Notes under the pieces: generated by a model | Database searches by the model: none | Told to the model about the DNA's origin: nothing | Seen by the model: only the letters and a program-made list of their open reading frames with translations | Translations under genes and position numbers: made by a program | NCBI GenBank assembly: GCA_965228475.1 | Contig: OZ245817.1 | Span: 2,432,001-2,496,000 of the forward strand | Reading direction: 5' to 3' | DNA length: 64,000 nt | From: Myxococcota bacterium | GTDB taxonomy: Bacteria; Myxococcota_A; UBA9160; JAFDDA01 | In this document: positions 1 through 64,000 of the stretch, one piece after another | Position numbering within the stretch: position 1 is the first letter of the stretch | Layout: every line of letters begins with the position of its first letter

Positions 1-345
1 GACGAAATCCGCGCCCACCTCGCCGCCGCCTGGCGGCGCTTCTTCGACGACTTCGACCTGCTGCTGATGCCCGTCCACCCGACCGCGGCCATCCCCCACG
101 ACCACGAACCGAACTTCCACGCGCGCACCCTCGAGGTGAACGGCGAACCGACGCCCTATCTCGATTTCCTGAAGTGGGTGAGCCTGCCGACCGTCGTTGG
201 CCTGCCCGCAACGGTCTGCCCCGCCGGCCGCACGCCCGGCGGCCTCCCCGTCGGCATCCAGCTCGTCGGCGCCCGTTTCGAGGACTACACGACGATCGAA
301 GCCGCGTCCTGGCTCGGCGAGTTCACGCCTCCGCCCGGGTACTAG
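1..345 (+). CDS. Amidase signature family protein, C-terminal fragment (5' end outside window)
   Basis: FDDFDLLLMP...GLPATVCPAG...GLPVGIQLVG..FED is the typical amidase C-terminus; frame is open from base 1 to TAG at 343-345. Confidence 0.85.
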   Translation, partial: DEIRAHLAAAWRRFFDDFDLLLMPVHPTAAIPHDHEPNFHARTLEVNGEPTPYLDFLKWVSLPTVVGLPATVCPAGRTPGGLPVGIQLVGARFEDYTTIEAASWLGEFTPPPGY

Positions 346-397
346 AACCGGAGAGGTTGGACAGAGCTGCGGCGCGGGTGGGGTGCGCGGCAGCGGA

Positions 398-474
398 TGG
401 TCGGGCCGGGGAGATTCGAACTCCCGACCTCCTGAACCCCATTCAGGCGCGCTACCAAGCTGCGCTACGGCCCG
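398..474 (-). tRNA. tRNA-Pro (GGG)
   Basis: Reverse complement CGGGCCGTAGCGCAGCTTGGTAGCGCG-CCTGA-ATGGGGT-TCAGG-AGGTCGGGAGTTCGAATCTCCCCGGCCCGACCA gives a cloverleaf, TTCGA T-loop and encoded CCA. Confidence 0.97.
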
Positions 475-550
475 ACGGACCCATTCGTAGCCTTGTCTCG
501 CGGGGGAGTCCACTCCGCGCGGGCTCGGCCCGTTCGAAACCGGGCCGCGA

Positions 551-2932
551 TCACTCGAAGCTGATGTGGCGGTTCTCGGCGGAGACTTCGACGGTCCGCA
601 CGACGGCGCGGCCGCCGGGGAACTCCGCGCGGAAGACGTGGAGGCCGGGGCTCAGCTCGTAGCCGATCAGCGGGGTCTCGCCGGCCGTCTTGCCGTCGAT
701 CAGGATCTTCGCCCACGGGATGGCGTGGATGTTCACGCGCACGGTGTCCGCGGCCGCGGCGCTCGGCGCGGGGGCCGGGCGGACGGCGGCGGTCCGGGGG
801 GCGGGCTCCGGCGGCGGCTGGGGGGCTGCGGCCGTCGGCGCAGGAGTCGCGCGGACGGGTGCGGGCTCGGGTTCCGGCGTCGGCTCCGGAGCCGGGGCGA
901 CGGGGCGCGGCGGCGCCGGCGTGGCCGCGACGACGGGGGCCGGCGCGGTGGCCGAGGTCGGCACGCGGGTGCGGGTCGAGGGCGCCGGACGCGGGGAAGC
1001 CGTGGTCTCGGGCGGCGCCGGACTCGGCGGAGCCGTCGCGCTTCGCGGAGCCGGACTCGGGGCGCGGGCCGTCTCGGAAGGTGCCGGGCGCGGGGTCGTG
1101 ACGTTCTCGGGCGGCGTGAACGGCGAGCGCGCGGGGCGCGGTTCGACGGCGGGCGCCGGCGGCGCGGAGGGCGTCGCCGACCGCGTCGGTTCGCTTCGCC
1201 GCACCGGGACTTCGGGTTCGTCGCGCGGGGGCGGCTCGGTGCGCGGAGCTTGCGCGGGCGTCGGCTCCGGCGCGGGGCGCCGAGCGACGGTGGGCGTTGC
1301 AGCCTCGGGCTCGGGCGATTCCGCACGGGCCGGGATCTCGGAATCCGGAGAGGCCGTTGCCGAGCCCTCGGCCGGCGCGGCTTCCGGCTCGGGCGCTTCG
1401 ACGAATTCGGGCGGATCCCCGGGCGCCTCCGCAACCGAATCGTCGACGACGGCCGCCGGGCCGATCGGCACCTTGGGCCGCTCGGCTTCGCCGGGCAGGA
1501 GGCCATCGATGCCTCGCAGCAGATACGGCATTGCGACGGCCAGGACCCCGAGGCCCGCCACGGCGAGCCAGGCCGTGCGCGTGCGGGAGCGGCGGCGGTC
1601 TCGCAGGGGCGCACCGCTCGCGGCGGCCGGCTCGGCGATCGGGGGCGGCTCCGGTTCAGGGGTCTCCTCCACCGTTTCGGCGGGCGCCGGGGCCTCCTCC
1701 GACGCCGCTTCGCTCGCAGCCACCGCGCCGACGTCCCGCAGCGCCGGAAACGAGTCTTCTTCGTCGGTGGCCGGCTCGGGATCCGCTTCGGGTTCGGCTT
1801 CAGGCTCGGGGGAAGCCCCCGCCTCGTCCGCAGGCGTGTTCGCGGCTACCGCGGCACCTGCCAGTGCTGCTGCGGCCACCGCGGGCTCCTCGACCTCCGG
1901 CTCGGGATCCACGGGCTCCATCGGCTGGGTGTCTTCGCCGGAGACGGCCACGGGTTCCGGCTCGGCGATCGGGGCCTCCGCCACGGGTTCCGGCTCGACG
2001 GGCTCGGCCGTCGCGGCGCGGACGGCTTCCGGCACGGGCTGCACGCCGCGCGTGCGCCGCGGCGGTGCGGCCTGTTCGGCGGCCAGCGCTGCGGCCGCCG
2101 CCGCGGCCGCGCTCACCTCGATCTCGGCCTCTTCCTCCTCGGTGTCGAGCGGCTCGGCCGGCGGTTCCTCGGCGCGGCCCTGCTCGTCGCGGGCCCACTG
2201 GTCGATCGCCGCCGCGGCGTCGGCGTCGGGTTCGAGGCGCCAGACCACCGAGGCCAGCTCGTGGATGCGCCGCGGGTTGCCGGCGGCCGCGCCGTGGATG
2301 CGCGCGACGGTGTCCGCATCGAAGCGGCCGGTTCGCTCGGCCTCCTGGGAACGCTCGAGCCGCGCGCGCACGTAGGCGGCCGTCTGATCCGCGGTCATCG
2401 GCGCGTCGTATCGCACCTCGTGGAGGTCCGGGCCGAGGGCGGCCATCACCGAACCGAGGCGCGAATCGTCGACGGCGCCGAAGACCGCACGCAGCGCTCC
2501 GCCCGAGGCGGAGACCAGCGTCGCGAGCTGGCGCGCGGTCGAGAGCGGGAGGGCGCTCGCGTCGTCGACCATCATCAGGATCTCGCGGCCGTCGCCCGCC
2601 GTGCGGAAGGCGCAGTCGAGGAGCGCGCCCTCCGGGTCCTCGGCGCGGGCGTCCTCGCCGAGGGCCTCGAGCACCCAGCGGCAGAGCTCCGGCGCCGAGA
2701 GCGCCGGGTACGGCACCCAGACCACGCGGAAGGAACCGACCAGGCGGTCCGCCGCCACGTGCAGGAGGAAGGTCTTCCCGAGCCCGACCGGGCCCGTCAG
2801 CGCCACGGGATGGGCCGAGTCGCGGACCCGCCGCTCGAGCTCCGCCAGGACCGCGTCGCTGTCGGGACGGGCCACGTAGTGGGCGGGGTTCGAGGTGCTT
2901 TCGAAGGGGTCGCTGGCAGCGGCCGTACTCAA
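551..2932 (-). CDS. ExeA/GspA-like AAA ATPase with long acidic linker, one TM helix, Pro-rich stalk and C-terminal PEGA-like domain
   Basis: Walker A GPVGLGKT, Walker B-like MMVDDA, GNPRRIHEL sensor helix, TM WLAVAGLGVLAVAMPYLL, terminal VNIHAIPWAKILIDGKTAGETP...LSPGLH; TTG start at 2932 is inferred. Confidence 0.75.
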   Translation of the reverse strand: MSTAAASDPFESTSNPAHYVARPDSDAVLAELERRVRDSAHPVALTGPVGLGKTFLLHVAADRLVGSFRVVWVPYPALSAPELCRWVLEALGEDARAEDPEGALLDCAFRTAGDGREILMMVDDASALPLSTARQLATLVSASGGALRAVFGAVDDSRLGSVMAALGPDLHEVRYDAPMTADQTAAYVRARLERSQEAERTGRFDADTVARIHGAAAGNPRRIHELASVVWRLEPDADAAAAIDQWARDEQGRAEEPPAEPLDTEEEEAEIEVSAAAAAAAALAAEQAAPPRRTRGVQPVPEAVRAATAEPVEPEPVAEAPIAEPEPVAVSGEDTQPMEPVDPEPEVEEPAVAAAALAGAAVAANTPADEAGASPEPEAEPEADPEPATDEEDSFPALRDVGAVAASEAASEEAPAPAETVEETPEPEPPPIAEPAAASGAPLRDRRRSRTRTAWLAVAGLGVLAVAMPYLLRGIDGLLPGEAERPKVPIGPAAVVDDSVAEAPGDPPEFVEAPEPEAAPAEGSATASPDSEIPARAESPEPEAATPTVARRPAPEPTPAQAPRTEPPPRDEPEVPVRRSEPTRSATPSAPPAPAVEPRPARSPFTPPENVTTPRPAPSETARAPSPAPRSATAPPSPAPPETTASPRPAPSTRTRVPTSATAPAPVVAATPAPPRPVAPAPEPTPEPEPAPVRATPAPTAAAPQPPPEPAPRTAAVRPAPAPSAAAADTVRVNIHAIPWAKILIDGKTAGETPLIGYELSPGLHVFRAEFPGGRAVVRTVEVSAENRHISFE

Positions 2933-3175
2933 GCCATGTCTCCTGGCCGACCGCGGACGTCGGGCGAGCGCAATCTTAGTGCACGCACCCCGGAGTTGTC
3001 CGTGGGCGCCGCCGCGTTCCGGACCGAGCGGGCCCACCGGACCTCCCCGAGCACCGCAGGGGTCGGCGGGCACCCGGCCGCCTCGGGCGCTTGACCCGCC
3101 GCCGGAACGCCCCCTACCCTCCCGCCGCATTCGCGCGCCAGCCCGCGTCCGGCCCGCGAAGCCTGGGAGGAGACC

Positions 3176-3649
3176 GTGGCCGCAGACCGTTCCATCGTGC
3201 GCATCGTCGTGGAAATGCGCGTGGGGGCAGACCGCATGGCCGCGACCGACGACCCGGTCTTCCTCGGCCTGCGCGGCCCCTCCGGCCGCGAGTTCCGCCT
3301 CGCGGTGGCCAAGGGGAAGTCCCTCCGCCGCAAGGGCGAGGACGAGTTCGTCTTCGGCGCCCAGGACGACGGACGCGTGAACGTCGCCGAGCCGCAGCTG
3401 AACGACCCGACGCAACCCATGATCGACGGGGACGGGGTGGCGAGCGCGTACATCATCAAGCGCCTCGATGCCTTCCCGAACGTGCGCGGCGTCGGCGAAC
3501 TCGACGACCGGCTCCAGCTCGAATCCGCCACCGTGAGCCTCGAGTTCGCCGACGGCAGCGTGCGCCGCTTCCACCGCGAGGGGCCGATCTGGCTCGGCCT
3601 GACCTGCGGCCTGCGCTTCGACCTGCCCCCCGCGGCCGAGGGCTCGTGA
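3176..3649 (+). CDS. Hypothetical beta-rich protein, possibly PLAT/LH2-like
   Basis: GGAGG upstream of GTG; high-GC coding pattern; ATDDPVFLGLRG..G.EF...L..G.EDEF resembles PLAT-type motifs. Confidence 0.65.
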   Translation: MAADRSIVRIVVEMRVGADRMAATDDPVFLGLRGPSGREFRLAVAKGKSLRRKGEDEFVFGAQDDGRVNVAEPQLNDPTQPMIDGDGVASAYIIKRLDAFPNVRGVGELDDRLQLESATVSLEFADGSVRRFHREGPIWLGLTCGLRFDLPPAAEGS

Positions 3650-4263
3650 GACCGCGCGCGGGGCGCGCGGCCGCGCTGGCCGCCGCGGCCGCCCTGCTGC
3701 TCGCCGCCAAGGACCCGAGCGCGCCCGGCGCCTACTGCCCGCTCCCCAAGGAGGGCGAGGTGCCGAGCTGCCTGGCCGGCGCCCAGGAGCAGTACGAGGG
3801 CTTCTTCCTCGGCGTCGAGAAGGGCGAACTCGACGAGAGCGAGGTCGCGCGGGTCGAGGCGGCCGTGCGCGGGAAGGAAGGCACCGAGCGCTTCGACGCC
3901 CTCTCCTCCCTGTCCTACGGCTACTTCATGCTCGCGCGGGCCCAGGCCGCTTCGGAGAACCCGGACCCGAGGCTGCGCGAGCGGCTCGAGGCCTGGAACG
4001 GCGTCCTGACCGAGGCCTACCAGGAGAACGACGCGGACCCGCGCTACCGCGCCGCCGTTCGCGCCGCGGCCCTCGATCTCAAGGAGAGCGTGCCGGCCCT
4101 CGGCCTGCGCTGCACGGACGCCGAAGGCCACCCGACCGAGTGCGCCTCGACCGAAGCGGTGATCCGCGCCATCGACGCCGCGCGCCAGCAGACCGGCCTG
4201 CGCGGCGCCCTCTCGCGCCTGCTCGGAGCCCTGTTCGGCCCCGACCCCGAGCCCGCGCCTTGA
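3646..4263 (+). CDS. Hypothetical exported protein with four cysteines
   Basis: GTGA overlap with the upstream stop; hydrophobic N-terminus AAALAAAAALLLAA; two Cys pairs. Confidence 0.65.
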   Translation: MRPRAGRAAALAAAAALLLAAKDPSAPGAYCPLPKEGEVPSCLAGAQEQYEGFFLGVEKGELDESEVARVEAAVRGKEGTERFDALSSLSYGYFMLARAQAASENPDPRLRERLEAWNGVLTEAYQENDADPRYRAAVRAAALDLKESVPALGLRCTDAEGHPTECASTEAVIRAIDAARQQTGLRGALSRLLGALFGPDPEPAP

Positions 4264-4844
4264 GCCAGTCCTTCCCCGTCCGCATGTGGAAGGCCTCGCT
4301 CCTCGACGCGGAGACCTACGAGGAGGTCGAGGCGGACCCCGCGTCGATGCCCCAGGCGGTCGCCGTCGTGCTGATCTGCGCCGCGGCCGGTGGGCTCGGC
4401 TCCTGGTGGCTCCACGCCGTACAGCGCGACATCCCGATGGACGTGGCGATCCTGCCGATCGCCCTCGAGGTGCTCGAGCCGCTCGTGCTCTGGGCCGGCG
4501 GGTCGCTCTTCGCCTACATGGTCGGCGCGACCTTCTTCCGCGGCCGGGAGACCGAGACGGACTACGCGGAGGTCCTGCGGACGGTGGGCTTCGCCTTCGC
4601 CCCGGGCGTGCTGCGCCTCGTGGGCTTCGCCCTGCCCCCGATCGCCGCGACCTTCGGCATCGTCGATACCGAGGTCCCCCGCATCGTCTTCAACACGGTG
4701 ATCGAGCTCTGGGTGCTGATGGCAGGCATCGTCGCGGTGCGGCAGGCGCTCGACTTCACGACGCTGCGCGCCGTCGGCACCTACGGCAGCGCCTACGTCC
4801 TGCTCTACCTGGTCGTGATCGGACTGTCCGCGACGCTCGCCTAG
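4260..4844 (+). CDS. Yip1-like multi-pass membrane protein
   Basis: TTGA overlap; LDAETYEEVEAD...QAVAVV, VLRTVGFAFAPG, AVRQALDFTTLRAV; about 5 hydrophobic segments. Confidence 0.75.
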   Translation: MSQSFPVRMWKASLLDAETYEEVEADPASMPQAVAVVLICAAAGGLGSWWLHAVQRDIPMDVAILPIALEVLEPLVLWAGGSLFAYMVGATFFRGRETETDYAEVLRTVGFAFAPGVLRLVGFALPPIAATFGIVDTEVPRIVFNTVIELWVLMAGIVAVRQALDFTTLRAVGTYGSAYVLLYLVVIGLSATLA

Positions 4845-4859
4845 GCGCCGGCGTGCGCG

Positions 4860-5348
4860 CTAGAGCAGCGCCCGGATCGCTTCGAGCTCGGTGCGGATCT
4901 CCCGCAGGTTCCCGGCCCAGTCGCCCGGATCCATCGGCATCGGCTCGGCCAGGGCGGAGGCCCGCTCGGCACCGCTGCCGAGCTCCTTCAGCCGCTTCTT
5001 CGCACCGGCGATGGTGAAGCGCTCTTCGTAGAGGAGGCGCTTGATCAGGAGGATCGTCTCGATGTCCTGCTTGCGGTAGAGGCGCTGGTTCGAACGGGAC
5101 TTCCCCGGCGCCATCCATTTGAACTCGGACTCCCAGTAGCGGAGCACGTAGGGCTTCACGCCGGTCAGGTCCGCGACCTCGCCGATCCGGTAGTAGATCT
5201 TGTCGCTGGCCTCGAGTTCGTGGCGCGAATCGCTCACGCTGCGCGTCGTCTCGGGCGCGGGCGGCGCGGGCTTGCGCGCTTCCGACTTCCGCGGCTCCGC
5301 CTTGCGCGAAGTGGGCTTCCGCTTCGGGGCGCGGGGCTTGCGCGCCAC
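4860..5348 (-). CDS. MerR-family transcriptional regulator (ihfA-associated) with basic N-terminal extension
   Basis: KIYYRIGEVADLTGVKPYVLRYWESEF...QRLYRKQDI...LLYEERFTIAGAKKRL; usual position after ihfA. Confidence 0.9.
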   Translation of the reverse strand: MARKPRAPKRKPTSRKAEPRKSEARKPAPPAPETTRSVSDSRHELEASDKIYYRIGEVADLTGVKPYVLRYWESEFKWMAPGKSRSNQRLYRKQDIETILLIKRLLYEERFTIAGAKKRLKELGSGAERASALAEPMPMDPGDWAGNLREIRTELEAIRALL

Positions 5349-5671
5349 TACTGGGCGCCGCCCGAAGCCTCGGCGGAACCGCCGTCGCCTTCGAAGCCCT
5401 CGTTCAGGACGTTCTTCAGGACCAGGCTCGGCTTGAACGTGAGCACGCGGCGCGCGGCCAGCCGGATCTCTTCGCCCGTCTGCGGGTTGCGGCCCTTGCG
5501 CGCATTCTTCTCGCGAACGACGAAGTTGCCGAAGCCCGAGATCTTCACCTTCTCGCCCTCGGCGAGGGTGTCCTTGATGATGTCGAAGACGGTCTCCACG
5601 AGATCCGCAGACTCCTTCTTGGAGAAGCCCACCCGCTCGTAGATGCACTCGACGATGTCGGCCTTGGTCAC
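5348..5671 (-). CDS. ihfA: Integration host factor subunit alpha
   Basis: TKADIV...VKISGFGNFVVREKNARKGRNPQTGEEI...RRVLTFKPS; downstream of pheT. Confidence 0.95.
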   Translation of the reverse strand: MTKADIVECIYERVGFSKKESADLVETVFDIIKDTLAEGEKVKISGFGNFVVREKNARKGRNPQTGEEIRLAARRVLTFKPSLVLKNVLNEGFEGDGGSAEASGGAQ

Positions 5672-5685
5672 CCCGTCCCCCGTCT

Positions 5686-8088
5686 CTAGCGCCGCTCGAC
5701 CCCGAGGGTCCGCGACAGCGCCGCAACCACCTTGTCGGTGGTCTTGGTGATCTCCTTGTCCGCGAGCGTCCGGTCCGCCGCGCGGAGGGTCAGCCTGTAG
5801 GCCATGCTCTTCTTCCCGGCCGGGATTCCCTTGCCCGCGTACCGGTCGAAGAGCGTCACCCCCTCGAGCCGAGACCCCGCCGCCTTGCGGATGGCGGCCT
5901 CGACCTCTCCAGCAGATACATCCTCGGGGGCCAGGAGCGCAAGATCTCTCTGTACGGACGGGAACTTGGGCGCCGCCCGGTAGCTGCGTCCGGCGGCCCG
6001 GACCTCGCCCAGGGCGTCGAGATCGAGCTCGACGACGACCGTGGCGGGCGGCAGCTCGTAGGCCTCGGCGACATCGGGGTGGATCTGCCCCATTTCGCCC
6101 ACGAGCTTCTTCCCGGCCCGCACGAGGCCGCTCGCGCCCGGGTGAACCCACGGGCCGGCCTCGCCCGGTTCGACCGCACAGGGCCGCCCGAGCGCCGCAC
6201 AGAGGGTCGAAACTGCGTGCTTGGCCTCGAAAAAGACCGCTTCCGCCGACGGCTTCGGGTTCCAGAGATCCGGCGCCTCGCGCGGCGTCGCCACCGCGGC
6301 AAGGATCCGGCGCTCGTTCGGGAGACCCTGGGAGAGCCGGCCCTGGAAGGTGCGGCCGATCTCGAACTGCCGGACGCCGTCGACCCCGTGGCGGAGGTTC
6401 CGCGCCACGCCGCGCAGGAGCCCGGGGAACATCGAGCCGCGCAGGAAGGCGAGCTCCTCGCCGATCGGGTTCGCGACGGGCACGGCCTCTTCGCGGGCCG
6501 GCGTGTCGGCGCCCAGGCGCAGCCGGCCGAAGTCCGCCTCGGCGTGGAAGGCGACGTTCACGCACTCGCTGTAGCCCGCCGCGCGCAGGGCTTCGCGCGC
6601 CTGCTCCATGCGATCGCGCTCGGGCGAGGCGGCCGGCGGGCGCTCGGCGCCCTGGGGCAGCGTCTCGGGGAGCGCTTCGTAGCCGCCGAGGCGCACGACC
6701 TCTTCGAGCAGGTCGGCCTCCTCGCGCAGGTCCCCGCGCCAGCTCGGCGGGGTCGCGAGCAGCGTCCCGTCGCCCTGGTCCTCGACGGTCATGCCGACGC
6801 GCTCGAGGCGGGCCACGACCTCGTCGTTCGGGAGTACGAGGCCGAGGAAGCGCTTCACGCGCTCGAGGCGGAGCCGCACGGGCGGGCGGGCGAAATCGCC
6901 CGAGGCCACGTCGACCACGCCCTTTGCGACCTCGCCGGCGGCGATCTCCCCGAGCAGGCGTGCGGCGCGGTCGAGGGCCCGAGCGACGCCCACCGGGTCG
7001 ACGCCGCGCTCGAAGCGGTACGAAGAATCGCTGCGGATCCCGTGGCGCCGGCCGGTGCGGCGCACCGTGCCCGGCTCGAAGCAGGCGGCTTCGAGGATCA
7101 CGTCGCGGGTGGTCTCACTGACGGCGCTCTCGGCGCCGCCCATCACGCCGGCCAGGGCGATCGGGCGCGCTTCGTCGGCGATCACCAGGTCGTCGCTCCC
7201 GAGCTCGACCTCGTTCTCGTCGAGCAGCGCGATCTTCTCCCCGGCCTCGGCCTGGCGCACGCGGATGCGTCCGCTGGGGATGCGGGCGGCGTCGAAGGCG
7301 TGGAGCGGCTGGCCGAGCTCGTGAAGGACGAGGTTCGTGACGTCGACGACGCTGTTGATGGGCCGCGCGCCGAGCGAGAGCAGGCGGCGCGCCAGCCAAT
7401 CGGGCGACGGCCCGACCGTAACCCCGCGCACGAGCCGCGCCATGTAGCGCGGGCAGCGCTCGGCGTCCTCGACGGTGACGGAGACGGCGTCGCCGAGGGC
7501 CGCGCCGTTCTCTTCGACGGCGGTCGGCGGTGGCGTGGCTTCGAGGTCGTAGAGCGCGGCCACTTCCCGGGCCAGGCCGAAGAGGCTCGCGCAGTCCCCC
7601 CGGTCCGGCAGCAGCGCGACCTCGAGGATCGCGCTCCCGAGGCCGAGCGTCCCGGCCGCGGCGGTGCCGAGCTCGGCGCCTTCCTCGAGGATGAGGATCC
7701 CGCTGTGGTCCGAGCCGAGCCCGAGCTCGTCGGCCGCACAGAGCATGCCCTCGCTCTTCTCGCCGCGGATCTTGCTCTTCTTGATGGTGAGGCCGCCGGG
7801 GAGCTCCGTGCCGGGCGTCGCGAGCGCGACGAGATCCCCGGCCTTCATGTTCGCCGCCCCGCACACGACCGGGCGCGGCGCCTCGCCGCCGTCCTCTATC
7901 GTGCACAGGGTCAGCCGGTCGGCGTTCGGGTGGGGCCGGGTCTCGGTGATCCGCGCGACGACGACTCCTTCGAGCGGGCGCTCGATCTCCTCGACCTCGA
8001 GCGCGCACAGCGAGAGCCGTTCGGCGAGGGCATCCGGGTCATCGGGGACCGGGACGTACTCGCGCAGCCATTCGTAGGGGACGCGCAC
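5686..8088 (-). CDS. pheT: Phenylalanine-tRNA ligase beta subunit
   Basis: PYEWLREYV, HPNADRL, VCGAAN, IRGEKSEGMLC, PDRGDC, SSYRFERGVD, FPSVQRDLA; about 800 codons. Confidence 0.97.
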   Translation of the reverse strand: MRVPYEWLREYVPVPDDPDALAERLSLCALEVEEIERPLEGVVVARITETRPHPNADRLTLCTIEDGGEAPRPVVCGAANMKAGDLVALATPGTELPGGLTIKKSKIRGEKSEGMLCAADELGLGSDHSGILILEEGAELGTAAAGTLGLGSAILEVALLPDRGDCASLFGLAREVAALYDLEATPPPTAVEENGAALGDAVSVTVEDAERCPRYMARLVRGVTVGPSPDWLARRLLSLGARPINSVVDVTNLVLHELGQPLHAFDAARIPSGRIRVRQAEAGEKIALLDENEVELGSDDLVIADEARPIALAGVMGGAESAVSETTRDVILEAACFEPGTVRRTGRRHGIRSDSSYRFERGVDPVGVARALDRAARLLGEIAAGEVAKGVVDVASGDFARPPVRLRLERVKRFLGLVLPNDEVVARLERVGMTVEDQGDGTLLATPPSWRGDLREEADLLEEVVRLGGYEALPETLPQGAERPPAASPERDRMEQAREALRAAGYSECVNVAFHAEADFGRLRLGADTPAREEAVPVANPIGEELAFLRGSMFPGLLRGVARNLRHGVDGVRQFEIGRTFQGRLSQGLPNERRILAAVATPREAPDLWNPKPSAEAVFFEAKHAVSTLCAALGRPCAVEPGEAGPWVHPGASGLVRAGKKLVGEMGQIHPDVAEAYELPPATVVVELDLDALGEVRAAGRSYRAAPKFPSVQRDLALLAPEDVSAGEVEAAIRKAAGSRLEGVTLFDRYAGKGIPAGKKSMAYRLTLRAADRTLADKEITKTTDKVVAALSRTLGVERR

Positions 8089-9062
8089 TAGAACGAGTCC
8101 AGCACGCGCTGATCGTTCTCGAACAGCACGCGGATCGAATCGATGCCGTACTTGAGCATCGCGATGCGGTCGATGCCGGCTCCGAGGGCGAAGCCCTGGA
8201 CCTTCTCCGGGTCGTGCCCCGCGGCGCGCAGCACGTTCGGGTGGATCATTCCGCAGCCGAGGATCTCCATCCATCCGCGCTCGCCGAGGATGTCGACCTC
8301 GCCCGAGGGCTCGGTGAAGGGGAAGAAGCTCCGGCGGAAGCGCAGCTCGACGTCGCGGCCGAAGAGCTGGCGCGCCGTCTCGTAGAGGATGCCCTTCAGG
8401 TCCGCGAAGGTCGTCCGGTCGTCGACGAGAAACGCCTCCATCTGGTGGAACATCGGGCTGTGGGTCGAGTCCGCGTCGTGGCGGTAGACGCGCCCCGTCG
8501 TGATGATGCGCAGCGGCGGCTCGCGCCCCTCGAGGGTGCGGATCTGGACCGGCGAAGTGTGCGTGCGCAGGACGATCCCGTCGGCGAGATAGAAGGTGTC
8601 CTGCATGTCGCGGGCGGGGTGGTCGGCAGGGATGTTCAGGGCTTCGAAGTTGTAGTGCTCGGTCTCGACCTCCGGCCCGTCGACCCACTCGAAGCCGAAG
8701 CCGCGGAAGATCTCGATCATCTCGCGCTCGACGTGGGTGAGCGGATGGAGGTGGCCGGGCTCGGTGCCCTTGGCGGGGAGCGTCACGTCGAGGCCCTGGC
8801 CCGAGAGGCTCTCGGCCCGGGCCGCGCCCGCCAGCGCCTCCTGGCGCTCGGCGACCGCCGCCTCGATCCTGGCCTTTGCGACGTTCAGCGCCTTGCCCGC
8901 GGCGCCGCGCTCCTCGGCCGGGAGCTTTCCGAGCCCGCGCAGCTCCGCCGTCAGCGTGCCGCTCTTGCCGAGCAGCCGAGCGCGAACCTGGACGAGCGCG
9001 TTCGCATCACCGGCGGCGGCGACGTCGCGCAGCGCGTCCTCGACGAGTCCGTCGAGGTCCAC
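8088..9062 (-). CDS. pheS: Phenylalanine-tRNA ligase alpha subunit
   Basis: GHLHP, NFEALNIPADHPARDMQDTFY, LRTHTSPVQ, THSPMFHQME, FPFTEPS, EILGCGM. Confidence 0.97.
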   Translation of the reverse strand: MDLDGLVEDALRDVAAAGDANALVQVRARLLGKSGTLTAELRGLGKLPAEERGAAGKALNVAKARIEAAVAERQEALAGAARAESLSGQGLDVTLPAKGTEPGHLHPLTHVEREMIEIFRGFGFEWVDGPEVETEHYNFEALNIPADHPARDMQDTFYLADGIVLRTHTSPVQIRTLEGREPPLRIITTGRVYRHDADSTHSPMFHQMEAFLVDDRTTFADLKGILYETARQLFGRDVELRFRRSFFPFTEPSGEVDILGERGWMEILGCGMIHPNVLRAAGHDPEKVQGFALGAGIDRIAMLKYGIDSIRVLFENDQRVLDSF

Positions 9063-9105
9063 GGCTAGCTCGTGGGATCGTTGACGGTGGCCCCGCGAGC
9101 CACGA

Positions 9106-9465
9106 TCAGGCTGCGGAAGCTTGCTTCGAGACTTCGACCAGCTGGGCGAAGGCAGCCGGGTCGCGCACGGCGATCTCGGCCAGCTCCTTGCGGTCGATCT
9201 CCACCTGGGCCTTCGAGAGGCCGTTGATGAAGCGGCTGTAGGACAGGCCGTGCTCCCGGCTCGCGGCGTTGATGCGCGCGATCCAGAGGCGGCGGAACTC
9301 CCGCTTGCGCTGCTTGCGGTCGCGGTAGGCGTACTTGGCAGCCTTCTCCACGGCCTCGCGCGCCGTGCGCAGGAGGTTGCCGCGCCCGCCGACGTACCCC
9401 TTCGCCTTCTTCAGGATGCGGTTCTTGCGACGCCGCGCCTGGGCGCCTCGCTTGACTCGAGCCAT
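9106..9465 (-). CDS. rplT: 50S ribosomal protein L20
   Basis: [45 protein letters not shown]. Confidence 0.98.
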
Positions 9466-9473
9466 GATGTTCC

Positions 9474-9532
9474 TCGCTTCCCCAGTCGCCTGGGGGGCGT
9501 CGTTCGCTTCCCCGGGCTGCCGGGGGCGTCGT
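9474..9532 (-). repeat. Two tandem 29-30 nt hairpin repeats filling the rpmI-rplT spacer
   Basis: Minus strand ACGACGC-CCCCGG-CAGC-CCGGGG-AAGCGA then ACGACGCC-CCCCAG-GCGA-CTGGGG-AAGCGA. Confidence 0.8.
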
Positions 9533-9726
9533 TAGTACGGCAGAAGCTGGTTCAGGCGCTTCTCGTCGACCGGATCGACGAGCGCGCTCTGGCGCAGCTT
9601 CCGCTTCCGCTTCGTGGTCTTCTTCGTGAGGATGTGCTGCTTGTTCTTGCGCATCCGCGAAAGCTTGCCGGTGCCGGTGCGCTTGAAGCGCTTGGCCGCA
9701 CCGCGATGGGTCTTCATCTTCGGCAT
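9532..9726 (-). CDS. rpmI: 50S ribosomal protein L35
   Basis: [21 protein letters not shown]...HILTKK..KRKRKLR...LLPY. Confidence 0.98.
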
Positions 9727-9729
9727 CGT

Positions 9730-10389
9730 CTAGTCCTTTTCGGCCTTCTCTGCGTCGGCCGGCTTTTCGGCCTTCCCTGCGTCGGCCTGCTTGCTCTCCG
9801 CCTCGGCGGCGGCCTGTTCTTCCGGGGCCTCTTCGGCCTCCTTCTTCGCGGCTTCCTTGATCGCGGCCCGGTCCGGCACCAGGATCATCGAGAGGAACCG
9901 GCCCTCCATGCGCGGAGCGCTCTCGGACTTCGCGATGTCCTGGAGGCGCTCCTTCACCACGTCGAGCTGCTCGTAGCCGAGCCGCCGGTGAACCATCTCG
10001 CGCCCGCGGAACATCAGGGTGACCTTCACCTTGTCACCTTCCATGAGGAACTTGCGCGCGTTGCGCAGCTTGAACCCCAGGTCGTGCTCGTCGGTACGGG
10101 GGCGGAGTTTCACCTCCTTCAGCGAAGCCGAATGGCCCTTGTTCTTGTTGGCCTTCTTCTTCTGCTCGTACTTGTACCGCCCGTAGTCCATGATCCGGCA
10201 GACCGGCGGCTGGGAACCCGGCGCGACCTCCACGAGGTCGAGTCCGTCTTCCTGCGCACGGCGCAGCGCATCTTCGGGCTGCATGACTCCGAGCTGTTCC
10301 CCATCCGCACCAATCACCCGGATCTCGCGTGCGCGGATCCGGTCGTTGATGCGGGTGACGTCCCGCTTGTCGCGCGTCGGAAAAGCGAT
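9730..10389 (-). CDS. infC: Translation initiation factor IF-3 with probable ATC start and Ala/Glu/Lys-rich C-terminal tail
   Basis: RINDRIRAREIRVI, LDLVEVAP, PPVCRIMDYGRYKYE, KEVKLRP, GDKVKVTLMFRGRE; GGAGGG lies 7 nt before an in-frame ATC at 10389. Confidence 0.93.
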   Translation of the reverse strand: MAFPTRDKRDVTRINDRIRAREIRVIGADGEQLGVMQPEDALRRAQEDGLDLVEVAPGSQPPVCRIMDYGRYKYEQKKKANKNKGHSASLKEVKLRPRTDEHDLGFKLRNARKFLMEGDKVKVTLMFRGREMVHRRLGYEQLDVVKERLQDIAKSESAPRMEGRFLSMILVPDRAAIKEAAKKEAEEAPEEQAAAEAESKQADAGKAEKPADAEKAEKD

Positions 10390-10589
10390 CAGGAATCCCT
10401 CCCCGGGGTGGATCTCGTCCGCGGCGCCTTCCCCGGGCGACGCTGCGGTTCCTGGCCGGTCTTCTTCGTTCGCTCCAAGAGCGTTTCGCGGCACTGCGGA
10501 GCTGCGGGCCCCGTCATCGGGTGCCCGAGCGAACCGCGGCGCCGCGAAAGCCGCTAGTAGAGCATCGCTAGAGCGTATGCGAAGAAGAC
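10390..10589 (-). promoter_or_regulatory. Highly structured spacer/leader between tRNA-Val and infC
   Basis: About 131-nt rod hairpin at 10459-10589 plus a second stem CAGGAACC/GGATTCCTG closing over the infC Shine-Dalgarno. Confidence 0.55.
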
Positions 10590-10591
10590 GC

Positions 10592-10666
10592 TGGTAGGCA
10601 CGGGCGGGATTGAACCGCCGACCCCCACCGTGTCAAGGTGGTGCTCTCCCACTGAGCTACGTGCCT
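10592..10666 (-). tRNA. tRNA-Val (GAC)
   Basis: Reverse complement AGGCACGTAGCTCAGTGGGAGAGCA-CCACC-TTGACAC-GGTGG-GGGTCGGCGGTTCAATCCCGCCCGTGCCTACCA. Confidence 0.97.
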
Positions 10667-10719
10667 GAAGGTCCGGTAACACCCGGCGCTAACTAGCCTT
10701 TTTACCAACGGGTGTCAAT

Positions 10720-11430
10720 TCATCGCCCCCGCCGGGGTTCGCCGCGGACCCGGGCCCGGGCGACGCGGTCGCCCGCTTCGAGGGGTTCGAGCTGGAGCCC
10801 GGGCGGCGGCGAGGCCGCCAGGCGCGAAAGGAGCCGCTCTCCGTGCTCCCGGGTCACGACCTCGAGCACGACCCGGCCCCGGGCGAACTCGATCGGCAGC
10901 GCCGACTGGGCCTTCAGCTGGCCCACCAGGGTCTCCTGGATCGCCTCGTAGGCCGCGTAGGACGGCAGGGTCTCGAGCTCGAGGCGGACCCGCCGGAGGG
11001 CGCCCTGCCCCGGGGGAGCCAGCATGCCGGCCCGGACCAGCCGCTCGCGGATCGGGCCCACGTCGACCACCGCCCGCACGAGCACGACGTACTCGTGGGT
11101 CGCGCCGGAGAGCGTCGTGAGCTGCTTGGTCCGGGTGCCCCGGTCCTCGACGACCCGGAAGCGGGTCACATAGTCCCGGGTCTTCTTCGAGAACAGGCGC
11201 CGTCCGACCGCGCGGGCCTCCTCGGCATCGAGGGCCGGCAGCTCCTCGGAGACGACCCGGTAGACCGCCTCGGCCACGCCGTAGCGGACCGCGTTCTGCC
11301 GGGCACCGTCGACGGCATCCCCGGGCCGGATCCCCGCGACGCCGAGCGAGTCGACGGTCCGGAGTTCGGCCCCGGCGGACGCGGCGAAGAGCGTCAGCGC
11401 GAGAACCACGAAGGAACGAGCGGCGCGCAT
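10720..11430 (-). CDS. Hypothetical exported protein
   Basis: ATG overlaps the dnaE stop; signal peptide MRAARSFVVLALTLFAASAGA; ARQNAV..GV.EAV helix is reminiscent of FlgT-N/LPP20-like domains. Confidence 0.7.
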   Translation of the reverse strand: MRAARSFVVLALTLFAASAGAELRTVDSLGVAGIRPGDAVDGARQNAVRYGVAEAVYRVVSEELPALDAEEARAVGRRLFSKKTRDYVTRFRVVEDRGTRTKQLTTLSGATHEYVVLVRAVVDVGPIRERLVRAGMLAPPGQGALRRVRLELETLPSYAAYEAIQETLVGQLKAQSALPIEFARGRVVLEVVTREHGERLLSRLAASPPPGLQLEPLEAGDRVARARVRGEPRRGR

Positions 11431-14400
11431 CAGAATTCGAGCTCCGTCACCGGGCGGCCGAACAACCCGTTCAGCTTCTCGAGCAGCGCTTCGGTCGGCT
11501 GGACGCAGTAGCGGTCTGGCAGTGCCAGCAGCGTCTCGCTCTCGCCCGGGATGGTCATGTGGAGCACGACGGCGCATTCCCCTCGGCGGGTCGATAGCAC
11601 GTCTTTCAGGGCGGTGAGGCGGTCGCGCGAGAGCTCGCCGGCGAGCACCTTCACGTGGAGGTTCTTGCAGAGGCGCTCCTCGGCCGCTGACAGCTCCATG
11701 CCGTCGCGGACCAGGAGCTTCGGCGTGTCGCCCTCCTCGAGCGTCCCCGTCAAGATGATCGGATCCGGGAGCTGCCCCTCCTCGAGCTGGAGCCCGGCCT
11801 TCAAGAGCTCGCCGAGCCGCGCGTAGGCTTCGGAGAAGACGACGAGGTCGAAGCTCCCCTCCATGTCCTCGAGCGTGGCGAAGGCCATGCGGTCGCCCTT
11901 GCGCGTGCGGGTCTCACGGACCGCCGTCACGAGCCCGCCGACGCGCACCACGGTGCCTTCCTTGCCCTCGACGGTCGACGCCGTGGTGTCGGTGAAGCGG
12001 CGCAGGGCCGGCGCGTGGGGCTCGAGCGGGTGGCCGGTGACGTAGAAGCCGAGCACCTCCTTCTCGTGGGCGAGCCGCTCGCGATCCGACCACTCCGGAG
12101 CCGAGGGCAGCTCGGGCTCCGGCGCCGCGGCGCCGCCCTCCATGCCGAAGAGGCTCTCCTGCCCGATCTCGCGGTCGCGCTGGGCCGCGGCGCCGGACTC
12201 GAGGGCCCGGTCGAGGCCGGCCCAGACGGCGGCGCGGTTCTCGTGGAGGGAGTCGAAGGCGCCGCACTTGACCAGGCTCTCGACGACGCGGCGGTTCACC
12301 TTCTTGCCGTCCACGCGCGAGGTGAACTCGAACAGGTTCGGGTAGCGCTCGCCCTCGGCCCGGGCGGCGACGATCGCCTCGATCGCGCCCTCGCCGACGT
12401 TCTTCACGCCGGCCATGCCGAAGCGGATGCCCTCCTCGACCACGGTGAAGTTCCGGCCGGATTCGTTCACGCAGGGCGGGAGCACCTCGATCCCGCTCTC
12501 CCGGGTGTGGGCGATGAAGCGCGCCAGGCGGTCGTTGTTGCCCGCCTCGATCGAGAGCAGCGCGGCGAGATACTCCTGCCGGTAGTTGGCCTTCAGATAG
12601 GCCGTCTGATGGGTCAGGAGCGCGTAGGCCGCCGAGTGCGACTTCGCGAAGCCGTAGCCCGCGAACTCCGCCATCAGGGCGAAGACCCGGTCCGCCTGCT
12701 TCTCGTCGATCCCGTTCTCTTTCGCGCCGGAGAGGAAGCGCTCGCGCTGCTTCTCCATCTCCTCGGGCTTCTTCTTGCCCATCGCCCGGCGCAGCAGGTC
12801 GGCCTCGCCGAGGCTGTAGCCGGCGACCCGGTTCGCGATCTGGAGCACCTGGTCCTGGTAGACGATTACGCCGTAGGTCTCGGCGGTGAGCTCTTCGAGC
12901 TCCGGCAGCAGGTACTCGACCTTGGTGAGGCCGTGCCGCCGGCTGATGAAGTCGTCCACCATCCCGGAGCCGAGCGGGCCCGGGCGGTAGAGGGCGACGA
13001 TGGGGATGAGATCGATGAAGGCACTCGGCTTGAGCTTCACGGTGAGCTCGGTCATGCCGGCCGACTCCACCTGGAAGACGCCCTGGGTGTCGCCCTTGCA
13101 GAGGAGTTCGTAGGTCGGGCCGTCGTCGAGGGCGGTGTCCTCGATCGAGAAGTTCGGGTCCTTGCGCTCGCGGATCAGGGCCTCGGCGTCGGCGATCAGG
13201 GTCAGCGTCTTCAGGCCGAGGAAGTCGAACTTCACGAGCCCGACCTTCTCGACGCAGCGCATGTCGAACTGGGTGACGCAGTCGCCGGATTTCGGGTCGC
13301 GATAGAGCGGGACGGTCTCGATCAGGGGCTTGTTGCCGATCACGACGCCGGCGGCGTGGGTCGAAGCGTGGCGCGTGAGCCCCTCGAGCCGCTGCGCCGT
13401 GTCGAGCAGCTTCTTTACCTGGCCGTCGGAGTCGACCCGCGCGCGCAGCTCCGGGGACTGCTCGAGGGCCTCGCTGAGCGTGATGCCGAGGGTCTCCGGG
13501 ACGAGCTTCGAGATGCGGTCGACCTCGCCGTAGGTCATGCCCAGCACCCGGCCCGTGTCGCGGATCGCCGCGCGGGCCTGGAGCTTTCCGAAGGTGATGA
13601 TCTGCGCCACGCGCAGCTCGTCGAAGCTGTCGCCCTCGTTGTACTTGTCCGCGACGTAGCGGATCACCTCGTCGCGCCCGCGCATGCAGAAGTCGACGTC
13701 GATGTCCGGCATCGAGATGCGCTCGGGGTTCAGGAAGCGCTCGAAGATGATGTCGTACTCGATCGGATCGATGCCCGTGATGCCGAGGGCGTAGGCCACG
13801 AGGCTCCCCGCCGAGGAGCCCCGGCCCGGCCCGACGGGGATGCGGTTGCGCCGCGCGTAGTCGATGAAGTCCGCGACCACCAGGAAGTAGCCCGGGAAGC
13901 CCATCTTCTCGATCACGCCGAGCTCGTGCTCCATGCGCGAGACGTACTCGGCCTGTTCCTTCTTGAAGGGCTCGTCGGGCCCGAGGCCGAGACGGTCCCG
14001 CAGCCCCTTCCACGTCTGCTCGGAGAGCACCTGCTCGCGGCTCTTCCCCACCGGCACCTGGAACTCGGGCAGGTGGTACGTGCTCATGTCGAACTCGAGG
14101 TTGCAGCGCTCGGCGATCTCGAGGGTGTTGGTCACGGCCGAGGGGTGATCCGCAAAGACCTCCATCATGTCCTCGGCGCTCTTCACGTAGAAGCCCTGGC
14201 CGTCGAACTTGAAGCGCTTCGGGTCGTCGAGGTTCGTGCCGGTCCCGATGCACAGGAGCGCCTCGTGGGGCTCGTGGTCGTGGGCTTCGAGATAGTGGGC
14301 GTCGTTGGTGGCGACGAGGGGCAGATTGAAGTCGCTCGCCATCTTGACGATCTCGGCGTTCACCTGGTCCTGCAGGTCGATCCCGTGACGCTGCATCTCG

Positions 14401-14936
14401 AGGTAGAAGCGCCCCTTGAAGATCTCCGAGAACTCCTGGCAGAGGCTCCACGCGCGCTCGCGCTGCCCGCCGGTGATGGCCCGCGACATCATCGAGGAGA
14501 GGCACCCCGAGGTCGCGATCAGGCCGGCGTTGCGTTCGCGCAGGAGGTCGAGGTCGATGCGGGGCTTGTAGTAGAAGCCCTCGAGGTAGCCCTTCGAGAC
14601 GAGGTAGATCAGGTTGCGATAGCCCGTCTCGTCCATGGCCAGGAGGAGCATGTGGTTGATCGCGTCGTAGCCCGATTCGTCGCGCTCCCGCTTCTCCTTG
14701 TCGAAGCGCGAGCCCGAGGCGACGTAGACCTCGCACCCGATGATCGGCTTCACCCGGGCGCCGACGGCGACCTCGTAGAACTCGACCGCGCCGAACAGGT
14801 TGCCGTGGTCGGTCATGCCGACCGCGGGCATGTGCAGATCGGCCACGCGCTGGACGAGCGGCCCTAGCTTGATGGCGCCGTCGAGCAGCGAGTACTGCGT
14901 GTGGAGATGGAGATGGACGAACGGTGCGTGAGCCAC
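11430..14936 (-). CDS. dnaE: DNA polymerase III alpha subunit
   Basis: FVHLHLHTQYSLLDGA, GPGRGSSAGS, FERFLNPERISMPDIDVDF, KFDFLGL, YGFAKSHSAAY; 1168 aa. Confidence 0.98.
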   Translation of the reverse strand: MAHAPFVHLHLHTQYSLLDGAIKLGPLVQRVADLHMPAVGMTDHGNLFGAVEFYEVAVGARVKPIIGCEVYVASGSRFDKEKRERDESGYDAINHMLLLAMDETGYRNLIYLVSKGYLEGFYYKPRIDLDLLRERNAGLIATSGCLSSMMSRAITGGQRERAWSLCQEFSEIFKGRFYLEMQRHGIDLQDQVNAEIVKMASDFNLPLVATNDAHYLEAHDHEPHEALLCIGTGTNLDDPKRFKFDGQGFYVKSAEDMMEVFADHPSAVTNTLEIAERCNLEFDMSTYHLPEFQVPVGKSREQVLSEQTWKGLRDRLGLGPDEPFKKEQAEYVSRMEHELGVIEKMGFPGYFLVVADFIDYARRNRIPVGPGRGSSAGSLVAYALGITGIDPIEYDIIFERFLNPERISMPDIDVDFCMRGRDEVIRYVADKYNEGDSFDELRVAQIITFGKLQARAAIRDTGRVLGMTYGEVDRISKLVPETLGITLSEALEQSPELRARVDSDGQVKKLLDTAQRLEGLTRHASTHAAGVVIGNKPLIETVPLYRDPKSGDCVTQFDMRCVEKVGLVKFDFLGLKTLTLIADAEALIRERKDPNFSIEDTALDDGPTYELLCKGDTQGVFQVESAGMTELTVKLKPSAFIDLIPIVALYRPGPLGSGMVDDFISRRHGLTKVEYLLPELEELTAETYGVIVYQDQVLQIANRVAGYSLGEADLLRRAMGKKKPEEMEKQRERFLSGAKENGIDEKQADRVFALMAEFAGYGFAKSHSAAYALLTHQTAYLKANYRQEYLAALLSIEAGNNDRLARFIAHTRESGIEVLPPCVNESGRNFTVVEEGIRFGMAGVKNVGEGAIEAIVAARAEGERYPNLFEFTSRVDGKKVNRRVVESLVKCGAFDSLHENRAAVWAGLDRALESGAAAQRDREIGQESLFGMEGGAAAPEPELPSAPEWSDRERLAHEKEVLGFYVTGHPLEPHAPALRRFTDTTASTVEGKEGTVVRVGGLVTAVRETRTRKGDRMAFATLEDMEGSFDLVVFSEAYARLGELLKAGLQLEEGQLPDPIILTGTLEEGDTPKLLVRDGMELSAAEERLCKNLHVKVLAGELSRDRLTALKDVLSTRRGECAVVLHMTIPGESETLLALPDRYCVQPTEALLEKLNGLFGRPVTELEF

Positions 14937-16490
<1,554 letters not shown>

Positions 16491-16502
16491 CGTCGGCGGT
16501 CC

Positions 16503-17966
16503 TTACTCGACCCGGTAGTTCGGGGCTTCCTTGGTGATGATGACGTCGTGCACGTGGCCTTCGTGGAGGCCGGCCGGCGAGACGCGCAGGAAGCGGGACT
16601 TCGTGCGCAGCTCCGCCAGGGTGGCCGCGCCGCAGTAGCCCATGCCCGAACGCAGCCCGCCCATGAGCTGGTAGATGCTGTTCGTGAGCGAGCCGCGATA
16701 GGGAATGCGGCCCTCGATGCCCTCGGGCACGAGCTTGCTCGCTTCGTCGACGTCGCCCTGGAAGTAGCGGTCGCTCGAGCCTTCGCGCATCGCGCCGAGC
16801 GAGCCCATGCCGCGGTAGGTCTTGTAGGAGCGCCCCTGGTAGAGGATCACTTCGCCCGGCGCCTCGTCGGTGCCGGCGAAGAGCGAGCCAATCATCACGG
16901 CGTTCGCTCCGGCCGCGAGCGCCTTCACCAGGTCGCCCGAGAACTTGATGCCGCCGTCCGAGATCACCGGCGTGCCCGCCTTGCGGGCGACGGCCACGGC
17001 GTCGGTCACGGCGGTGAGCTGGGGGACGCCGACCCCCGAGACGGCGCGCGTCGTGCAGATCGAACCCGGCCCGATCCCGACCTTCACGGCGGAGACGCCG
17101 GCCTTGATGAGGGCTTCGGTGCCCTCCCCCGTCGCCACGTTGCCGCCGATCAGCGGCTGGTCCGGGAAGGCGCCGCGGAGCCGCTGCACCGCCTCGAGCA
17201 CGCCGGCCGAATGGCCGTGGGCGCTGTCGACGACGATCACGTCCACGCCGGCCCGGATCAGGGCCTCGGTCCGCTCCTCGAGCTCCGGCCCGACGCCAAC
17301 GGCCGCGCCGCAGCGCAGGCGGCCGAGGCCGTCCTTGGCCGCGTTCGGGAAGCGCTCGCTCTTCTCGATGTCCTTGATCGTGATGAGCCCGCGGAGCTGC
17401 CCCTTGTCGTCGACGACCAGGAGCTTCTCGATCCGGTACTCGTGGAGGAGCTCCTTCGCGCGGTCGAGGGTGGTCCCCGGCGCGACGGTCACGAGCCCCT
17501 CGGAGGTCATGTGCTTCGAGATCGGCTGGCTCGTGTCCTTCACGAAGCGCAGGTCACGGTTCGTGAGGATGCCGACGGCCTTGCCGTCGCGGACCACCGG
17601 CAGGCCCGAGATCTTGTAGCGGGCCATCACCTCGAGCGCCTCGTCGATCGGCTGCTCGGGCGCCATGGTGATCGGGTCCGAGATCATCCCCGATTCCGAC
17701 CGCTTCACCCGGTCGACCTCGCTCGCCTGGCTCTTCGGATCGAGGTTCTTGTGGACGATCCCGATCCCGCCGTTCTGCGCCATGCAGATCGCGGCTTCGT
17801 GCTCGGTCACCGTGTCCATCGCGGCCGAGAGCAGCGGCGCCGAGAGCTCGATTTCCGGCGTCAGCTGCGTGCGGAGATCGACGTCCCGCGGCAACACCTC
17901 GGAGTGCCCGGGCACGAGGACCACGTCGTCAAACGTCAGCCCTTCGGCAAGCTTCGAAACATCCAT
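16503..17966 (-). CDS. guaB: IMP dehydrogenase with CBS pair
   Basis: [56 protein letters not shown]. Confidence 0.98.
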
Positions 17967-18066
17967 GGCTGTGGGGACCCCCAACCGACAGGCCCGTCAG
18001 TTGGCGCCAAAGCTTAGTTAGCCCGCCCTTCTCGCGCAATATGCGCAGGGGAAACGAGAAGGCGTT

Positions 18067-18603
18067 CTAGCGAGCCGGCCGGCTCCCTACGTACCCGCAA
18101 CAAGCGAGGGGGAGCAGCTCGTCGCAGGAACGGCCACCGGCCGCGCCGGTCGGGAGCATCACACCTCCGGAGACGTACTCCGAGGCGGACGACCAAGCGG
18201 TGAGCGGCTGTTCACCGGCCAGGCGGAAGGGGTTGCAGTCTTCCTCGCTCAAGCTTCCCCATGCGAACTCCGGGATCTCGTCTGGCAGCTTCGTCGTGAA
18301 CGCCAGGGTGCCGGCACTGCACATCCGAGTGCTCGGGAACTCCCGCTGGCACTTCCTCGTTGCCCCGACCAACCCGCCGAGGTTGCCGTCGTAGAGCTCC
18401 TCGGTGAATCCGACCACCTGCCATTGCGCGGGCGGCACGGGCTCTGGCGCTTCGACCACGCGCACGTCCTGCACCTCCGGAAGGTTCGTCACCTCGACGG
18501 CGCCCGTGACCTCGATGCCCTTCGGCGGCGGAATCGGCGGGATCTCCTGCTCGGGGCAGCGGACCGCCACGAGGGCCAGGGACGACAGGATGAGAAGACG
18601 CAT
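18067..18603 (-). CDS. Hypothetical Cys-rich secreted protein or lipoprotein, DUF1554/endostatin-like motif
   Basis: GGAGG RBS; signal peptide ending in C; YDGNLGGLVGATRKCQ...MC and terminal C....PLACC. Confidence 0.6.
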   Translation of the reverse strand: MRLLILSSLALVAVRCPEQEIPPIPPPKGIEVTGAVEVTNLPEVQDVRVVEAPEPVPPAQWQVVGFTEELYDGNLGGLVGATRKCQREFPSTRMCSAGTLAFTTKLPDEIPEFAWGSLSEEDCNPFRLAGEQPLTAWSSASEYVSGGVMLPTGAAGGRSCDELLPLACCGYVGSRPAR

Positions 18604-18673
18604 GCGACCTCCTGGGGGAGAGCCGCTGCGAAGCTAAGGACTGGATCGCCCGAGCGCGAGGGCGGACTGCCCC

Positions 18674-20218
18674 CTAGGGAAGCACCCGCGAGAAGAGCCC
18701 GCGCAGGAGCGCCAGGGGCTCCTTGTCCCGCTCGAGGGGTAGGAGGAAGAGCGGGACCTCGTCGAACAGGCGGGTGTTCTCGCGCAGGTCGTCGGCGAGG
18801 GACTTCTCGCCCTTGCGGACGAGGACGACGTGGAACATGCGTGCGCGGGGCAAGGCGCGCAGGGTCTCGGCCAGGGGCCGGAGCCGCTCGGCGGCCTCGC
18901 CGATCGGCCCGCTCATCAGGAAGAGCGTGCCGATGGCGCCGTGGGCGGCCACGGGCCAGAGCGGCGCGTGCTGGCGCCCGGCCGGGACGTGGACGAGCTG
19001 GAGCGCCGTGTCGTTGTCGACCGGGACGCGGCCGATGCGCAGCAGGTCGTCGGCGTTGAAGTCTTCCTGGGTGAAGGCGTCTTCGAGCCGCGCGCCGGGC
19101 AGGCCGCGCAGAAGCCGCACGAAGTCGTGGGTGGCGCCCTCGTCCGCCGAGACCACGAGGAGCTTCGCGTGCTGGCCGGCGCGCGCCGCGCCGAGGCGGC
19201 CGAGCCAATCCCGCAGGCGGTGCGCCTGGGCGCTCGAGAAGAGCTTCTCCGCCTCCGAGAGCGGCGCCGCCGGGGCCGCACCCTGGCGGATCTCGACCAT
19301 GCCGCGCTCCGAAAGCGTCTGGAGCGTGCGGAGCACCTGGTAGTCCGGGTAGGAGCAGCGGTCCACCACGTCTTGCACCGTGCTGTAGAGCTCGAGCAGG
19401 AGCAGGACCTCCTGGGTCAGCGGGTGGATCGTGTTCGGGAGCTCGGCGGTCTTCACGCGCAGCTCGACCTGGGCGTCGCCCGTCGGGAAGGTCGTCCCGA
19501 GGCGCGCGAGCTCGTCGACCTGGCGCATGCCCTCGAGCAGCAGGCTCCGGGTCGAGGTCTGGATCTGGTGCGGCACGTCGCCCGAGCCGTGGCGGAAGGC
19601 GAAGCTGCCCTCGCCCCAGGTGAGCAGCCGGAAGAGCGCCTTCTCGCCTTCGACGGCGCCGACCGCGGCCTGGACCACGTCGCCGTTCGCGAGCGAGATC
19701 GTGCCCTCCTCGGTTTCGCCGCCGGCACCGGTGCGCGAGAGCTCGATCGTGCCGCTCTGGCGGTTGCCCTGGAAGAGCTGGATCAGGTCCGGGAGCGAGA
19801 TCTGCGTGAGTTTGCCGGTCACGCCCTTCTCGGTCTCGCGGCCGACGTCCTCGATCCGGGCGCGCCGGTTCACGATGCGCTCGATGCGGAGCGCGAGCTC
19901 GTTCGGCTCGACCGGGAGCGTCACGACCTCGTCGAGGTAGTCGCCCCGGGGCGCCGCGCTCTTGTGGTCGTCGAGAAAGACGAAGCGGATCTGGGCCGTG
20001 CGCGGGTTCGCGCGCAGGATCGAGGCGAGCTTGGTGGCGTCGATCAGCGGCAGGTCGAAGGGCGCCACGAGCACCGCGGGCGGCGTCTCGAGGGAGACCT
20101 CGAGGGCGCGCGTGCCATGGCCCACCGTGCGCGGCTCGAGCCCGTGGGCCCGGCAGGCCTCGGCGAACTGCGTGGCGCGCTCCCGGTGGTGGTCGGCGAT
20201 CAGGACGGAACGGGACAT
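18674..20218 (-). CDS. Pseudo-receiver / DUF4388 / degenerate MglA-like GTPase fusion protein
   Basis: REC-like N-terminus lacking the phosphoacceptor Asp; DUF4388 motif GKLTQISLPDLIQL...GTISLANGDVVQA...ALFRLLTWGEGSFAF...LLLEGMRQVDE; C-terminal LQLVHVPAGRQHAPLWPVAAHGAIGTLFL. Confidence 0.8.
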   Translation of the reverse strand: MSRSVLIADHHRERATQFAEACRAHGLEPRTVGHGTRALEVSLETPPAVLVAPFDLPLIDATKLASILRANPRTAQIRFVFLDDHKSAAPRGDYLDEVVTLPVEPNELALRIERIVNRRARIEDVGRETEKGVTGKLTQISLPDLIQLFQGNRQSGTIELSRTGAGGETEEGTISLANGDVVQAAVGAVEGEKALFRLLTWGEGSFAFRHGSGDVPHQIQTSTRSLLLEGMRQVDELARLGTTFPTGDAQVELRVKTAELPNTIHPLTQEVLLLLELYSTVQDVVDRCSYPDYQVLRTLQTLSERGMVEIRQGAAPAAPLSEAEKLFSSAQAHRLRDWLGRLGAARAGQHAKLLVVSADEGATHDFVRLLRGLPGARLEDAFTQEDFNADDLLRIGRVPVDNDTALQLVHVPAGRQHAPLWPVAAHGAIGTLFLMSGPIGEAAERLRPLAETLRALPRARMFHVVLVRKGEKSLADDLRENTRLFDEVPLFLLPLERDKEPLALLRGLFSRVLP

Positions 20219-20230
20219 GCGATCGTCCTC

Positions 20231-22081
20231 CTACGCCGAGAGCGCGATGCCGAGATCGCGCTGCAGGCCGAAAGCCAGGTGTTCGACGAGCGCCCGGTCC
20301 GCGGTATGGAAGAGGCACTCGTCCCCCTCCTCGGCCGCGCCGCGCAACAGGGCATAGGCCGGGCCCTCGCCGTAGTAGAGGACGAAGGGATGCGTGATGC
20401 CGGCCTCCTCGGCCACGACCGTCGTCAGCGGAATGCCGGCCGGCGCCTCGGCCCCGTCGGCCACGAAGATCACCTGGGTGCCGAGCTCGACCCCGCGCAG
20501 GGCTTCGAGGCCTTCGCGCAGGGACGGCGAGAGCGGGCCCCCGGGCGCGAGGAACAGGAGGCCGCGGTCGCCCGGGCGCCGGACGAGCTCGTCGAGAAGG
20601 AAGCGCGTGGCCTGCTCCGCGGTGCGCGGCGCGCCCGGGCCGGCCACCCGCAGGAGGCCGGCGGCCATCTCCTCGAATGGCGTCTCCCCGCCGACGAGTT
20701 CCTTGGCGACGCTCGTGCGGGCCTCCTCGAGGCGGGCGTCGAGCACGCGGACGAGCGGTTCGAGCTGGTCGCCATCGCCCGGGAAGGTCGCCGCCGAGAG
20801 CGTGACCTCGGGCTGGAGGTCGCAGCCCTCGGGCTTCAAGACGGACTCGCGAGCGATCATGTCGCGGATGCGGCGCTTCAGGACGGCGGCGCCGAGGGCA
20901 TCGGTCTCCGGGAGCAGGATCCGGTAGCGCGCGTCGCTCTCGGTCGCGACGAGGTCCGTCGCACGCAGGGCGCGCCCGATGTGGAAGACGATCGACTCGA
21001 GCCAGTGGCCGAGCTCCGGGTCCGAGAGCCGCTGGCGCATGGGCGCCAGGTTCCCGAGCTCGAGCTTCAGCATCGAGAAGTGCCGGCCGAAGCGGCTCGC
21101 CTTGTTGATCTCGTTGCGCGCGAGGTCCTCGAAGTAGGCGAGCGTGTAGGCCTTGGTCGTCGGGTCCTTGAAAGAGCGACGCTCGAGGGAGCGGAAGCGC
21201 TGGGCGTTGCCGAGGGCGAGCCCCGAGAGGTCCACGAACTTCTCGACGGCGGCGCGGTCGGAGTCCTCGAAGGCCGCGCGCTCGAGCTTGTCCGTCAGCC
21301 GCGCGAGGGCCACGAGGCTCCCGTTGCGCACGAAGGGAACGTAGAGCGCGCCGGCCGCCTGCTCGTGCCCCGCAAGATCGTGGACGCTGTCGATCACGCA
21401 GCTCGTCCCCGCCGGATCGCTGAGATCGGAGAGCTCCGTCGGGAAGCGGCTCGGCAGGATCTCCTCGGGCTCGTCGACCATGCGCACGAGGCCCTTGGCG
21501 GCCACCAGGCGCAGGGTGTTCGCGTCCTCGCTCGGCTGGGCCCAGAGCACGCCGCCCTGGGCACCGGTCTCGAGACAGAGCCCGTCGACGATGCGCTCGG
21601 CCAGGGGCTCGAGCGAGAGCGTCGCGAACAGGCCCATGGCCCGCTCGTAGAGCGAGAGCTCGCCCATGTAGTCGAGGTTCTCTTGCATCAGGCGGTGATG
21701 CTCGTTCTCGAGCCGCCGCCGCTCGAAGAGCCGTTCGAGGGTGTGCTGGAGGGCGCCGCGCTCGATCGGCTTCAGCTGGTAGTCGAGCGCGCCCTGCTTC
21801 ATGCACTCGACGGCGGTCTTCACGTCGCCGCCGCTCGCGAGCACGACGATGCCGAGGTCCGGGTAGCCGTCGCGCAGGGCGCGGACGAAATCGGTGCCAT
21901 CGGCGTCGGGCAACAGCACGTCGGTCAGGACGACGTCGAAGTTCTCGCGTTCGAGGGCGCGGCGGGCTTCCGCGGCGGAGCCCGCCGTGCGGACCTCATA
22001 GCCGTCCTCTCCCAGGAGCTCTTCGATGAAGGCCCGGAAGTACGGTTGATCGTCGACTGCGAGTATTCGTCCGCTCGGCAC
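20231..22081 (-). CDS. Response regulator REC-GAF-degenerate GGDEF protein with C-terminal extension
   Basis: ILAVDD...DVVLTDVLLPDADG...DYQLKP; GAF-like middle; KDPTTKAY...EINKASRF; RATD-5 aa-SDARY in place of RxxD-5 aa-GGDEF, then ILLPETD. Confidence 0.85.
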   Translation of the reverse strand: MPSGRILAVDDQPYFRAFIEELLGEDGYEVRTAGSAAEARRALERENFDVVLTDVLLPDADGTDFVRALRDGYPDLGIVVLASGGDVKTAVECMKQGALDYQLKPIERGALQHTLERLFERRRLENEHHRLMQENLDYMGELSLYERAMGLFATLSLEPLAERIVDGLCLETGAQGGVLWAQPSEDANTLRLVAAKGLVRMVDEPEEILPSRFPTELSDLSDPAGTSCVIDSVHDLAGHEQAAGALYVPFVRNGSLVALARLTDKLERAAFEDSDRAAVEKFVDLSGLALGNAQRFRSLERRSFKDPTTKAYTLAYFEDLARNEINKASRFGRHFSMLKLELGNLAPMRQRLSDPELGHWLESIVFHIGRALRATDLVATESDARYRILLPETDALGAAVLKRRIRDMIARESVLKPEGCDLQPEVTLSAATFPGDGDQLEPLVRVLDARLEEARTSVAKELVGGETPFEEMAAGLLRVAGPGAPRTAEQATRFLLDELVRRPGDRGLLFLAPGGPLSPSLREGLEALRGVELGTQVIFVADGAEAPAGIPLTTVVAEEAGITHPFVLYYGEGPAYALLRGAAEEGDECLFHTADRALVEHLAFGLQRDLGIALSA

Positions 22082-22113
22082 GTTCCCCCCTGCCCGGCCG
22101 GCGCTTCCCGCGG

Positions 22114-23589
22114 CTAGTGGCCTTGCGACGCCAGACCCTCGGGCCCGGGATCGCCGGCTGCCGCGGGCCCACGCGGCCCGCCCCTGCGCAACCCATCGGC
22201 AGAATCGCCTCCGGGCTTCACTCCATCCAGTGATTTCGGACGTCCGATCATGGAGTGGGGGGTCGCCTCCACGATTTCGACGCGGGCCAGGGCCCCCGGC
22301 GCCAGCTCCGCACCGCCCTCGAGGTTCACGCGGCGATGGTGGGCGTCGCGCCCGCAGAGCTGGCGGCCTCCGCGGCGGCTCGGCCCTTCCACCCGCACCT
22401 CGACCGTCGTGCCGACCCGGCTGCGATGCGTAGCCAGCCGGAGCCGGGCCTGGAGCGCCTGGAGGCGTTCGAGCCGGTCCTGGGCCACGTCCTCGGCCAC
22501 CTCGCCGGGCAGCTCGGAGGCCCGCGTGCCCGGCCGCGGCGAGTACTTGAAGGAGAAGCTGTCGACGAACCCGACGGCCTCGACGAGCGCCAGGGTCGCC
22601 TCGAAGTCCTCCTCGGTCTCCCCCGGGAAGCCCACGATCAGGTCCGTCGTGAGGTCGATGTCGCTGCGCGCGGCGCGCAGGGCCGCCACGATCTCGAGGT
22701 ACTCCGCCGCCGTGTAGCGGCGCCGCATGAGCTCGAGCATCCGGTCCGAACCGCTCTGCACCGGGAGGTGGACGTGGGGGCAGAGCCGCTCGAGCTTCGC
22801 GTGGGCGGCCACGAGCGCCTCGTCGAAGAAGAGCGGGTGCGGGCTCGTGTAGCGGATGCGGTCGAGGCCCGGCGTCGCATCGAGCGCCGCGAGCAGCTCC
22901 GCGAAGGGCATCGTGCCGAGGGCCTCGGCCTTGCCCCGGCGCACGTCGTGCCGGCCGTAGGCGTTCACGGTCTGGCCGAGCAGCGTGATTTCGCGGACCC
23001 CCTGCGCGGCGAGCTGGCGCGCTTCTTCGAGGATCCCGGCGGCGGGCCGGCTGATCTCGCGGCCGCGCGTCGTCGGCACGATGCAGAAGCTGCAAAACAT
23101 GTCGCAGCCCTCCATCACCGTGAGGAAGGCGCGGCCCGGCGTCGTGCTCGAGAAGGACGGATGGCGCTCGGGCAGGTCGAAGCGGTCGAGCGAGCGCGAC
23201 TCTTCGGTGCGCACCGCCCGCTGGCCGTCGAGGGCCGCCTCCGCCAGGGCCGGCACGCGCACGAGGTTGTGCGTCCCGAAGACGAAGTCCACCTGGTCGA
23301 AGCGGTCGAGCAGGACGTCGCCCTCCTGCTGGGCCACGCAGCCTCCCACGCCGATCACGCGTTCGGGCCGGGCCTCCTTCCAGGCGCGGAGCTTGCCGAC
23401 GTCGCTGTAGAGCTTGTGCTCGACCTTGTCCCGGATCGAGCAGGTATTCACGATCAGGAGATCCGCCGAGTCCGGATCCGCTGCGGCCTCGTAGCCCGCA
23501 TGGTGGAGCAGGTTCGACACCTTCTCGGTGTCGTGGACGTTCATCTGGCATCCAAAGGTGCGGATCCAGAAGCGGCGAGGCTCGGCCAC
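22114..23589 (-). CDS. miaB: tRNA i6A37 methylthiotransferase
   Basis: TFGCQMNVHDTE, NTCSIRD, GGCVAQ, EGCDMFCSFCIVP, HLPVQSGS, DLIVGFPGET, YSPRPGT, TRAM domain. Confidence 0.95.
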   Translation of the reverse strand: MAEPRRFWIRTFGCQMNVHDTEKVSNLLHHAGYEAAADPDSADLLIVNTCSIRDKVEHKLYSDVGKLRAWKEARPERVIGVGGCVAQQEGDVLLDRFDQVDFVFGTHNLVRVPALAEAALDGQRAVRTEESRSLDRFDLPERHPSFSSTTPGRAFLTVMEGCDMFCSFCIVPTTRGREISRPAAGILEEARQLAAQGVREITLLGQTVNAYGRHDVRRGKAEALGTMPFAELLAALDATPGLDRIRYTSPHPLFFDEALVAAHAKLERLCPHVHLPVQSGSDRMLELMRRRYTAAEYLEIVAALRAARSDIDLTTDLIVGFPGETEEDFEATLALVEAVGFVDSFSFKYSPRPGTRASELPGEVAEDVAQDRLERLQALQARLRLATHRSRVGTTVEVRVEGPSRRGGRQLCGRDAHHRRVNLEGGAELAPGALARVEIVEATPHSMIGRPKSLDGVKPGGDSADGLRRGGPRGPAAAGDPGPEGLASQGH

Positions 23590-23801
23590 GGTGGCTCCAG
23601 GGGCTGCGGGACGTTCGCGCCGCGCGGCGATGCGGCCCGTTCCGGGCATGCCGCGATGCGTTGCGAAGCCTCGCGACGGTAACGGAGCGCGAAGACCTGC
23701 GTCAAACGCCACCCGGGGCCCATTCGGCCCGCAAATAGACGTGCAAAATCAGGGTCATCGGTCGGGAATCGTTGATGTTTTGCGGGCGAGGAAAAACGTG
23801 T

Positions 23802-23829
23802 TTGACAACGTTCGGGCCCCCTGCATAAT
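23802..23829 (+). promoter_or_regulatory. Sigma70-type promoter
   Basis: TTGACA-16 nt-CATAAT with an AT-richer upstream tract, in a genome where such hexamers are rare. Confidence 0.7.
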
Positions 23830-23835
23830 GGCTCT

Positions 23836-23955
23836 CGGAGGGCCGGTGGATTAGACATTTCGAGTTCGAAATGTCCAACCTCTCACCCCCCATAATCCGT
23901 CCACCGGACCTCCACGCATTCGAAAAGCCCCGCTGGGAAACCAGCGGGGCTTTTT
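23836..23955 (+). ncRNA. Candidate small non-coding RNA of about 120 nt
   Basis: Lies between a promoter and an intrinsic terminator with no credible ORF; outer stem, 9-bp inner hairpin and C-rich loop. Confidence 0.65.
23923..23955. terminator. Bidirectional intrinsic terminator
   Basis: AAAA-GCCCCGCTGG-GAAA-CCAGCGGGGC-TTTTT: perfect 10-bp stem with A and T tracts on either side. Confidence 0.9.
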
Positions 23956-23999
23956 CGTTCTTCGCGGTTCATCGGGTTCGGGAGCGCTAGGGCACGGGC

Positions 24000-24695
24000 T
24001 CACCCGTAGACCATCTCCGGGTACATGAGGTCGACGGCGAAGAAGAAGACCGGCATGAAGATCTCGTCGAAGATCCGCCACGCGATCAGGATGCCGATCC
24101 AACCGAGCATCGGCTCCCGGGTCACGTTCATCCACGCCTCGCTGGCGCGCTCGCTGAGGAGCAGCGGCAGCGCGCCTGCCCCATCGAGGGGCGGGACCGG
24201 GAGGAGATTCAGCACGAACAGCACCAGGTTCATGGAGAAGAATACGCCGACGATGTAGCCGACCTGCTCGAGGCCCGGCGTTGCCGCCGCGGTGATGGCC
24301 GCGAAGCGGATGGAAGGCGGGGGGAAGAAGATTTCGAGTGCGATCCCCGCGCGAATCAGCAAGGCCGCGATCAGCACGAGTGCGAGGTTCGCCGCAGGCC
24401 CCGCCAGCGCCATCCAGGCTGCGCGCCGCGGGTGAGCCCGCGCCCAATCCGGGTCGTACGGGGCGCTCGCAAAGCCGAACGGCCAGCCCGAGATCGCCAC
24501 CGTGATCAGCGGCAACAGCACCATCCCCACGGGCTCGCGCCGGATGTGGGGAATCGGGTCGAGCGTGACCTGCCCCCCGTGGTACGCGGTCGGATCTCCG
24601 CCGCGGAGCGCCGCCCACGCATGCGCCGCCTCGTGAACGGTCACCGAAAACAGGAACGCGACGTAGAAGACGAGGGCTCCGACCGGGTCTTCCAT
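24000..24695 (-). CDS. Site-2 protease (peptidase M50) family protein
   Basis: HEAAH, GDPTA, TLDP..H, AGPAAN, NLLPVPPLDG. Confidence 0.92.
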   Translation of the reverse strand: MEDPVGALVFYVAFLFSVTVHEAAHAWAALRGGDPTAYHGGQVTLDPIPHIRREPVGMVLLPLITVAISGWPFGFASAPYDPDWARAHPRRAAWMALAGPAANLALVLIAALLIRAGIALEIFFPPPSIRFAAITAAATPGLEQVGYIVGVFFSMNLVLFVLNLLPVPPLDGAGALPLLLSERASEAWMNVTREPMLGWIGILIAWRIFDEIFMPVFFFAVDLMYPEMVYG

Positions 24696-24704
24696 CGGCG
24701 CCGG

Positions 24705-26123
24705 CTACAGGATCAGGCCGTCGACGATCTTCGAGAGCTGGCGGAGGTTGCGGACCTCCTCGGCCACGTCGGTGTAGGGCAGATAGCGATCCATCACGGA
24801 GTCGCCGAAGCCCCAGGCGCCGGGGCTCTCCGGGTTCAGCCAGACGACGTTCTTGGCCTTGTCGTGGATGTCGCGCACGCACCAGGCCTTCGGGTCGTTG
24901 TAGTTGTTGCGGGCGTCCCCGAGGATCAGGACCGTGGTCTTGTTGTCGACCGCCGAGAGGAAGTCGCGCCAGAAGGTGTGGAACGCGAAGCCGAAGTTGC
25001 TGCGCGTGTAGACGTTGATCACGCCGCCGCCGTCGAGGGCGCTCTCGACGGCCTCGTTCACTTCCTTTTCCTGGAAGACCGAGGAGACCTCGCCGAGCTC
25101 CGCCACGAACACGAAGGTCCGGATCTTGGTGAAGGCTTCCTGCAGCGCGTACATGAACTGCAGCATGAAGCGCGAGACGTTCGCCACGGAGCTCGAGACG
25201 TCGCACAGGATCACGAGCTTCGGGCGGTCCTTCTTCTTCTGCTTGTAGACCACGTCGAAGGGCACGCCGCCGTGGCTCATGTTCTTGCGCAGCGTGTAGT
25301 GGAGGTCGAGCTTCCCCTTCTTCAGGCGGCGGCGGCGGATCGAGAGGATGTTCTTGATGCGCTGGGCGAGGCGGTTCACGACCTCGCGCATCTGCTTGAT
25401 CTCTTCCTCGGTCAGGTTGTAGAAGCTCTTCTCGAGCAGGCTCTCGCGGCGGAACTTCTCCATGTAGTCGAGGTTCTGCTTGCGCAGCTCGCGCTCGGTG
25501 AAGTTGCGCACGGTCTTGCGGAGCGCTTCCTGGATCCGGCCGAGGTGCTCCATCAGCCCCTCGACCTCCTCCTCGCCCATGCCCGCGTCGCGCAGACGCT
25601 GGGCCAGCGCTTCGAGCTGCCCCATCGCGCCCTCGGCGTTCATCTGCTCAAGGATGCGGCGCGTGAAGAAGCCGACCTGGAGCATGTTCTCGATGCGGCC
25701 GGTCCCCGCCTGCTCGGCGGCGTCGCGGATCATCTGCTCGAGCTGGTCGAGGTCCATGGTCAGGAGCGCCTGGGCGAGGTCGTTCAGGTCGATGTCGCCC
25801 GGGTCCATCTCGCCCATCAGCTCCTGGAGCCGCTGCATGAGCTGATCCATGTCCATGCCTTCGGGAAGGCCGCCGGCGGCGCCTTCGAAGTTCTGGCGGA
25901 GCTCGTCGTAGAAGCCCGACCAGAAGAGGTCGAAGAGCTGGTCGAAGGTCCCGATGTCCTCGTTCTTCTTGACCATGGACGCGCGCAGGGCGTCCTTGAA
26001 GATCTCGCGCTCGTCGAGCGAGAGGCGGTCGAGGGCGTCGAAGGCGTCGATCGACTCCGCCACCGACACCCGAACGCCGCTCTTCCGAAGCAGATTCCCG
26101 AACTCGACGAGCTTCTTCTGCAT
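24705..26123 (-). CDS. CoxE-like VWA domain protein
   Basis: FGNLLRKSGVRVS, LDLHYTLRKN, MIDAS-like CDVSSSV, VLILGDARNN, VWLNPE. Confidence 0.9.
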   Translation of the reverse strand: MQKKLVEFGNLLRKSGVRVSVAESIDAFDALDRLSLDEREIFKDALRASMVKKNEDIGTFDQLFDLFWSGFYDELRQNFEGAAGGLPEGMDMDQLMQRLQELMGEMDPGDIDLNDLAQALLTMDLDQLEQMIRDAAEQAGTGRIENMLQVGFFTRRILEQMNAEGAMGQLEALAQRLRDAGMGEEEVEGLMEHLGRIQEALRKTVRNFTERELRKQNLDYMEKFRRESLLEKSFYNLTEEEIKQMREVVNRLAQRIKNILSIRRRRLKKGKLDLHYTLRKNMSHGGVPFDVVYKQKKKDRPKLVILCDVSSSVANVSRFMLQFMYALQEAFTKIRTFVFVAELGEVSSVFQEKEVNEAVESALDGGGVINVYTRSNFGFAFHTFWRDFLSAVDNKTTVLILGDARNNYNDPKAWCVRDIHDKAKNVVWLNPESPGAWGFGDSVMDRYLPYTDVAEEVRNLRQLSKIVDGLIL

Positions 26124-26133
26124 CAACCGGCTC

Positions 26134-27126
26134 CTAGTGGAGGACGCCCTTCTTGGCCTTGTCCGTCGGCGCTTCGACGGGCTTCTCGGCGGCTTCCTTG
26201 GCGGTCTGCTCCTCGGCCTTGCGCACGATCAGCCGGCCGAGTTCGCTCTCGGCCTTCCGAATGTCGCCCTCGTACTTGAGGATGATCGAGAGCGTGTCCT
26301 TGACGATCGACTCGTCGAGCTCGTTCGAGTTCAGCACGAGCAGCGCCCGCGCCCAGTCGAGCGTCTCGGAGATCGAAGGCGTCTTCTTCAGGTCGAGCTT
26401 GCGGATGCGGTGCATCACGCCGACCAGCTCCTCCGCCAGCCGGTCCGCGATGCCCGGCACCTTGGCCTCGAGGATCTTCTGCTCGAGGGCTTCGTCCGGG
26501 AAATCGATGAACAGGTGGAGGCAGCGGCGCTTCAGGGCGTCGCTCATCTCGCGGGCGTCGTTCGAGGTCAGGATCACGAGGGGCGTCTGCTTTGCCTCGA
26601 AGGTCCCGATCTCGGGCACCGAGACCTGGTAGTCCGAGAGCACCTCGAGCAGGAACGCCTCGAACTCCGGATCCGACTTGTCGACCTCGTCGATCAGGAG
26701 CAGGACCGGATCCTCCGAGGTGATCGCCCGCATGAGCGGCCGCGGCACGATGAACTGGTCCGAGAAGAACACGCTGTCCTGCTGGCCGACGCGGGCCGCG
26801 GCCTCCTGGATGGTGCTCGCCCCCTCCATCGACTCCGTGAAGCGCTCCTTCAGGATCTGGGTGTAGAGGAGCTGCTTCGAGTACTCCCACTCGTAGAGCG
26901 CCTTGGCCTCGTCGAGCCCCTCGTAGCACTGGAGGCGGATCAGCTCGCGATTCGTCGCCGCGGCGACGACCTTCGCGAGCTCCGTCTTTCCGACGCCGGC
27001 CGGGCCCTCGACGAGCACGGGCTTCCCGAGCTGCTCCGCGAGGTACACCACCGTGGCGATGTTCTTGCCACAGATGTAGCCCTGGGCATCCAGGGAAGAG
27101 ATGACGTCGTCGACCGATTCGAACAT
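26134..27126 (-). CDS. MoxR/CoxD-like AAA+ ATPase
   Basis: EGPAGVGKTELAK, RLQCYEGLDEAKALYEWEY, LLIDEVDK, SDALKRRC, PSISETLDW. Confidence 0.92.
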   Translation of the reverse strand: MFESVDDVISSLDAQGYICGKNIATVVYLAEQLGKPVLVEGPAGVGKTELAKVVAAATNRELIRLQCYEGLDEAKALYEWEYSKQLLYTQILKERFTESMEGASTIQEAAARVGQQDSVFFSDQFIVPRPLMRAITSEDPVLLLIDEVDKSDPEFEAFLLEVLSDYQVSVPEIGTFEAKQTPLVILTSNDAREMSDALKRRCLHLFIDFPDEALEQKILEAKVPGIADRLAEELVGVMHRIRKLDLKKTPSISETLDWARALLVLNSNELDESIVKDTLSIILKYEGDIRKAESELGRLIVRKAEEQTAKEAAEKPVEAPTDKAKKGVLH

Positions 27127-27135
27127 GAAGCGCTC

Positions 27136-28413
27136 CTAGCCCCTGAGGTGAAGGACGTGGCCGAGCTTTTCCTTCTTCGCGCGGAGGTAGTCGAGGTTGC
27201 GCTCGTTCGGCGCAATCTCGATCGGCACCCGCTCGACGATGGTCAGGCCATAGCCTTCGATTCCGGCACGTTTACCGGGGTTGTTGGTGATGAGTCGCAT
27301 GTGGCGCACGCCGATGTCCCGGAGGATCTGGGCGCCGACGCCGTAGTCACGCAGGTCCGGCGGGAAGCCGAGCTTCTCGTTGGCCTCGACCGTGTCGAGC
27401 CCTTCGCCGTCCTGGAGCCCGTAGGCCGCGATCTTGTTCTTGAGGCCGATCCCGCGGCCTTCCTGGCGCATGTAGAGGATCACGCCCTTGCCGACGTCGT
27501 CGATCATGCGCATGGCGGCTTCGAGCTGTTCGCCGCAATCGCAGCGCAGGGAGCCGAAGGCATCGCCGGTCAGGCATTCGCTGTGCACGCGGACGAGCAC
27601 CGGCTCCTCGGGATCGATCTCGCCTTTCACGAGCGCGACGTGGTCGACGTGGTCGATCGCGTTCTCGTAGACGTGGGCGTCGAACTCGCCCCCGGCGGCA
27701 GTCGGGATCTTCGCGCTCGAGGCCCGCGCGACGAGCGTCTCGTTGCGCAGCCGGTAGTCGATCATGTCGGCGATCGTGACGATCTTGAGACCGTGCTCGC
27801 GCCCGAACTCCACGAGGTCGGGCATGCGGGCCATGCTGCCGTCGTCGTTCATGATCTCGCAGATCACCGAGGCCGGCTTGAAGCCCGCCATGCGGGCCAG
27901 GTCGATGCCGCCTTCGGTCTGCCCCGCCCGCCGCAGGACGCCGCCTTCGCGGCCCCGGAGCGGGAAGATGTGGCCCGGCCGGACGATGTCGTAGGGCTTC
28001 GTGTCGTCGGCGATCGCCGTGAGCACGGTCCGGGCCCGGTCCGCGGCCGAGATGCCCGTCGTGACGCCCTCGCGGGCCTCGATCGAGACGGTGAAGGCCG
28101 TGTGGAAGGGGGTCGTGTTCTCCGCCTCGGGCACCATCATGTCGAGGCGCAGCTCCCGCAGGCGCTCCTCGGTCAGGGGCAGGCAGATCAGCCCGCGGCC
28201 GTACTTGGCCATGAAGTTGATCGCTTCGGGGGTGCAGGCCTCGGCGGCCATGCACAGATCGCCTTCGTTCTCGCGGTCCTCGTCGTCGACGAGGATCACC
28301 ATGCGCCCGGCGCGGATCTCCTCGATCGCCTCCTCGACGCTGGCGATCGAATCGCTGAAGTCCGGCTTCTGCAGGGAGCCCGGGTCGGGCCGTTCGAGGG
28401 TCTCGTCCGCCAT
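27136..28413 (-). CDS. ribBA: Bifunctional DHBP synthase / GTP cyclohydrolase II
   Basis: [63 protein letters not shown]. Confidence 0.97.
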
Positions 28414-28515
28414 CCGTATTTCCTCCCGTACGGACCCCCCTGGAGGTGGCGTCCGTCCAGTGGAGTGGGTTCCGTCGGCTTCCCCCGTCGCGGACCCTGT
28501 GAAGGGAACCCGACG

Positions 28516-28544
28516 ACGCTATCAGCCGTTGATTCCAGTGTCAA
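28516..28544 (-). promoter_or_regulatory. Sigma70-type promoter for ribBA
   Basis: Minus strand TTGACA-17 nt-TAGCGT, about 100 nt upstream of the ribBA ATG. Confidence 0.6.
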
Positions 28545-28600
28545 ACCGGCAACCCATCGGAACCAAAAGCGTTCCCGCCAACCTGACGCCAACCTGGGCG

Positions 28601-29580
28601 CTACTTCCGGAACAGGTCGAGGAGCAACCGGGCGGCGCTCGCCGGGGCGATTCGCCGAGCCGTGACCTCCTCCTTCAGGCTCGGGAGACGCGCGGCGACC
28701 TCGGGATGGTCCCGGAACGCGCGGGCGAGGCCCTCGTCGACGAGGCTCTCCATCCAGGCGAGATCCTGGGCCTGGCGGCGCGTCTCGAGCTCGCCGCTCG
28801 CCTCGATCTGCGCCCGGTGCTCGAGCACGGTCTGCCAGAACGCATCGATCCCGAGCCCCGAGAGCGCGCTCGTCTTCAGCACCCGGGGCTGCCAGCTCGA
28901 CTGGGCCCGGAACAGTCCGATCGCCGCCTCGTGCTCCGCCGCCGTGCGGTCCGCGAGGCCGGCCTGGGGCCCGTCGGCCTTGTTCACGACGAGCACGTCC
29001 GCAATCTCGAGGACGCCCTTCTTCATGCCCTGGAGTTCGTCGCCCGCACCGGGCTGGAGCAGCACCGCGAAGAAGTCGACCATCGAGGCCACGGTCGCCT
29101 CGGACTGGCCGACTCCCACTGTCTCGACGATCACCGCGTCGTAGCCCGCCGCTTCGCAGACGAGCATGGCTTCGCGGGTCCGATGGGCGACGCCGCCGAG
29201 CTCGCCGCCCGAGGGCGAGGGCCGGATGAACGCCTCGCTCCGGTGCGCGAGCCGCTCCATGCGGGTCTTGTCCCCGAGGATGCTGCCGCCTGAGACCTGG
29301 CTCGAGGGGTCGATGGCGAGAACGGCCACGCGCTTGCCAGCCTCGATCAGGTGGAGCCCCAGGGCCTCGATGAAGGTGCTCTTGCCGACGCCGGGCGTGC
29401 CGGTGATGCCGAGCCGCACGGCGCGGCCGGTCTCCGGCAGGAGCGCCTCGAGGACCGCCTGCCCGCCCGCCGCGCGGTCTTCCCGCGTGCTCTCGAGCCA
29501 GGTGATCGTCCGGGCCACCGAGCGGCGGTCGCCCGCGCGGACCCCGTCGACGAAAGCGGAGACCTCCTCGGCCCCGGGCT

Positions 29581-29584
<4 letters not shown>
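28601..29584 (-). CDS. meaB: Methylmalonyl-CoA mutase-associated GTPase
   Basis: [58 protein letters not shown]. Confidence 0.95.
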
Positions 29585-31731
<2,147 letters not shown>

Positions 31732-31821
31732 CGTGTCGTCTCCATCCGTCCGCGGGAACCCGTCCTGGCGGCGGCGGCAAATTAGCTCACATGGCCCGGC
31801 GAGACTGGCCCGGCGGCCGGA

Positions 31822-34800
31822 TCACATGGCGCGCCGGTACTGGCCTCCGACCTGGAAGAGCGCGTCGCTGATCTGGCCGAGGCTCGCGACCTGCACCGTC
31901 TCCATGAGCTCGGCGAAGACGTTCCCGCCCGCCAGGGCGACTTCCTGAAGCCGCGCGAGGGCCGCCGGGGCATCCTGCGCATGGCGTGCGTGGAAGGCGG
32001 CCAGGTGGCCGAGCTGGCGGTCCTTCTCGTCGTCGCTCGAGCGCATCAGATCCCGCGCCCCCGCCGCCTCCTCCGGCTCGGGATTCAGGAAGGTGTTCAC
32101 CCCGACGATCGGGAGCTCGCCCGAGTGCTTCAGCGTCTCGTAGTGGAGGCTCTCGTCCTGGATCTTCCCGCGCTGGTAGAGCGTCTCCATCGCACCGAGG
32201 ACGCCGCCGCGGTCCGAGAGCCGCTCGAACTCCGCCAGCACCGCCTCCTCGACGAGATCCGTCAGCTCCTCGATCACGTAGCTCCCCTGCAGCGGGTTCT
32301 CGTTCTTCGAGAGCCCGAGCTCGCGGTTGATCACGAGCTGGATTGCGAGGGCGCGCCGCACCGACTCCGGCGTGGGCGTGGTCACGGCTTCGTCGTAGGC
32401 GTTCGTGTGGAGGCTGTTGCAGTGGTCCTGGAGCGCGGTCAGCGCCTGGAGCGTGGTGCGGATGTCGTTGAAGGACATCTCCTGGGCATGCAGCGAACGC
32501 CCGGAGGTCTGGACGTGGTACTTGAGCTTCTGGCTGCGCTCGCTCGCCCCGTAGCGCTCCTTCATGGCGACGGCCCAGATGCGGCGCGCCACCCGGCCGA
32601 TCACGTTGTATTCCGCATCGAGTCCGTTGCTGAAGAAGAAGGAGAAGTTCGGCGCGAAGTCGTCGATCGAGAGGCCGCGCGCGAGGTAGTACTCGGCGTA
32701 GGTGAAGCCGTTCGCCAGGGTGAAGGCGAGCTGGCTGATCGGGTTCGCTCCGGCTTCGGCCATGTGGTAGCCCGAGATCGAGACCGAGTAGAAGTTCGCG
32801 ACGTCGTGCTCGACGAAGTACTCCTGGATGTCCCCCATCATCTTGAGCGCGAACTCCGTCGCGAAGATGCAGGTGTTCTGGGCCTGGTCCTCCTTCAGGA
32901 TGTCCGCCTGCACGGTGCCGCGGACGCGCGAGAGCACGTCGGCCTTGATGCGCGCGTAGGTCTCCGCATCGACGGCCTTCGAGCCCGGGATGCCGAGCAG
33001 GCCGAGACCGTTGCCGTCGTGGCCGGGCGGGAGTTCGCCGTCGTAGGCCGGAAGCTCCCCCGCCTTCGCCCGCACGGCCTCGAGCTGGCCGGTCTCCTTC
33101 AGGTGGCGCTCGACCTGCTGGTCGATCGCGGCGTTCAGGAAGAAAGCGAGCACCATGGGCGCCGGCCCGTTGATCGTCATCGAGACGGACGTATTGGGCG
33201 CACACAGGTCGAAGCCCGAGTAGAGCTTCTTGGCATCGTCGACGGTCGCGACGGAGACGCCCGAGTTCCCGACCTTCCCGTAGACGTCCGGCCGGGCGCC
33301 CGGATCGCGCCCGTAGAGCGTGACGCTGTCGAAGGCCGTGGAGAGCCGGGCGGCCGGCTGGCCCTCGGAGACGAGATGGAAGCGGCGGTTGGTCCGCTCC
33401 GGCGTCCCCTCCCCTGCGAACATGCGCGCCGGATCCTCGCCGCTGCGCTTGAACGGGAAGACGCCGGCCGTGAACGGGAACTGGCCCGGCAGGTTCTCGA
33501 GCCGGCGATAGCGCAGGATCTCGCCCCAGTCGTCGCTGCGCGGAACGGCGACCTTCGGGAGCTTCGTCCGCGAGAGCGTCTCGCTGTGGTTCTCGACCGG
33601 GATCTCGCGGTCGCGCACGCGGTAGGACTGGCGCTCGGCCCGGTACTGCTCGCGAAGCGACGGCCAGCTCGCGAGGCGCTCGCGGTCCTCGGCGTCGAGC
33701 GCCTCGAGCGCGCGGGCGTAGCGTTCGCGGAGGGCTGCGACCTCCTCGCTCGCGGGAGCCGGCGCATCGCTCGGGTACGGCGCACCCATGGGCGGCGGCG
33801 CGTCGCCGAGCAGGCCGAGCGTGCGTGCGAGGGCCGCGGCGTCGCGAGCCCGGTCCGCACGATCGGACGTCCCCTCCCGGAACCCGCGCACGGTCTCGGC
33901 GATCTCCGCCAGGTAGCGCGTGCGCTTGCGGGGGATCGAGACCTCGCTCGCCGCGCCGCGGGTCTCGGCGGCCGGCGCCTCGGCCACGGCATGCGGCGAC
34001 GTGTTCTGCACCGCGGCGGCCAGGCCCGCATAGAACGCGTCGAGCCCCGGATCCGTCCAGCTCCGCGCGACGGTGCCGAAGACCGGCACTTCGTCTCCCG
34101 GCGCGAGGTCCGGCCGGGTGCGCCGCCACTGCTTGCGGACGTCGCGCAGGGCGTCCTCCGCCCCGTGGCGATCACACTTGTTCAGCACCACGAGGTCCGC
34201 GAGCTCGATCATGTCGATCTTCTCGAGCTGCGAGGGAGCGCCGTACTCGGGCGTCATCACGTAGACCGAGACGTCGGCGAGGTCGACGATCTCCGAGTCG
34301 CTCTGCCCGATGCCCGCGGTCTCGACGATGATCCAGTCGTAGCCCGCGGCCTGGAGGACGCGGACGGCATCCTTCACCGCGGCCGAGAGCGCCAGGTGGG
34401 CCTGCCGGGTCGCCAACGAGCGAACGAAGACGCCCTCCCCGTGGATCGCGTTCATGCGGATGCGATCCCCGAGCAGCGCGCCGCCCGAGCGCCGCCGGCT
34501 CGGGTCGACCGACAGCACCGCGAGCGTCCGGTCCGGCTGGTGGCGGCGGAAGCGGCGGACGATCTCGTCGACCACGCTCGACTTGCCCGCGCCCCCGGTC
34601 CCGGTGAAACCGACCACCGGAGCCCGGGGCCCGGCGCGCCGCCCGTCGAGGGCCGCACGGACGGACTCGACGCCCTCCCCGCCGGCTTCCCCGTTCTCCT
34701 CGAGCCACGTGATCATGCGGGCCACGGCGAGGGGGTCGCTCGGCGCGAGCCGCTCCAACTCGTCCCCGACGCGCTCGATCGTGCGGCGCTCGCAGCGCTC

Positions 34801-35235
34801 GACGATCGTTCGGATCATTCCCTCGAGTCCGAGCGTGCGGCCATCCTCGGGGCCGAAAATCTTGGCCACTCCGTAGGCCTCGAGCTCGGCGGCCTCTTCC
34901 GGGGTGATCGTCCCGCCTCCGCCGCCGAAGACCTGGACGTCCGGGGCCCCGAGCTCCCGCAGCCGGTCGACGAGGAAGCGGAAGAACTCCATGTGGCCGC
35001 CCTGGTAGGACGAGATCGCCACCGCGTGGGCGTCTTCCTGGACCGCGGCGCGGGCGATCTCCTCGACGGAGCGGTCGTGACCGAGGTGGATGACCTCGGC
35101 CCCCTGGCTCTGCAGGATGCGGCGCATGATGTTGATGGCCGCGTCGTGGCCGTCGAACAGCGAGGCGGCCGTCACGACGCGCACCCGGGTCGGCGCGCGG
35201 TGGATCGGCGTGACGTCGGCGACGGCTTCGCTCAT
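31822..35235 (-). CDS. icmF: Fused isobutyryl-CoA mutase / MeaI GTPase
   Basis: N-terminal B12 domain LFDGHDAAIN, G-domain GTGGAGKSS...LLGDRIRMN, mutase domain RMFAGEG, VRGTVQADILKEDQ, GGQYRR. Confidence 0.95.
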   Translation of the reverse strand: MSEAVADVTPIHRAPTRVRVVTAASLFDGHDAAINIMRRILQSQGAEVIHLGHDRSVEEIARAAVQEDAHAVAISSYQGGHMEFFRFLVDRLRELGAPDVQVFGGGGGTITPEEAAELEAYGVAKIFGPEDGRTLGLEGMIRTIVERCERRTIERVGDELERLAPSDPLAVARMITWLEENGEAGGEGVESVRAALDGRRAGPRAPVVGFTGTGGAGKSSVVDEIVRRFRRHQPDRTLAVLSVDPSRRRSGGALLGDRIRMNAIHGEGVFVRSLATRQAHLALSAAVKDAVRVLQAAGYDWIIVETAGIGQSDSEIVDLADVSVYVMTPEYGAPSQLEKIDMIELADLVVLNKCDRHGAEDALRDVRKQWRRTRPDLAPGDEVPVFGTVARSWTDPGLDAFYAGLAAAVQNTSPHAVAEAPAAETRGAASEVSIPRKRTRYLAEIAETVRGFREGTSDRADRARDAAALARTLGLLGDAPPPMGAPYPSDAPAPASEEVAALRERYARALEALDAEDRERLASWPSLREQYRAERQSYRVRDREIPVENHSETLSRTKLPKVAVPRSDDWGEILRYRRLENLPGQFPFTAGVFPFKRSGEDPARMFAGEGTPERTNRRFHLVSEGQPAARLSTAFDSVTLYGRDPGARPDVYGKVGNSGVSVATVDDAKKLYSGFDLCAPNTSVSMTINGPAPMVLAFFLNAAIDQQVERHLKETGQLEAVRAKAGELPAYDGELPPGHDGNGLGLLGIPGSKAVDAETYARIKADVLSRVRGTVQADILKEDQAQNTCIFATEFALKMMGDIQEYFVEHDVANFYSVSISGYHMAEAGANPISQLAFTLANGFTYAEYYLARGLSIDDFAPNFSFFFSNGLDAEYNVIGRVARRIWAVAMKERYGASERSQKLKYHVQTSGRSLHAQEMSFNDIRTTLQALTALQDHCNSLHTNAYDEAVTTPTPESVRRALAIQLVINRELGLSKNENPLQGSYVIEELTDLVEEAVLAEFERLSDRGGVLGAMETLYQRGKIQDESLHYETLKHSGELPIVGVNTFLNPEPEEAAGARDLMRSSDDEKDRQLGHLAAFHARHAQDAPAALARLQEVALAGGNVFAELMETVQVASLGQISDALFQVGGQYRRAM

Positions 35236-35621
35236 CGGCTCTCCTCCGCGCGCAGCAGGTCCGCCCGCTCGCCCACGTGGCTTCGATACTTCCGGATCTG
35301 GTCGCGCAGGGTTCCGAGCTCCGTGATGCGCGTGTCGAGATCCTCGAGATGGGCCTCGAGCAGCTCGTCGAGGCGCCCGAGCATCTCCTGGGTGCCGCCT
35401 CCGATCGCGTGGACGGCGTTCAGCTCCTTGATCTCGGCCAGCGAGAGCCCGAGGGCCTTCAGGCGCGTGATGAAGCGGAGACGCTCCTCCTCGTCCGGCC
35501 CGTAGACCCGCCGGCCGGCCTCCCGCCGCCGGACCCCGGGCAGCAGCCCCAGCTCCTCGTAGTACCGCACCGTCCGGGCGGAAAGCCCCGTTTTCGAACA
35601 GATTTCGCCGATCGAGTCCAT
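35232..35621 (-). CDS. MerR-family regulator (LiuR-like)
   Basis: SIGEI...GLSARTVRYYEELGLL...RRVY...LKALGLSLAEIKEL; ATGA overlap with icmF. Confidence 0.9.
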   Translation of the reverse strand: MDSIGEICSKTGLSARTVRYYEELGLLPGVRRREAGRRVYGPDEEERLRFITRLKALGLSLAEIKELNAVHAIGGGTQEMLGRLDELLEAHLEDLDTRITELGTLRDQIRKYRSHVGERADLLRAEESR

Positions 35622-35634
35622 GCCCGCACCCGGT

Positions 35635-35656
35635 TGCCAGTTGACGTGAGCTGGCA
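35635..35656. promoter_or_regulatory. Palindromic candidate operator upstream of merR-icmF
   Basis: TGCCAGTTGAC|GTGAGCTGGCA with 9 of 11 pairs symmetric; minus-strand TGcTACTCT extended -10-like element adjacent. Confidence 0.55.
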
Positions 35657-35704
35657 GAGTAGCATCGGCGAGACGGGCCGGCTCCTTCGCTAGTTTCCGC
35701 GGCC

Positions 35705-36727
35705 ATGTCTCGCTTCGCGGTCCGTGGCGCCCTGGCCGCCTTCGCCTTCCTCGCCACTTCGACCCTGCTCGCGGCCCTCGCGCCCCTGCCCGAGGCCGCG
35801 GACCTCCACGGAAGAGCCCGGCAGCTCGAGGCGGGCGGCTACGACGTCGTCTTCCTCGGCCCGAGCACGGTCCGCTGCGGCCTCATCCCCGACGTCGTCG
35901 ACGAAGAACTCGCCCGGCTCGGGCGGCCGCTCCGCTCCTTCAACCTCGGGATCCCCGGCGCGCGCGCCTTCGAGCTCGACTTCTGGACCCGGCGCATCGC
36001 CGAGGATCCGCCGCCGGGGCTCCGCTACGCCGTGATCGAGCTTCATCCCGACGCGGCCACCCGGCTGATCGGGCCGCACAACCATTTCACGGACCGCGCC
36101 ATCTACTGGCACACCCCCACGCAGCTGCGCGGAGTCTTCGCCGACCTCCGGGCCTCCGATGCCTCGCCCCTCGTCAAGCTCGACCGCCTCCTGCTCCACG
36201 GACAGCACTTCCTCTGGCGCGCGACGGGGTTCGGCCAGGCCGAGCGCGCCCTGACCACACGCATCGCCGGGAGCGATGCGGCCGCGGTCGAAGCGCGTGG
36301 GTTCTCGACCGCCGATTGCACCGAGGGAGAGCGCGCCGTCACCTCTCGACAGCGATATCTGGAGAACACGGCCGAGGTCACCCGCCTGAAGGCGACCCTC
36401 GACGTCCAGCGCCGGCGCCAGGTCGACATCGATCATCTTCGCCCGGCCCACCTGCGTGCCCAGGTCGAGCGGCTTCGCCGGGCGGGGATCGAGCCGGTCT
36501 TCGTGCTCTCGCCCATTCTCGGCGCCGTCCCAGGCATCCACTCCCTGCGCACGGAGCAGATCCTGCCCGCACTGCTCGCCTTCGACTCGCCGCGCGGCTA
36601 CCCGGCGCTCTACGCACCGGAGGCGCGCTTCGACATGTGGCACCTGAACGCGGAGGGCGCCGAGCGCTTCAGCCGCGCCTTCGCCCGGCGCTTCGTCCGC
36701 TGGCTCGCGAGCGGAACCGACGGCTGA
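35705..36727 (+). CDS. Exported SGNH/DltD-like partner of the MBOAT acyltransferase
   Basis: N-terminal hydrophobic helix, DVVFLGPS, SFNLGIPG, C-terminal FDMWHLNAEGAERFS (DxxH). Confidence 0.75.
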   Translation: MSRFAVRGALAAFAFLATSTLLAALAPLPEAADLHGRARQLEAGGYDVVFLGPSTVRCGLIPDVVDEELARLGRPLRSFNLGIPGARAFELDFWTRRIAEDPPPGLRYAVIELHPDAATRLIGPHNHFTDRAIYWHTPTQLRGVFADLRASDASPLVKLDRLLLHGQHFLWRATGFGQAERALTTRIAGSDAAAVEARGFSTADCTEGERAVTSRQRYLENTAEVTRLKATLDVQRRRQVDIDHLRPAHLRAQVERLRRAGIEPVFVLSPILGAVPGIHSLRTEQILPALLAFDSPRGYPALYAPEARFDMWHLNAEGAERFSRAFARRFVRWLASGTDG

Positions 36728-38115
36728 TGCTCTTCTCCGAGCTCGTCTTCTTCGTCTTCTTTGCCGTGGTGCTCGTGCTCCATTGGAGCGTCTCGAGCCC
36801 GACGGCGCGCAAGCGCATCCTGCTCGGCGCGAGCTACGTCTTCTACGCAGCCTGGGACCCGCGCTTCTGCGGCCTCATCCTGGCCTCGACGCTCGTCGAC
36901 TTCTTCGCCGGCGCGCGCATCGCCGGGAGCGGTTCGCCCGCGGCCCGCCGGCGCTGGCTCACCGCGAGCCTCGTCGCGAACCTCGGCATCCTCGGCTTCT
37001 TCAAGTACTGGAACTTCTTCGTCGTCTCGACGGGGAGCGCGCTCGCCGCCCTCGGGCTGCCGGCCGAGATCCGCACCCTCGAGATCATCCTGCCGGTCGG
37101 GATCAGCTTCTTCACGTTCCAGTCCATGAGCTACACGATCGACGTCTTCCGCCGCCGCATGGATCCGGCGGAGTCCTTCATCGACTTCGCCCTGTTCGTG
37201 AGCTTCTTCCCGCAGCTCGTCGCGGGGCCGATCGTCCGCGCGAGTGAGTTCATCCCCCAGCTCGCCCGCCCCCGGGTGCGAAGCGACGTCCGGATCCGCG
37301 CCTCGCTGACGCTCTTTCTCGTCGGCTTCGTGAAGAAGACCTGCATCGCCGACCGGCTGGCCGAACCCGTGGATGCCGTCTTCACGCCGGGCGCGGGCTT
37401 CGACGCCGCGAGCCACTGGCTCGCCACGGCGCTCTACGGCGTCCAGATCTATTGCGACTTCTCGGGCTACACGGACATGGCCATCGCGACGGCGGGCCTG
37501 CTCGGCTACCGCCTCGTGCGGAACTTCGATTTCCCGTACCTCTCCCGGAGCGTGCGCGAGTTCTGGCGGCGCTGGCACATCTCGCTTTCGAGCTGGTTCC
37601 GCGACTACCTCTACGTCCCGCTCGGGGGCAACCGGCGGAGCCAGGCGATCACCCTTCGCAACCTCCTGCTCGTCTTCTTCCTGTGTGGGCTCTGGCACGG
37701 CGCGGCCTGGACCTTCGTGGTGTGGGGGCTCCTGCACGGGGCCCTGCTCGTGGCCGAACGCACCGCCTTCGGCCCGTGGCTCGCCCGGAGGCCCCGCGCC
37801 CTGCAACACGCCTACGTGTTGTTCGGCGTCGGGCTCGCGTGGATCCCCTTCCGCGCCGAGAGCCTGCCCCACGCGGGCGATTTCTTCCGGGGTTTGCTGG
37901 GCTCCGGCGGCGCGGCGGAGGCCCTCGCGTTCGGGTGGTGGCTCGTGCTCGCCGCCTTCGCGGCGCTGCACCTCGCCAACGCACGCTTCGCGCTGCCGAA
38001 GCGCCTGGCCGGATTCTCGCCCGAGGCCTTCGCCGCGGCCTACGGCGCGCTCTGGGCGGTCGCGCTCTCGCTCGTCGCCACGGGCCACCGGCCCTTCATC
38101 TACTTCCAGTTCTGA
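36727..38115 (+). CDS. MBOAT family O-acyltransferase (AlgI-like)
   Basis: SYVFYAAWD, LGFFKY, LPVGISFFTFQSMSYTIDV, FFPQLVAGPIVRA, QIYCDFSGYTDMA, FWRRWHISLSSWFRDYLY, GLWHGA, FIYFQF. Confidence 0.95.
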   Translation: MLFSELVFFVFFAVVLVLHWSVSSPTARKRILLGASYVFYAAWDPRFCGLILASTLVDFFAGARIAGSGSPAARRRWLTASLVANLGILGFFKYWNFFVVSTGSALAALGLPAEIRTLEIILPVGISFFTFQSMSYTIDVFRRRMDPAESFIDFALFVSFFPQLVAGPIVRASEFIPQLARPRVRSDVRIRASLTLFLVGFVKKTCIADRLAEPVDAVFTPGAGFDAASHWLATALYGVQIYCDFSGYTDMAIATAGLLGYRLVRNFDFPYLSRSVREFWRRWHISLSSWFRDYLYVPLGGNRRSQAITLRNLLLVFFLCGLWHGAAWTFVVWGLLHGALLVAERTAFGPWLARRPRALQHAYVLFGVGLAWIPFRAESLPHAGDFFRGLLGSGGAAEALAFGWWLVLAAFAALHLANARFALPKRLAGFSPEAFAAAYGALWAVALSLVATGHRPFIYFQF

Positions 38116-38127
38116 GGAGGCGCGTTT

Positions 38128-39012
38128 CTAGACGTAGCCGAGGCCGGTGATGCGCTTGCGCTTCTTGAACCAGGCCGGGTCGACCTTCACGAAGAGTTCG
38201 AGGTGCACGCGCTGCCCCATGAACTTCTCGATGCTGCGCCGGGCGCGTGAGCCGATCGCCTTGATCTGGTGCCCCCCGGCACCGATCACGATGCCCTTCT
38301 GGGAGGAGCGGCGGACCAGCAGGTTCGCCCGGATGCGGGCGATCTCGGGCCGGCTCTCGTCGAACTCGAGGATCTCGACCGCGAGCTCATAGGGAAGTTC
38401 GTCCTCGAGTTCCTGGAAGGCCGCCTCCCGAACCATCTCCGCAGCGAGGAAGCGCAGCGGGCGGTCCGTGATCTCGTCGTCCGGGTAGTACGGGGGCGAT
38501 TCGGGCAGGTAGCCGACCAGGGCGTCGAGCAGCGTCGGCGTACCGTGGCCCTTGTCCGCGGCGATGCGGAAGACCGCATCGGGCGAGCCGGCTCCCTCCG
38601 GCGGCCAGGGCCGGCTCATCGCCCGGGGCAGGTCCGACTTCGTCCCGACCAGCACCCAGGGCTTCGACGCCGCGTCGAGCCGCTCGCGCAGGGCATCGTG
38701 CCGCTCCTCCCAGCCCCGAGCGAGATCCACGAGCAGCAGGGCGACGTCGCAGTCCGAGAGCGCCTCGTCGACGGCCTCCTGCATCATCTCGTGGAGCGCG
38801 CCCTGTCCGCGGTGGACGCCTGGCGTATCGACCAGCAGGAGCTGGGCATCGGGCCGCGAGACGATCCCGAGGATCCGGCTCCGCGTGGTCTGCGGCTTGT
38901 GCGTGACGATCGCCAGCCGCTCCCCGACCAGCCGATTCAAGAGCGTCGACTTCCCGGCGTTCGGCATTCCGAGCAGCGCCACGACGCCGGCGCGGTGGGC
39001 GCCGTCAGCCAT
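38128..39012 (-). CDS. era: GTPase Era
   Basis: GMPNAGKSTL, KPQTTR, DTPG, TKSD, ELPY, SQKGIVIG KH domain. Confidence 0.95.
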   Translation of the reverse strand: MADGAHRAGVVALLGMPNAGKSTLLNRLVGERLAIVTHKPQTTRSRILGIVSRPDAQLLLVDTPGVHRGQGALHEMMQEAVDEALSDCDVALLLVDLARGWEERHDALRERLDAASKPWVLVGTKSDLPRAMSRPWPPEGAGSPDAVFRIAADKGHGTPTLLDALVGYLPESPPYYPDDEITDRPLRFLAAEMVREAAFQELEDELPYELAVEILEFDESRPEIARIRANLLVRRSSQKGIVIGAGGHQIKAIGSRARRSIEKFMGQRVHLELFVKVDPAWFKKRKRITGLGYV

Positions 39013-39727
39013 GCTCGACCCCGAGGCCCGCGATCGCCGCGGCCGCGGCCCGCTGTTCGGCCTCCCGCTTGGTGCGGCCCCGCCCTTCGCCGACCGTCTT
39101 CGGGCCGATCGCGACCTCCGCCGTGAAGCGGGTCTCGTCGTTCTCGACCCCGCTGTCGTGGACGAGCTCGTACGCCGGAAGCACGTGTTCCTGCGCCATG
39201 CTCCACTCCTGGAGACGGGTCTTCGCATCGCGTTCGAGCATGGCGTCGACGTCGCGCTGGTCTCCGACGGTCCGGCGCAGGAAGGCTTCGGCCGCCTCGA
39301 GCCCGCCGTCGAGATAGATCGCGCCGATCAGGGCCTCGAAGAGGTTCCCCAGCAGGCGGTCGCGGTCGGCGCCGCCCGCCTTCCGCTCCCCGCGTCCGAG
39401 CTGGACGAAGGAGCCGAGCTCGAGCCGCCGGGCCTGCTCCGCCAGGGCCCGGTTGTTGACGAGCGTCTTTCGACCGCGCGTGAGCTCGCCTTCGCTCCAC
39501 TCCGGGTGGGCGTCGAACAGCAGGTGCGCCACGACCAGGTCGAGGACCGCATCGCCCAGATACTCGAGGCGCTCGTTGCCGCGCGTGCCGTCCGTTTCGT
39601 AGGAGTAGGACGGGTGCGTGAAGGCCCGCTCGAGCAGGCCGGCATCGCGAAACGTGTAGCCGAGACGGTCTTCGAGCTGCTTCGCCATCGCCGGGTCCCA
39701 GCGGCCCTGCGCCGCGGGTTCCGTCAA
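39005..39727 (-). CDS. rnc: Ribonuclease III
   Basis: AFTHPS, NERLEYLGDAVL, FEALIGAIYLDGG, dsRBD DAKTRLQE...GRGRTKREAEQRAA; start is TTG 39727 or ATG 39688. Confidence 0.95.
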   Translation of the reverse strand: MTEPAAQGRWDPAMAKQLEDRLGYTFRDAGLLERAFTHPSYSYETDGTRGNERLEYLGDAVLDLVVAHLLFDAHPEWSEGELTRGRKTLVNNRALAEQARRLELGSFVQLGRGERKAGGADRDRLLGNLFEALIGAIYLDGGLEAAEAFLRRTVGDQRDVDAMLERDAKTRLQEWSMAQEHVLPAYELVHDSGVENDETRFTAEVAIGPKTVGEGRGRTKREAEQRAAAAAIAGLGVEHG

Positions 39728-40791
39728 GAGAGCGCCTCGGCGATCCAGCCGCCGCCCAGCACCTCGTCTCCGTCGTAGAAGACCGCGGCCTGGCCCGGCG
39801 CCACGGCGCGCACGGGCTCGTCGAAGTGGACGACGGCACCGCCGTCGCGCGCGGGCTCCACCTTCGCCGCGGCGCCTTCGTGCCGGTAGCGGACCTGCAC
39901 GGAGGCCCGGACGCCCGCGGCCGGCGCCTCCCCCGCGACCCAGGCCACCCGCTCGAGGCGCGCACGCGCGGTCCCGAGCGCGTCGACGGAGGCCACCACG
40001 ACCCGGTTCCCGGCGGCATCGATCCGCTTCACGTACATGCGCTCGGCCGAGGACAGGCCGAGCCCGCGCCGCTGCCCCACGGTGAAGTGGTGGATTCCCT
40101 CGTGACGCCCGAGGACGCGACCGAGCTCGTCGACGATCTCCCCCTGCCCCGGCAGCCGATCGGGCCGGATCGCCTCGACCACGCGGGCGTAGTCGCCGTC
40201 CGGGACGAAGCAGATCTCCTGACTCTCGGGCTTGTCCGCCGTCTTCAGGCCGAGCGCCCGCGCGCGCGCGCGGACCGCCGGCTTCTCGAGGTCGCCGAGC
40301 GGGAACTCGATGCGCTCGAGCTGTTCCTGGCGGAGGTCGAACAGGTAGTAGCTCTGATCCTTCTGGCGGTCGCGGCCGCGCAGGAGCCGCATGCGGCCCG
40401 TCGCCGCGTCGCGCGCAACGCGGGCGTAGTGGCCCGTCGCGACCCGCTCGGCCCCCAGCGCCTGGGCGCGCTCCATCAGGTGATGGAACTTGAAGCGCTG
40501 GTTGCAGGCGACGCAGGGGATGGGCGTGCGACCGGCCAGGTACTCGTCCGCGAAGGCTTCGATCACTTCCTCGCGGAAGCGCTCGCGGTAGTTCGCCACG
40601 TAGAACCGGATCCCGAGCCGTTCCGCCACGCGGCGGGCGTCCTGGGTGTCTTCGAGCGAGCAGCAGCGTGAAGCGTCCCCGGCGAGCGCCAGGGTGACGC
40701 CGATGACCTCGCGGCCTTCCTCGGCCACGATCGCCGCCGCGACCGAGGAGTCCACGCCGCCGGACATCGCCACGACCGTGCGCTCGCTCAC
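39724..40791 (-). CDS. mnmA: tRNA 2-thiouridylase
   Basis: AMSGGVDSSV, GRTPIPCVACN, ATGHYAR, KDQSYYL, ESQEICF, TVGQRRGL, PGQAAVFY. Confidence 0.96.
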   Translation of the reverse strand: MSERTVVAMSGGVDSSVAAAIVAEEGREVIGVTLALAGDASRCCSLEDTQDARRVAERLGIRFYVANYRERFREEVIEAFADEYLAGRTPIPCVACNQRFKFHHLMERAQALGAERVATGHYARVARDAATGRMRLLRGRDRQKDQSYYLFDLRQEQLERIEFPLGDLEKPAVRARARALGLKTADKPESQEICFVPDGDYARVVEAIRPDRLPGQGEIVDELGRVLGRHEGIHHFTVGQRRGLGLSSAERMYVKRIDAAGNRVVVASVDALGTARARLERVAWVAGEAPAAGVRASVQVRYRHEGAAAKVEPARDGGAVVHFDEPVRAVAPGQAAVFYDGDEVLGGGWIAEALS

Positions 40792-41924
40792 GGCGCACTC
40801 CCGCGCACCCGCTCGACGAGCCGGGGCAGGAGCGCGAGCACGCGATCGATCTGCACCTCGTCGGTCCCGTGCCCCACGCTGAAGCGGACGGTGCCGCGTG
40901 CTTCCTCGGGCGTCCGGCCGAGGGCGACGAGCACCCGCGACGGCTCGATCGACCCCGAAGCACAGGCGGCGCCCGCCGAGACACACACGCCCTCGAGGTC
41001 GAGCGCTTCGACGAGTACGTCGCCCGCCGCGCCGCAGAACTCGACGGAAAGCGTGTTGGGCAGGGCCGCCTCGAAGGGCGTGTTCGAGCGCACCTCCGGA
41101 ATCGACCCGGAGATGCCGCCCCAGAGCCGGTCGCGCAGCACCGCGAAACGACGGGCCCGCTCCTCGAGCCCGCGCGAGGCGTGGAAGGCCGCGACCCCCA
41201 TGCCCACGATCCCCGCGAGGTTCTCGGTCCCACCTCGGAGGCGCCGCTCCTGCGGGCCTCCATGGATCAGCGGCGAGAGTTCGCCGCCCCGCATCGCGAG
41301 GAAGCCCACGCCCTTGGGCCCGTTGAACTTGTGCGCGGAGCCGGAGAGGAACGTCACCGGCACGGCCTCGCCGTCGACCGGAACCTTGCCGAGCGCCTGC
41401 GTGGCGTCGCAGTGGAGCGGCACGCCGCGGCGCGACGCGTCGGCCGCTACCTCGGCCACGGGCTCGACCACGCCCGTCTCGTTGTTCGCCCAGATCAGCG
41501 AGACGAGCCGCGTCTCGGCCGAGAGCGCGGTGGCCACGGCGGACGGGTCGATCCGGCCGAGGGCGTCGACGGCCACCCGCGTGATCTTCACGCCCTCGCG
41601 CTCGAGGAGCGCCGCCGGGGCCTCGATCGACGGGTGCTCGACCGTGCTCGTCACGAGCTCTCCGCCCGAGGCGAGGAGGGCCGAAAGCACGGTGTTGTTG
41701 GCCTCGGTCGCCCCGGCGGTGAAGACGATCTCCTCGGCCCCGAAGCCCACCAGCGCCGCCACCCGCTCCCGCGCGACCTCGAGCTCGGCCCGTGCCCGCG
41801 CGCCCAGGGAGTGGACGCTGGACGGGTTCCCGTAGACGTCGCGCAGGACGTGGGTCATCGCCTCGACCACTTCCGGCAGGACCGGCGTGGTGGCGTTGTG
41901 ATCGAGGTAGACGGGGTCGCCCAT
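40788..41924 (-). CDS. iscS: Cysteine desulfurase (IscS/NifS type)
   Basis: YLDHNATTP, GNPSSVH, FTAGATEANN, ANNETG, SAHKFNGPKG, SAGAACASG. Confidence 0.92.
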   Translation of the reverse strand: MGDPVYLDHNATTPVLPEVVEAMTHVLRDVYGNPSSVHSLGARARAELEVARERVAALVGFGAEEIVFTAGATEANNTVLSALLASGGELVTSTVEHPSIEAPAALLEREGVKITRVAVDALGRIDPSAVATALSAETRLVSLIWANNETGVVEPVAEVAADASRRGVPLHCDATQALGKVPVDGEAVPVTFLSGSAHKFNGPKGVGFLAMRGGELSPLIHGGPQERRLRGGTENLAGIVGMGVAAFHASRGLEERARRFAVLRDRLWGGISGSIPEVRSNTPFEAALPNTLSVEFCGAAGDVLVEALDLEGVCVSAGAACASGSIEPSRVLVALGRTPEEARGTVRFSVGHGTDEVQIDRVLALLPRLVERVRGSAP

Positions 41925-41933
41925 GGCCCGAGC

Positions 41934-43316
41934 TTAGCCCGCGGCGGACGGTTCGAGCGGCTCGCCGGCTCCGGCGGAGCTCGTCGCAGCCTCCATTGGG
42001 CTCCGGTTCAGGGCCTCCGCCAGCGTCATCTCGCCGCCGGCCTTGGCCGCCCCTTCCTCGATGCGGCCCAGGATGCGCGCCACCGAGGGATGGATCCGCG
42101 CACCGTCCTCGCCATCGAGTTCGCCGCGCAGGGCCCCGAGCACGTCGAGCACGGTGACTCCGTCCGCGGCGCGCCCGAGCTGGTAGCCGCCCTCTTTGTC
42201 CGTTCCGTGCGGGGCGGCGATGCCCGCGGTAATGAGCTCGCTGCACAGGTCCCGGACTGTCCGCACCGGCACGTCGAGTTCGCGTGCCAGCTCGTCCGCG
42301 GTCCACACCTTGCGTCCATCGCGGAAGGCGCGCGCCAGCTCGAGCGCGATCTCGAGCCCCATGGCCTCCCGCGCGGCGGCACCCGGGGGTGCGCCGAGCA
42401 CTTCGCGCCGGTAGTGCTCGAGGTTCTGATGGGCGAACGCCAGCTCCGCACCGATCAGGATGATCGCCCACGAGAAGTAGATCCAGACGAAGAGCAGCGG
42501 CAGCCAGACCGCGCCGCCGATCAGGGCGTTGTAGCGAGCGGCCCCGACGTTCAGTCCGACGTAGGCCGCCTGGGCCAGGGAGAACAGCACGGCGGCCAGC
42601 ACTCCGCCGAGCGCCGCCGAGGTGATCTTCACGTGGGTGTTGGGCAGGAAGCGGAAGAGGAACGTGAAGGCGGCCGCCATCACCAGGACCGGGACGTAGC
42701 CGAGACCGATCTGGTAGAGCGAGGCCATCGTGTCGTACTCGAGGAGCCGCTGCACGACGGTCTGGCTGCGCAGCGCCGCCCCCGCCGAGATGGCGAAGGC
42801 GAGCAGCAGCGGTGCGGTCACCAGGACGGCCAGGTAGTCGGTGAAGCGGCGGACGTAGTCGCGCTGCTCGCGCACGCCCCAGATCTCGTTCAGCGCCTGC
42901 TCGACGTTCCCGATCGCGAGGATGGTCGTCACGAGCAGCGTGATCGCGCCGACCGTCCCGAGCTGGCCGAGCTTCACGTTGCCGACGACTTCGAGGAGCT
43001 TCGTCTGGGCTTCCGGGCTCCCCGCCGCGACGTAGCGCACCACGATGCCGACGAGATCGTCCGACACGCCGATCGCCCCGACGATCGAGAAGGCGAGCGC
43101 CAACAGGGGAATCAGCGAGAGCAACGTGACGTACGTGAGCGCGGAGGCCCGCAAGAGGAGCTGGTCCCGGAGGAAGCCCTCGGCGAGGAGCACGGCGAGC
43201 TGGAGCGGACGGACGGCCCAGGCCGCCCAGGAACTCGGCTGCGGTTCCCAGGCCCAGAGGTCGCGTTCGACGAAGCGCCGCGCGCGTTCGAGGAGCCCGG
43301 GGCTCGTTGCACTCAT
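41934..43316 (-). CDS. YihY/BrkB family membrane protein with C-terminal Rrf2-like HTH
   Basis: ASALTYVTLLSLIP, VEQALNEIW, FLPNTHV, LFVWIYFSWAIILIGAE; C-terminal LARELDVPVRTV...GGYQLGRAADGVTVLDV. Confidence 0.9.
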   Translation of the reverse strand: MSATSPGLLERARRFVERDLWAWEPQPSSWAAWAVRPLQLAVLLAEGFLRDQLLLRASALTYVTLLSLIPLLALAFSIVGAIGVSDDLVGIVVRYVAAGSPEAQTKLLEVVGNVKLGQLGTVGAITLLVTTILAIGNVEQALNEIWGVREQRDYVRRFTDYLAVLVTAPLLLAFAISAGAALRSQTVVQRLLEYDTMASLYQIGLGYVPVLVMAAAFTFLFRFLPNTHVKITSAALGGVLAAVLFSLAQAAYVGLNVGAARYNALIGGAVWLPLLFVWIYFSWAIILIGAELAFAHQNLEHYRREVLGAPPGAAAREAMGLEIALELARAFRDGRKVWTADELARELDVPVRTVRDLCSELITAGIAAPHGTDKEGGYQLGRAADGVTVLDVLGALRGELDGEDGARIHPSVARILGRIEEGAAKAGGEMTLAEALNRSPMEAATSSAGAGEPLEPSAAG

Positions 43317-43489
43317 GGCGTCTCCCAGCCCTCCCGGGGCCCCCACGGCCTCCATGCCGGCGGAAGGCCCCCGCGGAGAGGTTGCCCAAAACGGCAACCC
43401 GCCGCCCCCCACGAGGGAGAGCGGCGGGCACCTGTCTTTTCGGCGAAGCGCAGGCCCAACGAGAGGCCCGGGCTCCTGGAGCGAGGCCC

Positions 43490-44398
43490 CTATTCGAGGA
43501 CCTTCATCTCCACGCGGCGGTTGCGGTCCCGGCCATCGCGCGTGTCGTTCGGCGCGACCGGCTGGGATTCACCGAAGCCCGCGGTCGACAGCCGCGCGTC
43601 CTCGATGCCCTGCTCCACCATGTACTTCTTCACCGCTTCGGCACGGCTCTCGGAGAGGCTCTGGTTGTACTCCTCCGGGCCGGTCCAGTCCGTGTGGCCT
43701 TCGATCACGACCTGCCGGTCGGGGTTGCGGGCCAGGATCGCGGCAGCCTCGTCCAGGATGACCGCGGCGTCCGAGCGGATCTCTGCGCGGTCGAAGTCGA
43801 AGTTCACGCCACGCAGGACGATCTTCTCCTTCACCGGGTCCGGCGGCGGAGGCGGTGCGATCGGCGGAACCGGCTCGGGCTCCGGCTCCGGAGCCGGCGG
43901 CGGCTCGGGCGGTGCGGGCACCGGCGCGATCTGCGGCGGAAGCTTGCGCATGGGCGGAGCGACCGGAGCCGGCGGAGACGGCATCGGCGGAACGTCGGAG
44001 GCCTCGGGCGCCTTGGGCGCGGCCGGCTCGGGCGCGAGCGGCGGCGGCGGCGGCGGGAGATCCGGGATGCCCCCGACGGGCTCGGGCAGGCGCGGCTGGT
44101 AGGCCGGCGTGCTCGGCGTCGAGGCCGCGGCGCCGGGCGACGGCGGCGGCAGCTCGTCCGGGTCTTCCGCGGCGAAAGCGTTGCAGATGTAGTAGGCGGC
44201 GGTTCCGACGAGGACGCCACCGACGACGGCGCCCGCGGCGCCACCCTCGAAGCCAGCAGCCTCGTTTCCGCCGGCGTAACCGCCGGCACCACCCAGCAAT
44301 CCACCGATGACGCCACAGGTGCGTCCGGCCGGCGCACTCGCACAGGACGAGACGAACAGCGCCAGACAGGCCATGGCCAAAACTCGAGTCAGTCGCAC
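43490..44398 (-). CDS. OmpA-family lipoprotein with glycine zipper and Pro-rich linker
   Basis: AGGAGG RBS; lipobox-like VSSC; VNFDFD, IEGHTD, YNQSLSESRA, GFGESQPVA, NRRVE. Confidence 0.92.
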   Translation of the reverse strand: MRLTRVLAMACLALFVSSCASAPAGRTCGVIGGLLGGAGGYAGGNEAAGFEGGAAGAVVGGVLVGTAAYYICNAFAAEDPDELPPPSPGAAASTPSTPAYQPRLPEPVGGIPDLPPPPPPLAPEPAAPKAPEASDVPPMPSPPAPVAPPMRKLPPQIAPVPAPPEPPPAPEPEPEPVPPIAPPPPPDPVKEKIVLRGVNFDFDRAEIRSDAAVILDEAAAILARNPDRQVVIEGHTDWTGPEEYNQSLSESRAEAVKKYMVEQGIEDARLSTAGFGESQPVAPNDTRDGRDRNRRVEMKVLE

Positions 44399-45063
44399 GA
44401 GGGGAGTCCTCCTTGGAGAGCCCGGGCTTTGCAACCCGGACACAGCGATCCGCAATGCGGATCCAGCGGTGATCTCGACAGCGATTCTCTCACCGTGAGA
44501 CCCTTCTCGTCACCCACGAGACGGCCTCTGCCGAGGGCTGGATCGGCCCGATGGTTGTAGCTGTTTTCGCATGGATTTGAAAGCAATTGGGGGCGTTTTT
44601 GCGATTCTGCACACGCCCTGCGAGCGTCGCTGCACGCACCCTGCGCAACCGTGACCCACCCGCCCAATCGAGCCACCGTGACGGGGCCGATCCCGGCCAC
44701 GCGCTCGAGGTCGTCCACCGCGCACAGCGGCTGGCGCACTCGCTCGGCCACCACCGCGCGTGCGCGGGCCGGCCCGATCCCGGGCAGGGCCTCCAGTGCC
44801 CAGGCGGGCGCGCTCGCCACGTCGAGAAGCCGGCCGAAGAGCAGCGGCGCGGCCCCCCGGAGGGGTATGGCTGACCGTTCTGGGTTGCAGTCCACCCACG
44901 ACGACCCGCGGTCGCGGGCGACCTCGGTCGGTCGCAAACAGGGTTCCGGACCGGGCGCCCGCGACCCGGCGCTCGCCAGGTGCAGGAGCACGAGGAGCAC
45001 GAGCGCGGCCGGCACGGCGGGCGCTTTGCCGCGAGCGACGCGAACCGGGGGAGACGCGAGCAT
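44389..45063 (-). CDS. ComEA-like helix-hairpin-helix protein; the 3' extension is doubtful
   Basis: TM helix then LDV..A....LEALPGIGPARARAVV...DDLERVAGIGPVTVARL; similarity ends near 44650. Confidence 0.7.
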   Translation of the reverse strand: MLASPPVRVARGKAPAVPAALVLLVLLHLASAGSRAPGPEPCLRPTEVARDRGSSWVDCNPERSAIPLRGAAPLLFGRLLDVASAPAWALEALPGIGPARARAVVAERVRQPLCAVDDLERVAGIGPVTVARLGGWVTVAQGACSDARRACAESQKRPQLLSNPCENSYNHRADPALGRGRLVGDEKGLTVRESLSRSPLDPHCGSLCPGCKARALQGGLPSCD

Positions 45064-45102
45064 CGAGAGGCTCCCGGGACCGGGAGATCCGGGCGGGCGG
45101 GG

Positions 45103-46344
45103 TCAGGCTTCGGGCGAGGGCTCCGGGGCCCCGGCCTCGACGAGCGCCTCGTGCAGCGCGCGGACGGCGAGCTCCGAGTACTTCTCCTCGATCACGACCG
45201 AGACCTTGATCTCCGAGGTCGAGATCATCTGGATGTTGATGCCCTCGGCGCCGAGGATCGCGAACATGCGCTGGGCCACGCCCGCGTGGTCCTTCATGCC
45301 GAGCCCGACGATCGAGACCTTGGCGATGTTCTCGTCGCCCTCGACCGTGGGGGCGCCGAGCTCCGGCGCGAGCTCGCGCATCTTGGCCATGGCATCGGCG
45401 TAGAGCCCGCGCGGCACGGTGAACGTGACGTCCGTGCTGCCGTCGTCCGAGAGGTTCTGGACGATCATGTCGACGACGATGCCCGCGCTCGCGAGCGGCT
45501 CGAAGAGGCGGCCCACCACACCCGGCGTGTCCGCGACGCCCTTCACACGGATCTTCGCTTCGTCGTTGTTGTACGTGACGCCGGAGACGACCAGGCGTTC
45601 CATCACATCCTCCTCGGGGGTGACCCAGGTTCCTTCGCCGTCGTGGAAGGACGAGCGCACGTGGAGCGGCACCCGGAAATCCATGGCGAACTTCACCGAG
45701 CGGATCTGCAGCACCTTCGCGCCGAGGCTCGCGAGTTCGAGCATCTCGTCGTAGGAGACGCGGTCGAGCTTCCGGGCGCCCGGGACGATGCGCGGGTCCG
45801 TCGTGAGCACGCCGTCGACGTCGGTCAGGATCTCGCAGGCGTCGGCCTCGATCGCCGCGGCCACCGCCACGGCGGAGGTGTCCGAGCCGCCCCGGCCGAG
45901 GGTCGTGATGTTGCCCTCCTCGTCGACGCCCTGGAAGCCGGCGATCACCGCGACGGCGCCCGTATCGAGCGTGGCGAGGATGCGCTTGGCATCGATCGAG
46001 CGGATGCGTGCGCGGCTGTGGGACTGGTCGGTCTTCATCCCCATCTGGCCGCCGGTGAAGGAGCGCGCCGCGTGGCCCCGCTGCTGGATGGCCATGGCGA
46101 GCAGCGCGATGGTCTTCTGCTCGCCCGTCGAGACGAGGACGTCGTACTCGCGCGGGTCCGGGTGGTCGCCCGCGATGCCTTCGGCGAGGGCCACGAGGGC
46201 GTTCGTCTCTCCGGACATGGCCGAGACCACCACCGCGACGCGGTTCCCCGCCTCGACGGTGCGGACCACGCGGTCCGCCACGTTCTGGATGCGCTCGAGG
46301 TCCGCGACGCTCGTGCCACCGTATTTCTGGACGATCAGTGCCAT
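45103..46344 (-). CDS. lysC: Aspartate kinase
   Basis: [41 protein letters not shown], two ACT domains, STSEIKVS. Confidence 0.96.
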
Positions 46345-46352
46345 GGTCTCTT

Positions 46353-46823
46353 CTAGGAGGTCTCTTCCGCTCCGACCGCTCGCAGGACGCGCTCGCTCGC
46401 GGCGCCCGAGGCGCGGGCCGCGATCGCCCGCTCCTGGTCGCCGGTACGCTCGATGCGGACCTCCAGCCGATCCTGGGGTAGCGCGTCGGGGAAGCGATCG
46501 CCCCACTCCGCCACGACCAGCGCCCCGGGCTCGAGCCAGTCGAGGAACCCCGCCGCCAGGAGTTCGGGCTCGGATTCGATCCGGTAGAGGTCGCCGTGGA
46601 CGAGGACGCCCTGCCCTTCGTAACGGTTCGCCAGGACGAAGGTCGGGCTCGAGACCTCCTCCGGCGGGATGCCGAGCGCCTCGGCCGCGCCCTTCACGAA
46701 GACGGTCTTGCCGGCCCCGAGCGGCCCGGTGAGCGAAATGAACAGGCCCGCCTCGGGAATCGACGCCGCGATCCGCCGGCCGAGGCCGGCCGTATCGCTA
46801 GGGCCGAGGGAACGCCACTGCAA
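46353..46823 (-). CDS. tsaE: t6A biosynthesis ATPase
   Basis: [26 protein letters not shown]. Confidence 0.93.
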
Positions 46824-48405
46824 GGGCGGCCTCCGCCTCGGGCTCTTCGAAGGATTCCCGGGCCGCCTCGCGCAGCGCCTCGAAGCTCGCCGGGAGCTCT
46901 TCGAGCAGGTCGCCCGCGAGATGGCCGGACTCTCCGCTTCGCGCCGCGAGCCGGTCGCCCGCCTCGCCGTGGACGAAGGCCGCCAGCGCCGCCGCCTCGA
47001 AGGCCTCGCAGCCCTGGGCGAGCAGCCCGGCGCAAAGCCCCGTCAGCACGTCGCCCGTCCCGCCGGTTCCGAGGGCCGGGCCTCCCGTCGGGTTGATGGC
47101 GACGCGCCCGTCCGGGCCGGCGACCACGCTCGCCGCGCCCTTGAGCAGGGTGACGGCGCCCGAGAGCTCGGCCAGGCGCAGGGCCGCGCCGACGCGATCC
47201 GCATTGACCGCCGCGGCGTCGGTCTCGAGCCAGCGCGCGGCCTCGCCCGGATGCGGCGTCAGGATCGTCGCGGCCCGGCGGCCCCGCAGCGCGCCCATCG
47301 CCTCCGCATCGGCGGCCAGCACGTTCAAGCCGTCGGCGTCGAGGACGAGCGGCACGCCGACCCCTTCCACGACGCTCCGCACACACTTGCGCGTCTCCTC
47401 CGAAGCCCCGATCCCCGGCCCGAGCGCCACCGCGTCGCGCTCGTTCGCGAGCGCGATCAGCCGGGCCGCCGCCCCCGCCGAGAAGGCCCGATCGGCCGTG
47501 TCGGACACGGGGACGGTCATCGCTTCGGTGCACTTCAGTTCGAGGATGTCGTTCAGACCCGCCGGACAGGCGAGGGTCACGAGCCCGGCTCCGCCGCGGC
47601 CGGCCGCCGCGGCGCACAGCGCGGCCGCCCCCGTCTTTCCCTCGGAACCGGCGACGGCGAGCACGTGCCCGAAGCTCCCCTTGTGGCCCGCGGTGGGCCG
47701 CTCCGGAAGGCGCAGGCCCGCCGCGGCCGGAGACCAGAGCTCGGCTTCGGCCGGACGATCCTCGTCGGGGTCGGCGATCCCGATGCGAGCGACGGTCACC
47801 GCGCCGGCGAGGCTGCGCCCCGGCTCGAGGGCGAGCCCGAGCTTCGGCAGGCCGATCGTGACGGTGAGGTCCGCGTCGACCGCCACGCCGTGGATGCCGC
47901 CGGTGTCCGCATCGACGCCCGAAGGCAGGTCGACCGCGACGACGATCGCTTCGTCGTCGGCCGCATCGAGAGCCCGGATCGCCTCGGCCGGGGCGCCCGT
48001 GATCTCGCGGGAAAGCCCCGTCCCGAAGAGCGCATCGACGATCACGTCGGCCTCGGGGAGTGCGCCGTCGAAGGTCTCGATCGGGACGCCGAACGCGCGG
48101 GCGCGCGCGGCGTTCGCCGCGACGTCACCGGCCAGGCTCTCCGGGTCGCCGACCAGCACGACGCCGACCTCGATGCCCAGCGCCGCGAGCTGGCGCGCGA
48201 CGACGAAGCCATCGCCGCCGTTGTTCCCGGCGCCGCACACGCACAGCACGCTCCCCTCGCGCGGGCGCACCGCCAGCACGGCTTCGCAGACCGCGCGGCC
48301 CGCGCTCTCCATGAGCACCTCGCCGGGAACGCCGAGGTCCCCGATCGTGTGCTGATCGAGGGCGCGCATGGTCCGCGCGCCGACGAGCGGGAAGATCGTG
48401 CTCAC
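46798..48405 (-). CDS. nnr: Bifunctional NAD(P)HX epimerase/dehydratase
   Basis: LMESAG, GAGNNGGDG, DALFGTG, AVDLPSG, HKGSFG, LDADGL, LTPHPGE, GTGDVLTG. Confidence 0.95.
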   Translation of the reverse strand: MSTIFPLVGARTMRALDQHTIGDLGVPGEVLMESAGRAVCEAVLAVRPREGSVLCVCGAGNNGGDGFVVARQLAALGIEVGVVLVGDPESLAGDVAANAARARAFGVPIETFDGALPEADVIVDALFGTGLSREITGAPAEAIRALDAADDEAIVVAVDLPSGVDADTGGIHGVAVDADLTVTIGLPKLGLALEPGRSLAGAVTVARIGIADPDEDRPAEAELWSPAAAGLRLPERPTAGHKGSFGHVLAVAGSEGKTGAAALCAAAAGRGGAGLVTLACPAGLNDILELKCTEAMTVPVSDTADRAFSAGAAARLIALANERDAVALGPGIGASEETRKCVRSVVEGVGVPLVLDADGLNVLAADAEAMGALRGRRAATILTPHPGEAARWLETDAAAVNADRVGAALRLAELSGAVTLLKGAASVVAGPDGRVAINPTGGPALGTGGTGDVLTGLCAGLLAQGCEAFEAAALAAFVHGEAGDRLAARSGESGHLAGDLLEELPASFEALREAARESFEEPEAEAALAVAFPRP

Positions 48406-49763
48406 GCCGCCAGCGACTTCTGGAGGCGTTCGGCGAGATCCGCGGCGACCTCCGCCACGCGCGCCTCGTCCTCGCCCTCCACCATCACGCGGGCCTTCGA
48501 CTCGGTCCCGCTGTAGCGGACGAGCACGCGCCCGCGGTCGCCCATCTCGGCTTCCACGGCGGCGAGGGCCTTCTGGAAGTCCGGCAGCTCCTCGAGCGGC
48601 CGCTTCTCGGCGACGCGCACGTTCACGAGGACCTGGGGGTAGCGGGTCATCTCCGCCGCGAGCTCCGAGAGCTTGCGTCCGGTGCGCAGCATGATCGCCA
48701 TCACCTGGAGGGCCGTGATCATGCCGTCGCCAGTGCGGTTGTGGTCGAGGAAGACGACGTGGCCGGACTGCTCGCCGCCGAGGTTGCAGCCGTTCTCGCG
48801 CATCGACTCGACGACGTAGCGGTCGCCGACGGGGGTCCGCAGCAGGCCGACCCCGATGCCGTCGAGGTAGCGCTCGAGGCCGAGGTTGCTCATCACCGTC
48901 GCCACGAGGTTGCCGCCGGAGAGCGCGCCCCGCTCCTTCAGGTCCGCGCCGCACATCGCGAGCACGGCGTCGCCGTCCACCGCCTCGCCGTGTTCGTCGA
49001 TCAGGATGCAGCGGTCCGCGTCGCCGTCCAGACACACGCCGAGATCGGCGCCGGATTCGCGCACCGCCCTCCCCGCGTTCTCGGGGTGCATCGCCCCGCA
49101 GCCTTCGTTGATGTTGCGCCCGTTCGGCTCGCTGGCCAGCACGACGAGGTCCGCGCCGAGCTCCGAAAGCACCGCCGGCCCGACCTTGTAGGCGGCGCCG
49201 TTCGCGCAATCGAGCACGATCTTCATCCCGTCGAGGGTCCGGTCGGCGGGAAACGTATGCTTGAGGAAGACGACGTAACGCCCCTCGGAGTCTTCGATTC
49301 TGGTGACCTGGCCGATCTCGTCGGCCCCGGCGCGGACGGCGTCGAAGTCCGGCGATTCGATCAGGCGCTCGATCTTCGCCTCGATCTCGTCGGGCAGCTT
49401 GAAGCCGGTGCTCGAGAAGAACTTGATCCCGTTGTCCTGGTACGGGTTGTGGCTCGCCGAAATCATCACGCCGGCGTCGCAGCGCATGTCCGCCGTGAGG
49501 AACGCCATGGCGGGAGTCGGCATCGGGCCGACCACCAGCACGTCGACGCCCATGGAGCAGATGCCCGCGGTGAGCGCGTCTTCGAAGACGTAACCCGAGA
49601 GCCGCGTGTCCTTCCCGATGATGATCTGATGGCGGCCGCCGTCCCCGCGGAAGATGTGGGCCGCCGCTCGGCCCAACGAAAGGGCGATCTCCGCGGTCAT
49701 CGGATAGACGTTCGCCGTCCCCCGCACGCCGTCGGTTCCAAAAATCCTCGATCGCTGCGCCAT
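48402..49763 (-). CDS. glmM: Phosphoglucosamine mutase
   Basis: FGTDGVRG, GKDTRLSG, MISASHNPYQDNGIK, DGDADR, GGEQSGH, RYSGTE. Confidence 0.96.
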   Translation of the reverse strand: MAQRSRIFGTDGVRGTANVYPMTAEIALSLGRAAAHIFRGDGGRHQIIIGKDTRLSGYVFEDALTAGICSMGVDVLVVGPMPTPAMAFLTADMRCDAGVMISASHNPYQDNGIKFFSSTGFKLPDEIEAKIERLIESPDFDAVRAGADEIGQVTRIEDSEGRYVVFLKHTFPADRTLDGMKIVLDCANGAAYKVGPAVLSELGADLVVLASEPNGRNINEGCGAMHPENAGRAVRESGADLGVCLDGDADRCILIDEHGEAVDGDAVLAMCGADLKERGALSGGNLVATVMSNLGLERYLDGIGVGLLRTPVGDRYVVESMRENGCNLGGEQSGHVVFLDHNRTGDGMITALQVMAIMLRTGRKLSELAAEMTRYPQVLVNVRVAEKRPLEELPDFQKALAAVEAEMGDRGRVLVRYSGTESKARVMVEGEDEARVAEVAADLAERLQKSLAA

Positions 49764-49823
49764 CGAATCTCGACTCCCACTCCGCGCGCCCGGGCGGCGC
49801 GGCTCGTACTCTGACCGGACCGA

Positions 49824-50483
49824 CTAGCGATTCTTCGCCGCGGTCGCCCGCTGAACCCGGATCGTCGCCTTCAGCACGCGGTCCTCGGCCAGCCACACGT
49901 TCGGGCGGTTGAGCGAGATCCGGACCTCCCGCTCCTCGGTCTCGTCGAGGCCCGTCACGTCGATGTTCTCCGTCACGATCTCGCCGCGGCGCCGCACCTC
50001 GCTCCGAGCGCCCGTGATCCGGACCTCGGAGGGCTGCAGATCCACGCCGACCACGGCGAACCCCTCCGCCGGAGTCCCGCTGATGTCCGGCTTCACGCGG
50101 ACCACGCGGCTGCTCCTCCGCTCGAAGTTCACGATCAGGTTCGAAGGCGAGCGGGAGACCGGATTCACGCCGCGCGGGAACTCGATCTGCCCGAGGTCGA
50201 CCTCGAAGTTCGCCCGGCCCGAGCGCGCGCCCGAGGCATCGACCGGGTACTCGAAACCTTCGACGGCCATGCGGCGCAGGCCGGCCCGGCTGCCGCGCAT
50301 GCGCACGTTCACCACGTCCGAGTTCTGGTCGACGATCACGAGATCGTCCGGGAGGTTCGTGAAGAGGACGGGAATGTCGTAGCCGCGCTCGATGTCCGCC
50401 GTGCCGTGCGCCACGCTCCAGAGCACGAGGGAGCTCAGGATGGCGAGGATCTTGTACCGCAGGTTCCGCGTCAGGAAGCCCAT
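49824..50483 (-). CDS. cdaR: YbbR-domain regulator of diadenylate cyclase
   Basis: N-terminal anchor KILAILSSLVLW, YbbR-like repeats (P.EVRITG); lies between cdaA and glmM. Confidence 0.85.
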   Translation of the reverse strand: MGFLTRNLRYKILAILSSLVLWSVAHGTADIERGYDIPVLFTNLPDDLVIVDQNSDVVNVRMRGSRAGLRRMAVEGFEYPVDASGARSGRANFEVDLGQIEFPRGVNPVSRSPSNLIVNFERRSSRVVRVKPDISGTPAEGFAVVGVDLQPSEVRITGARSEVRRRGEIVTENIDVTGLDETEEREVRISLNRPNVWLAEDRVLKATIRVQRATAAKNR

Positions 50484-50485
50484 GC

Positions 50486-51379
50486 CTAGCCTCCGCTCGG
50501 GGTCGGGGCATCGGCGGCACCCGTGTTCGAGTCTTTCTTCTGCGCGGGGGGCGCGGCGTCTTCGGCTTCCTCCTCCGCCTCAGCCGGGATCGGGGCCGCG
50601 GCCATCTGGTCGCGCAGCATGTCGCGAAGCTGCGGCGGGTCGAGCGCCGCGAAGAGCTCCCCCCGGCTCGAGAGCGCGATCTGCCCCGTCTCCTCCGAGA
50701 CGACGACGACCAGCGCATCGCTCTCCTCGGTCAGGCCGACGGCCGCCCGGTGACGCGTCCCCACCCCTTCCGGAAGGCCCGCGCGCTGGGTCAGGGGCAG
50801 CACGCAGCGCGCCTGGCTGATGCGGCCATCCTGGATCACGGCGGCGCCGTCATGGAGCGGCGAGGTCGGTTGGAAGATCGCGGCGAGCATCTCGCGGTTC
50901 ACGACCGCGTCGATGGGGACACCGCCCTCGACCTGGTCGTCGAGCCGGTTGTCCCGCGCGAGCACCATGAGCCCGCCGACCGCGTTCTGCGAGAGCCGCT
51001 GGGCGGCGCGCACCACCTCCTCGAGGATCTCGGACTGGTTCAGCTGGGTCCCGCTCGTGAACAGCGGGCGGCCCATGCGCGTGAGCGCGCGCCGGATGTC
51101 GTGCTGGAAGATCACGACGAGGATCACGACGGCCCAGCCGAAGAAGTTCTCGAGGATCATGGCGACCGTCTCGAGGTTCGCCCAGTCGGCGACCAGCCGG
51201 ACGCCGGTCAGGAGCAGCAAGCCCGTCACCATCTGCACGGCCCGCGTGCCGCGGATCAGCATCAGCACCCAGTAGATCGCCAGGGCCACGGCCGTGACGT
51301 CGACGACGTCGATCAGGGTGACCGTCGTCGTCAGGTACTCCCAGACCGATTCGAGCTGCTCCCAGAGGAAGGTGATCAC
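50486..51379 (-). CDS. cdaA: Diadenylate cyclase
   Basis: Three TM helices, IRGTRA, IFQHDIRRAL, PLHDGA, GTRHRAA, VVVSEETG. Confidence 0.94.
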   Translation of the reverse strand: MITFLWEQLESVWEYLTTTVTLIDVVDVTAVALAIYWVLMLIRGTRAVQMVTGLLLLTGVRLVADWANLETVAMILENFFGWAVVILVVIFQHDIRRALTRMGRPLFTSGTQLNQSEILEEVVRAAQRLSQNAVGGLMVLARDNRLDDQVEGGVPIDAVVNREMLAAIFQPTSPLHDGAAVIQDGRISQARCVLPLTQRAGLPEGVGTRHRAAVGLTEESDALVVVVSEETGQIALSSRGELFAALDPPQLRDMLRDQMAAAPIPAEAEEEAEDAAPPAQKKDSNTGAADAPTPSGG

Positions 51380-52260
51380 GGCTGCGCCCCGGATCGCTCG
51401 CCGCGGAGCGCTGCGGCGACCGCGGCGGTGCGGGCCGCCGCCGCCACGTCGTGGACGCGGACGGCATCCGCGCCCTGGAAGATGGCGATGGCGTCGGCCG
51501 CCTGGGTGGCGGTGCCGCGCTCGCCCGCCTCGTCGCCGGTCAGTCGGCCGAGGAAGGACTTGCGCGAGGTTCCGACGAGCACCGGGACGCCGAGCGCCGA
51601 ACGCAGCCGGTCGAGATTCGCGAGGAGCGCGAGGTTGTGCTCGAGCGTCTTGCCGAACCCGATGCCGGGGTCCGCGACGAGGCGCTCCTCCGGCACCCCG
51701 GCCGCGCGGGCCGTCGCGAGCGACGCCTCGAGCTCCGCCGTCACCTCCGCGACGACGTCCTCGAATTCCGGGTCGGCCTGCATGCTCGCGGGCTCGCCGC
51801 GCAGGTGACCGAGCAGCAGCGTCGCGCCGCGCTCGGCGCACAGGCCGGCCAGCTCGGGCGCGTGGCCGAGGCCGGAGACGTCGTTCACGATCCGGGCGCC
51901 GGCGTCGAGCGCCGCCTCGGCGACCTCGACCTTGCGCGTATCGATCGAGATCGGGACCTCGAGGTGCTTCGCGAGCGCAGCAACCACGCCGGCCGTCCGC
52001 CGCACCTCCTCGGCCACCGGGACGGCCTCCGCGCCCGGGCGGGTCGACTCCCCGCCGACGTCGAGCACGTGTGCGCCGTCCGCCACGAGCTTCCGGCCCG
52101 CGGCGACCGCAGCGTCCACGTCGACACCGCCGTCTCCCCAGACGAAGCGCCCGCCGTCCGAGAAGGAGTCGGGCGTCACGTTCAGGATCCCGACGAGGGT
52201 CACGCGGGTTCGAGGGAAGAACGGTTCGGGGCTGCGCGGGAAGAAGGGCTCGTCCATCAC
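51376..52260 (-). CDS. folP: Dihydropteroate synthase
   Basis: GILNVTPDSFSDGG, DVGGESTRPG, SIDT, NDVSG, DPGIGFGK, GTSRKSF, RVHDV. Confidence 0.96.
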   Translation of the reverse strand: MMDEPFFPRSPEPFFPRTRVTLVGILNVTPDSFSDGGRFVWGDGGVDVDAAVAAGRKLVADGAHVLDVGGESTRPGAEAVPVAEEVRRTAGVVAALAKHLEVPISIDTRKVEVAEAALDAGARIVNDVSGLGHAPELAGLCAERGATLLLGHLRGEPASMQADPEFEDVVAEVTAELEASLATARAAGVPEERLVADPGIGFGKTLEHNLALLANLDRLRSALGVPVLVGTSRKSFLGRLTGDEAGERGTATQAADAIAIFQGADAVRVHDVAAAARTAAVAAALRGERSGAQP

Positions 52261-52293
52261 GCGGGCCTCCCGTTCTCCTTCATGGCTGCGGCT

Positions 52294-54216
<1,923 letters not shown>

Positions 54217-54334
54217 CCGATCCTCCGCGGCGCGGCGGCTGAAAACGCGAGGGAGCGCCCTGGCTTCGAGCTCGGCTCGAGGCCAGAAACGTCCATGTGG
54301 TCACAGGTTAGCACCCGCCCCGCGGGAAGACCCG

Positions 54335-55315
54335 TTACCCGGCGCGGCTGAGGCGAAAGCTCCCACCCTCGTGCGCCAGCACGAGGCCCCCGGGAAGCTC
54401 GATCGCGGTTCCGGGCCGGCCGGTCCGAAAGAAGGCGACCATCCGCCGCAGGTGAACCCGAGAGACGTCCCGGCCGCCCCCCATGAGGCGCAGGGCCCGC
54501 CGGGCGAGGCGAAGCGCCAGCGCGTCGGGCAGGGCCTCCCAGTCCTTGGGTTCGATCCGCAGGCAAGAAGCCTCCTCCTGGAAGCGGGCGGCCGCTTCCC
54601 GGGCCACCTGGCCCTCGATCCACTCCGCATCCCCACGCAGCGTTTCGGCAAGTTCGCCGAGACTCCTGAGGAGCCGCGGGTTGAAATCGCGTGCGAGCCC
54701 CGGGAGCCAGTGTCGGCGGAGCCGGTTGCGGGCGTAGTCGTCGCTCTGGTTCGAGGCGTCCTCGCGCCACGTGAGGCCGTGGGCGCGCGCGTGGGCCTCG
54801 ATCTCCGCCCTTGAGACACCGAGCAGCGGCCGCAGGATCCGCCCGTCCGGGGAGACCGGGGGAATCCCGGTGAGGCCGTCGAGCCCCGTCCCGCGGAGCA
54901 GCCGGAAGAGCACGGTCTCGGCCTGGTCGTCGGCCTGGTGGGCCGTGGCGATCCGGCGAGCGCCGGCCTCTTCGGCCATCTCGTCGAGCGCCGCGTAGCG
55001 GAGGGTCCGGGCCGCCTCCTGGAGCGTCGGGCGGGCGCGCGACGGCCCGCCCTCGCGCAGCTCGGCCGGTGCGACGCGCCGCACGAGGAGGCGCACGCCG
55101 AGGTCCCGCGCGAAGCCGCGAAGGAAGGCCTCGTCCGCTTCCGATTCCGCGCCGCGCAGGCCGTGGTTCACATGGCCCAGCGAGACGCTGCCCGAGTGGA
55201 TCGCGGCGAGCCCATGGGCCAGGACCACGGAATCGATGCCGCCGGAGATGGCCACGAGGACCGGACCTTCGAGCCCTTGGGCACGAAGCGATCGCTCGAC
55301 CGCTGTGTCTTGCAC
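54335..55315 (-). CDS. tilS: tRNA(Ile)-lysidine synthetase
   Basis: VAISGGIDS, HVNHGLRG, ARTLRY, TAHQADDQAET, RPLL, EDASN, RNRLR. Confidence 0.93.
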   Translation of the reverse strand: MQDTAVERSLRAQGLEGPVLVAISGGIDSVVLAHGLAAIHSGSVSLGHVNHGLRGAESEADEAFLRGFARDLGVRLLVRRVAPAELREGGPSRARPTLQEAARTLRYAALDEMAEEAGARRIATAHQADDQAETVLFRLLRGTGLDGLTGIPPVSPDGRILRPLLGVSRAEIEAHARAHGLTWREDASNQSDDYARNRLRRHWLPGLARDFNPRLLRSLGELAETLRGDAEWIEGQVAREAAARFQEEASCLRIEPKDWEALPDALALRLARRALRLMGGGRDVSRVHLRRMVAFFRTGRPGTAIELPGGLVLAHEGGSFRLSRAG

Positions 55316-55356
55316 CTTCCGCCTCCCCCGTGCGTCTCGGACCCCAGAGCCGATGG

Positions 55357-56559
55357 CTATCGAACTTCGCGAGCGGGTGCGCGCGCCCGAACGCGACCGA
55401 GCCAGAGTACGACGGCGCCTCCGCCGATGGCGAGCAGCACCGCCGCCATCCGATAGACCGCCTCGATGCCGAAGCGCTCGGCCAGGGCGTAGGCCAACGC
55501 GGGCGCAAGTGCGGTGCCGAGGTCCGAGGCGTTCGCGAACCAGCCCATGAAGCGAGCGCGCCCCTGCTCCGGGGCCGTGTCTCCGGCCAGGGCATCCGAG
55601 GTGACGCGGAGGACCCCGCCCGCAAGCAGGGCGGCCAGCGCCGCGAGCAGGGTCCGGGCCACCCCGCCCTCTCCGGCCAGCGCCCACAGCGACAGCGCCG
55701 TCACGAACGCCGCCCCGCCGGCGAAGCGGAGCCGGCCGATGCGGTCCGAGAGATGCCCGGCGAACGGCGCCCAGACCGGGTTCAGCGCGAACCGGCCGCC
55801 GAGGAAGAGCCCGTTCACCGTGGCCGTCCCGACCAGCGCACCGCCGATCCCGATCGAAGGCCCGAAGCGCTCGGCGAGGACGAGCCCGAGGGTCGCCACC
55901 ACGAGCGGCCCTCCGGCCGCCACGAGCAGGGCCAGCGCGTAGACGCCCCAGCGCTCGGAAACGCCCGGCAGCTCGGCCGGTGCTTCCTCGGCTTCGGCGG
56001 ACGGAGCCTCCGGCCCCGGCCCCTCCCGCCACATCGCGAGCCCCGCCGGCAGCGCCACGGCGGCGAAGCACAGCAGCGTCGCCTCGAGCCCGATGCGATC
56101 CGTCAGGAAGCCGCCGGTCGCCATCGCCAGGAGCGTGCCGATGTTCGCGACGCCGTTGTAGAACCCGAGCGCGTAGCCGCGGCCGATCTCACCCGCCGCG
56201 AGCGCGGCGAGGAAGCCACCGAGGCGCAGGACGGACCAGAGTGCGCCCCAGGCCAGCCGCAGCGCCAACCAGACCGCGAAGCCCGGCGCTGCGGCGTAGG
56301 CGGCGGTGACGGCGGCCGTGAGGAAGATCGCAAGGGTGAAGGGGCGATGGATTCCGAAGCGCTGCGCGGCGAGGCCCGCGAGCGGGTTGGTCACGAGGCG
56401 CACGGCCCGGTTCGCGGCCAGCAGCGCCCCGACCATCCAGAGCTCGAGCCCGAGTTCGGCGTAGAGAACGGGGAGGACCGCGTAGAGCAGCGCGTCCCCG
56501 GGGAGCGTCGCCGCCACGGCCAGCGAGACGATGGCGACGCGGCGGGGAGGCAACTGCAC
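55357..56559 (-). CDS. MFS transporter
   Basis: About 12 hydrophobic segments; GDALLYAVLP, GGFLTDRIG, GHLSDRIGR. Confidence 0.9.
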   Translation of the reverse strand: MQLPPRRVAIVSLAVAATLPGDALLYAVLPVLYAELGLELWMVGALLAANRAVRLVTNPLAGLAAQRFGIHRPFTLAIFLTAAVTAAYAAAPGFAVWLALRLAWGALWSVLRLGGFLAALAAGEIGRGYALGFYNGVANIGTLLAMATGGFLTDRIGLEATLLCFAAVALPAGLAMWREGPGPEAPSAEAEEAPAELPGVSERWGVYALALLVAAGGPLVVATLGLVLAERFGPSIGIGGALVGTATVNGLFLGGRFALNPVWAPFAGHLSDRIGRLRFAGGAAFVTALSLWALAGEGGVARTLLAALAALLAGGVLRVTSDALAGDTAPEQGRARFMGWFANASDLGTALAPALAYALAERFGIEAVYRMAAVLLAIGGGAVVLWLGRVRARAPAREVR

Positions 56560-56607
56560 GCCCCGGGTGTAGCCGAAAGCCGAGCCCGGGGCTGGCCGCG
56601 TTGCCGT

Positions 56608-57480
56608 CTAGAGAAGCGCGCTCGCCTCGCCGAGCAGGATGCGCGTGCCGTCGGTCTTGTCGCACCAGACGTCGCACACGACGCGCGTCCGGGTCCCTTC
56701 GGTGCGCTCCTCGCGGACCTTCCCGTGGGCGGAGACCGATTCGTCGACCCAGAGCACGTTGGTCAGCTTGAGGCTCGCCTTGCCGCCCTCGAGCCAGCCC
56801 GTTCCGAACTCGTTCAGCATGACCTCGGAGATGAAGCAGGTCGACATCATCCCCTGCACCACGATGTTCGGGAAGCCGAGCTGCTTCGCTGCCTCGGCAT
56901 CCGTGTGATAGTTCTTGCCCGGGCCGGAGAACATCCAGCAGCGGCGCGCGTCCACGGTCTTCTTCGTGGGTGCGAGGTCACGGCCCGTCGCCGTCGGGAA
57001 CGGCGGGCGCGGCGCCTTCTTCGCGGCCGTCTCGCGATCGACGACGAAATCGCCGCCGCCCTCCGCGGCCTCGCCTTCCTTCTTCGGCGGCAGGAAGGAT
57101 TGGTGGGTGCGGCCACGGACCAGCAGGGCATGGCTCTCGGCGTCCATGATGTCCGTCTCGTTCACGACGTAGTTGCGGCCGCGCTTGTCGTAGCGGTCGA
57201 TGATGGTCGAGCGCGTACGGATCCGGCTGCCGACCGGGATCGGCGCGAAGAGTTCCCAATCCTGCTGGCCGTGCAGATTCCCGAACAGGTTCTTCAGGTA
57301 CCACTCGCCCAGGTGCTCGTAGCACTCGGAGTGGTGGAGGAGCGGCGGCGCGAAGCGCTCGTAGAGCGGGTGGTGGTCGTCGAGGGCATCCGCGTAGAAC
57401 GCGACGACCTTCTCGGAGACGTCGTACTCCCGGCTGCCACAGTGCCGGCCGACGTGGGCCGGGGCTCCCTTCAGATTCAT
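56608..57480 (-). CDS. MaoC-like double hot-dog dehydratase
   Basis: YADALDDHHP, LHGQQDWELFAP; second domain NYHTDAEAAKQLGFPNIVVQGMM. Confidence 0.85.
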   Translation of the reverse strand: MNLKGAPAHVGRHCGSREYDVSEKVVAFYADALDDHHPLYERFAPPLLHHSECYEHLGEWYLKNLFGNLHGQQDWELFAPIPVGSRIRTRSTIIDRYDKRGRNYVVNETDIMDAESHALLVRGRTHQSFLPPKKEGEAAEGGGDFVVDRETAAKKAPRPPFPTATGRDLAPTKKTVDARRCWMFSGPGKNYHTDAEAAKQLGFPNIVVQGMMSTCFISEVMLNEFGTGWLEGGKASLKLTNVLWVDESVSAHGKVREERTEGTRTRVVCDVWCDKTDGTRILLGEASALL

Positions 57481-57650
57481 CCTTGGCTCCAGTCTGGCGC
57501 CCCGCACGAGGCGACGAAGCGCGTTCCGGGACGCACCCTGCCCCATCCGGCCGAAGCGTGGCAAGAGCCTCGTTCCCAGAGCCCGTCTTCCGGCGCGATT
57601 TCCCCGGCGCGGGCGTGGCGGGACCGCGCCGCCCCTGGTATTCCCGCGCC

Positions 57651-59210
57651 GTGGAGCAAGCCGCCCCGGAACACAACTTCGCGAGCCGGATCGAGCGCCA
57701 CGCGAGAGAACGGCCCGAAGCCCTGGCCCTCACCGATGCGCGGCGGCGCCTGAGTTACGAGGCGCTCGCCGTCCGGGTGCGGCGCTGCGCCGGCGCCCTG
57801 GCCGAAGCCGGCGTCGGCCGGGGCGACCGCGTGGCCGTGCTCGGCGGAAACCACACGCCCTACGTCGAGACGGTTCTGGCGGCGACGCGGCTCGGCGCCA
57901 TGGCGGTGCCGGTCAACTCCCGCTGGTCTCCGCGCGAGCTCGCCGTCCTTCTCGACGACTGCACCCCGCGCGCCGTCGTCCACAGTGCGGGGCTCGGCGA
58001 GACCCTCGAGCGCGGCTACGAGCGCGCACGCCACCGCCCGGCCTGCTCGCTGCCCTTCGGCGGCGACCCCGCGCGCGACGCCTACGAGGCCGCCCTCGAC
58101 GCCGCCAAGACCGAGGCGCCGCTCGCGCCGGTCTCCCCCGAAGACCCGATGATCCTGATGTACACGTCGGGCACGACGGGAACGCCCAAGGGCGCCCTCC
58201 TCCCGCACCGCAAGACGGACTACAACTGCCGGAACGCGGAGATCTACTTCCGCATGACGGCCGAGGACCGCGTGCTCGTCGTGGTCCCGCTCTTCCACTC
58301 CTTCGGGCTCGCGATCCTCACGCTCCCCACGCTCTACGTCGGCGGTGCTGCCCTGCTCCTTCCCGAGTTCGACGCCACGGCCGTCTGGAAGACCGTCGAA
58401 GCCGAGAAGATCACCTTCTTCGGCGCGGTGCCGACGATGTTCCAGCGCCTGCTCGACGAACACGACCGGCCCGAATCCCCGGCCCGGGACCTCGAGAGCC
58501 TGCGCTTCCTGTTCTCCGCCGGCGCGGCGATCCCCGTCGAGCTGATCCGCGCCTACGAGCGCCACGGCCTGACCGTGAAGCAGGGTTTCGGCCAGACCGA
58601 GACCTCCATCCTCACGTGCCTCGATGCCGAGGACGCCGTGCGCAAGGCCGGGAGCGTCGGGCGCCCGGTGCGCCATGCGGAGATCCGCGTCGTCCTGGCC
58701 GAGAGCCTCGAGGGGCCGACGGAATCCTGGCGCGACGCCGCCGTCGGCGAGACCGGGGAGATCGTCGTGCGCGGCCCGATCAACATGCTCGGCTACTGGC
58801 AGCGGCCCGAGGACAGCGCCGCGACCCTGCGCGGCGAATGGCTCCGCACGGGCGATCTCGCGCGCCGCGACGAAGAAGGCTTCATCACCCTCGTCGGTCG
58901 GGCCCGGGATCTCTACATCTCGGGCGGCGAGAACGTCTACCCCGCCGAGGTCGAAGCCGTGCTCGAAACGCACCCGGGCCTGCGCGAGGTCGCGGTGGTC
59001 GGCGAGGCCGACGAGCGCTGGGGCGAGACCGGCTGCGCGTACGTCGTGCCCGAAGCGGGCACCCGCTTCGACGAAGAGGAAATCGCCGTGTGGGCCCGGG
59101 ATCAGCTCGCCGCCTTCAAGATCCCGAAGCGCTGGGTCGTGCTCGACGCGCTCCCCCGCACGGAAACCGGGAAGGTCCAGAAGTGGCGGCTCGGAGAAGT
59201 CGGGCCATGA
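57651..59210 (+). CDS. Long-chain acyl-CoA synthetase (AMP-binding)
   Basis: YTSGTTGTPKG, PLFH, GFGQTE, WLRTGD, ISGGENVYPAEVE, LPRTETGKVQK. Confidence 0.93.
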   Translation: MEQAAPEHNFASRIERHARERPEALALTDARRRLSYEALAVRVRRCAGALAEAGVGRGDRVAVLGGNHTPYVETVLAATRLGAMAVPVNSRWSPRELAVLLDDCTPRAVVHSAGLGETLERGYERARHRPACSLPFGGDPARDAYEAALDAAKTEAPLAPVSPEDPMILMYTSGTTGTPKGALLPHRKTDYNCRNAEIYFRMTAEDRVLVVVPLFHSFGLAILTLPTLYVGGAALLLPEFDATAVWKTVEAEKITFFGAVPTMFQRLLDEHDRPESPARDLESLRFLFSAGAAIPVELIRAYERHGLTVKQGFGQTETSILTCLDAEDAVRKAGSVGRPVRHAEIRVVLAESLEGPTESWRDAAVGETGEIVVRGPINMLGYWQRPEDSAATLRGEWLRTGDLARRDEEGFITLVGRARDLYISGGENVYPAEVEAVLETHPGLREVAVVGEADERWGETGCAYVVPEAGTRFDEEEIAVWARDQLAAFKIPKRWVVLDALPRTETGKVQKWRLGEVGP

Positions 59211-60367
59211 GCGCCACGACCCTGCGTTTCGCGACGCTCAACGTCTGGGCCCTGCCCTTCGGCGTCGCCCGGCACGTCCCCGAGCGCATGATGGCCATCG
59301 CGCGGGAGATCGAGCGGCTCGAGCTCGACGTCGTCGGGCTCCAGGAGGTGTGGACCAACGAAGCCCGCGCGCAGCTCATCGCCGAGACGCGCGGGGCCGG
59401 CTACGTCCACACCTGGCACCGGCCCGGCGATGCGCGGGGCGGAAGCGGGCTCATGTTCCTCTCGCGCGAACCCCTCGGCGACGTGCGCTTCGAACCCTTC
59501 TGGCTCGCAGGACTCCCCCAGCGCATCCACCACGGGGACTACTGGGGCGGCAAGGGGTTCGCGACGGCCCGGCTCACGACGCCGGGCGGCCCCGTCCTGG
59601 TGATCAACACGCACCTCCAGGCGCAGTACACCCCGGACCCCGTGGACGAATACCGCGGCATCCGGACCGCGCAGGGGATCCAGATCGCGGGCTCCGTGGC
59701 ACGGCGGCCGGAACCCGTCGTGGCCCTCGGCGACTTCAACATGCGCGAAGGCAACCCGGACCACGCCGTCCTCCTGGGCCTCTCGCAGTTCACGGACCCG
59801 GCGGTCGCCCTCGACAACCCCCAGGACACGATCCTCGCGCCCCACCCCTACCGGGGCGCCGGCCACAGCGGCGGGGAGCGCATCGACTACGCGTTCTGCC
59901 GGCCCGGGACCCAGACCGGGGCGCGGCCCTTGAAGATCGAACGCGTCTTCGACGGCACCTTCGAGGTGGCGGGCGAAGCGGCAACGTTCTCGGACCACGC
60001 CGGCCTGTGCCTGACGGCCGAGATCGCACCGCAGCCCGCGCGCATGCTGCCCGCCGTCGATGCGGAGGCCATCGACCGCGCGCGGGGCCTGCTCCGGCGC
60101 GGCCGGGCCGAGGCGGCGCGGCGGCGCGGCATCGAACGCTCCCTCGCGCTCGGGAGCGGCGCGCTCGCGGCCGCGGCCTTCCCCGGCGCCGCCCAGCTCC
60201 GCGCTTCGCGCCGGCGCTTCCTGGCGGCCCTGGCCACGGGGGTGGGCTTTGCCGCGCTGCCGGGAGCGCTCGTCGCCGGGTTGCTCTCGGAGCGGGCCGT
60301 GCCCGCCGAGCTCGACGCCTACGAGCGCATCGAAGAGCTGCTCGAGGACTTCGTCGTCGCCGCGTGA
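59207..60367 (+). CDS. EEP-family phosphodiesterase, neutral sphingomyelinase (SMPD2/Isc1)-like
   Basis: TLNVW, LQEVW, GSGL, IHHGDYWGGKG, NTHLQAQY, GDFN, RIDY, SDH, two C-terminal hydrophobic helices; ATGA overlap with the upstream gene. Confidence 0.85.
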   Translation: MSATTLRFATLNVWALPFGVARHVPERMMAIAREIERLELDVVGLQEVWTNEARAQLIAETRGAGYVHTWHRPGDARGGSGLMFLSREPLGDVRFEPFWLAGLPQRIHHGDYWGGKGFATARLTTPGGPVLVINTHLQAQYTPDPVDEYRGIRTAQGIQIAGSVARRPEPVVALGDFNMREGNPDHAVLLGLSQFTDPAVALDNPQDTILAPHPYRGAGHSGGERIDYAFCRPGTQTGARPLKIERVFDGTFEVAGEAATFSDHAGLCLTAEIAPQPARMLPAVDAEAIDRARGLLRRGRAEAARRRGIERSLALGSGALAAAAFPGAAQLRASRRRFLAALATGVGFAALPGALVAGLLSERAVPAELDAYERIEELLEDFVVAA

Positions 60368-60398
60368 TGCCGGGCGCGGGTGCGGCCCGGAAGGCGCC

Positions 60399-60878
60399 TC
60401 AGTGGTTCAGGAGCTTCATCTCGCGCCGCACCTCGAGGGCCTGGGCGAGATCGTTGAGATCGTCCGAGAGGTCCCCGAACGGGTCGCCCGCGCGCAGCGT
60501 GTTGCGCGCCTTGTAGTTGCCGCGGCGCAGCGACTCCACCTGACGGCGGAAGGCCACGACCGGGCCGACCACGCGACGCAGGTAGGCGATGCACAGACAC
60601 ACCACCACGAAGCCGTAGGCGACGAGGAAGAGGAACGAGATGCCCATGAAGTTGCGCGTCTGATCGCCGAGCAGCTCGAGGTAGCCGTCGGGCGCGGAGG
60701 GCACGCTCCGCAGGAGCTGCGAGTAGGCCCACCAGCTGTGGAGCGTCGCGGCCACGGCGAAGGCCACCGTCACGCCGACGACGAGCAGCGGCAGGCGAAG
60801 CTGGAGCTCCGGCTCGACCAGGCGCAGCGTTGCGCGCTTGGGGCGAGCCTCGGGCGTCGAAGGGGCAGCGGCTTCCAT
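60399..60878 (-). CDS. Small two-TM HAMP-like membrane protein with no output domain
   Basis: Two TM helices then RVVGPVVAFRR...G.Y....LR.GD....L.DDLN.LA. Confidence 0.75.
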   Translation of the reverse strand: MEAAAPSTPEARPKRATLRLVEPELQLRLPLLVVGVTVAFAVAATLHSWWAYSQLLRSVPSAPDGYLELLGDQTRNFMGISFLFLVAYGFVVVCLCIAYLRRVVGPVVAFRRQVESLRRGNYKARNTLRAGDPFGDLSDDLNDLAQALEVRREMKLLNH

Positions 60879-60995
60879 CACGTTCACTCCGCAGGCGTGG
60901 ATCGCCCTACGGAGACGTTTTCGGCCGTTTCCCGGAGGCGCTGAAGACGATGCGCGGCGCAGCGGAAGCGCGCAGGCAAGCGAGTGGCAGGAAGG

Positions 60996-61072
60996 TGGTG
61001 GCGGAGGAGAGACTCGAACTCTCGACCTCGGCTTTATGAGAGCCGCGCTCTAACCGGCTGAGCTACTCCGCC
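60996..61072 (-). tRNA. tRNA-Met (CAT), probably elongator
   Basis: Reverse complement GGCGGAGTAGCTCAGCCGGTTAGAGCG-CGGCT-CTCATAA-AGCCG-AGGTCGAGAGTTCGAGTCTCTCCTCCGCCACCA; paired G1-C72 and no triple G-C anticodon stem. Confidence 0.93.
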
Positions 61073-61118
61073 TCTGGGGCCGCGGGCCGAGCGAGCCGGC
61101 CACCGCGAGGGGCGGAGA

Positions 61119-61820
61119 TTAGCGAAGGCGGGTCTCGGGGGAAGCGCCCTCTTCCGGGGCCGCCTCGGCCGTCTTTTCCTCGGCCTTCCCGCTGAAGAGG
61201 AAGTCCTCGATCGTCTCGAGCCGGCGGCGGAGATCCTCGAGGCCGGCCTCGTTGGCGGCTGCGCGGGGGGCCGCCGGAGCGGGCCCCGCTGCGACGGCCG
61301 GGAGCTCCGGCTCCGCCACGTGGGCCGAGCCGGCGACGAAGAGGCTGATCTTGCCGGCCGTGGCGTCGAGCTGCGGGATGATCTCGCCGACCGTGCCGGA
61401 CTGGATGAAGATGCGCCGCGCCCGGGGGTCGTCGTCGTTGCCGAAGGCGGCGGCGTCGAGACACTGCACGTCGAGGGAGGCGCCTTCCCCGAACTGGGTG
61501 AACGCCCCGAACACCGCGTACTGAGCGCCGTTCTCGATGGCCAGGGCAGCGGCCCGCTGGGGATCCGACGTCGCGAGGGCTTCATCCTCGATGCGAACGA
61601 CCGCCAGCTCTGGATTGCGCCCCAGGCGCGAGGCCAGCATGTCCGCGAGGCCCGAGCGGAGGTACGCCTGCTCACCCGAGGTGTTCACCACCATCGGAAG
61701 GATCGCGATCCGCGCGCGCGAACCGGCGGGGGCCGCGGCAGTGACGTCATCGGCACGCAGCTCCGCTCCACCGGCGAGCAAGGCGACTGCAAGAGCGAAC
61801 AAAAGACCCGTAGCGCGCAC
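61119..61820 (-). CDS. Exported protein with TolB-N/CsgG-like domain and C-terminal coiled coil
   Basis: Signal peptide; RIAILP...YLRSGLADMLASRL...GAQYAVFGAFTQFG..ASLDV; GGAG before GTG at 61820. Confidence 0.7.
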   Translation of the reverse strand: MRATGLLFALAVALLAGGAELRADDVTAAAPAGSRARIAILPMVVNTSGEQAYLRSGLADMLASRLGRNPELAVVRIEDEALATSDPQRAAALAIENGAQYAVFGAFTQFGEGASLDVQCLDAAAFGNDDDPRARRIFIQSGTVGEIIPQLDATAGKISLFVAGSAHVAEPELPAVAAGPAPAAPRAAANEAGLEDLRRRLETIEDFLFSGKAEEKTAEAAPEEGASPETRLR

Positions 61821-61898
61821 GCGATCTCCCAAAGAAGGTCTCCTGGCCGCAACGCGCAGCCAAGTGCGTGGTTTTACTACCAATCTCGATGGGCGGGG

Positions 61899-64000
61899 TC
61901 AAGCTGTCGCGCGGCTCCCCCAAAGAAACTCACGCGCGCGGCCCAGAAGCGGCTTCATCCCGAGAGCCTTCGCCTTCTCCTCCGACCGCAGCGCCATCTC
62001 GCGCGCCTTCCGCCCATCCCCGGGCCCGGCCCGCTTCCGAAGCAACTCCGCATACCCCAGCTCGATGTGCGCGACCCAGGGCGGCGCCTCCGCCGCCTCA
62101 GCCTGCGACAGCGCCTTCTCGAAGAGCTCCTCCGACCGCTCGTACTTGCCAGCCGTCATGGCCAAGCGCGCGAGGTAGTAGTTGACTGGGCGCCAGACGG
62201 CTACGGAGTAGACCACGACAAGGTACTGGTCTTCGTACGGGAACAACGCGTCGAACAACACCTCGGACCGACGCTTGTCGCCGAGAAGGACACATGGCTC
62301 GACGATCAGCGCGACACTGATCAACCACTCAGCTGTTTGCGGCAATCGAACAGCAGATGGCGAGACGATCTTCGCGAGGGCGGCCTTCGCCTCCTCCCGC
62401 CGGCCCGCGCCGGCGAGGAAATGGATTCGCGCGCACTCGTAGGCACGGAGTCGCGGATAGAGCAGCGCTTGGCGCTCGGCGATCGCGACCCCTTCGGCAA
62501 GGCTTCCGATCTCGATCTCTCGATAGAGTCTGTGAATCACAGCCGAGTTCTCGGCGTTCCGGTCGTTTAGCTCTCTCCCTCGCTCCTCAAAGCGTGCAGC
62601 ACACTCCTCCGCATCGCCCCACCTACCCTCTGTCATAGCCTGCATCGCAGAGAAGAGATCCCGATACCACAGCGCGCTTGGGTTGAGAGAAGCCGCGGCC
62701 TTCCTTGAGAACTCCGCGACCTCGACCTCCGCCGCCTCAAACTCTCCGACCTGAAGCAACCCGGTCAACCGATACAGGCGATACACGAGCTCCATCTCCC
62801 GGTCCTCGTTGTCGACAGCATGCGCGATCGCCCAACTCGCGAGCGCCGCCCTCTCAGACGCCCCACCTGGCCCCCAGCAGGCAACCTCCCTGGCCGTCGC
62901 AGCGAAGACTTGCGATTCCGGCGAGCCCGCCACTGCCGCCTTGTCCAACGCTTCTTGCGCAAGCCCCACACACTCGTCGTGTCGCACGGACCAATACAAT
63001 GCTATCGCCAGCTGACCGCAAACCTTGGCTTGAAGCTCTAGGGGAACCCGAGCGCCGAGTGAGCGGACTTCTTCAAGTGCCTCAATCAAGAATTCATCGA
63101 CTACGCCCGCCTCGATCGCGAAGAAGTCGGGCGCGTATCCGAGTGCCGCCCGGGCCAGCGTCTCTGGATCACCACACGCTCGTGCCAACTCCGCCGCGCG
63201 CTTGCAAGACCTCTCGGCCTCCCGGGGAAGGCCTGCTCGCCGCTGGGCCGTTCCTAGCCTTATCAGAAGATCCGCACGCAGCATCGGATCTGCCGGCCCC
63301 GCCCGATCTAGGAGATCGACGGACTCTTGCAGATACTCGACTGCCTCGGGGAACCCAAGATTCCTTGCCGACCACTCCGCAGCCTCTTCAAGCGTCTTCA
63401 GCCAGCCATCTGTGTCATCAAGCCTTCCCGCCGCGAGCCCATGCGGAGCCGCCAAACATGCGACCTCACCGACGAAGACACCATGTATGTCTCGCAGGGC
63501 TGAGACGACCCCCAGATGTGCACGAGAACGCTCCTCAGCAGAGAGAGAAGAGTACAGAACGTCCCTAAGAAGACCGTGCGCGAACACAAACTCGAGAGGC
63601 CCAACCTGACGGAGGATTGCCGCACCGACTCCCTCCTCGAGTTCCGGCAGAACCTCCGCGGGCTCTCGCCCTAGCAAGCGACTCAGGACCCCCACATTCG
63701 GCTCTTGCCCCACGACAGCCGCCGCCTGCAAGACATCTCGAGTCTCGGCTCTGAGGCGATCGAGTCGCGCTTCGAGCATCGCCTCGACGCCTGGAGCTAC
63801 CCAGCCCACCGGAACTGATCTCATCCCCGCCATCTTCATCTCATGGGCGAACTGCTCAAGAGCGAAAGGATTTCCTGCGGTTCGCGCCATCAGCTGGTCC
63901 ACCGTATCCTCGTCAAAGCCCTCGCAGCCAAGCCCACCCAAGAGGGAAATTCCCTCTCCTCTAGTCAGCCCGTGCAGGGCCACCGTGTTGACAGGGCTTA
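61899..64000 (-). CDS. STAND/AAA ATPase-TPR regulator-like protein, C-terminal part (5' end outside window)
   Basis: RTAGNPFALEQ, ARLDRL, LQAAAVVG, FAHGLLRDVLY, TPR-like helical repeats. Confidence 0.8.
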   Translation of the reverse strand, partial: SPVNTVALHGLTRGEGISLLGGLGCEGFDEDTVDQLMARTAGNPFALEQFAHEMKMAGMRSVPVGWVAPGVEAMLEARLDRLRAETRDVLQAAAVVGQEPNVGVLSRLLGREPAEVLPELEEGVGAAILRQVGPLEFVFAHGLLRDVLYSSLSAEERSRAHLGVVSALRDIHGVFVGEVACLAAPHGLAAGRLDDTDGWLKTLEEAAEWSARNLGFPEAVEYLQESVDLLDRAGPADPMLRADLLIRLGTAQRRAGLPREAERSCKRAAELARACGDPETLARAALGYAPDFFAIEAGVVDEFLIEALEEVRSLGARVPLELQAKVCGQLAIALYWSVRHDECVGLAQEALDKAAVAGSPESQVFAATAREVACWGPGGASERAALASWAIAHAVDNEDREMELVYRLYRLTGLLQVGEFEAAEVEVAEFSRKAAASLNPSALWYRDLFSAMQAMTEGRWGDAEECAARFEERGRELNDRNAENSAVIHRLYREIEIGSLAEGVAIAERQALLYPRLRAYECARIHFLAGAGRREEAKAALAKIVSPSAVRLPQTAEWLISVALIVEPCVLLGDKRRSEVLFDALFPYEDQYLVVVYSVAVWRPVNYYLARLAMTAGKYERSEELFEKALSQAEAAEAPPWVAHIELGYAELLRKRAGPGDGRKAREMALRSEEKAKALGMKPLLGRAREFLWGSRATA

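What the first reader, a model, noticed from the sequence alone, without database searches (positions are those of the whole stretch)
23802..23955. Stand-alone small RNA gene candidate: promoter, nested stems, C-rich loop, terminator
Seen on the plus strand, opposite to all neighbouring genes: TTGACA-16-CATAAT; outer stem GGAGG-g-CCGGTGGA (23837-23850) with TCCACCGG-a-CCTCC (23900-23913); perfect inner hairpin GACATTTCG-AGTT-CGAAATGTC (23854-23875); unpaired CAACCTCTCACCCCCCA; an alternative GGATTA/TAATCC pairing; then a 10-bp GAAA-looped terminator with a T run. No credible ORF. Known: exposed C/U-rich loops in sRNAs often pair with G-rich Shine-Dalgarno regions. Inference: a trans-acting regulatory sRNA of about 120 nt that I cannot assign to a known family.
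Basis: partly seen in the sequence, partly recalled or inferred. Interest (0 to 1): 0.75.

Follow-up and report, generated by a model that had tools for sequence, protein, structure and literature searches.

The report
New C-rich small RNA of Myxococcota
This is a real but uncatalogued gene for a roughly 125-base regulatory RNA, kept almost letter for letter across one whole class of Myxococcota, whose exposed C-rich stretch matches the unusual G-rich ribosome-binding sites of the cell-division genes ftsA and ftsZ.

Summary

**It is a conserved gene.**
- There is one copy per genome. It was found in 36 of 40 relatives and in at least 120 Myxococcota MAG contigs.
- In a phylum sample, hits fell in 22 of 23 same-order and 4 of 4 sister-order genomes, and in 0 of 123 others.
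- A 25-base stretch, GAAATGTCCAACCTCTCACCCCCCA, hardly varies. The nested stems covary.
- A TTGACA-N16-18-CATAAT promoter lies upstream in 101 of 129 loci, on the plus strand only.
- There is no Rfam match and no paper.
- It sits between miaB and a MoxR-type AAA/VWA operon.

**Proposed mechanism (inferred).** The unpaired C-rich stretch pairs with G-rich ribosome-binding sites.
- In the window's genome it matches 10-11 contiguous bases at the ribosome-binding sites of the adjacent genes ftsA and ftsZ.
- The ftsZ match recurs in 15 of 28 in-class genomes, and in none of 22 outgroup genomes at the ribosome-binding site.
- A hairpin with a G-rich loop in the nrdJ 3'UTR is a second recurring match.

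**Weaknesses.** No transcript has been shown. Genome-wide pairing energies are no better than those of shuffled seeds.

This scan saw the same family before on another genome (e1-2103030).

The parts
23802..23829 (+). Sigma-70-type promoter, TTGACA-16-CATAAT. The predicted transcription start is about 23836-23837.
   Evidence: It is the only such site in 23000-25000. A match of at least 10 of 12 positions to the same consensus lies within 120 nt upstream of the stem in 101 of 129 unique relatives. The reverse strand has 0 of 129 and a control region 1 of 126.
23837..23850 (+). P1, 5' strand (GGAGG, bulged G, CCGGTGGA).
   Evidence: Folding. In relatives, 5 of the 10 inner P1 pairs show compensatory changes, and 97.7% of cells are paired.
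23854..23875 (+). P2 hairpin (GACATTTCG-AGTT-CGAAATGTC). The loop varies in relatives; the stem sequence is nearly fixed.
   Evidence: 96.8% of cells are paired, and 2 of 8 pairs show compensatory changes.
23868..23892 (+). Near-invariant 25-mer GAAATGTCCAACCTCTCACCCCCCA. It covers the 3' strand of P2 plus the C-rich seed.
   Evidence: Among the 30 loci that BLAST found independently of the motif, 28 carry it exactly and 2 differ by one base. At least 120 further contigs were found by exact pattern.
23876..23899 (+). Unpaired stretch CAACCTCTCACCCCCCATAATCCG, the proposed pairing seed (an anti-Shine-Dalgarno-like sequence).
   Evidence: It is unpaired in both the MFE and the centroid structure. 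It is complementary to the ftsA and ftsZ ribosome-binding sites and to the nrdJ 3'UTR hairpin loop.
23900..23913 (+). P1, 3' strand (TCCACCGG, bulged A, CCTCC).
23923..23962 (+). Intrinsic terminator: AAAA, a 10-bp GC stem with a GAAA loop, then TTTTTCGTTCTT. It is probably bidirectional, since the M50/VWA operon ends 38 nt beyond it on the other strand.
   Evidence: A comparable hairpin followed by a T-rich tail comes after the core in the relatives printed. The simple scan did not list it.
22114..23589 (-). miaB, the divergent upstream neighbour. This neighbour is conserved.
   Evidence: Pfam finds UPF0004, Radical_SAM and TRAM. TIGR01574 scores 467 bits. The same gene lies upstream in 90 of 98 loci that have enough flank.
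24705..27126 (-). Convergent operon of a MoxR-type AAA ATPase (26134-27126) and a VWA_CoxE protein (24705-26123). Its presence tracks that of the sRNA.
   Evidence: Pfam. The nearest NCBIfam families are MadB and MadC, both below their cut-offs. The VWA gene lies within 1.5 kb downstream in 111 of 150 loci. The ortholog is present in exactly the 25 genomes of the phylum sample that have the canonical sRNA, and in the window's genome.
24000..24695 (-). M50-family peptidase gene lying between the sRNA and the VWA gene. This arrangement is specific to this genome.
   Evidence: Pfam. Among the 150 loci it is found only in the window's own locus.

Best explanation
The window holds a stand-alone gene for a non-coding RNA of about 125 nt. 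It is transcribed on the plus strand from its own sigma-70-type promoter and ends at an intrinsic terminator.

The RNA folds into a long stem closed by its 5' and 3' parts (P1). P1 encloses a small hairpin (P2) and a 24-nt unpaired stretch that carries the near-invariant CCAACCUCUCACCCCCC.

I propose that this stretch is the seed of a trans-acting, base-pairing sRNA. It resembles the 3' end of 16S rRNA (UCACC...). It would occupy unusual G-rich ribosome-binding sites of the GGGGGGUGAGA type, block 30S binding and so repress translation.

The best candidate targets are the adjacent cell-division genes ftsA and ftsZ. A hairpin with a G-rich loop in the 3'UTR of the ribonucleotide reductase gene nrdJ is a second kind of candidate site.

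Shown here: the gene's anatomy, its conservation, its strand, its distribution, its synteny and the conserved complementarity. Inferred: transcription, pairing in vivo, repression, and any link to the cell cycle.
For: **The gene**
- Promoter, stems and terminator are at the stated coordinates.
- There is one copy in the window's genome.
- It was found in 36 of 40 relatives. One miss, G001, is explained by a contig that ends right after the VWA gene.
- The covariance model hits 22 of 23 same-order genomes, 4 of 4 sister-order genomes and 0 of 123 genomes in the rest of the phylum.

**The structure**
- 95.3% of cells are paired, against 44-54% when the partners are slid.
- 7 pairs show compensatory changes, in 27 cells.
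- 0 of 500 shuffles reach the covariation score.

**The strand**
- G-U pairs are frequent: for example U-G in 37 sequences at one P1 pair and G-U in 34 at one P2 pair.
- The promoter consensus is on the plus strand only.

**The seed and its candidate targets**
- The seed is unpaired in the fold.
- The window's genome generally uses GGAGG/AGGAG as its Shine-Dalgarno sequence, and its 16S 3' end is canonical. Even so, ftsA has GGGGGGTGAGAcATG and ftsZ has GGGGGTGAGAcgATG.
- ftsA ranks 8th and ftsZ 14th of 3383 ORF starts for predicted pairing energy.
- In relatives, the best seed site in the ftsA-ftsZ spacer falls at the ftsZ ribosome-binding site. It beats at least 190 of 200 shuffled seeds in 15 of 28 in-class genomes. 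For the ftsA start region the figure is 12 of 30.
- Control start regions do far worse: miaB 5 of 111, AAA 4 of 20 and VWA 0 of 21.
- A G6+ run occurs in the ftsZ leader in 22 of 28 in-class genomes against 1 of 22 outgroup genomes. G5+TGA occurs in 12 of 28 against 0 of 22.
- The 12-mer complement GGGGGGTGAGAG occurs 79 times in 41 class genomes, against 5 for the reversed control. At least 33 of the 79 are the sRNA gene's own antisense strand. In the same-order genomes, 11 of the 23 remaining hits lie at an ftsA or ftsZ ribosome-binding site or in the nrdJ 3'UTR.
- An nrdJ 3'UTR hairpin with a G-run is present in 12 of 20 same-order genomes. In the MFE fold, at least 4 of the G's are unpaired in 11 of those 12.

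**Precedents**
- DicF represses ftsZ by pairing at its ribosome-binding site (PMC5069750; passages read).
- 6C uses C-rich loops without RNA chaperones in high-GC bacteria (PMC6486639; abstract read).
- No Hfq or ProQ family match was found in the window's genome.
Against: - No transcript is shown. Two marine metatranscriptome runs from one study hold 151-161-nt contigs of a close relative, but these run into the promoter region and past the terminator, so DNA carry-over cannot be excluded.
- Genome-wide pairing energies are not significant. Eight shuffled seeds give as many strong hits (212-478 at or below -18 kcal/mol) as the real seed (375).
- The sRNA and the G-rich ftsZ leader are both clade-wide traits. 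Their co-occurrence is therefore close to a single evolutionary event.
- 7 of 19 same-order genomes and 6 of 9 sister-order genomes carry the sRNA but have a poor ftsZ match.
- The nrdJ hairpin is missing from 0 of 11... that is, it was found in none of the 11 sister-order genomes. RNAalifold on the MAFFT alignment did not recover it, and no pair showed a compensatory change.
- The invariance of 25 nt, which includes the 3' strand of P2, exceeds what a pairing seed needs. It hints at a further constraint, such as a protein partner or many targets.
- The strict phyletic tie to the AAA/VWA operon is not explained by this model.
Confidence: 0.5

Rival explanations
1. It is a base-pairing sRNA, but ftsA, ftsZ and nrdJ are not its physiological targets. 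The matches would reflect G-rich sites that exist for other reasons, and the real regulon lies elsewhere.
For: - Shuffled C-rich seeds find as many strong sites in this 70% GC genome as the real seed does.
- Other sites with 10-12 nt of complementarity exist. They lie at the starts of a DHH/DHHA1 phosphoesterase, a DEAD/ResIII helicase and a C5-methyltransferase-like gene.
- In the sister order, the same G-rich ribosome-binding site precedes a small protein made of basic KKAT repeats.
- 12 of the 23 non-sRNA 12-mer hits in same-order genomes lie at places I did not identify.
Against: - The real seed beats at least 190 of 200 shuffles at the ftsZ ribosome-binding site in 15 of 28 genomes. For three control genes the range is 0 of 21 to 4 of 20, with miaB at 5 of 111.
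- The ftsZ G-run is specific to the class.
Confidence: 0.2
2. It is the RNA partner, or a dedicated regulator, of the neighbouring MoxR-type AAA/VWA pair. It would act as a protein-binding RNA or as part of an RNP rather than as an mRNA-pairing sRNA.
For: - Phyletic co-occurrence is perfect in the phylum sample. The VWA ortholog (at least 60% identity) is in all 25 other genomes with the canonical sRNA, and in no other genome.
- Family f9 lacks the VWA gene: 0 of 3 genomes. In f9 the sRNA is either not found (G010, G025) or has a rewritten interior (G018).
- The two lie close together in 111 of 150 loci.
- The 25-nt invariance exceeds the needs of a seed.
Against: - Nothing suggests RNA binding. 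Pfam finds only VWA_CoxE and AAA domains.
- The structure model is poor (pLDDT 62.9). Fold search gives only generic VWA/MIDAS matches such as NorD and MDN1, all with E above 0.001.
- There is no match by sequence in the PDB.
- Other genes separate the sRNA from the operon by 0.5-12 kb in the window and in several relatives.
- Loss of a contiguous block would also explain the shared absence.
Confidence: 0.15
3. It acts in cis as an antisense or convergent-transcription partner of the operon that ends at the shared terminator.
For: - The convergent arrangement, with the VWA stop codon close behind the sRNA terminator, is seen in most loci.
- The terminator hairpin has A- and T-runs on both sides.
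Against: - In the window, an M50 peptidase gene lies between them. In some relatives, 0.5-12 kb lie between them.
- The conserved core lies beyond the terminator as seen from the operon.
- The AAA and VWA start regions show no complementarity to the seed.
Confidence: 0.08
4. It is not a functional RNA. It would be a DNA-level element, such as a protein-binding site or repeat, or a tiny protein-coding gene.
For: - The minus strand folds about as well as the plus strand.
- An ATG-led frame overlaps the invariant stretch.
Against: - There is a single copy per genome.
- The promoter and the G-U pairs are specific to the plus strand.
- The stems show compensatory changes.
- The frame varies in length from 9 codons to read-through of the terminator. 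It has no Shine-Dalgarno sequence and is invariant at synonymous positions.
Confidence: 0.04

Closest known systems
6C sRNA (B11) of Actinobacteria
   Same: It is a small RNA of high-GC bacteria with its own promoter and terminator, highly conserved across a large clade. Exposed C-runs pair with G-rich mRNA sites without Hfq or ProQ, and its targets include DNA replication genes (PMC6486639, abstract). Here too, no Hfq or ProQ match was found.
   Different: There is no sequence or structure match: no 6C row appears in the Rfam search up to E = 10. The phylum is different. Here the C-run sits in a single internal unpaired stretch closed by a long terminal stem, not in hairpin loops; only the diverged f9 copy has it in a hairpin loop.
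DicF of Escherichia coli (and DinR of Klebsiella)
   Same: These are sRNAs that repress cell division by pairing with the ftsZ ribosome-binding site (PMC5069750, passages read; PMC10907235, search listing and abstract only). That is the mechanism proposed here.
   Different: DicF is prophage-encoded and processed from a longer transcript, and it is unrelated in sequence (no Rfam match). This RNA is a core-genome gene conserved across a class. Its regulation of ftsZ is only predicted.
RsaE/RoxS of Firmicutes and other C-rich-motif sRNAs
   Same: Unpaired C-rich motifs act as anti-Shine-Dalgarno mimics on several mRNAs. This rests on my general knowledge; I read no paper on it here.
   Different: There is no Rfam match. 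The architecture and the clade are different. Here there is one long invariant stretch rather than repeated short CCCC motifs.
Pxr sRNA of Myxococcus
   Different: There is no match to any Rfam family, Pxr included. This RNA was found in 0 of 123 genomes of the other classes of the phylum.
Y RNA with Ro60 (Rsr)
   Same: A long stem is formed by the 5' and 3' ends, with a bulge and a pyrimidine-rich internal loop, and the gene lies near one for a protein with a vWA domain. The comparison rests on general knowledge.
   Different: There is no Rfam match. The neighbouring protein has VWA_CoxE but no TROVE domain. The fold search finds Ro only through its generic vWA domain, at rank 43 with E = 0.07, using a poor model.

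Membership tests
Trans-encoded base-pairing sRNA (generic kind) | An independent transcription unit with its own promoter and an intrinsic terminator, and no coding frame | tested here: met
   The promoter is conserved on the plus strand in 101 of 129 loci, against 0 of 129 on the reverse strand. There is no conserved ORF.
Trans-encoded base-pairing sRNA (generic kind) | A conserved, structurally accessible seed | tested here: met
   The stretch is unpaired in the MFE and centroid structures. The 25-mer is exact in 28 of the 30 loci that BLAST found independently of the motif.
Trans-encoded base-pairing sRNA (generic kind) | Conserved complementarity to target mRNAs | tested here: inconclusive
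   The ftsZ ribosome-binding site scores in 15 of 28 in-class genomes, against 5 of 111 (miaB), 4 of 20 (AAA) and 0 of 21 (VWA) for three control genes. Outgroup ftsZ ribosome-binding sites lack the site. However, genome-wide energies are no better than those of shuffled seeds.
Trans-encoded base-pairing sRNA (generic kind) | A discrete transcript is detected | tested here: inconclusive
   RNA-library contigs of a close relative exist, but they extend beyond the promoter and the terminator. Contigs cannot show RNA ends or strand.
6C RNA | Match to the Rfam covariance model | tested here: not met
   No such row in the Rfam search of 23600-24100 up to E = 10.
6C RNA | C-rich apical loops on two hairpins | tested here: not met
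   The C-run lies in an internal unpaired stretch between P2 and P1.
DicF | Match to the Rfam model; a prophage context | tested here: not met
   No match. The context is a conserved core-genome position between miaB and the AAA/VWA operon.
Pxr | Match to the Rfam model | tested here: not met
Y RNA / Ro60 RNP | An adjacent Ro60 (TROVE domain) gene and a match to a Y RNA model | tested here: not met
   Pfam finds only VWA_CoxE in the neighbouring protein. There is no Rfam match. The fold search gives generic VWA hits only.

The most novel reading that the evidence does not exclude
A single anti-Shine-Dalgarno-mimic sRNA, fixed across a whole class of Myxococcota, would coordinate cell division (ftsA and ftsZ translation) with dNTP supply (nrdJ, through a kissing contact with a G-loop hairpin in its 3'UTR). 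On this reading, the class rewired the ribosome-binding sites of its division genes to an unusual GGGGGGUGAGA form so that they could be read by this RNA. The RNA would in addition be functionally coupled to the MoxR-type AAA/VWA remodelling pair with which it is co-inherited and co-lost.
Probability: 0.25. Interest if true: 0.8.

Novelty: new member of a known kind. Interest (0 to 1): 0.6.

Why it matters
- Regulatory RNAs of Myxococcota outside Myxococcus are almost unknown. This one is a core-genome gene of an entire, mostly uncultured class, and no catalogue or paper I could search describes it.
- If the predicted targets hold, it would be a chromosomal, clade-wide counterpart of DicF. It would be a simple RNA switch on FtsZ and FtsA synthesis, possibly tied to deoxynucleotide supply.
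- It would also be an example of ribosome-binding sites and an sRNA seed co-evolving.
- The covariance model built here can annotate the gene in MAGs.
- The invariant 25-mer is a convenient marker for the class.

Tried and rejected
- **Rfam:** nothing at gathering score over the whole window except three tRNAs. At E up to 10 over 23600-24100, only terminator-driven chance rows appeared.
- **ARAGORN:** no tRNA or tmRNA.
- **Small ORF reading:** rejected.
not conserved.
- **My first neighbour assignment:** I took a 1106-aa response-regulator/GGDEF ORF as the upstream gene. This was wrong, because its N-terminal half is a shadow frame over miaB. I corrected it.
- **Genome-wide RNAduplex target ranking:** not significant against shuffled seeds.
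- **miaB, AAA and VWA start regions as targets:** no conserved complementarity.
- **Expression:**
  - Metatranscriptome contigs from two runs of one study cover a close relative but do not delimit a transcript.
  - Small word shares in other metagenome runs were not interpreted.
- **nrdJ hairpin:** RNAalifold on a MAFFT alignment of 12 selected sequences gave a different, weak consensus with no compensatory pairs. Only per-sequence folds support the hairpin.
- **VWA protein as an RNA-binding partner:**
  - The ESM Atlas gave only unnamed clusters for residues 1-250.
  - There is no relative by sequence in the PDB.
  - The AlphaFold model was poor, at pLDDT 62.9.
  - Foldseek gave only generic VWA domains with E above 0.001.
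- **Meaning of the NCBIfam names MadB and MadC:** a paper search found nothing relevant.
- **Further look-ups of this scan's notes:** nothing more on this family.

Full report
**Observation.**
- The promoter is TTGACA (23802-23807), 16 bases, then CATAAT (23824-23829).
- The outer stem is GGAGG-g-CCGGTGGA paired with TCCACCGG-a-CCTCC (23837-23850 with 23900-23913).
- The inner hairpin is perfect, at 23854-23875.
- A 24-nt unpaired C-rich stretch runs from 23876 to 23899.
- The terminator is a 10-bp stem with a GAAA loop, followed by TTTTT (23927-23955).

The promoter is the only sigma-70-like site in 23000-25000, against 0.1 expected. The plus-strand fold reproduces the drawn structure: -65.7 kcal/mol, z = -7.3, and 0 of 200 shuffles as good. 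The minus strand folds nearly as well. The simple scan did not list the terminator. GC content drops to 0.55-0.59 here, from about 0.70-0.75 in the flanks.

**It matches no known RNA.**
Rfam 15 gives only three tRNAs in the window at gathering score. It gives nothing credible over 23600-24100 up to E = 10. ARAGORN finds nothing.

**Neighbours.**
The upstream gene, divergent on the minus strand, is miaB at 22114-23589. My first reading of a 1106-aa ORF there was a shadow frame. The response-regulator/GAF/GGDEF gene is at 20231-22090.

Downstream, convergent on the minus strand, lie three genes. They are an M50 peptidase (24000-24695), a VWA_CoxE protein (24705-26123) and a MoxR-type AAA ATPase (26134-27126). 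ribBA comes before them. The nearest NCBIfam families for the VWA and AAA proteins are MadC and MadB, both below their cut-offs.

**Conservation.**
- The element is single-copy in the 5.0-Mb genome.
- BLAST finds it in 36 of 40 relatives, spanning 11 of 12 families of the order. The core is 73-90% identical.
Nearly all are labelled Myxococcota or Deltaproteobacteria MAGs.
- Among the 30 loci found by BLAST, 28 carry the 25-mer GAAATGTCCAACCTCTCACCCCCCA exactly and 2 differ by one base.
- A covariance model hits 27 of 151 genomes in a phylum sample. These are the window's genome, 22 of 23 same-order genomes, 4 of 4 genomes of a second order in the same class, and 0 of 123 others. Each has one hit.
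- Of the four BLAST misses, G001 has a contig that ends right after the VWA gene.
- The other three misses belong to family f9. In G018 a diverged copy remains. It keeps the promoter and P1 but has a rewritten interior, with the C-run in a hairpin loop.

**Structure and strand.**
I counted pairs on a model-fitted alignment of 100 sequences, which leans towards the model. Over the 22 pairs of P1 and P2:
- 95.3% of cells are paired, against 44-54% for slid partners.
- 7 pairs carry compensatory changes, in 27 cells.
- 0 of 500 shuffles reach the covariation score.

Frequent G-U pairs would be A-C mismatches on the other strand. A match of at least 10 of 12 positions to TTGACA-N16-18-TATAAT, usually with CATAAT as the -10 box, lies within 120 nt upstream in 101 of 129 unique loci. 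The reverse strand has 0 of 129 and a control region 1 of 126. Both results assign the RNA to the plus strand. The distance from the -10 box to P1 varies from 7 to 92 nt, so relatives have variable leaders. The overlapping ATG frame is not a conserved ORF.

**Synteny.**
miaB lies upstream in 90 of 98 loci with enough flank. The VWA gene lies within 1.5 kb downstream in 111 of 150 loci. The M50 insertion is unique to the window.

In the phylum sample, the VWA ortholog (at least 60% identity) is present in exactly the 25 other genomes that have the canonical sRNA. Eleven outgroup genomes have only distant homologs, at 23-41% identity. Family f9 lacks it in all 3 genomes searched. I cannot explain this tie. 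The AAA and VWA start regions are not complementary to the seed. A structure model of the VWA protein was poor and matched only generic VWA domains.

**Targets.**
The window's genome uses canonical GGAGG/AGGAG Shine-Dalgarno sequences and has a canonical 16S 3' end. Perfect complements of 10 nt or more to the seed include the ribosome-binding sites of the adjacent genes ftsA (11 nt, ending one base before the ATG) and ftsZ (10 nt). By RNAduplex they rank 8th and 14th of 3383 ORF starts. Shuffled seeds, however, give as many strong hits genome-wide.

Across relatives, the best seed site in the ftsA-ftsZ spacer is the ftsZ ribosome-binding site. The real seed beats at least 190 of 200 shuffles in 12 of 19 same-order genomes and 3 of 9 sister-order genomes. 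For ftsA the figure is 12 of 30.

Controls do much worse:
- miaB: 5 of 111
- AAA: 4 of 20
- VWA: 0 of 21

The 22 outgroup genomes, which lack the sRNA, have ordinary ftsZ ribosome-binding sites. Only 3 of the 22 pass the shuffle test, and none of those sites is at the ribosome-binding site. A G6+ run in the ftsZ leader occurs in 22 of 28 in-class genomes against 1 of 22 outgroup genomes. The C6+ control gives 3 of 28 against 2 of 22.

The complement 12-mer occurs 79 times in 41 class genomes, against 5 for the reversed control. At least 33 of the 79 are the gene's own antisense strand. In the same-order genomes, the 23 other hits divide as follows:
- 5 at ftsA or ftsZ ribosome-binding sites
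- 6 in a hairpin just after the stop codon of the B12-dependent ribonucleotide reductase gene nrdJ
- 12 at places I did not identify

The window's genome has this nrdJ hairpin too. It is present in 12 of 20 same-order genomes and in 0 of 11 sister-order genomes. In per-sequence folds, at least 4 G's of the run are unpaired in 11 of 12. A consensus fold did not support it.

**Other checks.**
- No Hfq or ProQ match was found in the genome.
- Expression could not be shown.
- No paper contains the seed or describes such an RNA in Myxococcota.
- Functional precedents are DicF (PMC5069750, passages read) and 6C (PMC6486639, abstract read).
- This scan had already noted the same family on another genome (e1-2103030). 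My results agree with that note. They add the strand assignment, the class-level distribution, the tie to the VWA operon and the candidate targets.

**Verdict.**
This is a real, uncatalogued small RNA gene that is conserved across a class. Its most likely mode of action is pairing of the C-rich stretch with G-rich ribosome-binding sites. ftsZ and ftsA are the leading candidate targets, and they remain unproven.

Noticed in passing
G000:C1:3122695-3124050 (outside the window; L159 3690-5050): ftsA and ftsZ both start behind an unusual G-run ribosome-binding site (GGGGGGTGAGAcATG and GGGGGTGAGAcgATG), in a genome whose general Shine-Dalgarno sequence is GGAGG. The G-run in the ftsZ leader is specific to the class: 22 of 28 in-class genomes against 1 of 22 outgroup genomes.
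   Followed up: yes
G000:C1:645250-645330 (outside the window; L272 about 3750-3830): A hairpin with a G-rich loop lies between the nrdJ stop codon and its terminator. It is found in 12 of 20 same-order genomes and 0 of 11 sister-order genomes. It could be an sRNA docking site or a 3'UTR-derived RNA.
   Followed up: partly
window 24000-24695: An M50-family peptidase gene sits between the sRNA terminator and the VWA gene only in this genome (1 of 150 loci). It looks like a lineage-specific insertion into an otherwise fixed arrangement.
   Followed up: partly
window 24705-27126 and the phylum sample: The MoxR-type AAA / VWA_CoxE pair, nearest to NCBIfam MadB/MadC but below their cut-offs, has the same phyletic pattern as the sRNA and is missing from family f9. 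The N-terminal 250 residues of the VWA protein match no family.
   Followed up: partly
L324 (G018:C171) 440-620, minus strand: Family f9 keeps a diverged copy with the promoter and outer stem intact but the interior rewritten. The C-run is now in the loop of a 7-bp hairpin, and the CCAACCUCUCA part is gone. This genome also lacks the VWA ortholog and the G-run at its ftsZ ribosome-binding site.
   Followed up: partly
L227 (G186) and L236 (G187), sister order: A small gene for a protein made of KKAT repeats, very basic and histone-H1-like in composition, starts directly behind GGGGGGTGAGAG. It is another possible target.
   Followed up: no
window 351-363: A 13-nt perfect complement to the P2-proximal part of the invariant stretch (GAGAGGTTGGACA) lies next to the tRNA gene at 401-474. 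This may be chance.
   Followed up: no
window 20231-23551, minus strand: A 1106-codon open frame spans two real genes, the response-regulator/GAF/GGDEF gene and, out of frame, miaB. It is an example of long shadow ORFs in 70% GC DNA that can mislead annotation.
   Followed up: yes
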